A DNA stretch of 64,000 bases from Dimorphilus gyrociliatus (taxonomy: Eukaryota; Animalia; Annelida): the NCBI GenBank assembly GCA_904063045.1, contig CAJFCJ010000019.1, positions 3,540,684 to 3,604,683 of the forward strand, given 5' to 3'. Shown piece after piece: positions 1 to 64,000 of the stretch. Positions within the stretch are counted from its first letter, which is position 1. Every line of letters starts with the position of its first letter. A model generated the notes under the pieces. That model ran no database searches. It was not told where the DNA came from and saw only the letters and a list, made by a program, of their open reading frames with translations. A program made the position numbers and the translations under genes.

Positions 1-102
1 CTTTGGTGCATGTTAAACGGGAATATCTTAAAAGTTAAAAGACTAATGCTTCCTGCTTATTAGCTGAATTTATTAGTGCGTTTTTTTTTCAACCTGCATA
101 TA

Positions 103-1921
103 TTAAAATTCGATAACATTTGCTTCGATTCCTTCTGCCTTTAACATTTCTAGCATTTTGTCATAAATTTCTTTGGACATTGGCAGATGTAACCCAGATT
201 TGAACGAATATTCGTTCTCTAGTAAAATTCTAGCTCCAATCGCCAAAGTGCCGCCAGTTGTTTTTGCCATGGCACTCATTTCCGGTTTACCGTTAAGTTT
301 AAGTTCAATATTTACTGTTTTTTTAGAACCATCCTCTTTTAAACCAGTCAATTCAATTCTCATAAGCATTAAATCAAATTCGCCTTTACCTGAAAATCAG
401 TTAAAGTTTCTTTTTTTCAATGTTATAATTATAGAAAGTTCCTTTTACCAAAAGAGCAATTTTTATTCAACTGCTCAGCTAATGCTGACAATAGAGTCCC
501 ATTTTTTATTACATTACGTTCAGTATTCAATAAGCCTAACCTGAAATAAATCTTTATAAAAAAGTAAGAAATTTCTTTCAAAGGACATACTTTTCTAGAT
601 TTTCGATTTGAATGTTAGAAAGTTGTAATTTATCAATCAAGCTTCTCTTCACTTGAGTCAAGTCTCCTTCACATGACAAAATTTTCGACCATATCTCTAT
701 CTTTTAAATTTAATAACAAAAGTTATCGCGTAGAACATTATCATTATTACATATTTAAACGATTTATTACCCAACTGATAGGCGAGGTATCTCTATCCAA
801 ATAATCAAGTTTTTCTGTAGATAACAATCCCAAATCATACAGACATTTTGCAACGTCCATATATCCCTTTTGATTAAATAAATATTCATTAATATTCGTT
901 TTAAGCAATGAATTTGTGAAAATAAATAACTTACTTTGTAGCGTAGACTTCCTCTAAAACACGTATGGGCTTCTTCAATGTCATATAATTTGAGATATTT
1001 GATAGAATCATAGTTTGGATAACCTTCTAATGGATATTCTTGAAAAAATGGAAAACTTCTTTCTAAACCTTTAAATGTTCCACCTTTACCAAGGTTTACA
1101 ATCTTTCAAAAACGAAATTTTAAATATGAAATTGTTTACAAAAATACATTTCAATTTAATTTCAATTACCTCTCCATTTCGTTTAAACATTGGTTCTCTA
1201 ACGAGAGCTTGTAGAACTCCTTCCGGAGACCAACTTATTTTATACTTTAATGGATTGTCAGCAAATTCAAGAGCGGGGAGACCTCCAACCCACGCTATAT
1301 AGGACTCAATGCGATATCCATTTTTTCTTAATTTTTCTATGCCACTACAAGTTAAGGCATGATCTATTCCAGGACAAACACCAAGTTCCATGATAACAAC
1401 AATTCCCGCGTCAATTATTGCTTGTTCGTAAGATTTTATTACATCAGAACAATAGGATGGTAAGACTAAATTCTTACGGCTTTCCAGGCATAGTTCTAAT
1501 AATTTATGATTTAAATTTACCGGAACGCATCTACATTGAAAATGTTCTTAAGTAATAGATGTTAAATCAAAGCTAATTAATTTACCCAACAATCAAGTCA
1601 TTTGCTTTAAGCAAATCCATAGCTAATTCCCTTTGATCTAGACTCATAAGAACGCATTTAAAATTGCCATTCTGCAATTTGTTTTTGAGTGCGTCTAATT
1701 CACTTTGTAATGGAGAAGCTAAGTAGAAGAATAGAATATTCGCATTTGAGTATATGAAATAATCAAGGATAAATGATGTTATTTAATTCAAGTAGTAGAA
1801 ATAGCTACTTACCTACTGTTACTGTGAGTTTAGGGCATTTTAAGAAATAATCTATAATTGCAATTGACACTCGTCCTGCCCCTACAACTAAGATACTCTT
1901 ATTTTCGGTGATATTCCACAT
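103..1921 (-). CDS. Stand-alone saccharopine dehydrogenase (SDH/saccharopine reductase-like, Lys9/AASS C-terminal domain family); multi-exon
   Basis: ATG at 1921 opens MWNITENKSILVVGAGRVS (Rossmann GxGxxS). Spliced exons give ELGVCPGIDH, GGLPALEFADNPLKYKISWSP, EGYPNYDS, RGSLRYK and SAMAKTTG, ending at TAA 103-105. These match the SDH domain of AASS. No LKR domain fits upstream because AK8 starts 333 bp away. Confidence 0.9.
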
Positions 1922-2254
1922 TTTGTAGAGTTCTAACTCATTGTGAAGCAATTTAAAAAGCATAAAGTAATACAGAGGGCGACACTGATTCGAAAGTACT
2001 TTAAACAGCTTTGATCGCCTTTCATAGAATTATCTTGTAGTTTAGGAATAATTAAATGAATTAATGACAAGCTATATCTTCTTGATGCCTTCCTTTTATG
2101 AGGGATATGTGATTTCTAAGTGACCAATCAGTTTTGGTTTAACAAAACCGCTAAGCCAATTATCAATGAGATTATACAATCATTTGCATGGCTTCTTAGC
2201 AACTGACAATAATTTTGGGTTATAGTAAATTTTCGTCTTAAAATCTTCAAGTAA
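1922..2254. promoter_or_regulatory. Bidirectional promoter region between SDH-like and AK8, with CCAAT boxes, an RFX X-box-like site (ggcttcttagcaac, 2190-2203) and a CTCF-like core (cagagggcga, 1973-1982)
   Basis: Divergent ATGs are 333 bp apart. The TAGCAAC half-site lies ~50 bp upstream of AK8, a known ciliary gene, and RFX regulation of ciliary genes is established. Confidence 0.55.
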
Positions 2255-3763
2255 ATGGATCAAACTAAACGACCTCTCAGAATTCCGCCGGAATTTAGTT
2301 CTTATGCCGAACAACATGGAATATTTGACATTTATAAAGTTAGATTTCTAATATTATCCCTTAATCTATTTAAAATATATTTTTTATTTTACCAGAGGCT
2401 CTTAGAACAATTGGTAATCCAGAAACCTAATGATCCAATTCAATTTATGATCGATGAATTGAAGAAAGACAATGCAGATATACCTCAAATTGTTATACTT
2501 GGTCCACCGGCATCCGGCAAAACAACAATTGCTAAGATGCTTAGTAAAAAATTGCACTGTGCCTGTATTAATATGGATAGTCTGGTATCAGATTCAGAAC
2601 AAAGCTTTCAGGATCAGGTAGCAGAATTGCGATCAACGGGAGAGATCATACCCGCAGAATTATGGACACAAATGTTGAAAGAAAGAGTGAAATTGTATGA
2701 CTGTATGAAAAAAGGATTCGTTCTTGAAGGTTTTCCACAGACAAGAGAGCAAACATTACTAATCCAAGATGCTGGCATTATTCCTAAGCACTGCATTATT
2801 CTTGAGGCACCAGATACAGTTCTTATAGAACGTGTTAATGGCAAAAGAATAGATCCAAAAACAGGAGACGTCTATCATACAACATTCGACTGGCCATCTA
2901 ATTCTGACATTATAAGCCGATTACAAAAACCACCGAATTACGAGGAGGATGATATTATAGAGGAACTAATTGTCTATCACAGACATATTAGTGGTATAAC
3001 ATCATGTCTTTCACCATCGATAAAAACTGTTAATGCAGATCAACCAAAAGCTGATGTTTTTAGCCAAATAATGAATTTCCTAACTTGGCTTCCACGAACA
3101 GCTGCTCCTCACACACCTAAAATTGTTTTGTTAGGTCCTACAGGTTCTGGTAAAGCTGTTCAAGCTGCTCTTCTGGCTAGCAAATATAAAATTGTTAACG
3201 TCTCTACTGGCTCCTTAATCAAGCAAGCAATAGCAGAAGGAAATAAGACTGGAAATGCTTGTCGACCATACGTTGAGAAAGATATGCTTGTTCCCGATGC
3301 CATAGTACTTAAACTGTTGCAAGAGCGTCTTACTCAAATTGATTGTATGACAAGAGGCTTTGTTTTACACGGCTATCCGCGTTCCAGAAGCCAAGCAGCT
3401 CAGATGGATGATGCAGGCTTAACTCCGAATAGAGTTTTTATGCTGGACATCCCTAACGACTCAGTATTAGAACGCTTAACACTCCGTGCTTTAGATCCTA
3501 TCACAGGCGAACGATACCATGCTCTCTATAATCCGCCAAGAACCCAAACTGTAAAAGATCGCTTACAAACACATCCTCGTGATCGTGAAAACGAAGTAAG
3601 AGCTCGGTTAAGCCAATGGCAAGCGTACGTTGATGAATTAAATGAATACTACGAAGAATATATTCAACGTATAAATGCTGATCAAGATCCTCAAACGGTT
3701 TTTGAGTGTATAGAAAGTATGTCTGTTAAACCTTTGCCTAGGAAGTTGATTGAGGAGAATTAA
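2255..3763 (+). CDS. AK8: Adenylate kinase 8 (N-terminal docking segment plus two tandem AK domains); one 57-nt intron at 2339-2395
   Basis: MDQTKRPLRIPPEFSSYAEQHGIFDIYK|RLLEQLVIQKP start; two P-loops (GPPASGKTT and GPTGSGKAV); two LID motifs (RIDPKTG and RALDPITGERYH). Confidence 0.93.
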   Translation: MDQTKRPLRIPPEFSSYAEQHGIFDIYKVRFLILSLNLFKIYFLFYQRLLEQLVIQKPNDPIQFMIDELKKDNADIPQIVILGPPASGKTTIAKMLSKKLHCACINMDSLVSDSEQSFQDQVAELRSTGEIIPAELWTQMLKERVKLYDCMKKGFVLEGFPQTREQTLLIQDAGIIPKHCIILEAPDTVLIERVNGKRIDPKTGDVYHTTFDWPSNSDIISRLQKPPNYEEDDIIEELIVYHRHISGITSCLSPSIKTVNADQPKADVFSQIMNFLTWLPRTAAPHTPKIVLLGPTGSGKAVQAALLASKYKIVNVSTGSLIKQAIAEGNKTGNACRPYVEKDMLVPDAIVLKLLQERLTQIDCMTRGFVLHGYPRSRSQAAQMDDAGLTPNRVFMLDIPNDSVLERLTLRALDPITGERYHALYNPPRTQTVKDRLQTHPRDRENEVRARLSQWQAYVDELNEYYEEYIQRINADQDPQTVFECIESMSVKPLPRKLIEEN

Positions 3764-3813
3764 ACTTTTTAAGTAATTTAATCAATAACGCACACATAAA
3801 ATATAACAAATTT

Positions 3814-6800
3814 TTATCTTTTTGTCAATAAATCATTAATATCGTCTACTGAATTTTCAAAAAATTGAGAGTCAGACAGTTCATTACTTTCTTCTTCACA
3901 CTCTTTATGGCTTGTTGATTCAGGTTCATCGTTTTCCCCCAAATTTGCTATGATATATGCGAAGGCATTTTCAAAATTATCATCATTCGACGTTTCTAAG
4001 GCCCCTTCTAAATAATTCTGAAAACTCTGATCATGAATAGCGTTGTTCGTTTCATAAAACTCTTCTGATAAATCTAGTTCTCTTGTTTCATCGCTATGAT
4101 CTGGAATAGGGCTACATATCGGGACTTCTTGGAACAAATTATCATCAGTGCCAATTCCTGACTCTTCCGTAAGAGGCTTTTCGCTGCCTAAAATATCATC
4201 ATTACATTCTAAAACAGGAACTTCTTGTAAATGAATGCAATTATCGTCAAAATCACTTTCTCTTTCGAGTAAGTCTTCAGTCTGAATATTTTTCTTCGAA
4301 ACTCTCAGCTCATCGTCGACTTGACTTCCTGGAGGGGAATCAACAAAAATATCATCCAACTTTGACGAATTAATTGTTTCATTTGGCTCCAAATCAAAAT
4401 CATTTGAGTCAATGAAAACATTGTTCACAGATAGACTTTTATCAATAACAAAGCAGTCGTCTGAGGTCTCATCAATAATTTCTTGTTTAATGTCGGTTGA
4501 CTGGCCACTGTCTATGAATATCTCTTCATTTGAGTCCTTATCAGCTGAGGGTAACACTTGTACGCTTCTATCTAATCCTAAGAAGTGTATAGCTTCGTCG
4601 TCACTCTCTTCATTTGATATTGCAGAAGATCTGGTCGATACGCTCTTCCGACGTTTTTTTACTGCTGAAATTTCTTTTGGAAATTTCCTTTTCCTTTTTT
4701 TTTTATTGCTTGTAGTCTATAAATAATCAAAATGTAATTTATCACAAGCTAGCATTCACCTTATTTTACATTACTTCTTGAATTCTTTCGGCAGCTGATA
4801 TGCAATATCGTAGTTTGTCACAAATACTATGGCCTGGTGCGTCCTAACAGAATAATGTATATAGAAATATATACTGAAACAAAAAACAAACAACCTTCAT
4901 ACTGTCTAAACAGCTTCTCTTATATTTAGAAAGTTCTATAGATTCTGCCATCATCTTCGCACAATGATTTATTAGTTCATTCTTTTCTTGATCTTCAAAA
5001 GGATCGTCATCCGGCTGGTTTTAAAAAACACCTAAAGATTCTATTGAAAATAGGCTAAAACTTACGTATATAATTATTCCTCTGACAATTTTTGCCAGTA
5101 GTTCGTTAATTTTTCTTTGAAATAGGTGTATAATATTCAAAAAATTTTCATTTAAAATTCTTGTGGCCTCTAAAAAAGTAAATAATTTTTGTATCACTTC
5201 CTCAATTAAGTATTTGTACCGTAAATTTCATAATCTCTTTGAAATTGATGTGCTTTTAATAAAGGCAGCATTACCAACACAACTTGCAATGCATAGTTTT
5301 CTTCTTCAGCACTTTCCTCTTGATATAAGGTTTCATTACGAAACAATGCTTCGAATGAGTAATGAATTGCTGTTGCTATTAAAGAATTTTCTTACGGTTT
5401 TTTAAAATATTTTTATTATAAAGGTTACTTGGTGTATCTTCTAAAACATTTCCTAAACTGATTGGACCAATGCTTAAACATTTTAAGATTGGGGCATTTG
5501 CTGTACTTGCGGCATAAGGTACGTAGCAGTTTCCTAGTAGAAATGTAAATTGTACCTTCTTGCAATTGTAAATTGGTAAGGGAAGAGGAGGCTCGGATTG
5601 TACTGGAGAAATATAAATCTGAAGCTTGAGAGAGTCAACATTTTTGAATGAGCTAGCACTTGAATGAAAAATTATTAAGGTATGATTGGGACTGTGATAA
5701 ACGCATTTACTTATTAAGTTCGCTGAACATTTCTTCAATTTTAGGCGACTTTAAGCGAACTTTATCGCCAATGAAATTCAGGGCTGATCTGTTATCAAAA
5801 TTAGTTTTAGAGGTTACTTTAGTTATCTAGAAATTGTTTACTCGTTTAAGGCATTGGGAAAATCTCTGAAACGAGATATTGCAGCTTTTAGATAGCAAGC
5901 AGAAGACTTCATAGCTTTACTCCTGATGTAGGTAAAGATACTATAATAAAATGAGTACATAGTCGTAGAATTGAAATATACCTACTTAAAGTGATAAGTT
6001 TCATGATTATGTAAATTAATCCGATAAGTTATCTGCAACAGAAATTGAAAGCAAAGTTTTTTTAACTAGTAATATTTTATATGTTTACGTTGTGTCCGAA
6101 GATTAGGGAGGCATTAAAAAATTTTCGGAGATCGTCACTCAATATATGAGGCTTTATGTCATCCATAGTCAACTGAAAAATAAATATGAAATGTAATACA
6201 GCACTGTTATTCGAATACAAGCTAACCTTTAATATAACTTTGAATGTTAAGTAGTGATTCATTATGTTACGAATGCTACTGTGCTGCTTTGTTTCTATTC
6301 GAATGTCTTTATTCTCAAATGCTGTCACTTTACCCGTTTCAATGATTTTTTGAAAATTAGACCATTCTAAATCAATCCCTTTTTTTTCCAAGCTTTTAGA
6401 GGCCCTAAATAGTTTTAGGAGAGGATCTCTTAAAACTTAAAATCAATATTCAAAATACTAATGTGATTTCAGAAAGGTAAATCATTGTAATTTAATACAT
6501 ACAATTCCCAAAATCTTCCAAAGGAAATTTTCTAACGTTTTCCAAAGAGACTAAACTCAAAAACTGTTATTGTCATATCTTAACTTATTTTGTGGAAACT
6601 TACGAATTATATCATATTTATATTTCAGTTTTGGGTTCCTATTTTCCACAATTTCAACCACAATATCATTGGAATTAGAAAGATTATTCAAATCATTACT
6701 TTTCTTGAGTACAATAAAATATTGTATTATCTATTGATGTTCGTTGACTAAAATATAAAAGTTTTAAGTTCAAATTTTCGAAGAGAACATACCGAGAGAA

Positions 6801-6822
6801 CTTCGTCGTTTATTGGCGGCAT
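3814..6822 (-). CDS. Multi-exon (about 12 exons) uncharacterised protein with a basic NLS and long acidic C-terminal tail; weak resemblance to meiotic TOPOVIB-like (TOP6BL/MTOPVIB)
   Basis: A largely phase-consistent exon chain runs from MPPINDEVLS (ATG 6822) through ...NYALQVVLVMLPL... and ...HCAKMMAESIELSKYKRSCLDSMK|DAPGHSICDKLRYCI... to KKKRKRKF...KKRRKS and a D/E-rich exon ending at 3814. One junction near 5650-5770 is uncertain. The family assignment is by eye only. Confidence 0.6.
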
Positions 6823-7001
6823 ACTATCTATAGAAATTGGTTAAAAGTATTTGATAATACGTGGAGGTTCGGATACCTTGAAGATATTCTGGATATGGAC
6901 TGTTGGGTATCCTGTTCCTACTTAATATGAATAATTTCGTTGTTGGCACGAACTGCAACCATACTAATTATCGCGCAATGTTATGTTCTTATTTATACGT
7001 A

Positions 7002-9062
7002 ATGGAACATTCGCAAAGAACGTTTCGCAACACCCTCTATTTGTAACAAAAGTTGACTTATTATTTGCATTGGCTTAGAAATAACGCTATAAATATGATG
7101 AATAATTCTCGTATATGCTTTAATATACCATTTAGGAGCCAACTGAAAGGGTATATTGTTGAAGTGCAAGAGTTAAGATATTCTGATGAAGCATCCCAAG
7201 GAAAATGTTCCAAACCGAGTGTTATAAAGTGCAGGTGACTACCATTAGCTAGTTTTCACATTATAGAATTTTGTTTGTCTAATCTTTAAGGAAGTTATTG
7301 CTGGAGAATAACAACGTCTTAGGTTATCCAAATGGTACCGACACATTTACAATCATATTCACGGTATATGTTTTTTAAAACAAAAATGCATTCTCAAAAT
7401 TTCAAATGATCCAATATGAAATATCAGAAAAGCTACTATGACTCGGGAGAGTTAGTCGATGACATGGAAGAACGTAGGCTCAAGTTAGTTTCTTATGTGA
7501 ATGTGGATTTAGACATGATACAGAAAGCCATTAGTTACACTGTGAAAACTCGCATGTCTGCTCAGTGGCCTTCAGTTTCTGAATATTTAATAAATGGTCT
7601 GTCTTAAGAAAGTCTCATCGTTCACTAATAGTAAATTTTTCAGATTCTACATTTTCAATTAAGTCAGATTTTAAACCAGGAGTCGGTGAGTCGGTCCTAA
7701 AAACTTTCTCATACACAAAGGCTTATAATCTTTATTTTCAAAGAACTAAAACTTACAGTTGTTGATGGTAGAATATTGATACATATCATAGGCTTGAATA
7801 TTCAGTTGAAACCGTTGAAAGTATGTTAACTCGATAACGCTAAGTTTAATTATGTGAGTTGTTAAATCTTACACTAACTGCCAGATGGACAAAATTGGAG
7901 TATCAAACGAAGAATTATCGAATTTTCAATGTGAAAAAGTATCATCCTTAACTCTTCAGCGTGCGCCTGAAATATATGTTTTACCTAAGTAAGCTATAGT
8001 TTTTAGTTATTTTTTCTTTATGCAACTATTTCAGATGTACCCAAGCCGCTCTGTTATCAATACATAAATCCCTTCGTCACTGTCACACATTTAAAAATTA
8101 CCAACAAATTAAAAACTATTGGAAAAATACGGTTATTTATTTTTCTACTGTTATTTAAATTTAAAAGTGAAATTCTACAGTATGGATATGAGCTACAAGT
8201 ACCGGAAGAAAAAGCTTTGTTTTGTGAAGCAAGATTTGCAAATTCAAACAAATACATTTATCCTATGGAGTTTATCAAAGTAGCTAAGCCGGTAGTAACT
8301 CATGTGGACGATTCAAGAAAGATTTGTAGAGGCTTTTCTGAAGACTTTGCAAAAGCTTTTCCAACAGTTCTTGGAATCGATATAAAGGCAGAAAAATCTC
8401 TATCAAACCCACTAAAACGGCAGGCGACATCAGACTTCCAAGAATGTTCAAAAATTAATCGTGTAAGTGAACCAAAACATTCAAAGCAAGCTAAATGCAG
8501 ACAGGCAAGAATTGATGATTTTCTAAAACCTGCCCGAAAACGAGCCATGAATGGTAAAGTACGTATCCTTTTCGCTTTTTTTATACAAAGCGAAAACTAT
8601 TTTAATAATTAGCAACTAGTTATGAGAAGTTAATTTTTAGGCAGACTGTTTTATTGATAATAATCCTATGATTGTTGGTAGTACGAGCAATAACTCAGAC
8701 ACAACGTATCAAAATGCAGCTAAGAAATTTCTTACAAAGTCTATTTTAAAAAATTCGCAAACTGTACAAAATATTTCACCTAAAATTATAGCAATAAGGT
8801 CAAAGCTATTACATGAACCAACTTCACCCTCGACAGTCAATCCTGAGAGTGCTGCACCATTTATGAATAATATAATTACAGGACAAGGGAATGACTTTCG
8901 GAGTAGACTTTTTAAAACAAGAGAAATTAACAGCGAACTGAACAAAGAAGAGGCCAAGCCATATCCAAACGCAAATGGAATATTTCGAAATCTAAGAAGA
9001 AACGTTTGTAATTATTTTATGCAATCTATTGAAATATAATGCTATTTTTTTTAACAGTCTAA
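7002..9062 (+). CDS. C18orf63: C18orf63-like (DUF4708) protein; multi-exon; PIP-box-like motif QARIDDFL in the C-terminal region
   Basis: Phase-consistent exons join the small ORFs at 7053, 7416, 8217 and 8668 into one gene. IQKAISYTVKTRMSAQW, IYVLPK and FKNYQQIKNYWKNTYGYEL...YIYPMEFI resemble the C18orf63 N-terminal domain as I recall it. The stop is at 9037-9039, or at 9060-9062 after a 50-nt intron. Confidence 0.65.
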
Positions 9063-9273
9063 TTTTGTTCGTCTAAAATTTTTTCAAGATACATAGTTGC
9101 TGTTTGGAATTTGAAGGAAGCAAGAGAGGCATTTAGATTTAGAAAAATAGTTTTAGTTGTTACTTTTGTGCTTAGAATAATGGTAATACAGATTTTTCGA
9201 TGTTTGGTTAGTAATTTCTATTAGAAAGACTCGTGCTTTTGTTACAAAACTATTATTTATTTTTTTACTTATA

Positions 9274-12200
9274 TCAAACGTCCTCTTCAAAATAAGCACA
9301 CTGCTTTGGGCTATAAACTTCATTTGAATCTGCTAGCTTTCTTTTGATATTTATACATTCCAACAATGAACACTCGTCTTGCCATTCTTCTATAGCTTTC
9401 CAGATACCGTTCAGTCTATCTTCAAAATCCACCCGCTGCATGTTGGCATTTTTACAGTTATAATTTCTCTTAATAACGAAATCAAATGAAAATATCACAA
9501 AACGTAAACTACCAAGAACCCGTTTTATACATTAAAAGAATAAATAATACTCGGCCACATAAGCTGTGACATAGCTGTATTTTGTGTAATAAATCATCAA
9601 CCAAACAAACAGAACTAGAAGAAACAACATGCTTTGTCCGCAGAGAGATAGAACAAATGAACACATTTCTATCAAATTCATAACGAAAGCTTATCATGCA
9701 AAGCTAGAAAATATTCTCCTTTATGATAATAATAAATTAATAATACTTATGAAAGATCTAACAAGAGAGAATAAAATAGTTGTCTGAGACCAAAAAACGC
9801 CCTATTTTGGGCCAAGAAAAAATTGAATTTATTGGTGATCACAAACCTTACTATTTAGATTTTTTATTATTTCTGCCTGCTGTTCAACTATAGCTTTGTA
9901 CTGAAAGTAAACGAATTTATAAAACAAAAAGAAATTAAAAAATAGGAAATTAGAGCTCACGTGTGTTATTTCTTCGAGTAATTTTGCTTTCTCTCCTTCT
10001 AATTTCTCATTCTCTTCTTCAAGTCGTTTAATTTTGCTTTCAACATTCTCCTCTTTTTCAACTATTGCTTCAACGACTTCTCCATTTTCTTCCTTGACCT
10101 CAAACTGAACATTGGCTTGATTGAATGGAATGAAGTCTGCATTTTCAAGTTCATCTCTTAGCCAGGTTCTAATTGAATCTTCGGCTGTCTGTAAAATATG
10201 GACTTGAATTGAATATTTCACAATTTTCTAAATATATGAAATTACATTTTGACTATCATTGACAGACTCGCCTGGAAATTCACTTGACAATTCAGTGTCA
10301 TAGCTCATTTGCGAGTCATATTTGCCTGTTGAGAATACAAGTATATTTTAGAAATTATAACTTATAGAATGCAAGTAATTGTTTACTTTTGATGGAATTA
10401 TTGGAAGATTGAATTGTTTTCTGAGCGAGAACTTTCTCTGCCACTAAAATTGTATGCCAATTGCAACTTGTCAAGTCTGAAACTGCATGTAATGACCCAA
10501 AAATTGGTCTGGGAAGTGATATACATTCGTTATTGGGTCCACGACCGACTTCAACATTCGTCCCCAATCGACCGTTTTCTCCATAACCACATCCATAAAT
10601 TTGGTTTTCAGCTGTTGCAATGACAGTGAATCTATCACCGCATGAAACTTTGGTCACTCTTTTTCCCGATAGTGGGCCATGAACAACTGTTACTCCCTTT
10701 CTTTTTTTAAAATCTCCGACACCGAGTTGACCATATTTATTACTACCGAAAGTAATTAGACGGCCATATACGTCCACAACTCCTGAATGAGTTTTTCCAG
10801 ACGAAACGCTAACAATATGATATCTTGTTAAAGGCTTAATAGTAAAGAAAGTAAGTTTGCATGGTGGATCGTAGCTAACCAGTTGCTTGGATACAAGGCC
10901 TGATGTTGAACAGTTAAAACCAAGCTTATTGTGTTCATTATTTCCTGTCGCTAAAACTCTACCATTATTCTCTACCAAGAATGTGCAATCAATACCACAT
11001 TGAACTAATCGAAATTCCCCTGTAACTTCGACTTTTTGTGGTAGAAAATAATCATCCTCGTTCCCAAGACCCAGTCTACCGAACTCCCCACACCCCCACG
11101 AATAAACTTGATTATCTTCCATCAAAGCGACGACATGACTTTCTCCACATGAGACTTGACTTACTTGAAACTGTGCCAAAGCAGTAATAGGCGTAAATTC
11201 ATATGCTTCGTCTACGTTCTCATCTAACCCCAGACAACCATAGTAATTTGAACCACTTGCATAAACTTGGCCATCATCCGTGCAGCAAACTGTAAATTGT
11301 TCACCGCATGATGCCTGTTTTACGTGAATTCCTTCAAAACTTTCTACTTTTTTCGGTCCCTTATAAGCGGCAGTGTCTTTATGGCCAAGCTCCCCACTTA
11401 TTGTTGATTTTTGAGCACTACACCAAGTATATAGCTCTTTGTCAACGGTTACTACAGCAAAATGATTGACACCACATGATACTTGAACTGCAGTCTTTTT
11501 ACTAAAAATATCTAATTTTTTTGGCGTATAGCGCCCCGATCCCCAAATGTAAACATCACTGGTAGTGGAGCATACAACAGGGACCACGCCAGTTTCCCTT
11601 ATTCTACTTCTATTAGAATTTAATTCTGTAATTTTTGTTTCCATTTTCTCACTGATTGAGCAGATAATAGAAAACTTCATAACTTCTGTGCTATTTGGCC
11701 TTTTTGCCGGATCTTTCTCTAGCATCTCGTACAGTAGCTGTTCCAGATTAGATGAATATTTTTGATCAATTTTATCGAAATCTCCATGAACGATATTATT
11801 TGCTAATCTTAGAGCGTTCGTTGCATCAAATACTTTTTTCAACGAAATTAACTCGTAAAGAACACAACCCATTGCCCAAACATCACTCTTAAAACTATAC
11901 GGGTCTCCCCTTATTAATTCTTTAGAAATGCAAAAAGGGTATTAAATTAGCATATATCGACAATCAATTTGAATTAAGTAATTAACATAGAATAATAATA
12001 GGGTACCTGGACTCATATAGTAAGGTGTACCAATATATGTATTTGCCACTGCTTTAGTGTTTTCTAACATTTTTGAAATACCAAAATCTCCACATTTGAC
12101 TAGACCAGTTCTTGTTACGAATAAATTAAGTGTTTTTATGTCTCTGTTGAATAAGCAGATAATTGATTAAATGATTTGTATGTATTTTTAATAATTTTTA

Positions 12201-12742
12201 TTACCTATGTATAATAAAACAGGAATGAATATACTTTATTGCGGATGCTACTTGATAAAAATACCATAAAACCTCTTCTTCTAGGAAAGGAGTAGAACGA
12301 GAAGCAATCTTTTGGTGTAAATTTCCACCGTCTGCATATTCCATTTCAATTAATAAGTTATTACCATCTAAAAAGTGATTGTAATATGATACTATGGACG
12401 GATGATTAAAACGAGACAATATTTCAATTTCATTCTGTGCTTCACTACGTTGTTTTTCGCTTAAGTTACTTAGATCAATCTCTTTCCAGACTACGAGCAT
12501 ATTATCCTATAAATGTTATATAAACTTAGCACAACCTTTATAGTAAGGTATATATTTACTGTATGTAATTTTCTTTTTATTGAATATTATTGATCGCTCA
12601 CCTCGGTTTTTCTGTATAGGTTTGCTTCGCCGAACGCACCTCTACCTAATTTCCTGACGAAATTATAAAATGTTTCTTGAGTAGTGTCACTGCATATATC
12701 GGCCGATGACTTTCTCAAAGGATCCTTTTCCGTCTCACTCAT
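9274..12742 (-). CDS. NEK9: NIMA-related kinase NEK9 (kinase, RCC1 repeats, coiled coil)
   Basis: ATG 12742; LGRGAFG, HRDIKTLN, DFG and GTPYYMSPE kinase motifs; RCC1 repeats in ORF 10355-11872; WLRDELENADFIP motif and coiled coil. The last two exons (9274-9705) are less certain. Confidence 0.92.
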
Positions 12743-13102
12743 AGCAAACAATCTGAATCAACTTTATAGCAAAATATTCAACAAGATTATCCGTCTCTTG
12801 AGTCGACCGCCATTTTAGTGACGTAGAACAAAAGCGGCGGGTATTCCCTCTTCTATTTTTAACGGTTGAAAAGAACGTTAATTGATCTATGTTTTAATTA
12901 TTTCATTTCCAAACGGAATTTTAATTTAAATAAAATACTATGTTGAAGATTATTTTAAGATAAAAGTTGCTGACCAATGACTTATTTAATCGATAGAATA
13001 ATCATAAAAAAGTATTGCGACAGATCTTGATAAATATCATGTTTAAAGTTGATAAATAAAGAAAAATATAGAGATATTTACAGCTTGAGTTATCTCCTTT
13101 AC

Positions 13103-13107
<5 letters not shown>

Positions 13108-13139
<32 letters not shown>
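13108..13139. repeat. (TA)16 microsatellite
   Basis: Read directly from the sequence; followed by CAGTATATACACTGTA. Confidence 0.97.
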
Positions 13140-13142
<3 letters not shown>

Positions 13143-13446
13143 TATATACACTGTACATAAGTTTTCCACTTAAGAAATCTTTATGAAGATTGTTAAACTA
13201 CTTGTTCAACTTCTTAAAATCTTTACAATGCAAAGGACAAACAAATATTCTATTAGATTGATAGTACTCTCCATCAGACTTTATTTGACAATAAACAAAG
13301 TAAATATCTATCTTATATAGAGTAAATTAATAGCAGACAGTTAAAATTTGTTTGGATGAAAAATTCATTGATTGAATTCTTTCGCTCAAAGAATTATTGA
13401 TTAAAATTAAAGATTTTTTTAAAATCTTTTAATCCTTCGCCTATTG

Positions 13447-13482
13447 CTCCCTCCCTCCCTCTCTCTCTCTCTCTCTCTCTCT
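13447..13482. repeat. (CCCT)n/(CT)n microsatellite
   Basis: Read directly from the sequence. Confidence 0.95.
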
Positions 13483-16479
13483 TACTATAAACACTGCAAA
13501 ATAATCTTTATTTTCGGGCAATATCAAAACAATTCATAAGAGCATCTTGTATTACATTTAAAATCGAATTTTTAATATCCGCTGTAAAGTTGAGTGTATG
13601 GTTCCTGTTAATTCATATTTACTTTAATACCCTATTTGAACCACTTCCTGTAACCATAGAAACCTTACAGTTATAAAGTAATAGGAACATGTTTATTTTT
13701 ACTATATTTGTTACAATAACTTGTCAGTTAGTTTTAATTGTACATTCCGAAGCTTTCATTCTATTCAAATTTAGAAAATTAATTTTTCAATGCTTTTCAA
13801 TTATTTGTTGAATTTTATTACCGGAAATGTGAATTTGGATTTTAACTATTTTCCCAGTTAATAGTTAACTTTCTCACCAATAGATGGCTTAGGTTTTAAA
13901 AAATAAAATAAATAGCGCCACCTAGGAATAAGTATCATAGATACTCTCATGCATAAAGCAGGATCATTGTTGAAATAACTGTGCAATTATCCGCATTTGT
14001 AGAAGAAGTTAAACACTACAGTAAGTAATTTACAAGGTTTTTTTTTATCTTATCCACTCAAGTAAAATCTTTTTGCACTTCATAATAAAGGAGAGTAAAA
14101 GAGACTGTTATCATGACTCTTTATCTCTTGCCTTTCTATGGTTCAGTTAACGTTCGTTAGAGGTTCTTATTATTTTTTTAAATGTGCACTTTGGTGCGTA
14201 AAAGAATCTCAACTGAACATAAGACTGATTATTTGGAAAAGTTGAAAGTGTTGTCTAATTTTACATTTTTAAGCAATAAAACAGTTTTATGGTGAAATTT
14301 GATAAAATAAGTGAACTTCTTGTATAATAAAATGTTAGAATACATGAATAGAGAAACTTAATATTCTATGAAAATATATTCCAGACTGTCTGCAGAAAAG
14401 AGCCTTCTTGTTCTCACTATACTGCAAAACAACAAAAAAAAAAAAGAATTCTATTCCTAGAGATAATCGTTAACTGCGTAGTATGTATAAAATTGAAGGG
14501 AAAAAGTGCTAATAAACCCAGAAGAGGTACTAACCATTCTGATTGGCAGACGAAAAATTCCAGAGGGCAGCTATTGGTTATATGAAACTAGCATAAAATT
14601 AGAATCAAAGAAGTTCTTGAGAAGAAAAGTTGGCGGAAAGTTTTGAAATTTAATAGGTAAGAGAATAATTTAACTATTGAAACAATTTACACTATTTTGT
14701 CTTTTGAGCCCTTATCTTATAAGTCTATCATCAAAAGAAAAATCCAAACCCCATATATCCCAATATATCATTTTCAGTCAGCCAAAGAAAATGCTTAAAG
14801 GTTAAGATACTCGGTAAAGGGAACTTTTTAAGATGCTTGGATAAATTGCTCAATGCTTTTCATCCATCTCTCCGTCTCGATACCGTTTTACCGTTTCTTT
14901 CTCTCGGGGTATATCATAACAGATATTCGATTGCACAAAAAACATTTCCAATCGGTGAAATTTATATCGTAGGCGTTATCTTATAAAAAAAAAAGAGAGC
15001 AAAAATTCTTCTCTCACCTCAAAGTCAATTTTAACAAGTTCTTCTCTCTTCTTTCAAGGAAGAGAAAATCAATTTCGGTAAGAAGATGAGAAAAAGGTTT
15101 CCGGTTAGATTTTTTTTAGTGGTAGGCCTTAGGGCTGTAATACTTGCGCAACATATAACTGTGTTTACGTTAGCCGATGTCTGTTTGTACAAACAGGAGA
15201 GCTTAAGTTTAGAGATTTCTATCTGCGGCGCGTGTCTACTATAAATTATTTCAATTCGGCAAGCAATTTCCTCCAATAAAAGTTAATTGTATGCCTTTGA
15301 GAAGTATGGTTTAAGAGGGGATTTTTTATCAATCTTGTTGGTTTTAGCACATAGCCAAACTCAGTCATTAGTTTGTTTTCATTTCTGATTACTTTTTTCC
15401 TCCCACCTTCTAATGCTACCCGGGTTTTGCGTATATTTATATTAATAATAATAATGGCCGCATTGACCCAAAAAGGTGGTATGGAGTGTGAACCACGTAA
15501 TTACTGTACGAAGGAGATTGGACGAGTAGGAAAGGAGGGTATTTTTTATGCGTTCTTCTCCTGTATCCTAATATATATAAGTGTATACGTGTAATGCAAA
15601 TAAAAGCTCAAAAGGATAAAAGTAACAAAATCTTTACCGTATGGCATTTAAGAAAAAGGAAAACTTACAAATAAATAAATAAATAAGCTATTAAGATTTA
15701 CTCTTATTTATATAAATATAATTACTATGTACAGTAGAAATGTGAAAAGATCAATTTTCTTATTTATATACTGCAATTAAATATTACATATAGTATAATA
15801 CAAATATTTTAATTATGAAAATATAAGCCTATCATTTAAGTATTTACTATTTTAAGTATATTTTTCAATATGTAAGAAAGCTAAGAATAAGAGAGTAAAG
15901 GAATTTTCTTTTTTACGCTAATGCCAAAAGTCGAAAGATGCAGATAAATAATATTTATAATAGTAGACAAGAAGCTGTCTGAAAAAATACGATTACAGAT
16001 TTGCGCATGTTTGTCTTGCAATATTAACGCAGCATCTTATATATAATAGTTCCATATATCATATACATGAAATCCATCCTTCCAGCCACACATTTATTTC
16101 CTCTTTTTACCCCCTTTTTTTTCTCATTTCCTTCCAGGCTGGAATAAGTGGTAGATAGAAGAGAAAACAAGAAAGAATTATATACAAAGAGGTGGCCGTG
16201 TACTGAAAAGAAGTGCGTGAAAGATTTAACGAGTTTAGCACAGTTGATTTTTCATCGGCTTATCTTATTAGTACTGATTTACTACTGGATTCTTTCTCTT
16301 TATTCTTACTTCTAGAACGCAGGCCTATTTTGAAGAAATATTCTACCTTGACTAAACAAGCTTATGCCCAATATAAAGCGGGTACCTCATTAAATTTCTC
16401 TCATCTTTTCAACGAGTGCGGGAAATAAAGCGATAAATCGGCAGAAGGAAAACACATCTGCAAAACTTTCACTCAGTTC

Positions 16480-17226
16480 ATGATAAATTACTTGAAGATG
16501 TGCTCTACAGAAACGTATCTTGTGATATTTGTGACCTCTGCACTCACTAACTTCATGCAGAGGCAAACTGTCAGACAAACTTGGGCGGCGGGAAACTTCA
16601 AAGAGAAGGTCGCTATTTATTTCCTCGTTGGTTTTCCGACAAATAACGAATTAAGAGAAGAAATAAATCTTCATAATGACCTTATCATTACAAACTACAC
16701 GGATACCTATAAAAATTTAACTTACAAATCTATTGAATTCCTCAAATTTGCCAACGAAAACTGCAAGAATGTTCGATATGTACTAAAGACGGACGACGAC
16801 GTGTATGTCAACGTGAACAAATTACTAACGGATTTAGACACAAGTTTAACTAGATTTATTATGGGAAATTTGATAGTGGAAGGTAAAGTGATAAGGGATA
16901 AACTTTCAAAGTGGTACGTAGACGAAACGACTTATTCCTCCACAACCTACCCTCCATATATGTCTGGTACAGCTTACCTAATTTCCGGGGATATTATACA
17001 AGAATTATACAAAGAGGTAATAAAACGAAAACCATTCATTTGGGAAGATGTATACATTACTGGAATGTGTTCAAAATCAATAAAAGGCCTACAATTGATC
17101 CATTCAACGAAATTTACATTTCGTAAAGTATCCTTTACTAAAAGAATTCTTCAAAGATTAATAACAATTCATGGAATTAATTCGAAACAAATGAAAACAA
17201 TCTGGAATATTATAAATAGATCATGA
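16480..17226 (+). CDS. Beta-1,3-galactosyltransferase family (GT31) catalytic domain; N-terminal membrane anchor unresolved
   Basis: GT31 motifs: RQTVRQTW, NDLIITNYTDTYKNLTYKS, LKTDDD (DxD), YPPYMSG and EDVYITG. Single coding exon; the 5' end is ambiguous (see findings). Confidence 0.88.
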   Translation: MINYLKMCSTETYLVIFVTSALTNFMQRQTVRQTWAAGNFKEKVAIYFLVGFPTNNELREEINLHNDLIITNYTDTYKNLTYKSIEFLKFANENCKNVRYVLKTDDDVYVNVNKLLTDLDTSLTRFIMGNLIVEGKVIRDKLSKWYVDETTYSSTTYPPYMSGTAYLISGDIIQELYKEVIKRKPFIWEDVYITGMCSKSIKGLQLIHSTKFTFRKVSFTKRILQRLITIHGINSKQMKTIWNIINRS

Positions 17227-18338
17227 ATAATAAACAACTAGATATATCTAACCCTCGTTATTTTGGATAGCAGGTACTAAACATCGTTATATAACTATAT
17301 AAACTTCATACAGGATGATTGATATAATATTTTTATAACGAAAAGAACAATGAAGAAGAATTTCTTCATCGCTTGAACTTTTTTTTTGTTGTTTTTATAA
17401 AAAAAAAAAAAAAAAAGACTTTGAAAGTAAAAAAAAAAACACAAAAAAAGAGACGAATGGGAGAGATGGAATGAAAAAAAATACCTGAAATTGATAATCT
17501 AAATAACAGATAGGGTAGAACTATCTAGAGTTAATAAAAAAAAAAGAAACTTTTTTTAATCTTTCTCATACGTATTCATTTTACAAAACATCGGACGAAA
17601 TTTCTAGTTACGGGGATTTGCTCAATCCAAGTAAACTTGTTAGGGTGCTGTTTGTAATTGTAGAAACTTCTCAGCTGCGTAAACAAGAACAAACAAAATC
17701 ATGTAAGATTCTATCGCCATCTTGCGGATTTCCTCTTTCTTTATTTATGAAAGAGATATTATCATTATAAAAGCCCTTTCGCATCTAAACATTCAGCGGT
17801 AATTGTTTAAAGAAATAAATCAGCCTAATGGCCTCCATTTTTCTTTTATAGATATAAATATGTTCATAAACGGTTGACCTATTTAGTGAACTTGAAAGTT
17901 TTCTTCCCAGGTCGTAAATTGTGACAAAACTAAGATGAATAACAACTTTTTACGAGCCGTGAAAAGATTCTAAAAGATATTCTCGTATATCGTTTACTAC
18001 AATCAATATAGTTGGTTAATTTATTCCGTCGAATTGGTAAATTCCCACCATTTTATGTATACAAACTTTATTATCTGATGACTGACAAGTTGCAGAATTT
18101 GTGCATAAAAGCTGAGAGGTGAAGAGAAGAATTTGGCGCTCAATTAACTTTTCTGCTAATTAGCTCTAAATTTAATTAACGAGAAAGAACTTGACTACAA
18201 GAAATATGCAATTAGAAGATAACAAAAAGATAAGGGGATTAAGCTCTTTTGTACGATTATCAGTTCTATTTCTTTTTATTTCTTTTACTCTTTTTAGTTT
18301 TACTTTTAGTCTTTTCGCTCTTTCCACTCTTTCTACTT

Positions 18339-19388
18339 TTACTCCTCTTATCTTTACTCTTTTTTATTTTCTCTCTTCTATTCTTATCTTTTCGATCCTT
18401 TCTCCTCTCTCTTTTATCTTTACTCCCTGTACCAGTTGTAGAAGTATAGCTTTCGCTACCAGGATCTGTTTCATTAGTGGTACGTTTATCTCCACGGTTA
18501 GAAGACGTACCGCGACTTTCGCCTTGGGACTGTAAAGTAGAAGATCGCGGTGCTGGAGTCGCGTTTTTAGCCGATAATGTGTTTCCATGCTGAGAAATAC
18601 CCCCTTGTCCAGAAGGACCAATTATAGCATTCTAAAGTTTTGATATCGAAAAATTTATAGAATCTTTTCTAAAACTAATAAATAAATAAAACATATTTAC
18701 AGAGTCTGAATTGATGGTACTAGAAGCTCCTAAAGGCATTGGAAGTGTCGAAATACTAGAAGTAGGCCTATATGAATGTGGATATCTACACGAGCCGAAT
18801 AAATCCAGTTTTTCCTCTGACATTAATCCACCGTAAAATTGATTATCGTATGTTCTTCCTGTTGGGAAACGATTACACAACCTAGCAGGATTACATAACG
18901 GCTCGATAGACCTAATATTTGTGCTATTTTCTAAATTTTTAATATATCGTCTCAATTTATCATTTTCCTGAATTAATTCCATATTTCTACTCTTTATCTT
19001 CTCATTACACGAACGCAATTCATCCATTACCGTACCACCATCCCTAAGCTTCTTCAAAAGCATCGTTACAGTACAGCCTAAATATTTTTCGAATGAATAA
19101 ATGCAAGCAAAATATAAAGGGCAATTAATTTTCTAATTAATTAATTAATTAATTAATTCTTTCATGTTTCTTCTAATTAATTTATTGTTACATATATCTA
19201 TTCATTCGATGAAATATGCCTAATTCCGTCAATTCCAATTTTAAATCGTTCAACTCTGCTACAGATTCGTGGTATTCATCTTTATAATGATGTGAATTGA
19301 CGTAGCTCAAATTTTCATTGCAAACGCACCTATCAATGGAATTTAACTTGGCACAGTAACTTTTCGTCGAACAAGGTGAAGAATCCAT
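18339..19388 (-). CDS. Uncharacterised three-exon protein: short coiled coil, S/T-rich linker and K/R/E-rich tail
   Basis: ORFs 19188-19388 and 18632-19063 plus a terminal exon reading ...GSKDKRERRKDRKDKNRREKIKKSKDKEE*. The first splice junction is not cleanly in phase. Confidence 0.4.
19116..19158. repeat. (TTAA)n tandem tract inside a putative intron
   Basis: ttaattaattaattaattaattaatt, read directly. Confidence 0.8.
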
Positions 19389-19984
19389 ACGTTTCCTATT
19401 CAGGCCAATAGGTTTTTTTTTTTAAATAATACTTAAACTATCTAGCTTTTTAAATTCTTTTTGTTTTATTTATATTTTCAATGTATAACATTACTTTTTC
19501 ATGTTTAAAATGAAAGTATGACAAAAATTATAAATAATTAGGCCTATAAAGAGATGATTAGTTATAAACTATCCAAAGAGTATTCTAACATTTATTCATT
19601 CTGTTGACTGTTTGAAGAGCTAAGATCTTTTTAACGAGGCCTTCTAAGAAGCTATATTTTATGAAAAAATAGCACCTAAACAAACTAAAATAGAAAATAG
19701 AGCAACTGTTGCTTTTGCTTTATTTATTAGTTTTCTTGATATTATCATTATCATTATCGTCATTTTTATATCCACTTTATCATTATCTTCCCTAATTCTT
19801 ATTCCTCATGTCTCTGCAAATCATTTTGTTCTATGCTTAAAATGAATAGAAATAATTAATTTGTTTACTCAAGTAACAATAATAGCAAATGATGGTCCAG
19901 CAAGACATGTATATTTATATATATCGAGTTACATCGCTTCTTCCTGTTTGAGAGCAAGTGAATCTCTGAAAATGTGAGGAAAAT

Positions 19985-19992
19985 AGAGAAAA

Positions 19993-20045
<53 letters not shown>

Positions 20046-20432
20046 AAAAGTAATTTTATCGTTATCTCAAAAATATAATCCCTGTAAAGTAAACTTGTCT
20101 ATCTTTGTTAATTTCTATAGTATTAAATGAGGTCTTTTGGCAAAATTTAAGTGAAAATTGGCCTGCTTGTGTTTCGTTACTACAACAAAGATGAAAAGAG
20201 AGAAAAACAGCGAGAGAGAGCGAGAGAGAGAGAGAGAAAGAGAGAGAATGAGAGAGTGAGTGAGTGAGTAAGAAAAAAAGGGAAATTAATTCTAATTAGT
20301 AGTTATAATTATACTATTACATTGTAAAAAGAGAAAATTAACGGAAATGTTATACAATACATAAAAAAGACCTATTAGTAATCATACCAAAGCGGATTCT
20401 TAAAGACGAAGAGAGAGAGAGAGAGAGAGAGA
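19985..20432. repeat. Cluster of (GA)n/(GAGT)n microsatellites (about 19985-20046, 20210-20268 and 20409-20432)
   Basis: Read directly from the sequence. Confidence 0.95.
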
Positions 20433-20683
20433 AATAATTCCTACCACATTTTGTTTTCTTTTCTTCAATATGAAAAAAACAACTTTTGTTTAAATTTATT
20501 TTCTCTTATTTCTCCTTGTTTTCTTTCTATATGCAATAAAAAAAAATAAAAAATATTGACATTAACAACAAAACAAACTATATACATTATATATAAACAA
20601 CAAAATATATACATTTATAATACTGACATTTTTCTTATTAACAGACCAGAGTTGGGTTATATAGTACATATTTAATACACTAC

Positions 20684-21709
20684 TCAACTAAATGTTGTAG
20701 TTTGTGTTCTTGGTGGGTTGACTATCTTTTTACACGTTAACATACTCACTAAGACTTTCCTAAAATTCTTACTAAACGTTGTATAGATGACAAAGCTAAA
20801 TGCTGCATTAACATTTACTAAAAATTTAGCTATATGATCTAGAAAGTAAACAAAATCAGCACAATTTCTCTTTCTGCTTCTTAGTAGATGGAAGAATGCA
20901 ATTGGTACTTGGCAGAATATAGTTGTTATCACTGTTATCAGCAATACCACGGTAATTTCGTTGCTGGGTTTTAATATCCTCTTCTTGCCCTCTTCGGTTA
21001 GCGTCTGAAAGTGGGTTTGTACGTCGTTTAACCTCTTTTGATTGAGTATCCATAATATTCTGGCCGTTAGGACAGACATAATCAACAAAGGTCCGAATGT
21101 AAAGAATAAAACGTTACAATATATCTTATAACCCTTTTGGTATACTGCTGAATTGCCGAACGAAGTCCGCATTTCTTTCAATTTGCCATCAGTGTCCTTG
21201 ATAACCTTGTATTCAAAAAATCTCGGGAGATTAAATAAGATAACAAAGGAGCAAACATAAATTACGAATAAATTGGTTCTTCTCCTCGTCCATACGAATT
21301 TTACATTAAAAGGCCTACAAACGGCATAATATTTGTTTACGGCTATTAAAATGGCTATCCAAACCGTAGTCATGTGCAATATAGGCGTGAAAATCCAAAT
21401 ATATCTAATATAAGGCCAGGTATACCACCACTGATTACATTTCTTCGTAAACTCACACCCATATGGAATAGAATCGACGAACACAACCAATATATTTAGT
21501 CCAGTTCCACTAAGTAATAACGACTTTAAGAGAATATTCGCAGAGTTTCTCTTACCTTTTAAGAAAACTAAAAAAGATAATAAATTTCCAGTAACTCCCG
21601 GCAAACATATTACTGAGTATATAACCGTCCATAGTATAAAATTAAAAACAATAACACAGTTTGCATCGTATCCTTTTCCGTCCGTTGAGTTTGTGATATT
21701 ATATACCAT
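20684..21709 (-). CDS. Intronless class A GPCR, FMRFamide/sex-peptide-receptor-like (GPR139/142/Srw-like) family
   Basis: 341-aa ORF with seven hydrophobic segments: GN in TM1, NKY at the DRY position, FNLPRFFEY in TM4, CQVP in TM6 and NAAFSFVIY in TM7. Confidence 0.9.
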   Translation of the reverse strand: MVYNITNSTDGKGYDANCVIVFNFILWTVIYSVICLPGVTGNLLSFLVFLKGKRNSANILLKSLLLSGTGLNILVVFVDSIPYGCEFTKKCNQWWYTWPYIRYIWIFTPILHMTTVWIAILIAVNKYYAVCRPFNVKFVWTRRRTNLFVIYVCSFVILFNLPRFFEYKVIKDTDGKLKEMRTSFGNSAVYQKGYKIYCNVLFFTFGPLLIMSVLTARILWILNQKRLNDVQTHFQTLTEEGKKRILKPSNEITVVLLITVITTIFCQVPIAFFHLLRSRKRNCADFVYFLDHIAKFLVNVNAAFSFVIYTTFSKNFRKVLVSMLTCKKIVNPPRTQTTTFS

Positions 21710-22200
21710 TTTCCTCCGTGCAGTGCTTGCTTATAAATAGCCTTGTACTCTTCTGATAACACATTAATATAATACTGCGCTCTAGAGGGGAATATCTTTT
21801 AAGGCCTAATCAACTCTCCCACACTCTATTTTTCTTTACTCTTTCTTCAACTTTTGTCATCTTTTTCATTTGCTCAGTCTCGTTATTATTCAATAATGCT
21901 AATCGATTACTAGTTCAATATGTATAAATATAATATATTTAGTATATCTATATTTATATTAATATAGATATAAAATCACTTATTCATAATGTATCAAATA
22001 TTTTATAATACCATAAAATTTCTCTTTCATGATAATACTTTATTACAATAATAAAGCTAAATTAATATATTTATTCATTATATTAGCACCTATATTACCA
22101 ACAGCCTACCCACCCCCTCACACACACGCGCAGAGACACTCTCCACCCCGCAAAAGACTAATTTCCATATCTAATAAGTTTTTGGACTCTTCCAACCATC

Positions 22201-22467
22201 TTCTCTCTCTCTCTCTCTCTCTCTCGACTTTCCATCCTAATCTCCTTTTCGAACTGCAGATAGTATTTTTTTTCCAATTAAATGACTATTCTAAAGTTGT
22301 TATTATCTCATAAAAAAATAACTCCAAATTCTAAATTCTCTATTAATCTATGCTAATACGTTTTTGATTAAAGTTTGTTTATCATTTTTTAATATGTAAA
22401 GTTCAAACCACTTATTGGCTACTCTTTCTTTCCCCCTTCTCCCCCCTCTCTCTCTCCTTCTTTCTCT
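22201..22467. repeat. (TC)n tracts (about 22201-22224 and 22420-22467)
   Basis: Read directly from the sequence. Confidence 0.85.
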
Positions 22468-23151
22468 CAATATATACTGTATATAGATATATGGTTTATC
22501 TCTCTTGTCTTTCTTCCATTCGTAATAACTTCTTTATATTCAGATAAATAGAAAACAATATGTTAATTTTATGAAATGACTAGCATACTTATTTGCTATA
22601 CATATAGATATATAACTATAATTATATTATATATATATATACTGTATTTATTATACAGTATAAAGGACAAGAAGACTAGATTTCGTCGGTAAATTATTAA
22701 ACGATAAATGATAAATAAGATAAGGCAAAAATATTATGCTATAAATTTACAATTATTATGTTTCTTTCTCTTATTTTTTCTATTAATAGCCTTAATTTTT
22801 TTTATGTATGAATAAATGATGAGTAAAACTTTTTATTGGTGCTAATTAAAACGATAAACATTTCTAATTATTTTGTCTAAATTCTAAAGTTCGCCGAATT
22901 TATTATGAATAATCTTTTCGCTTTTGCCTTAATGAAAAGTTTTAGGCCTACTATAACATATTTTACAAATCGGTAGCTAAAGGAGAAAAACTTTATTTAA
23001 TAAAACTTTTTATATATTTAGAAAGTAGGGTAAGTCTAAATATGGCGAGGATTTAAATTTTTTGTTCGCTTTGTTTGCTAGCGCTACCCAAGAATATTTT
23101 ACCAAATTCTAACCAGTTTTCAAAGTTAAAGAGTGTTGTAAGTGAGGGAAA

Positions 23152-24064
23152 ATGCCTATCAAAAGAAAAAAGTTCAATTCCAGATTCCCAACGGTTAGAT
23201 TAAAAGAATTAACGTCATTGTATTGGATTAAACTAATAATTGCTTTGATCTTTAAAACAGGCTAGAATAAAGAAGATTATGCAGACAGATGATGATATTG
23301 GTAAAGTGGCTGCTATTGTACCGGTTGTAATCTGTATCCTTTTCATTGTTATTTAATCAAGTTACTTTTAAACGTAAATTCCTTAAGTAAATTTAAAGCA
23401 CGAGCCCTAGAATTGTTTATCGACGGCTTGGTAAAAAAATCATATGAACAAACAAAATCCAGAAATGCAAAGACGCTCACAACGTCTCACATGTAAGCAT
23501 TAATTAAAAGTATTACTTCAGCCTAACTAGTTTTTCATGGTTTATTTTAGAAAACAAGTAATACACGAAGAAAAAGGGTTTGACTTTCTAAAAGATCTCG
23601 TTCAGAATGTACCCGATCGATCCGCCGAAGATGAAGACACAAAGACCAGACAGACGAAACGCAGTTTGTCCAATGCGTCTGTAGGATCAGAAGGAGGCGT
23701 ACCCACTAAAAGAAGGCGACCTAAGAAAGTACAAGAGGTAGAATTTTTACCTTTAGATTCAGTTTATTCATTTAGAAATAATTTGTTAACTTGTTAACAT
23801 GTTTTAAATTTATTTTTATTGGTATATTAGTCTAAGAATAAGTGTTTTAAATTGTTAATTCAGAGTAGCTCAACTTGCACTGCCACCTCAACACCATCGT
23901 CCTCACATTCAGATTTGGAAGAAAACAAAGAGGATTTACTAGGGTAAAATATCAATTAGTAAAGAGAGACGTTTCTAAAGATTTTAAACACATGTAGAGT
24001 AAGCAAAACCGACGAAGATTCTAAAAGTGAGCAGGAAGAAAGTGACGATGATGATTATGAATAA
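23152..24064 (+). CDS. DRAP1: Dr1-associated corepressor (NC2 alpha); multi-exon; intron 2 (23334-23398) is U12-type
   Basis: MPIKRKKFNSRFPT|ARIKKIMQTDDDIGKVAAIVPVVI|SRALELF...AKTLTTSH|...FDFLKDLV histone-fold sequence; acidic C-terminus ending at TAA 24062-24064. Confidence 0.95.
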
Positions 24065-24137
24065 TTGTTAAAACTAAGAGTTTTAAAAATGACACTTAAG
24101 ATCTATTGTTCTTAATATACCTAAGTTATTAGTTAAA

Positions 24138-25159
24138 TTATTTTGTTTTTGAATTTCTTATCCAAACAGTTACGTGGCTTACGGTCCATTGGTGCTTTCT
24201 TTCCGTTTCACGAATAGTAAACGGAAGTTCCATTTCATGAACCAAATCGAAATAATCTCCCAATTGTTCTTGCAGTCCAGTTAAACCAACAATCGGTTTT
24301 CCATCTCGTACAAAACCTCCTATCCAATTTTCCTAAAAATAATTAAGAAATATTTCTTATTCTATTTTTAGACAAGCAGGTTTGAAATGAAAAACTTACA
24401 GCCGGTGTATACTCCCTTAGAAACGTATATGGGGAAGTTAACACCAGAATGCCATCAGTAACAACTAGGTCAGCCAAGCGTCTTAAAAAGTATTGAGGTG
24501 AATGAAGGCGACATATTAAGTTCGCAGCCAAAACTACAGAAAATTGACCTAAATCCAAGGGCAAATTGCATGCGTCTCCCCGTCGGAATTCGGCTTTTCC
24601 TCTATCCTGTAAAATGAATAGCTAAAAAGAACCACACAAATTTTAAATAACTAACAATTTTTGAATCGACAATAGCTTGATAAGAATCTTCCAAATCTCC
24701 TATAGAACAAACAGAATATCGTATGGAGCCGCTTCCTTTGAGAATATTACAGGCATCTACAAAAGATTGACTATAGTCAATTCCAACAACTTCATCCAAG
24801 AAGTTACACATTTCGAAGGTTGATCTACCAACAGCGCAACCAATGTCAAGACCTCGTTTTAGTTGTAAAGAGGATTTTTCCAATTGAGATTGGAAAAAGT
24901 TGCCGCAAATATCTGCACACTTTCTTGGGAAATCGTGCCCATTTGTTGGCCCATTTGGGGCGAGTATTAATTCTTTTACAGAGCCATAATGAAATAGTAA
25001 ATACTCATTTAATAACTTTCGACTTTCGTACTGATTGTTACGTTGTTCCCTTTGTTTCTCTTTCTGTTTATAATAGTAGCTCGTTAGGGAGAAAGTTCCC
25101 ACACTTGCAGCAACTGCAGCTGCGCAGCCAAGTAGTATATTACGATCAGTATTAGACAT
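24138..25159 (-). CDS. Stand-alone SAM-dependent methyltransferase homologous to the OvoA C-terminal domain (putative 4/5-mercaptohistidine N-methyltransferase); about 301 aa; 3 exons
   Basis: Exons 25159-24656, 24606-24400 and 24332-24138. Motifs: YESRKLLNEYLLFHYG, LDIGCAVGR (SAM motif I), GDACNLP, VLAANLICRL, TSPYTFLREYTP, NWIGG and PFTIRETERKHQWT. The N-terminus is hydrophobic. Confidence 0.88.
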
Positions 25160-25645
25160 TATTACTCTGGAGGTCCTATTATTTGACCGCTTAAAGATAC
25201 AGTCACATGACAACAAATATGGCTGATCATTGGTGTGGTACCTGTCTAATTCTTTTTGATAAACATACCTTGAATTAAAAATCTAAAACTGTTACATAAA
25301 ATAGTGAATATTTAAACTGCACCTGTATTTAAATCGCACAGAAACATTAGTGTAAATAAACGGAAAATTTCCTATTGAAAACCGACAGCATCTTATATGA
25401 AAATCTTACAGTTGTCTCTATATTTTCATGCTCAACTTTCAACATTGACTAATTCAATAAAAACGGAAAAGAAATATTCAATCAACATACATATTTATAA
25501 TTTCTTGAACAACAATGACTAACATAAATATTACAAAATACCGCTTTGTTCTTCATAACATGGAAAAATTTTCTTTGCGGTCAAAGTCGATACATAAAAT
25601 TATACGACTAAACAGTTAACGTGGTTAAAAGCGGTAGATTATAAT

Positions 25646-28666
<3,021 letters not shown>

Positions 28667-29124
28667 TAGATTTGCAAGCCTAAAATTGGTTTAAAACAAA
28701 CAAAAAATTAAAAACATACAAAATATCACGGTCATTCAGAAGGTAGTTTTACATTGGTGAGTCATGTTCATACAAAACACGTCAATAACTGCACATAAGG
28801 ATCTCAAATCTTCTGTAATGTTATGTGAGGATTTTGATAAATACAAAGGATTTATAGATAATGCTCATCATTTGATAGTTTTAAATTATTCTTCGATCAC
28901 GGAAAAAATATACAAATCGGTTCTGTAATGAGTTTTTATCTCTTAGTATGCAAACGAAGGCGTGTCAAATGCAAAGCTATCGGGATGTGACAATGCTTTA
29001 TTCTTAAATGTTCATGAACAACACTTAGTTAATCATACCGATCTTCAGAAAAAATCAGTTACTTTTATTGTACTCAGGTAAAAATACATTCCAGAAGTGA
29101 ATCGGTACCTTTACCAATCATAAC

Positions 29125-29340
29125 AAAACAAAATGGCTGCCGGGAACGTAGAATCGTTCCACTCTGAATTTATATAAAATACATGCTTACCAGACCTTAC
29201 AAACTCTTTAATCTTTTAAATCGTCATAGTAAAATTACTTTATATTTAACTTACTTGTTCATCGTTAGTTTATTTAGTGTAGATTCGAAAAAAACATCCA
29301 AATTTCACGTGGCACACTCCTCCTGTGTGACGTCACAAAT
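29125..29340. promoter_or_regulatory. Probable AP1G1 promoter: YY1-like aaaatggctgc (about 29131), E-box CACGTG (29306-29311) and perfect CRE TGACGTCA (29328-29335)
   Basis: GC-containing motifs clustered in an otherwise AT-rich intergenic stretch upstream of AP1G1. Confidence 0.45.
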
Positions 29341-29826
29341 ATAAGCCCAGCAGTGAAATTTCATGATAATATTCTCATGTTTCTTGATCAATATTAAAAT
29401 AGGAACAAAAGCAAAGGAAAAAAAATTTATTGCTTTCCAGCTGTAGAAATTCAACAATTATTCAATCTGTATGGGAACCAATCAACGAGCTGAAAGCTAA
29501 CTATTGGATGCTCATCAAGAAATTGATTTTGACTTTATTTAAAATACCTATTTTAGAATAATAGGCAGTGACTAGATTACTACCTACCACTCTTTTATTT
29601 AATTTGAATATTTTACTATATATGAATGTTATACTAATACATTATATAATACATTTAAATATTTTCTTTATATAACTTCTCTAAAAATTTAAATATTTGA
29701 ATTTAGGTATTTTATTATTCTGATACATTTGTCATTCATTTATTTAATATTTTTTATAATGTATTCAATTACGGCGAACGTAAAAATGATGAAGCACTAG
29801 AATGAAGCGAATTAGGAAAGAAGAAA

Positions 29827-37326
<7,500 letters not shown>

Positions 37327-38125
37327 GTTGCACGATTGGCAGTTTTTTACTATTGTAGAATAGCCGAATGAGTTTTAAATTATATTTCTTCACTAAATAT
37401 AATTGTTGAAATATAAATTTGCATTTCTCAGATCAAAAATGATTTCAGAATGTGTTGTAGCATATTTTACTATACTAGCTTAAAGACAAATCAAGGTTTT
37501 TGTCCATTTAAGCTGCAGACTGATTATTCATGACGTATTTTCGGGGGAAGCGGAAGCATAGTGAATGAGGGTGTAGCTAAATCAATGAAAACGCAAGTCT
37601 AGGAATCGATATAATACTCACTCAGAATAATAATAATAGATAATTCTTTAGTGAAAATCTATTATTTATTGAAAGTTCCAAAAAATGACAGAAAATAGAA
37701 ATTTAAATTATTTTTTTTCGACATCTTTTAATAAATATGAAAAGTTCATTAAACAAATAAGGATTGATCCAGATAAAGTATCTTGATTTGTGATTTGTGT
37801 ACAATTACTTTCAAATAATAATGAAGTGCAATCCTTAACCGAGAGTTTTTTCGCATATAATGCGCCCTCTATCGTATGGCTCTTTCCATTTGGTTCCAAA
37901 TTTTAGTGAGACCTTGATATGTGTAATGGCGGTTGCTGATTTAGTTTTCAACTAGTCACTTTAAATTAAAGCAGAAATTCAATCAGATTTCTTTGTTTAT
38001 TTGTTAAGAAAATTATATTCTACTTTTTTTTAACCAATCAAGTTTATATCAACGCTACTGTCTCATATCAAAGCTTTTATTTGAGGAAAATTTAACCCAC
38101 TGACCGTTACATAGGCCTGACTACA

Positions 38126-40169
38126 ATGGCAAATTATAGCTGTGGTACGAATTCTCAAAATTTTAAACTTAAGATTTATTGAATTCCTTTTGTTTTCAGA
38201 TAATCTAGTGGATGTCCCCGACACCTGTATAAAGAAAAGGCATATTGATTTTAATCGAAGACGATCATATAACGTTGATGAACTTTTGTCATCATCACCT
38301 TTACGATGTATAGTCAATGCATGGTATGTGCATGAATGTTTTATTTACTTTATTTATTTACAGGTGATAGCAACTCTGATGACAGCATAGACAATTCTCC
38401 TGTTAAAGGAGCTAATACATTTATAGTCGGGAATGACGAATCGTTTCGAGCGTATATTGAGCGAACCAAAGTGGAAACGAGGCGTCAAGATAGCTTTAAG
38501 CTCCGTGATATTAAAAGATACGTCCCCAAGTAGGTTATACTTTCGAAAGTGAATTTCTTATCACTTCACATCAAACGGAGAACCGTTTTATTTAACCTTT
38601 TATTTATTTATTATTGTTTTTACATGTGATCGTTTTTAAAGCAGATTTGTCTCAAAAGAAACAGCCACATGTAGAGCAGAAAGTGATCGGCCCTTAGAAA
38701 TACAAAATAAATTGGAAATAATAAAAGAGTCTCTCAATTCACCTGCTGAAAGCCGGGAAAAAATTGAAGTCAAGAGAGAAACTCCCAAAAGAGGTGTACA
38801 ACGCTCTGTTAGTCTGAAAAGTCGCGAAAAACCCAAAATGACAGGGAAATCATCCATAGATAATAATAAAAATAGACGCCGATCTAATGCCCTCCCTAAA
38901 ATGAGTGATATAAATAAAGAAAAGGTAATATATTTACAATAAGATAACTGGTAGATAAGCAATGCTCATTATTTATTAGATTGACGGAAGGGGGGAAGCA
39001 AAAGAAAATACAAAAGAAAAGTCAAAAAAAGTGAAAGAGGTGCCTAAAGTTAATGACAGGATGAAAGACTCATCTTTTAGTGATTTATCAAGCATATCAA
39101 GTGTTAGCGACTTGTCTTTATCAAATGTTTTAAACGTTTCACGGCCTATTACTGGAAGAATTGAAAGAAGGGCAGCAAATGATGTTGATGATAAAAAAAG
39201 TGATAAAAAAGATAGTTCTAAGAAAAAGATATTTCCCCAGATCAAAGCAGCGTTATTTAGGCCTGGGCAGAAATTTGCCAAAATATCTGAGAAAAAAAGC
39301 GGTCCTGTTAAAGCTACTCCAGCTAAGAAGGAAATTGATAAAGATATTTCCGAAACTTCACAAGATAGTGGCATATGTAAGTAAAATCATATTTTTAAGC
39401 TTTCTTTTTTGTTTCTATGCGAAAATTTAGCAACATTTCTCTCTTTGTGCATAGCTTTTTCGAATCAAGCTGCTCCTATACTAGCATCGACGCCCGTTAA
39501 GAAGAGCCAGTCTATTGCTTCGTTAGTATTTCAAAATTATTTATGAAATATATTTATCATAGAATTTTCTTTTGTTTTAGACCATTTATCCAAACGCCTA
39601 AAAAATCTTTTATACCGACACCTAAAAAATCAGGGTATATTAATTTTTCGTACATAAAAATTATTGACATAAACTTAAATATATATATATATTTACAGAA
39701 GTTCTATACGAAGGAGTAATTCATCAGCAAGTTCAGCAGAAAATCTTATGGGTTTTCAAACGCCAGTTAAAACTGATATAGTAAGTGGTAATTCTTATAT
39801 AAAACAAAGTATATATTATTTACAACTTGTAGCTGGTTGATTTTACTCCATAGTAAAAGGTATCACTTAGGCTTTTTAAAGAGTTTTTACCCTCTGTAAT
39901 TTACTTTAACTGAGTGAACAGTAAAAAAACAAATGAAGATTTATATTAGAAAAGAGTTTATTAACCTTGAAAGCTTTTTTTTCTACTTTATTTTAATAAT
40001 GACTTTAAAAAAAAATTTTTTAACCAGTTTTTTTTAAGTTTTTTTAATGAAGTAATTAACCTCTGTGTTAATCAATTCATTTCAGCTTCGCAGGCAAAGG
40101 CGTCGGAAAAGCATAGACACAATGGATTTCGATTTCGAAGGCGTAAATAAAACAGCCGTTTGTCTATAA
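38126..40169 (+). CDS. Uncharacterised low-complexity S/K-rich protein with several S/T-P-x-K (CDK-type) sites and two candidate last exons
   Basis: Phase-consistent exon chain from MANYSC|DNLVDVP through ORFs 38336, 38712 and 39031 and small exons (TPVKK, TPKK, TPVK). It ends either LVDFTP* (39833-39853) or LRRQRRRKSIDTMDFDFEGVNKTAVCL* (40086-40169). Confidence 0.6.
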
Positions 40170-40727
40170 TAGTCTTTGCTTGGTGTGTTGCCGTGAATAT
40201 TTCTTGTATAGTTAACATAGAACGTAGACTGGTAGTAAAATGTTGCTTTTCTTTTTGATATTCTAAATACTTTAACTGAATTACTATACACTGTACAAAT
40301 AGGAGTTTTTAAACTTCTATTTTTCGTTTACTGTTTTTTTTTTCAATAAAAAATATTGTTCATGTATATGAACACTCATGACATCAAAAATGCCATTTCC
40401 GTTCAAACGCTTTATTTTGAACCCATGTTATGTAATAGATAATACGTGCTAATAAGCATCAATTAAAACTATTGTGTATAAGATAAAGAATGTCAGTTTG
40501 GTATTATTGACATCATTTTATATGGTAATTTCTCATATAAACATGGTTTAATAAGTTAAATAGAATTTCCACACTTGTATTCTCCCGCTCGCGCAAAGGC
40601 TCGCCCCATAATGCAATCTGAAAAAGGTACGAAAATGTGTATAGATTGACAACTTCCGGTTGCTCTGCCTGTTTGTTAGGATAGACTGTTAAAGTTAAAT
40701 TGTTAAAATTATCTGGTAATTTTTAGA

Positions 40728-41087
40728 ATGGCTGAACATGAATCAGGTCCAAGCTCAGGGTCAGAAACCCCTGTTCCAAGTAATCCGGGAACCCCAAGGG
40801 TAGAAGACTTGAGAAATACCCCTCCACCAGTGAAATTGGCGCGACAAACGCCGCCACCTCCGGCGTCTTCTGTTAATACTTTACCGTCAACAAAGCCAAG
40901 CGGAGTAGCCCAATCACAAAGCAAATACTCTCAATTACTCGGGGTCATTGAAGACATGGGTAGAGATATTAGGCCTACATACGCGGGCAGTAAATCAAGT
41001 GCTGAAAGGTTAAAGAGAGGTATTGTTCACGCGAGAATTCTGGTCAGAGAATGTCTTATGGAGTGCGAAAGAAGTGCTAGATCTTGA
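40728..41087 (+). CDS. CDK2AP1: Cyclin-dependent kinase 2-associated protein (DOC-1 family); single exon
   Basis: Conserved C-terminus [55 protein letters not shown]. Confidence 0.96.
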
Positions 41088-41339
41088 ATCTAATGGTCTT
41101 CCAGCTTTACCAATTAGAATAGATTGCATGAATATTGTATTTATAGAGTATATTTTCTGCTGAATGTTGTTTACCTTAAAAATACATTTTTAAAAAATCC
41201 ACTCTTTAACTTGTGTGATGATGTTTTATGTTGGCTTTAGTATTAGAATAATTATTGACTATTGTAATTTGAAAAATAATTATATTAAAATATTCCAAAG
41301 AAAACAAAGACGAATGATAATCAATAACAAAGAAACGAT

Positions 41340-42829
41340 TTATATGCGTATTTTTCGCTTTTTCTTCCCCTTTCGTTTGCCTTTGCCCTGCTATAAAAAA
41401 AGATACATATTATATTTCACCAAGAAGTAGCTGGTATATACAAACTTTTTTAGCCTTTCTTTTTTTAGACGGAGTTACTTTGTCATCATCTTCGTCTAGA
41501 TCTGCATTTGTAAGACCTGCTACTTGGCCAAATTCAGCAATAGAATTAATATCGTTCAGGGTTCTCATTCTTCTAGCTTCATTCTTTTCTTTCTTGGAGA
41601 CAGGCATTCGAATGAAATATTTTTCTTCGTAACTATTGAAATAGCATAGTTTTATAATATAATTATTTATGTAAAAATATATATTTACTCTTTTTTCTCC
41701 TTTAATTTCTTATCCGTTTTAGCTCTATGTAGATCGATAGATTCGTGTATCTCTTCAGGACCATCGTGCAACTCTTCACGAAGTTCTCTATATAAACCAC
41801 TCGTTAGAGCTCTTCGTTTTTTCTCCTCTAATTTCTTCTCTTTTATTGCGCGTACAGTATCTTCTTCGTCTTTAGATTGGAAAAAAAAGACAATGACTTA
41901 GAAAAGTTGCTAAACTCAAATTAATTGAGACCAATTGACAAAGTAAATCAGAAAGTACACAAACCATATCTAACTGGAGCCAGTTTAGGAGGTTTATAAA
42001 CGCCTTTAGCAGTTTTCTCAACACCTCCTTCATCGGATGATTCTTGATCATCAGAACTCTCCTAAAAATCATTATAGTATTGGATCAAGAGAAAATTTAG
42101 AAACAGAATACTTACATAGTTGTCTAAGTTTGGTTTTAGGTTTGTTGGATCATTTGGATCTATTAGAAAAAAGAACCGAAGTTACATAATAGCAATAGCG
42201 AAATTATTTTTACAAACCTGAAGTTGCGCTATTTGCAGTTTTAATTAACTTATCAATTTGATATTTCAGTTTCTTATCAATGGGTTTTATCTTTTCTAAA
42301 ATCTATAAATTGTGGTAACATATTTATTTACCGAATTAATCACCTGCCGTTGTTATTGTAAATTTATTACTCGTACCGTTCTATTTTCTATTAAACGATC
42401 AACACTTTGTTCATTTCTGATTGGTTTGCCTTGAATTTTTTTATTTATTATGGAAGTAATATCCATTACATAACTAAGCATTGTCTGGTATTTCATTTCC
42501 AGAAAACTTAAACCCTGTTTTGAAAGAAATTGTGTTTGTTGTTAGTAGAGAGCACCACTGTATTTTTGTTACGAAACCTTTGCTGTAGATAGACTACCGT
42601 CGCCGGCCTTTTCACAAATGTTATCCACATCTCCACATAGTTCATCGGCTTTTTCCGAAATTTCGTTAAATAACTTCTCAGCAGCCTCTAAGTCTTCTGC
42701 TGTCGCCTATTATTACAACACGTGGTTTTTACTACTCGGCATTCATTGTCGCTCATTGTTTTATTGGTTAAATAAATCATTTGGGGCGTGAATATATGCA
42801 GTTTTTGATGTTTTCTTTACCTTTAGCAT
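41340..42829 (-). CDS. NGDN: Neuroguidin (Lcp5/Sas10 family SSU processome factor)
   Basis: GLSFLEMKYQTMLSY...DRLIENRT|ILEKIKPIDKKLKYQIDKLIK; basic C-terminus GKGKRKGKKKRKIRI*. The start is approximate (ATG CTA AAG|gtaaag at 42829). Confidence 0.92.
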
Positions 42830-43054
42830 TTTGTACTCAGAGATCTTGTCCCCGCTTCCGTAGTTGAATTTAGTTTTTACAAGCTCTAGGAGTTTCTATT
42901 GAACCGGTTACGGTTTGTTATGAACGGTGGAGAGAGGTAGATCAGGAAGTTCAAAGCGCATGCGCTAAAGTAGTTTTTTTTTGATTTGTTATCGCCCAGC
43001 CACCAAAAATGAAGATCGTTTGTGATAACAAATAAATAAGAACATTCAATAAAG

Positions 43055-46000
43055 ATGAACAGATGCACAGACAATTTAATTATTAACCGAAATCCTAAAG
43101 AGGATTGGAGAATACTTCGTCAAATAGGAAATGGCACTTATGGACAAGTTTATCTGGTATGTTACGGAAGATGTAGCTAAACAATTTAACAATCAGTTTG
43201 TCAATATGTGTTATTTGCTAAACTCTCGTTGTAATTTATCAATTATAGAAAACAAACTGTTAGAATAGCCCGCAATTTAATCACATATGTCTGTTTATAA
43301 AATTTTTGAAGGCTGATTTACTATTATTCAGGCTCAATCCCTTCGTGATAGAAACGTTAAATGTGCTATGAAAGATATTCAAATCGATCCAAGTGAGTGA
43401 GACATAAAGTTGATTTAGCTGTTATATATAGGACGATAGTGGAATTAACTTTAAAGAATATATTAATATTTTTTAATCAGAGGACAAGATCGAGATCATA
43501 GAGCAGGAAATTCAAGTGTTAAGCGAATGTGATAACCAAAATATAGTAAAGTTTTATAAAAGTTATAGACGTAGAGATAGATTATACATTTGTATGGAGC
43601 TGTGCGATGGAGGTTGTATGCAGGACATCTGTGCAGGTTTGTAAAAGTTTTACTATGTAATACTTAAAAAATTGAGAGGATCGTTTTTCACTCATCAAGC
43701 TCTTGGATTTTTGAAAGAAAATGAGATAGCTATTGTCTCGAAAGAAATGCTAAATGGTTTGTCTTATCTGCATAAAAAAAAAATAGTGCACCGAGATATT
43801 AAGGTATTATTTTGTTATTTACTTTCTATAAATTGACGTCACTTTCTATAAATCAAATGACATAGGGGGCCAATGTGTTACTTACGGCTGAAGGAGTGAT
43901 AAAACTAAGTGAGTTCATTTTTATAACGTATTTGATATCAATAGAAAGTCAATGTAATGTTAAACAATACAGTTGATTTTGGTGTTGCATCAGTGCTAAG
44001 TGCTTCTAGATCAAAGTGTAATACCCTAATAGGAACTCCTTATTGGTAAATCTTTAAAAAATATACTTTAGCATTAATCCTCCAACGCTGAATTAATTAA
44101 AAAAATCATTCTTTATAGGATGGCTCCGGAAGTTTCCTCCAATACTCATAAAAATATTGGTTACAATGATAAATGCGATATTTGGGCTGTGGGAATAACA
44201 GCAATAGAATTTGCAGATGGAAGACCACCGCTATTCGATTTAGATCCTATGAAGTTTGATTATTTATTTTCTTTTTATTTCGTATTGCATTCTTATACGA
44301 TTCATTCTTTAAATTTAATAAAGAGCGCTCCAAATTATTGGTAAAAGGAACTATAAATGTCCTGGCTTGAGGAATAAAAATAATTGGTTTGTATATGAAA
44401 AGAGAAGATTTTGATTTTTATTACAGAAATTATTTACTCTAGGTCTCCGAAGTTTCAGAATTTCTTAAAATTGTCTCTAATACGAAATCCTGATAAGAGA
44501 CCATCGGCAGATGAATTATTACAAGATCCATTCGTAGCTAATCCTATTCTAACACGACAAATTACCCGACTAATGATGGCTAGGTATAGACGACAGGACT
44601 CTGATAATGAAGACGTTTGTATTTCTTCTTTTGTTCTTCTGATTTCTAATTACTCGTATTTCTTACATATAGTTTGGAAACGATGATTTACTCATGCACG
44701 ACCCATTAGAAAATTGTACCCGTGAAAAAAGTAAGTTTAACATACAGTATAAAGAATGTAAACCAAAAGTAACAATATCTTTTTTTTCTCCTTAACTCTT
44801 ACTTAGATAATCACATTTATAACAACAGCGTTCAAGTATGATTTTAATAAATTTATGTTGTACTTTAATTATATTACTAAACCTTAATAGAATTCAAGTT
44901 CTGCGCTGGGAGATGAAGCGTCAAACGCACCTCAACCGAGGTAAATTAAATAACTCCTATTCTAATTTTTTTAATCTTTAAAATCTCCTTTTTTTTTATA
45001 AATTAATTTTTCTTTTTTGTAGTTTGATGGATAGTATCGTTGAAGCATTACCACAGTTGGAAGAAAGGTATAAAAATAAATATATCTCAAATATTATTTT
45101 ATATAAGTTCAAAGAAAAAAGTGATAATTGATTCTCTCTGTACTTTCTCTACCAATTATTTCTTCTATAGTAACATATTCATTCACTATCTTTTAAAACA
45201 AACCATATTTCATCTTGTACACACCCTAAATTAGAACGAATAAGTATCGATTCGAAATAATTAAGTGCACTATATTAATTTAATAAAAACAAATTGGATA
45301 AAAATATGTATTTTATTATAATTAATCAAGAATTAATAATTATATGCTAAGTTTTTTATTTATATTATATGATTGACATAAAAATTTCTAGGCAACGAAA
45401 TCATCATAAGGAATTCAAACTTGAAATGTACGACAAGTCTCCAAGGTATTGTTTTGTTTTTACAAAACAAACAGATTTATTAACAGTCAAAAAAAAAAAA
45501 ACAATATATATCATAGATAATTTCTTTCCTTTACGCTTAATTTAATTTCTTATTTTGTAATTTTTTTGATTTACTTTGAAATTTGCAATATTACCTCTTT
45601 TTCTTTTGCAACTTTACTTTACTAATATAGTCTTTTGTTTTGTAAGAAAGTAAGAAAAAAAGAACGAATGAATAAATGAGTGAAAGGAAGAATACCAACA
45701 ACAAAAAAAACACTTTAAAATTAATTAAAGAATATTTCATTTAAACGTTTGAAACTCTTAGAAATAGCTATTATCATCAATATCACAGTCGCTTTTCTTT
45801 TTTCTGAAATCATTTGTAGAATTGAATTTCCACTTCACAACAGGCATAATATTTACGATGAGGATTTTCCAACCGATTATTCAAAATTGTAAGAATATTA
45901 GCATGTCAACTGATGTTTTTTTTTTTCAACCTCCCTAACCTTCCTTAATGTTTCACTCTCCTAATTAAACTAGTTTGTCTAGCTTTGTTTCTATTATGCT

Positions 46001-48323
46001 TAGTGTGAAACTAATGAGATAAAAGGTTATTTTTAGGGTAAAGAAGTTAGATGGGATATTTCGTAATTCAGTATATATGTGTATCCTTGTGTAGAGTCTG
46101 TTTTTATATAGATATAAAGTTTAACAATTTATATATTTTTTATAATCAATTGATAAAATCCTATTTGTGTTTATCCTCTAGTTTTATTTATGTAATTTAT
46201 ATTTCAAAGGCAAACGGTAGATGTTCGTGCATCCCAAGATGAGAATGCTGGTAACGAAAGAGGCTATTCAGGGGTAAATAATTTTTAAATAACAGTTAAT
46301 TAATTTACTAATTAAACTTTCTTGTAGGAGTATGAGAATACTCGAGTTTTACCTCATTATGAGAATCATCAAAGTTAGTTTTAAATTTATAAAAATGAAT
46401 TAATTTCTAATATATTTTTATGTACAATTCAGTACAAGAAGTAGATAATTCAATTGTACATAGGGCCAGTCGACCAATAAGACCTCCAAAACCACCTAAA
46501 AGACGAGGCTCGGTAGTAATATTATTAATATATATTTACACATGTGTATATTGCATTTGTAATATAATACTGATATTTTTTTAGTCTCGACGGGTTATCC
46601 TACCAAATGGTGTACCTCCTACCCCACATGCCAGGGTATTTATTAATAAATCTAATAGTATATAATAGTAATATAGTAATATTTCGATAATTATTTAGAT
46701 GGGAGCTGGTTTATATATGATATTTTACGATTGTCCATTAAAAATAAATATGGCTGTTTGTTGGGTTCATCCCAAAACAAAAGGTATAAATATTTAAATA
46801 TATACATGCACTACAATTTTATTTTACTATTTCATTTCATTATCATTTTTATTCAATAGATCAGCATATATTATTCGGCAGCGAAACTGGGATATATACT
46901 TTCAATTTAGCGGAAATGCATAAAGTTGAGTTTAATTTAGTTCATCCACGACGTTGTACGTGGTTGAAAGTAATTGGGGACTATTTAGTGTCAATATCGG
47001 GTCGATCTCAATGCATTTGGAGACACGATTTGTTAGCTTGCCATTCGAATGAAAATAAGAAATCAGGATCATTCTCTGTTGAGAAATTACCAGATTTATT
47101 AAAACCAAAACGTTTCTCATCAAAACATAAAGAAACAAAGGATTGCCATCAAGCGTGCGTTAGTAAAAGCTTAAAGAATGATCATATATACTTGTGCGCA
47201 GCTGTAAGACGTTGCGTAATGTAAGTTCTATACTTTATATATACAGTACAGCATACAGTATACATTATTATTGGTTATTAATTGTTTTTCAACAGACTTA
47301 TGCAATGGTTTGACGGCGAAGGAATGAATAAATTCGTTAATATGAAAGTTTGTATTTTCTTCTAATCTAGCGAATATAGAGATTTTATTATTCAATTTCT
47401 CGTCTTATATTATCTTAATTAATTAGAAATTTGATATACAATTGCCTTGGAATCTTTCTGTTTTTGAATTAATCAATGATCCCGATTCTTCGAAAGATTA
47501 TCCTTTATTATGCTTTGGAATATCTAAAAGGTAAAGATTCCCTTATGATAAGATAAACTGTATGCTGTATAAAATATATGCTGTTTATTTATTTAGAGAG
47601 AATAATCGTCTTCAATTAAGAACTTTAGACTGGAATTCTGCTTCTAATTGGTTGCCAGAAGTTGGATCAGAAAATGATTTAACCGTAGTTCGACTGATTC
47701 AATTGGATTTATATAATATACTTGTGGCTTTTGACCGTATGTGTAATAGGAATATGTCTTTTTTTTTGATAACTCTAATGTCGAATTATTATTACTATTA
47801 TTATAGATTTTGTTCATATTGTCGATCTGAATGGTCATACATCAAAAAGATATCACGTGTCTTGTGTGACATTCGACTTTCCTATTTCTTCCCTGCGTAA
47901 GTAGAATAACTAGTAAAATAGACATTTAACAGCTTATTAACTGTTCTTATTCTTTAGTTTATTTGAAAGATGAGTCGGTACTTGCGTTTCATGATCATGG
48001 CATTCAGGGAAGAAAACTATCTACTAATGAGGTACACCTATTCTATTAATAGCTTATCAATATCTGTTTTGACCTTTATGCTTTTTTACTTTTGAAGAAA
48101 ACTCAAGATGTTATTGATGGCAATAAAATATTACGATTTCTTGGACACGACAAGTTGGTCATCTTTTAAAATTGATTTTAATAAAAGCTGTCGTCTCTTA
48201 AATATTTTTTTTTTATTTTATAGATTAGTTGTACTAGAAGGAAGACCGACAAATGAACCGGAAGCAAACTCCTCGTTGTACATATTGACTGGGCACGAGA
48301 ATATGAGTGAAAGTAGAAGTTGA
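43055..48323 (+). CDS. GCK-I family MAP4K (MAP4K3/5, happyhour-like): STE20 kinase plus CNH domain; many exons
   Basis: NRNPKEDW...[51 protein letters not shown]; PPTP...MGAG...CPLKI and RRCTWL at the start of the CNH domain; ends [12 protein letters not shown]. Confidence 0.93.
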
Positions 48324-48383
48324 ACAGGAAAGAAGTATAAAATAAGAAGAACTCTCACTTAAAAAATTTCTCAGTAATCTCTA

Positions 48384-48385
48384 TT

Positions 48386-48418
<33 letters not shown>

Positions 48419-48445
48419 TTCTCTGCCTCTCATTTTCTCTCTCTC
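48384..48445. repeat. (CT)n-rich tract downstream of the MAP4K stop
   Basis: Read directly from the sequence. Confidence 0.9.
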
Positions 48446-49351
48446 ATCGAAATAAATCTCCCTTTTTCTCATCAATCCCGCAAAGGAACCAATTGAAGAG
48501 AAAAGCAAAACAAACCTAGTCTGCACAGCAACCTTGTCCTCTTAAGGAAATAAGTTTATTTTTAATTTTGCAAAAGATAGCAACAAAAATAACATAAAAG
48601 TTAAAAAAAAAGAGGAAAAAAAATACAAACCGTCAAAAAGGAAGAAAACTTTTTAAATTGAAAATGACATAAAGATTTTCTATTTCCTTATTCATGTATT
48701 ATTATCTTTTAAAATATCTCATGTTTTTTATTCAATATATACTAAGGTATGTTATTATCCTATTATTAAAATAAGAAGAAAACAGACAGAAGTATGTATG
48801 TACGTGTGGTTGTGTGTATGTATATATGTATGTATGTATACTGTATATATGTGAATAAATTTTATGGATACGTATATGCATTACTAAAGATTTTGTGACT
48901 GCATATTGTATTATGGGAAATATAGAATATTAATTTTATATAGTTTGTAATACATTACAAGTACATACTGTATTATAGAGTAAATTCATACGGAATTTTT
49001 TCCCATTTATCTATAGTTATCTTACTTTCTTTTTGCATATTATCTAATATTTACAAAACAGAAATTATAGACTTACTTACGTTGTCAAGTGTTCAAATAA
49101 ACACTAATATAAGTCCCTAAAGCAATTGTTTGTAACTTATTGGCTTATAATCATTGAATGATTACATAGAAAGAGGTCTTTGTTAGGAAGATTTGATAAC
49201 GTCATTCAATCGTTCTTTATCTACGTAATTACCGTATGTAGAAGGTACGTTTTTAATTAGGAGTAACAAGGATTTTACTAATACTCTCAGGCCAAAAAAA
49301 TTAAATAAAAGGCTTGTGAAACGTATTCAAAAGCTTATTTTCAAAAAAAAA

Positions 49352-50994
49352 ATGTCATCACCGCCCGCTTTTGGTAAAGAATTAAGGGAGCAAGAATTTT
49401 ATCTTACTTCCGACTATGCCCTACTCAACAATGGATCGTATGGAGCAGCCCCAAAGCGAGTAATCGCTGTCAAACACCAGTTAGCAGTTTCTACAATAAT
49501 TAGTTTGCAATTATAGAATATTCAAAATTTAAATAATTTAATTAGACATGAAGAGGATATGGAAAAAAATCCAGATAACTGGTACGCAAGAATACGACCA
49601 GATTTAGAAGCTGAAGGTTTGAGAAAGTTAAGTGAATTCGTTGGCGCTAAAGTTGAAAATTTAGCATTCGTTGAAAATGCAACAAGAGGTATGAAAAATT
49701 ATTTGTAACACATTTACTATTAACGTAAACTTAACAATAGGCTGTAACGATGCTTTAAAATGTCTAAATCTCCAAGCTGGTGACGGTATACTTATAAATA
49801 ACTTTACATATCTGGCAATACAGAACGCTGTCGAATATATTAAAGATTTCAACGGTATATCATCAATCGCCACCAGATTTGATGTATTTGAACTTTTCAT
49901 CACGCTTTTCCAGGTGTAACCGTTTTTAAGATTGAGTTAAAATTTCCTTTGAATAGTTTTGAAGATTTAGTAAGGACATTCACAGAGTTTTTGGATGCCC
50001 ACACCAGCATAAAGGTTGTTGTTTTAGGTAATACTTTTACTTTTTTTTATAGGGAAATTCCTTTGATATATTTACGATATTTTTGATTATTTAAGATCAT
50101 ATTTCTTCTATGCCTTCCCTTCTATTTCCTGTGAAACAACTTGCTGAAGTATTTCGTGCAAGAGGCATAAAGACTATCGTTGATGGGGCTCATGTTCCTA
50201 ATCAAATAGATGTTAATATTGAAGATTTAAAAGTTGACTTTTACATAGCTAATCTTCATAAATGGACATTCGCAAGTCGTGGTTGTGCTTTTATTTATGC
50301 TGCAGAGGAAATGCACAACACCGCTAAACCTGTAGTAACCGCCCTTTACAATTTTGGTTTCCCAGGCGATTTTACATGGCAAGGAGCAAGAGATCATTGC
50401 ACTTATTCATCAGTTTCTGAAGCTTTCAATTTCATAGAATGGTTGGGTGGAAGGGTAAATAAACGAAAATATTTTCCCAGGTGTTAGGGGCGGAAATAAG
50501 CTTATTTATTTATTTATTTCTATTCCTCATAGACAAGAATTGAAGAATATACTAAAGATTTGGGAGATTGGACTGCAAATGAATTAACAAGTACATGGCA
50601 AACTGATATGTTACCAATTGGTAATGAATTAGTGCCTAACTGCTTGAGAACTATTAGAATACCAGACACGAAGGCTTTTCCAAAGACTCCAGAAGGAACA
50701 AGCTTATTGGTAACTGCACTGAGGGAGCTATATAAGATAAGAGCAAACATAGGATACTTTAGATCTTTGGTAAATGGTATATTTTCGAATAGCAAGTTTA
50801 TTTAAAATCATTTACGCTTTCAGAACAACATGTACGTTCGTGTAAGCTGTGCCGCTTACGTGGATAGAGAAGATATTGCAAAATTTAGAGATGCAATGAT
50901 GGAACTAAAAGATTTAGAACCAGAAGATCAAAAAATCATTGACATGAAAAACATCAAGGAGGACCGAAGTTTAGATGATTTTCTTTACGATTAA
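49352..50994 (+). CDS. PLP-dependent class V aminotransferase-fold C-S lyase (Egt2/EgtE hercynylcysteine sulfoxide lyase, L-cysteine desulfhydrase, isopenicillin N epimerase family); multi-exon
   Basis: LLNNGSYGAAP, FVENAT, DHISS.P, VDGAH, NLHKW (PLP lysine codon 50260-50262), WQGARD and YVRVS; stop TAA 50992-50994. Confidence 0.9.
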
Positions 50995-51091
50995 TAAAGA
51001 AGAGAATTTCTAGAAAGATCATCTAAAGATTAATTAATTACCATAGTAATAATGATTCATTAATTGTCCTCTTTTTGTTAACAGTCCTTAA

Positions 51092-53626
51092 TTATAATTT
51101 CGATTTGATTTGAAGTGGTTTAATATATTTCTGGAAAGCAGGTTGAACCTAAGGTAGATAATAGAGATGTATTAGCTTCCTTTTAAAATTTGTTTATTAG
51201 TTTACTTACCTGAAGTTTATTTAATGGAGATATTTGAGCTTCGTTGTATAATCTATCATAAGCCCAGCCATCATAACAACCGATTGCCGACTTTAATTGT
51301 TCATCTTCCATATCAAATGCATCTACCAATGGAATGACATCTTTTCTAAGTGATGTTAAGTATTCACAGTGCCGTTCTCTGATAACGTCCAAATTCTTAA
51401 TCGTAACTGCTCCGCTCTAGAAAAGATGAAAAAAGCGAGATAGATAGAGAAACATTAAATACAATTTGCGTTAAATAATTACTTCTACATAATCTATAGC
51501 TCCCTCTAGTATTCTCTGATAGAAGTAGACTTTTAGTAATTTCTCCAGCATCGGTACCAAATCGGGATAAATAGTAGAGGATTTTTGAAATGCTCTCATA
51601 AACATATCGGCTCCGATACATTCAACATGTGCTTTTGCGGCATTCACTAGCTCTTGCGAGCATTTATTCCAAGCAATTCCTTGATTTTCGCCCGACATTA
51701 GAAGGTTTTGAAATTTTTCGGCAACCCGTTTGGCTTGACTAAATTAAACAACACACTTAAAATATAAACAATCAGTTTTACTCTCATAACTTACAAGGAA
51801 GATCTTATTTGTAAAATTTTACATAATCCTGTTAAAGTCTCTATCGAAATTGGTCCATTTGTAGGTTCGCTAACGTATTGAAGTGAGGGAGGAAGACCTT
51901 CCCCTTTAAGAGCGAATGAGGATACTTTCTTCAAAATATATCTATAAGTTTAATAGAAAAAGTTATGAATTAAACTTTAAAAGAATGATTTACAATGCTA
52001 TTTACCTAGCAACCTGAAGGTACAATATAGTATTTTCTCCTTCGACTGTTACTACAGGCAAATGGTCGACATACAAGTTAGAAAGGCCCGATGATGCTAG
52101 GTATCCGTGACCGCCACAAGCTCGTCTAGAAACTTCAATACCATCCGAAGAAATTTCGGAACAGAAAGCCTTCAGTCCACATGTAATTGTATGTAATTCG
52201 AGTAAATTTGTCCAATTGTCGACAGATATCTCTTGGAAGACTTTGTGATAATAGTCAGCAGTTGACATTGATATTAAAGTCAGGGCATAAGCATTTACTA
52301 TATTGCCAGTTATCTTATACTGTTGAGTAACGTAATCCATCACTTTAACCTCTTCTCCCCTATAATATAAGGAAAACAGTTGAATGAAGACTAAATAGTT
52401 TAATGGAAAAGTTAAAGAATTATACTTTGAATCTAAGTGACCTTGTCTTCGGACGCAAGAATATCGTCCAGATATTGTTGCTGCGGCCTTTTTGTTTAAA
52501 ATATTCATTTAGCAAATTAGTCTTAAGCTGTACAAATAAAATAGATCACCTGAAGACCGAGGGCTGAAATTCTCACAAAACCTGACCTTAATAAGGTCAT
52601 AGCTCCGTAATTAGCTTTAGGATCTCCGTGTTGAATATATCTACCGTTTCTATCCACTTCTGAATATTTCATAAGCATATTTGTTCGAGGTATTCGGACA
52701 TTTTTCAGAATTAGATATCCATTATCAGAGCCAAGAAGACCCATTTTAGGTCCAATATCTCCAACTTGAACTCCGAGAAGAGGCTCATGGGTTTCCATAT
52801 CACGAATCGGAACCAGGAAAGCTTCAAGGCCCTTGTACTGATTGTCTACATACAAACTGGCAAGAACGATAGCGCAGTTCATAGTTTTTCCCACTGTTAA
52901 ATTATATAACATTTTATCAAGATAGAATATAAAGGAAAAGTTGATCTCTTACATCCTCCTGGCCACCATTTTATTCCATCTGGAAAAGGATTATTTAAAA
53001 CAAATTGATTATTTTCCTGGTCAAAATCAGCTCTTGTCTTCAAGTCTCTTATGTTAGTACCATGTCCCAATTCAGTTTGGGCATAAGTTCCCAATAATTT
53101 ATAAGATTTTGCCAGAGGCAACCATTTCTGTTTTTGCTCATCAGTACACAACCTCTCAAGAGTTGGTATGAACATCATAATCTGCAACGATAGCGGTAAT
53201 CCAGTTGTTAAAAGTCTAAAAATTTAAAATTTTATATGGTTAATTAATGCAATACACACATTTCTAAATATTCATACTCATGTGCTATTGTTAAATCATC
53301 AATATTCCAATTATATTTTGCAACCAATTCAAAAAGGATAACATTCTTCTTTACGGATAAATCATAAATCTCTTCAGCTGATTTTCCATTACTAGTAATA
53401 CCAAATATCTTTTCACCTAAAAGTTGCTTTTCTATTAAATAACAAAAAGAATTTAATTAAAAAATAGTTAAAAGTATATAGTTAAATTTTCATAAAACTT
53501 ACTTATTTGCTTTACGCGTTTTAATTGTTGAACCCCTCCGTGGAGAAATTCTGTCATCTTTGAAACGTTAAAAGAAGCATTACGCCTCTCTACTTCTAGA
53601 TCAGGATTAATAGTTGGTTTTGTCAT
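51092..53626 (-). CDS. ACOX1: Peroxisomal acyl-CoA oxidase 1-like, with PTS1 (-SKL)
   Basis: INPDLEVERRNASF start; YAQTELGHGTN; KWWPGG; GDIGPK; RRACGGHGY; EGENTILYLQVAR (catalytic Glu); last exon VQPAFQKYIKPLQIKSKL*. Confidence 0.93.
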
Positions 53627-54520
53627 AGTGTATGGTAATTCTTCTTAATAGTTGAGACAAGCTTAAATTTTTAATTCAACAATTTTCCTACGAACTTTGC
53701 TCAGTTAACAGAGTCACCATTCGGCAACCTTAAGACCTTCACATTGAATAGAACGCGCTAAACGGAGACTGGTTGGTATTACAGTCTGAATATGAACACA
53801 TTAAATATGAGGAAAATATTAATAACCAGTCTAAAAGGAACTTAAAATTTATGTTTCTAACCTAACTCTTGGCTCTAGCTATCTTTCTAATCCGACTTGA
53901 ATGAACAACAGTTAACGCCAATACTGAAATTAGTTTGTATAAAATAAATAAATCATATAAAATCGGCTTAATGTAGGAAATATTTAGAGTGGGGAACTAG
54001 AATGCCTAGGTTGATATTTAAATATTCAAAGTTAATATACGATTACAAACAAAAACGTTAAAAATCTTATATTTTAATTATAAAGAAGGGAGGTTTGTCC
54101 ATATCAAGTGATTTTTTTTCGAAAGAAATCATATTTTTCACTAAAAAATTAAAATGTAAAACTTGTATTTATACTTTTTATTAAATAATTATTGTAGCAT
54201 TCCTTTATTTCAATTAGTACTTTACATCCAAAGCGGCAATATGAGTAATTACTTCATTATTTCTTTGTTTCAATAGCACATTGTTATTTAGCAATTGTAT
54301 CACCAAAATATGTCGTAAAAGTAGTGACTGTATCAATTACTTGTTTTCATTATTACACTATATATATATGTATATATCCAAAAATTTACAGTAAATAGTG
54401 ACAGTGTGCCATTTATTTTTTAGTTTTTTCAATATAACACTTTATATCCCAACATATCATATGAGATAATTACTGCATCGTTCGTTTTTTCCTGGCTATA
54501 AAAATATATGCAAACAATCT

Positions 54521-55789
54521 TTAAACAATAATTTCCAATTCTCTAGCGTAGGCAATAGCTTTTTCAGCCATTTCGGTTGAAGCGATAACGTCGTCCATCT
54601 AGAATTTATATTAGTAAATAATTGAAAATGTTTGAACGCCTAGTGTATATAATCACCTTCTTTTCCTCTTTCTTAAAAACAAAGCATTTGCCCTCTCTAA
54701 TCCATTGCTTTTTCTCAGCATAGTTGGTCATAGGCTTTTCACTTTCAAAGAAGAGCATACGAGCTGCTTCGCTAAAGTCAATTTTATTATAGGCCTTTTC
54801 CAAACAAGAAGCTATCTCATCTCGAATTGTGTTAAGCAAGATGTTCATGAAAAAGATGTAGCTTTCTGCTGGAACGTTGCCTTTAGCCAGAAAGACCTGT
54901 ATAGAGAAGAATTTTGTGTTAGTATGAACGTTAAAGAGAAATCTAGTATAATCAACCTTATTGTAAGCTCCCTCCATTAAATATTGTTCTATCGATACTG
55001 GATGCCGAATGTAAATGTTTGTATATAATAATTTGATTGGTAATAATTCCATTTCGGTATGAAAGTCTGCCAACTTATTTTGAGCTAACAATCGCAACAG
55101 ATTCAAGCCCAATAGTTCGTGCATAAAGGAAGATTCTTGAAGGTTGTCCCTTAAAATCGGATTGGATAATGAGATAAGCACGTGTTCAAGCGAAAAGAAA
55201 GAAGACTACTTACTTGTAGTCGAAATAATATGTTTTCAGTTGGGACATGTATCTTTCAAAAGCTTCAACATCTTTACAAGCAATTGCATATTGAGCTCCA
55301 ATTTCCAAAAAATTTCCTGAAGTAAAAATGAAAATCTTTAAATTGTTAAAGTAAAAATTTACAAAAAATTGTATGATTTTTTAAAAGAAAAACATTCTTT
55401 TTATCTAAATAATATTTGACATGAGTTGCTAATTTTTTAATACAAAGAAATATCTAAAATCAATCTATGTGAAATACAAATTAAACTTGCTTGCTAATGT
55501 TAATTCTTTTATCGAGACTTCTTCTGATGTAGGTAAGAAGGATAAAGTTGTCAAAGCAATCTGGAATAAATATTAATGTTTAGCGGTTTAGTATATTGAG
55601 CGATGAATAGGCAGTTTTATGAATGAGGTGAACATTATCATATGAAGAGATTATTTGAACGCTAAAAATTTTATCTACCTTCAACTTTGATATTAAACTA
55701 CCACATTTTTCAAGATTTGGAGGCTTTTTATTCCATTCTTGGGATAGAGTATGGTATAAATTTAGAGCTTCTTTAAGTTCAGCATCCAT
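54521..55789 (-). CDS. PSMD8: 26S proteasome non-ATPase regulatory subunit 8 (Rpn12)
   Basis: [66 protein letters not shown]. Confidence 0.96.
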
Positions 55790-56128
55790 TTTAAACTTAC
55801 CAGTTTATATTGAAATTTCTCTTAAGTGCTGCCACCAACCGTCATTTCGTTCAAAAAAGAAATGTCATAATAACTTTTAATAAAGGTCAAAATAGATATT
55901 AAAATATCTAAATAATCTATTATTTGAAAAATGTAATAAAACTATATAATAATAACAAAACTTTTATTTCTATTATTTACTATTTACGTAATAAACTCAA
56001 AAAATTCAATAAAATGTCAGTTAATAAATAGTGTAATAGATTTACTTATGAATCTTACATCATAATAAACATATCCCCAAGTAATTCTTTGAGCATAGCA
56101 TGAAGAGTTTAAAAACTTTGAATAATCA

Positions 56129-57961
56129 TCAAACGTGCGATATTTTTTCACCGTCCGGAGAAATAATTTTAAAAAAGTAAACCTCTTCTCGAGTCACAAC
56201 ACTAGATTTAGAATCGTCTCTTTCACTGCGAGTACTATCGGCATTTTTATCACCTTTAGAAATATTTCCCGTGCCTATTTCTTCTTCATTTATGCAGGTT
56301 TTCTCGATATTTTCCTCTGAATGGAAATAGAAGGTTATTGTAACAAAGAAATAAGTTTATTTGGTTGGGCATTACTTTTTAAATTGAAAAAGATTTATAT
56401 TAGAAAGGGAGAGAGAGAGAGAGAGAGAATATATTGAGTGTTTTGTACTATGTAATCTGAGAAATGTTATTATTACTATTCATAAAATAAACTAATAGAC
56501 AATAAAACACCTTATATTTGACGACAGGCAGAGACTTTATTGTGATAATTTTCTCTCTTTAAAGTCATTAGACAAATTTCTCTTACCGTGTTGTTTGTAA
56601 ACAGGATCGGGTATTGCAGATCCAGTTAAAGCATTCATTATATTATCCTGAAATATTAATACCTATAAGAAGAATTAAGTAAAAGTAAACAATAATTTAC
56701 ATATTTCTCTTTAATAGATTAATAATATTTGTATAACTTTAGATTACAAATTTTGCAAAAATACAATGTTTTCTTTGTTGGTATAAAGTTACAAATTATA
56801 TATAAATTCAATGCTTACAGGTAAAATTAGGTTATTTAATTCGAAATCTGTAATTATTCGGCCTATACAATCTAGTAAAATACCATAGATGCTGTAATAA
56901 AATAGAATGAAGGAGATTGAAATAGGATTAAATTTATTATTCAAGTTAAATAGTATTTTCTTACCAAAAAGCACAAATCATTTCCTCCCTATATTCAATT
57001 TGTTTTTCAGTCTTTCCTGATTTTCCAGAGCTATTATATATCTTAAAATAGTAAATTTAACAAAAACATTAGAAAAACGGTATAGTTAAAATATACAATC
57101 TTCCATCTGTACCTTTTCCAAGTCTTTTAGTTCTTTTATTAATATATTTAATATATTTAGGCTATAATCTAGATTTTTTATCCATATTGGTGACAAACAC
57201 CTTAACAATTCATTGGCTTTTTGTACGATTTTACTCTTTGATTTAATATTTTTCGACCATTTTATAGTAGTTTCAGCGATAACCTTTAAAAGTTTTTATA
57301 TTGGAAAACATGAATATAAATTATTAATTAGACGTTTAGCAAACTTAACAAACCTTGAAATAGTTTTCAACAATTCTCGGATGGCTTTTAACTAATTGAA
57401 CAAAAACGTTTGCACATTTATAAAAAACTTTTTCATCTTCAGTTCTTTCCATCATATCCGATAAAGCTTTGCACATTTCCTGTTAGGCAATTATATTGGT
57501 ATAGATTTTTAAATAACAACTATTAATTAATATACACATATATATATGCTGTATAGATTATTAGCAAGACTATAAATAGGTTTATCTCGTACAGTATGAA
57601 AGGTAGAGTCGTCCATTATTCCAAGCATCTCGTCTAACTGCTAGCTAGTTTGCAACTGATTAACATCTTACAGAAACGTAATAGCTTCAAGATTTTGCTC
57701 AACTAGTTTTACTAATGAAAAAAACACCAACCTGCTGAGCTTTTTCATCTTTTATATTTTGAACGTTATCCGTTATTTTAATTAGCTGTTAACAGGGGGG
57801 AAAATTTTTTATTTACGCAAAATAGTAGGAGGATACTAGGAAAAAAAAGAAAAATAAGATCATTTACCTGCTTAAGATTGTAGAAAGCATCCTTCGAAAC
57901 GATTAGACTCCCTTCCATCCAAGAATTGAGAGACAATAAATAGTTGTACAATGAGAAAAAT
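56129..57961 (-). CDS. Cryptic multi-exon gene (predicted helical protein) with an apparent 1-nt frameshift in a T7 run; 5' end unresolved
   Basis: About nine GT-AG-bounded, phase-consistent exons, e.g. EMCKALSD...ENYFK | VIAETTIKW... | YIIALENQ... | CIYGILLDCIGR...LILP | DNIMNALTGSAIPDPVYKQH | EENIEK...KISHV* (TGA 56129-56131). Only fragments appear in the ORF track. Confidence 0.55.
56406..56428. repeat. (GA)n microsatellite in an intron of the cryptic gene
   Basis: Read directly from the sequence. Confidence 0.9.
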
Positions 57962-59982
57962 CTATTCAAAATAGTCAATTAATTCATTCGAATAAGGGTA
58001 TTGTAGAAAGTGATAGGATAAAAGGGGTATATTCAATCAAACCCCACTTAGTAAAGAGTAAAATGGAGTGATAGAAATAATATATATTCTTTTTTTTTTT
58101 AAGCTTCTTAACCAATAAGAAATGATCAAACTATAAAAAAGAAATATATACTTGTAGGCCTTTTTATATAGCCAATACCACTAACTAACCGACTTTAAAA
58201 GAAACTACCCCTTTCTTCAATTAAATACTTTAAATATTTTCGATATTTTAGGTGAAAGTCTTTACCTGAACAAAGAAAAAATTATTGGTAATAAAAATAT
58301 TCAATATAGTTTTTTCTTAGGGAGAAATTCGTATTGTTGAAGATCTTTGATTCAAAAGAAAATATTCTACAGTACATCTATTTAACTGATAAGGTTTACT
58401 CTATAATAGTATTTATGTAAGATATGAGATAAGTTGTATGTAAAAACTACCTCTTTTCTATGAAAATGTAACGATATTTTGTTATTATTGTTTAATTAAT
58501 AGCTTTATACTAATTAATTAGTCTGTGTATTGAGTTTCTGTTAAAGGTGTATCCTATATATATAAATATATATATATATATATACAGTATAAGCACCTAC
58601 TACCTCTATATTAATCGTATCATTTATTAAATCTTTCTTCGTCTTCATTCCTTTACTTTCCCTTTTTTGTTAATAAAGCATTAAAAAAAGAGGCTCTATA
58701 TTTTCTTCTTTCGACATAATAAAATAAGTGTTATACCTTTAACAAACAAACACTGTTTATCTATTATCTTAAATTTCATTAATATCAAATTTATAAGTTA
58801 ATAAAAGCCTACATTTTTCTTATATTTTACATCAAAATCTTATATAAAATATAAAGAATATACATAAAAAAAATCACAAATCTGTTGAATGATTGTCATA
58901 CGGAAAAGAATGACGAAAAAAAACTTACTTGAATAGAATCCCTATTTGATTTATATCACTCTTAGTAAAATGAGTCTAAGGTATATTTTACTCAATTCCT
59001 ATGTGACCCCGTTATCGTTAATTTAAAAAAAAAAACAACAACAACAACTAATGTCGCATAAACTGTATAACTGTATATATTCATTATAACATTTCAAAAA
59101 AATATTTTTCAAGTAAGCCTATAATTAGCTGGTTCAATTTAGATTAACTTTTTTAAAATAGATATTGCTATGTGCAGTATGGTATAGTAATCAATATAGT
59201 AAACTACAAAATATTAAAAATTATTACTTCTATTAAAAATTCTAATTTCCATAGAGAAGCATTACAATAAATTAATAGGGTTTTAACTGTATATACAGTA
59301 TATTATTAAAGTACTTAGGTTAAACAAATAATAAACTATCTCATTAAATCTTTTGTCTAAAGTATTTTATTACATTATTTAAATATCAAAAAAGTATAAA
59401 ATTGTGTAATTAATTCTTTTCTTTTTTTTTTTTTAAAAAAAAATGTTTCTTTTTTTTGTATTAAATTAAAAATTAGATCCTTTTTTATTCATAATTAACA
59501 ATCAGTATTATAAATTAAATGATAAAATCTATTTTTAAATCTGTATATATAAAAAAAAAAGGAAAAAAAAAAAAATAAAACATTGTAAAAATTATGGTGT
59601 ATGTTTTTTTTTGTCATTTTTTTTTAAATTATGTTTTTTATGTTAAATCTTTAATTTTTGCGCTTTTAATGCATAATTCTTTTCACCATTCCTTAATTTA
59701 TTTTTGTATTATAGCGCAAGTAGAGTTTGTAAAAACGTTCCTTTTTATTATCTTTGTCTCTTTCTCTTCTCCTTGTTCTTATTCTTCTATCCTTTGTCTT
59801 TTCTCTTTCTTTCTTTTTTTTATTTATTCGATAAATATAGGAAAATTGTATTCTTTTTTTTTTCCCTAGTTTAGTATACACTCAATGATTATAACTAATA
59901 ACTGTAAAAACTGTAAATGAGATGTCTATAACGGTATGTAGTCAATAACAATGATTTCTTGTTTATCACAGATAAATAAAAT

Positions 59983-62900
59983 TTAAAAACATTTTTTCGC
60001 GCCAATAGCCTTGTCAACCGCTTTAGCAGTCTCCTGCAACAATAGGTCGAATATGGCATCGGTTAATTTCATCTTTACCTCAAATTCGTCTTGGTCGTAT
60101 GTTACCCACTCGGGTTCATCTTCTCGCAATTCGGATATAAGAACAACGTCAACATAATCCGATTTACGTTTGTCGACGGAGAGGATAGCGTCGTTAACTT
60201 TTGATGGGTTCAAGAGAGTGACCAACTTGTTAGAAACCAATGGTCGGACGGTATCTAGTACGGCGGGAGGAGTTTGTGGACAAATGAGGCCTTTTGATTT
60301 CATGTACGAAGGTTCGGGGTTTGTTTCCGATTCTTCCTTAAACATTTCTTGTAATGTTGATTTAGTTAGCTCAAAAACTAATTTTCTATAAGATTTTTCT
60401 GATTGAGATGCTTTCGGGTCGGACGGGGCTTTAAGATACGACTGAGGGATATCTTGAATATCATCCCAGCATTGACCACAACGCCTAAAGGACCATAAAA
60501 CGTCAACAGCCTCCCCTACTACTTTCTCTATAGCTTCTTCAGAGCAGGGTACCAATGATTGATATGCAGGTGGGGGTTTAGGTTTTTTCATTTCTTCCCA
60601 ATCATCTATCCATTCGTTATCATCCAGACCTGTAATACTTTCCATTTCCTTATATAGATCAGTAAGAGCATCCATTTTTACTTTGGCACTCTCCTCCTTG
60701 GTCCACCTTTCAGTCTTACCTTCTTCCAATTCTTCCACTTCATCTTCAACTTTCACTTCTGAAGTCTTTTCAATTTGATTCGATTCGCTACCTTCATTTG
60801 TTTTGGAAAAATTACTTTGTTTCTCTCGTTTTATAGCAATAATGTGCGAGACAGTTTCATTTAATAATTTCTTTGTTGCGTCGTTTAGTAGTTTGTCCGT
60901 AGTCTCTTCAATATCTTTCTTGGTAAATTTTGTCTGTGCTTTCTCGTTCTCCAATGATAACTCTTCAATATGTTCGCTAACGTCCTCAGGAACTTGTTCC
61001 GGCTCCGATACAGAAGATTTTTCAGCTATTATCCTCTTACTACTATCACTACTACTAGATTCGCTAATATCTTCCTCGACTATTTCTTCAACATCTTCAA
61101 TAATAGCGCTAGAACTTAAATCTTTTGTTTCCGATTTCTCCGTAGGTTTTCGACTACTAGTTGTGCTATGTTGATTTTTATCAGCTGCAGAGGTGCGACT
61201 TGAAGATTCAGCCGAAGTTGAAGAAGAACCTCGACTAATGCTTGCTGTTGTTTCCTCGCTTTCGCTTCCACTATAAACCTCTTCAACAGAAGATGTTTTA
61301 CCTGCACGATAAGATACACTATTTTTCTCGGACTGATCCGATTTATACGATTTCTCAGAACTTTCCGACTTCGATTTATTGGACTTTTCCGATCTATCTG
61401 ACTCATAGGATCTCTCAGATATTGATTCGCTAATGCTTGATCTTGTGAATGATGTTTTATACGAATCTTTGTTAACGCTTTCGGGCAAAGCAACAGAATT
61501 TTCTTGAATGTCCTCTGAAATACTTCCTTTTATCGAGACAGCAATTGAATCTTTCTTAGAAACTTCGTCCTCGTCAACTTCCGGTATGTTGCGTCCTGTA
61601 TCGAGACGATCAACATCGTGTTCATCATCTGATGCCGACTTAGAGTGAATAGATAATTTCATTTCCGATTTGGATGGATCAACTTCACTTTCTACTTCTT
61701 CTGTTATAATTTCTTCACCGGGAGCTTCACTTATGCTGACCACTTTCTTTCCGCTAAGATGAGAAGGAGCTCCGGATTTGGTTGTTGAAAAATCAGCTGA
61801 GTAGCTGGTTATGTTACTTCTAGACTTTTGAATTGATTCGCTAATAGATTGAGTTGTTATCTTTTCAGAAAGAATATCCGAAGATTCAGAAACAGTATCT
61901 TCCTTCGATGAAGCTCGTCGAGGTTGAGACGATAACAATTGCAATTCGTCCTTTAGCTTTTTCTCTTCTTCTTGAAGTTTTTCTCGTCGTTTTTTCTTGG
62001 CTAATTCTTCAGCATGCGCTCTCTTCTTCAAGACTTGCTGTTTTAACTGAGCAATTCGTGTTTCCAAATCAAACGATTCATTTTCACTGTCATTATCTCG
62101 CGTCGAAGGACTAAAATATGAAAAATTTTTCAATAAAGTGTAAATAACTTGCATTTTGAAAAATAATTAACGACGACATACCTGACATGTTCGCTAATAG
62201 CGGATTGATTGTATGACGTATCCTCTTTTATTGAATCTGATGATTTGCTCGGTCCAGCTATTAAAATAAAAATTAATTGAAAAAAACAAAATGGCAAATG
62301 TTTTATCTACACAAACCTTTTAATAATTCTGAAAAGTGTTCATCAAGATTCTTACGTTCGTAGACGGAAAGTGCTTCTTGCTCAAGAGCCCTAATACAAC
62401 GTTCTTCGGCATCTAAGCGCTCTTTCCATTGTAACAATTCTTCAGCTTGCTTACGCCTTAATTTTAATTTCTGCTCTCGTTTGGTTAAATGTCTAACATA
62501 AGTTAAAAAAAAAATTACTATTATGATCAATTGAATAGAAAATATGTTACTTTTCATGGATCTTGAATTTTTTCAATTTGCTTAAAACATTATCTCCAGA
62601 TGGTGAGGTAACTTGCTTACTTACATCCGATTCCGAAGCTTTAATAAACAATAAAACTATACATATTTAAATATTTACTTAAAAAAATCATTTTACCTTT
62701 AGGAGTTGTTTCTTCTTCAATACTTTGTTCAGTTGTCTGTTAGAAAAATATGTAAATGTATTAATAATATTTATAATAAACATAAATCTTACCTTCGATT
62801 TATCATCTGTGAGAAATTCATCTCTATCCTTTGAAGATAATTTTGATTTTTGAATCTTTTTCTCCTATTTAATAAAAGAAGAAGATAGATTAGTTAAATT

Positions 62901-64000
62901 AAATGATATATACGTAGAATATTCTTCTCTTGAAAGCAGGAGGGGGGAGGGAGAAGAGAGAGAAAAAAGCACACACAAATATACGCAGTCTACATATATA
63001 CATATATATATATGCCAATATGCAAAAAAGAAAACCAATATTTGAAACACTGTGTAAAAAAAACGCAAATATTTTTCTTCTTTATACTAGAATGAATCAT
63101 TTAGTTGTTTATTTGATATAATTTATTAAATTACAGAATAAACTAGGGAATAAAACAAAAAAAGAGCTTATAGTAATAATATATTGTAGATTATTTAAAC
63201 TAAATGATATTTTTTGATAAAGAAGAAAAAAAAGGGATCTTGATCGGATATAGGAATAAGGAATTGGTTTTGGGAAGAGGCTTTGAAATATTGCAGTAAG
63301 AGTAAGATTACGTTGAAAAGAGCGAAAAAAAAACTAGGACCGTGACCGATTAAACTGCATTATATATATAGCAAGTTTATATAATATAACAACGAGCGTG
63401 CGTTTAATGATTTATTTACCTTCCTTTCGCTCGATGGCAGAGGTTGGCGTTTACGCTCTGCCTGTCGACTACGATGCCATAACTGCCATGAAAGTTTTAG
63501 AAAGAGAAATATAGAGAAATTTGCTAAATTAAGCTTAATCTAAAGGTTTGACAGAAGAGGAGCTAATAAGAATAGCTAAACTATTTCTCACCTTTTCAGC
63601 ACGGAGACCCTTTAAAATAAGTCTTCTTTGAACGCTTGCTTGCTTCATTTCTGATTTTCGTCTTTCTATTTCGGCTTTTTCTTGTTCCAGTGACAATAAT
63701 ACAGATCGGCTACGTTTTTTTGGATAAGGATCATCCGTTCGACGATCTTTCCTACTTTGAGTTTGAGTCTTCTGCCATTCAAGTTCGGCTTTCATTTTTT
63801 CTTGTACAGCTTTCTCTCGTAATTTAAGAAGTGCCAATTGATGCTGGGATCTAAGCTCTTCTTCTGCAATATATTGTTTCAGCATATTGGCATTAAAAGC
63901 GGCAAATGAACCGGATGTGCTAAATGCCGTGTGACCTTCATTTTCGGTCTTTGAGATATCATTTATGCTAACTCCAGACACATCAGAGAGAGAACTTTTA
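59983..64000 (-). CDS. CEP350: Centrosomal protein CEP350, 3' portion (runs off the window end); no CAP-Gly domain visible
   Basis: EEELRSQHQLALLKLREKAVQEKMKAELEW; RRKQAEELLQWKERLDAEE; C-terminal DUF4378-type ELREDEPEWVTYDQDEFEVKMKLTDAIFDLLLQET. Confidence 0.9.

What the first reader, a model, noticed from the sequence alone, without database searches (positions are those of the whole stretch)
24138..25159. Free-standing OvoA-type thiohistidine methyltransferase with an N-terminal membrane anchor
Seen: a complete 3-exon, ~301-aa gene whose motifs (YLLFHYG, LDIGCAVGR, GDACNL, AANLICRL, SPYT..EYTP..WIGG, PFTIRET.RK) follow the C-terminal methyltransferase domain of OvoA (TIGR04345-type). It has no DinB/FGE sulfoxide-synthase domains, and AP1G1 occupies the upstream space. 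It opens with a hydrophobic stretch (ILLGCAAAVAASVGTFSLTSYYY) followed by basic residues (KQKEKQR). Known: animal OvoA is normally one fused sulfoxide synthase/methyltransferase. Inference: this may be a separate, organelle-anchored (mitochondrial outer membrane or ER) N-methyltransferase for 5-thiohistidine or a related imidazole, implying a split or extended ovothiol-type pathway.
Basis: partly seen in the sequence, partly recalled or inferred. Interest (0 to 1): 0.75.

Follow-up and report, generated by a model that had tools for sequence, protein, structure and literature searches.

The report
Membrane-anchored OvoM-type thiohistidine methyltransferase gene
This small marine worm carries a real, spliced and expressed gene for a membrane-anchored enzyme closely related to the bacterial enzymes that add the final methyl group to the antioxidant ovothiol. 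The same unstudied gene occurs in nearly every animal group known to make ovothiol, so animals probably have a second, separate methylation enzyme in that pathway.

Summary
A 3-exon, 301-aa gene lies on the minus strand at 25159..24138. Spliced RNA contigs confirm both introns exactly, and no exon is spliced onto the upstream AP1G1 gene.

The protein belongs to the OvoA-C-terminal/OvoM/OvsM methyltransferase family:
- The three exons score 70 + 72 + 54 bits against TIGR04345 and cover the whole profile.
- Orthologues score 225-255 bits against a cut-off of 170.
- The closest solved structures are OvsM, OvoA and OvoM (E 1e-71 to 3e-79; TM 0.93 for an orthologue model).
- The window holds no DinB or FGE domain.

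The gene is not peculiar to this genome. About 295-aa orthologues with the same N-terminal helix and basic flank occur from sponges to sharks, and in Creolimax. None from insects, nematodes or bony vertebrates was among the best 120 hits, which matches the published distribution of OvoA. They form a eukaryotic stand-alone clade (99/94) separate from every OvoA-fused domain sampled. All are annotated as uncharacterised, and I found no paper on them.

The most likely function is a cytosol-facing, mitochondrial-outer-membrane or ER-anchored N-pi methyltransferase of 5-thiohistidine. Substrate and location are inferred, not shown. A "split" pathway is unlikely, because an earlier, unchecked note reports an ovothiol synthase elsewhere in this genome. 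A parallel or extended pathway remains open. Apart from the first readers' notes, the scan had no earlier finding on this gene.

The parts
24138..25159 (-). Whole coding region (3 exons, 2 introns) of the 301-aa stand-alone OvoM-type methyltransferase
   Evidence: Searches give the translation. One search gives spliced RNA contigs; tblastn with the Patella orthologue hits the three exons at E 1.6e-72.
24656..25159 (-). Exon 1, residues 1-168: start codon, membrane anchor, N-terminal helices and SAM-binding half of the domain
   Evidence: TIGR04345 positions 1-102, 70 bits. Donor GTTAGT.
24607..24655 (-). Intron 1 (49 nt, phase 0, between codons 168 and 169)
   Evidence: the joint 24605->24655 (cut +1) is seen in X1 and X6. 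The position is shared with Lingula, and Capitella has an intron near it. The dinophilid relative L004 also shares it.
24400..24606 (-). Exon 2, residues 169-237 (GDACNL, AANLICRL, SPYT motifs)
   Evidence: TIGR04345 positions 115-181, 71.9 bits.
24333..24399 (-). Intron 2 (67 nt, phase 0, between codons 237 and 238)
   Evidence: the joint 24331->24399 (cut +1) is seen in X1 and X6. The position is shared with Lingula and L004.
24138..24332 (-). Exon 3, residues 238-301 plus the TAA stop (24138-24140)
   Evidence: TIGR04345 positions 183-241, 54.4 bits.
25070..25138 (-). Hydrophobic segment, residues 8-30 (ILLGCAAAVAASVGTFSLTSYYY): predicted single membrane-spanning anchor
   Evidence: the best 19-residue Kyte-Doolittle mean is 1.83, starting at residue 8. 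An equivalent segment is present in nearly all animal orthologues; residues 9-41 of the Tubulanus orthologue model form one continuous helix.
25040..25069 (-). Basic flank, residues 31-40 (KQKEKQREQR)
   Evidence: net charge is +2 in the 12 residues after the hydrophobic window and 0 before it. Orthologues carry mostly +1 to +6 after it.
24147..25036 (-). Methyltransferase domain, residues 42-299 (introns included in this span)
   Evidence: 362 bits against the profile of animal orthologues, envelope 42-299; 45 of 48 family-wide conserved positions are kept.
24824..24850 (-). SAM-binding motif I, LDIGCAVGR (residues 104-112)
   Evidence: G107, C108 and G111 are invariant in animal, fused and bacterial stand-alone members.
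25160..25645 (-). 486-nt spacer between the AP1G1 stop codon (25646-25648) and the methyltransferase ATG; holds the AP1G1 3' UTR and the methyltransferase 5' UTR/promoter
   Evidence: the X6 contig runs through it unspliced, the X1 contig of the methyltransferase ends at 25182, and the AP1G1 contig of related run X3 ends at 25305.
23997..24137 (-). 3' UTR, at least to 23997; overlaps the 3' end of the convergent plus-strand gene
   Evidence: X6 record 13 starts at 23997. Spliced plus-strand contigs (X6 record 11, X1 record 1) run to 23943 and 24100.

Best explanation
The gene encodes the Dimorphilus orthologue of an ancient, pan-metazoan (and wider eukaryotic) stand-alone methyltransferase. 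[quoted passage not shown]

Proposed mechanism. [quoted passage not shown] That is the last step of ovothiol A synthesis. A single N-terminal helix (residues about 8-30) followed by a basic cluster holds the enzyme on an organelle membrane with the catalytic domain in the cytosol. The most likely membrane is the mitochondrial outer membrane, with the ER as the alternative. The enzyme acts beside, not instead of, the fused OvoA.

Shown here: gene structure, splicing, family membership, conservation of the SAM and family motifs, conservation of the anchor, vertical inheritance, purifying selection, and a phyletic distribution matching OvoA.

Inferred: substrate, methylated atom, topology and organelle.
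For: Family membership:
- TIGR04345 hits across all three exons. Orthologues score 225-255 bits against a cut-off of 170.
- The profile of animal orthologues hits OvsM 9bxh at 3e-79, OvoA 8khq residues 434-706 at 1.3e-75 and OvoM 9bxl at 1e-71. The next hit is at 6e-08.
- The AlphaFold model of the closest orthologue (pLDDT 95.4) matches OvoM and OvsM at TM 0.93 and 40% identity. The next fold, NNMT, is at about 0.5.
- OvsM methylates 5-selenohistidine at N-pi and does not methylate histidine (10.1101/2024.04.10.588772). The PDB titles name OvoM as the 5-thiohistidine N-methyltransferase of ovothiol biosynthesis.
- The window protein keeps 45 of 48 positions that are at least 85% conserved in animal, fused and bacterial members alike, including motif I and the GDAC, NLIxRL and IRETxRK motifs.

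Anchor:
- It is conserved in about 90 animal orthologues. Hydrophobicity is moderate (Kyte-Doolittle mean mostly 1.0-1.8), the following 12 residues carry mostly +1 to +6 net charge, and the stub before it is roughly neutral.

Inheritance and selection:
- Animals form one clade (98/88), and the window protein sits inside an annelid + nemertean clade (98/98). A eukaryotic stand-alone clade (99/94) holds none of the 22 OvoA-fused domains.
- Both introns are at positions shared with Lingula.
- Against a related species, dN is 0.067 with synonymous sites saturated.

Link to ovothiol:
- Orthologues occur in sponge, placozoan, cnidarian, annelids, nemertean, brachiopod, molluscs, echinoderms, hemichordates, amphioxus, tunicates and elasmobranchs. 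None from insects, nematodes or bony vertebrates is in the best 120.
- That is the same pattern as OvoA in PMC4768315.
- OvoA is mitochondrial in a diatom and is predicted to be so in animals (PMC9890322).

Expression: spliced contigs are present in an RNA run.
Against: - No activity, substrate or localisation has been measured for any eukaryotic member.
- Animal OvoA already carries a methyltransferase domain with conserved SAM-binding residues (PMC4768315). An identical activity would therefore seem redundant, yet this gene has been kept for hundreds of millions of years. That argues for some non-redundant difference in compartment, substrate or partner.
- The window protein and its nearest relatives replace a glutamate conserved in 87-97% of all three groups with I or V (residue 153). 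They also replace G219 with D and R80 with K. Whether residue 153 touches the substrate could not be checked, because the structure paper is not held.
- Typical metazoan OvoA methyltransferase domains could not be fetched, so their relation to this clade is untested.
- The hydrophobicity rule for outer-membrane versus ER anchors comes from my own knowledge. No targeting predictor was run.
Confidence: 0.55

Rival explanations
1. Same family and chemistry but a different job. The protein is a neo-functionalised paralogue that methylates another thio- or seleno-imidazole, or another position. Candidates are 5-selenohistidine (giving ovoselenol), a thiohistidine-containing peptide, or the alpha-amino group of ovothiol A (giving ovothiol B/C). 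OvoA's own domain would then perform the N-pi methylation of 5-thiohistidine.
For: - Animals keep both a fused OvoA methyltransferase domain (PMC4768315) and this gene, which suggests non-redundant roles.
- The eukaryotic stand-alone clade is separate from all fused domains sampled.
- OvsM (selenium pathway) is the best PDB hit at 269 bits, against 257 for OvoA and 244 for OvoM.
- No enzyme for ovothiol B/C or other 5-thiohistidine derivatives is known in eukaryotes (PMC12631010 abstract; PMC8433421).
- The window lineage has lost a nearly invariant glutamate at residue 153.
Against: - 45 of 48 family-wide conserved positions are kept.
- The PDB score differences between OvsM, OvoA and OvoM are small.
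- The gene is present in lineages reported to make only ovothiol A as well as in those making B or C. A B/C-specific role therefore does not fit its universal distribution.
- No selenosugar genes are known in animals (my own knowledge; not tested).
Confidence: 0.3
2. The protein is a non-catalytic or regulatory relative. It would be a membrane tether or partner that recruits OvoA or binds ovothiol or SAM without turnover.
For: - In the OvoA crystal structure the methyltransferase domains form the dimer core (PMC10696552), so a free domain could in principle pair with OvoA.
- The anchor would place such a complex on an organelle.
Against: - All SAM-binding and family motifs are intact.
- Purifying selection acts over the whole domain.
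- Nothing suggests an eroded active site.
Confidence: 0.07
3. The gene is not independent. The exons would be the 3' part of an AP1G1 read-through or fusion transcript, or a recent bacterial transfer specific to this genome.
For: One contig of run X6 runs continuously from AP1G1 exons through the 486-nt spacer into the methyltransferase. Bacterial stand-alone homologues are abundant.
Against: - The spacer is unspliced in that contig. It contains the AP1G1 stop and further in-frame stops before the ATG, so no fusion protein can result.
- The X1 methyltransferase contig ends at 25182, and the AP1G1 contig of related run X3 ends at 25305.
- Contigs across two genes do not show a single transcript.
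- Intron positions are shared with a brachiopod, and the phylogeny follows animal relationships. Orthologues are stand-alone genes with different neighbours in Capitella and Lingula.
Confidence: 0.03

Closest known systems
OvoM, stand-alone 5-thiohistidine N-methyltransferase of Sulfuricurvum sp. (PDB 9BXL/9BXM/9BXN; Ireland et al. 2025, Structure 33:528, cited in PMC13603875)
   Same: Single-domain protein of the same family. It shares 40% identity and TM 0.93 with the orthologue model, scores E 1e-71 against the animal profile, and has the same SAM and family motifs.
   Different: It is bacterial, about 245 aa, and has no N-terminal membrane anchor. According to the Chlamydomonas preprint's citation, some OvoA proteins lack the methyltransferase domain. 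Animals, by contrast, are reported to keep a fused OvoA as well.
OvsM, 5-selenohistidine N-pi-methyltransferase of the ovoselenol pathway (Halomonas utahensis / Marinimicrobium koreense; PDB 9BXH/9BXJ/9BXK; 10.1101/2024.04.10.588772)
   Same: It is the best sequence match among solved structures (3e-79) and matches the model at TM 0.93. It is a stand-alone enzyme that methylates only after the chalcogen is installed.
   Different: It acts on a selenium substrate and is clustered with ovsA, senB and senC in bacteria. It is soluble and has no anchor.
C-terminal methyltransferase domain of OvoA (TIGR04345; Erwinia tasmaniensis, Hydrogenimonas thermophila 8KHQ)
   Same: Same family model, with every exon aligning in order. 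It scores E 1.3e-75.
   Different: In OvoA the domain is fused behind DinB and FGE-sulfatase domains. Here those domains are absent from the gene and from the whole window. In the tree, the animal proteins sit in a eukaryotic stand-alone clade that excludes all 22 fused domains sampled.
CARNMT1, animal carnosine N-methyltransferase
   Same: It is an animal SAM-dependent enzyme that methylates an imidazole nitrogen of a histidine derivative, and it gives a weak structural match (TM about 0.6).
   Different: It belongs to an unrelated sequence family (14% identity), is soluble, and acts on carnosine. It is a functional analogy only.
Signal-anchored mitochondrial outer-membrane proteins such as TOM20 and TOM70 (my own knowledge)
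   Same: They have a short N-terminal stub, one moderately hydrophobic helix, and a positively charged flank on its C-terminal side, with the bulk of the protein in the cytosol (pattern measured).
   Different: There is no sequence relationship. Localisation here is untested, and the same pattern also fits some ER anchors with the N terminus in the lumen.

Membership tests
OvoA-C-terminal / OvoM / OvsM methyltransferases (NCBIfam TIGR04345) | Score above the curated cut-off (170 bits) with end-to-end coverage of the 242-position model | tested here: met
   The window protein could only be scored exon by exon: 70 + 71.9 + 54.4 bits over positions 1-102, 115-181 and 183-241. Eight orthologues scored whole give 225-255 bits over positions 1-242. 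The window protein scores 362 bits against the profile of animal orthologues.
OvoA-C-terminal / OvoM / OvsM methyltransferases (NCBIfam TIGR04345) | Intact class I SAM-binding motifs (motif I DxGCAVG, acidic residue after strand 2, GDAC) | tested here: met
   D105, G107, C108, A109, V110, G111, D128, D179 and A180 are all present.
OvoA-C-terminal / OvoM / OvsM methyltransferases (NCBIfam TIGR04345) | Family-specific motifs outside the SAM site (YE..EYLxFHYG, FPxRC, NLIxRL, SPY/F, WxGG, IRExxRKxQ) | tested here: met
   45 of 48 positions conserved at 85% or more in animal, fused and bacterial members are kept. The exceptions are K80 for R, I153 for E and D219 for G.
OvoA-C-terminal / OvoM / OvsM methyltransferases (NCBIfam TIGR04345) | Fold of the solved members | tested here: met
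   Tested on the closest orthologue (Tubulanus, 59% identical), not on the window protein itself. The model has pLDDT 95.4. TM by target is 0.93 to OvoM and OvsM, with rmsd 1.7-2.1 Å.
OvoA-C-terminal / OvoM / OvsM methyltransferases (NCBIfam TIGR04345) | SAM-dependent N-pi methylation of 5-thio- or 5-selenohistidine | not testable with these tools
   This needs an enzyme assay. The substrate-contact residues from the OvoM/OvsM structures could not be read because the paper is not held.
OvoA-C-terminal / OvoM / OvsM methyltransferases (NCBIfam TIGR04345) | Co-occurrence with a sulfoxide/selenoxide synthase (OvoA or OvsA) in the same organism | tested here: inconclusive
There is none in the window. 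At phylum level the family's distribution matches that of OvoA (PMC4768315).
Bifunctional OvoA (5-histidylcysteine sulfoxide synthase) | DinB-like and FGE-sulfatase domains N-terminal to the methyltransferase | tested here: not met
   Pfam finds only methyltransferase domains in the exons. tblastn with three OvoA N-terminal halves finds nothing in the window beyond the linker and methyltransferase start. The upstream space is occupied by AP1G1.
Single-pass signal-anchored membrane proteins (N terminus out, catalytic domain in the cytosol) | One N-terminal hydrophobic helix of about 19-23 residues with a positive flank on its C-terminal side, conserved in orthologues | tested here: met
   The Kyte-Doolittle 19-residue mean is 1.83 at residues 8-26, with +2 net charge after it and 0 before. 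The pattern holds in about 90 animal orthologues. The orthologue model has one continuous helix at residues 9-41.
Single-pass signal-anchored membrane proteins (N terminus out, catalytic domain in the cytosol) | Demonstrated membrane insertion and organelle | not testable with these tools
   No targeting predictor or experiment was available. Mitochondrial outer membrane versus ER is an inference.

The most novel reading that the evidence does not exclude
Animals and other eukaryotes run ovothiol-type chemistry with two methyltransferases. In this reading the conserved, membrane-anchored OvoM-type enzyme does something the fused OvoA domain does not. It could be the real N-pi methyltransferase acting at the mitochondrial surface, with OvoA's domain mainly structural. 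Or it could make a second, so far unassigned product such as ovothiol B/C, a seleno-analogue or a methylated thiohistidine peptide. Together with the Egt2-like C-S lyase 24 kb away, this would fill in missing animal steps of the pathway.
Probability: 0.3. Interest if true: 0.75.

Novelty: new variant of a known kind. Interest (0 to 1): 0.55.

Why it matters
Ovothiols are among the strongest natural thiol antioxidants and matter for fertilisation, development and stress responses in marine animals. In animals, only OvoA has been tied to their synthesis. The lyase step and the enzymes that make ovothiol B and C are unknown.

A second methyltransferase of the ovothiol family is conserved from sponges to sharks, carries its own membrane anchor, and is lost where OvoA is lost. 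That makes it a concrete, testable candidate for a missing or compartment-specific step. It also shows that the stand-alone OvoM/OvsM type, described only in bacteria in 2024-2025, has an old eukaryotic branch.

The gene is small, the anchor is easy to remove, and the bacterial assays already exist. The key experiments are therefore straightforward.

Tried and rejected
1. Fetching typical metazoan OvoA sequences, including this genome's own, to place their methyltransferase domains in the tree.
   - The representative search listed no named animal OvoA among its best 150.
   - A profile of 15 OvoA proteins returned only bacterial and protist OvoA in its best 120.
Whether the stand-alone clade is sister to the animal OvoA domain stays untested.
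   - The only long 'animal' hit (Pomphorhynchus, P0230) proved to be a gene model joining a myosin fragment to a methyltransferase. It is not an OvoA.

2. Reading the OvoM/OvsM structure paper to map substrate-contact residues. The paper is not held. The OvoA structure paper does not describe the methyltransferase site.

3. Conserved neighbourhood. Capitella and Lingula show unrelated neighbours and no AP1G1 or pathway genes.

4. Naming the members of the second eukaryotic clade. No names are on record.

5. Horizontal transfer and AP1G1 fusion were considered and rejected (see the rival explanations).

6. The spliced 301-aa protein has no reference. It was therefore not sent whole to NCBIfam, to structure prediction or to the large searches. 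Exons by reference, orthologues by id and local scripts were used instead.

7. No canonical AATAAA or ATTAAA was found on the minus strand in the spacer. The exact AP1G1 3' end is therefore not placed.

The single read-laying run used 4,001 letters.
Full report
**The thing itself**

On the minus strand, an ATG at 25159 opens a reading frame interrupted by two short phase-0 introns. Exon 1 is 25159..24656 (168 codons, donor GTTAGT). Exon 2 is 24606..24400 (69 codons, donor GTAAGT). Exon 3 is 24332..24138 (64 codons plus TAA).

Contigs of public runs laid on 23000-27000 show exactly these two joints, 24333-24399 and 24607-24655, with GT..AG on the minus strand. They appear in a coral metatranscriptome (X1, on record as RNA) and in run X6, whose contigs are spliced.

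One X6 contig does run continuously from AP1G1 exons through the 486-nt spacer into exon 1. That stretch is unspliced, however. It contains the AP1G1 stop (…NNFPPPTWQ*, 25646-25648) and an in-frame stop at 25285, with no in-frame ATG before 25159. The X1 contig of this gene ends at 25182. The AP1G1 contig of a related organism (X3) ends at 25305. The two genes therefore most likely have abutting or slightly overlapping transcripts, and they cannot encode a fusion protein.

**Family**

- Each exon matches NCBIfam TIGR04345 (ovoA_Cterm, 'putative 4-mercaptohistidine N1-methyltransferase') in order: 70, 71.9 and 54.4 bits over model positions 1-102, 115-181 and 183-241 of 242. Other methyltransferase models score at most 20 bits.
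- Pfam sees only generic class I methyltransferase domains.
- Eight orthologues scored whole reach 225-255 bits against the cut-off of 170.
- A profile of 16 animal orthologues finds three solved relatives: OvsM (5-selenohistidine N-methyltransferase, 3e-79), full-length OvoA (residues 434-706, 1.3e-75) and OvoM (5-thiohistidine N-methyltransferase, 1e-71). The next hit is at 6e-08.
- An AlphaFold model of the closest orthologue (Tubulanus, 59% identical to the window protein) has mean pLDDT 95.4. It superposes on OvoM and OvsM at TM 0.93 (by target), rmsd 1.7-2.1 Å and 40% identity. The next fold, NNMT, is near TM 0.5.
- No DinB or FGE-sulfatase domain exists in the gene or anywhere in the 64-kb window.

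**What is known about the relatives**

OvoA's C-terminal domain methylates 5-thiohistidine to ovothiol A (Naowarojna et al. 2018, as cited). OvsM is a stand-alone N-pi methyltransferase. It methylates 5-selenohistidine but not histidine (10.1101/2024.04.10.588772). OvoM is the stand-alone ovothiol enzyme of a Sulfuricurvum species (PDB titles; Ireland et al. 2025, reference found, text not held).

**Not a peculiarity of this genome**

A search with exon 1, and then with the orthologue profile, returned about 295-aa proteins from these groups:
- a sponge (Geodia), Trichoplax and Nematostella;
- annelids (Owenia, Capitella, Lamellibrachia), a nemertean and Lingula;
- many molluscs, including freshwater and land snails;
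- echinoderms, hemichordates, amphioxus and tunicates;
- at least ten elasmobranch species;
- the ichthyosporean Creolimax and Euglena.

All are labelled 'uncharacterized protein' or 'Methyltransferase type 11 domain-containing protein'. The ESM Atlas cluster is likewise named 'Uncharacterized LOC100180046'. No insect, nematode or bony-vertebrate protein is among the best 120, despite the very large number of such genomes in the database. This is the distribution published for OvoA: present from sponges to cartilaginous fishes, and lost in nematodes, terrestrial arthropods and Osteichthyes (PMC4768315).

I found no paper describing the animal stand-alone gene.

**Evolution**

A maximum-likelihood tree of 89 methyltransferase domains (LG+G4; ultrafast bootstrap / SH-aLRT) gave these results:
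- animals form one clade (98/88);
- Creolimax is their sister (94/88);
- a eukaryotic stand-alone clade of 38 sequences has 99/94 support and holds none of the 22 OvoA-fused domains sampled, which included the Cyanophora protein and one from a cluster with Bigelowiella members;
- the window protein groups with Tubulanus (100/88), inside an annelid + nemertean clade (98/98).

Both introns of the window gene lie at positions shared with Lingula (168|169 and about 238), and Capitella has an intron near the first. A genomic contig of a related species (L004, Logan) has the same three exons and is 89.7% identical in protein. Between the two, dN is 0.067 while synonymous sites are saturated (pS 0.75), so purifying selection is strong.

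The gene is therefore old, vertically inherited and constrained. It is neither a recent fission of OvoA nor a bacterial transfer. One caveat applies: typical metazoan OvoA domains could not be retrieved. None appeared among the 150 best representatives, whereas protist and bacterial OvoA domains did. That argues against a close relationship but does not prove it.

**The anchor**

The window protein has a 19-residue window of mean Kyte-Doolittle hydropathy 1.83 at residues 8-26. The stub before it is neutral, and the following 12 residues carry a net +2 charge (KQKEKQREQR). Nearly all animal orthologues show the same design, with hydropathy mostly 1.0-1.8 and a flank charge mostly +1 to +6. Many lophotrochozoans and deuterostomes also share G(I/V)DH(K/R) and STYK motifs. 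In the orthologue model, residues 9-41 form one helix ahead of the globular domain.

By the positive-inside rule, the catalytic domain should face the cytosol. Moderate hydrophobicity plus a basic C-terminal flank is the signature of signal-anchored mitochondrial outer-membrane proteins such as TOM20 (my own knowledge). An ER anchor is the alternative. OvoA is mitochondrial in a diatom and is predicted to be mitochondrial in animals (PMC9890322), which makes a mitochondrial surface location attractive. The location remains unproven.

**Active site**

Of 48 alignment positions conserved at 85% or more separately in animal, OvoA-fused and bacterial stand-alone members, the window protein keeps 45. 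These include motif I (LDIGCAVGR), D128, GDAC, NLIxRL, SPY, WxGG and IRETxRKxQ.

There are three exceptions. K80 replaces R, which is conservative. I153 replaces a glutamate found in 87-97% of each group. D219 replaces G. The related dinophilid keeps K80, V153 and D219, and Tubulanus also has V at position 153. These are therefore stable lineage features rather than decay. I could not determine whether residue 153 lines the substrate pocket.

**Reading**

Family membership is close to certain. The most likely activity is SAM-dependent N-pi methylation of 5-thiohistidine at an organelle surface. The main doubt concerns redundancy. Animal OvoA already carries a methyltransferase domain with conserved SAM-binding residues, so long-term retention of a second enzyme implies some difference in place, partner or substrate. 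That is why I give a rival (another thio- or seleno-imidazole, or another position) about 0.3.

An earlier, unchecked note reports an ovothiol synthase elsewhere in this genome (s1-083341). Earlier follow-up notes name the organism as the annelid Dimorphilus gyrociliatus. I did not verify this directly, but the gene's placement among annelids fits it.

**Context worth noting**

About 24 kb away on the plus strand there is a class V aminotransferase gene (49316-50994). Its 125-aa exon matches the ergothioneine C-S lyase Egt2 at 7e-11 and related 'class V/cysteine desulfurase' structures at 7e-12. This partly supports another first-reader note (s1-083307). It is a candidate for the unknown animal lyase step, though 24 kb in this compact genome does not make a cluster.

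**Verdict**

I file the gene as a eukaryotic, membrane-anchored variant of the OvoM/OvsM/OvoA-C-terminal methyltransferases, which is a new variant of a known kind. Interest is moderate to good, because the family is unstudied in animals, tracks OvoA across phyla and is easy to test.

Noticed in passing
window 49316-50994 (+): Multi-exon class V aminotransferase gene. The 125-aa exon at 50110-50484 hits Pfam Aminotran_5 and, among solved structures, 'class V/cysteine desulfurase' entries (7e-12) and the ergothioneine C-S lyase Egt2 (5v12/5uts, 7e-11). It is a candidate for the unidentified animal OvoB-like lyase and lies 24 kb from the methyltransferase.
   Followed up: partly
window 25160-25747 (-): One contig of run X6 runs unspliced from the last AP1G1 exon through the 486-nt spacer into methyltransferase exon 1. 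This suggests read-through or overlapping UTRs. No canonical AATAAA or ATTAAA is present on the minus strand in the spacer.
   Followed up: partly
window 23134-24100 (+) and 23997-24137 (-): A convergent, spliced plus-strand gene ends within about 75 nt of the methyltransferase stop codon. Contigs of the two genes overlap over roughly 23997-24100, so their 3' UTRs are antisense to each other.
   Followed up: no
window residues 80, 153, 219 of the protein (about 24920-24922, 24701-24703, 24454-24456): Three positions conserved in at least 85% of animal, fused and bacterial family members are changed: R to K, E to I and G to D. The related species (L004) keeps K, V and D. The nemertean orthologue also has V at position 153. 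The effect on substrate binding is unknown.
   Followed up: partly
L002 10001-13486 and 22225-23486 (Lingula anatina, LFEI02000255.1): Two copies encoding the identical 298-aa orthologue lie about 12 kb apart, each followed by a CDKN3-like phosphatase gene. This is either a segmental duplication or an assembly duplicate.
   Followed up: no
P0230 (Pomphorhynchus laevis KAI0988625.1): The gene model joins a myosin-head fragment to a family methyltransferase domain. That domain falls outside the animal clade in the FastTree (with P0164 and P0264). It may be a separate origin in acanthocephalans or a misassembled model.
   Followed up: partly
P0133, P0173, P0194, P0197, P0201, P0202, P0231 (unnamed, probably protist, stand-alone homologues): These share a motif of the form VRS(T/V)(A/T)(A/S)SGS just before the domain, preceded in several by basic, presequence-like N termini. 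It may be a mitochondrial import and processing site. The longer ones form their own clade (97* SH-aLRT in the quick tree).
   Followed up: no
N termini of animal orthologues (P0002-P0015, P0274-P0343): The anchor is not just hydrophobic. Lophotrochozoan orthologues share G(I/V)DH(K/R) before the helix, and they and many deuterostome orthologues share (Y/F)STYK at its end. This hints at a specific partner or targeting signal.
   Followed up: no
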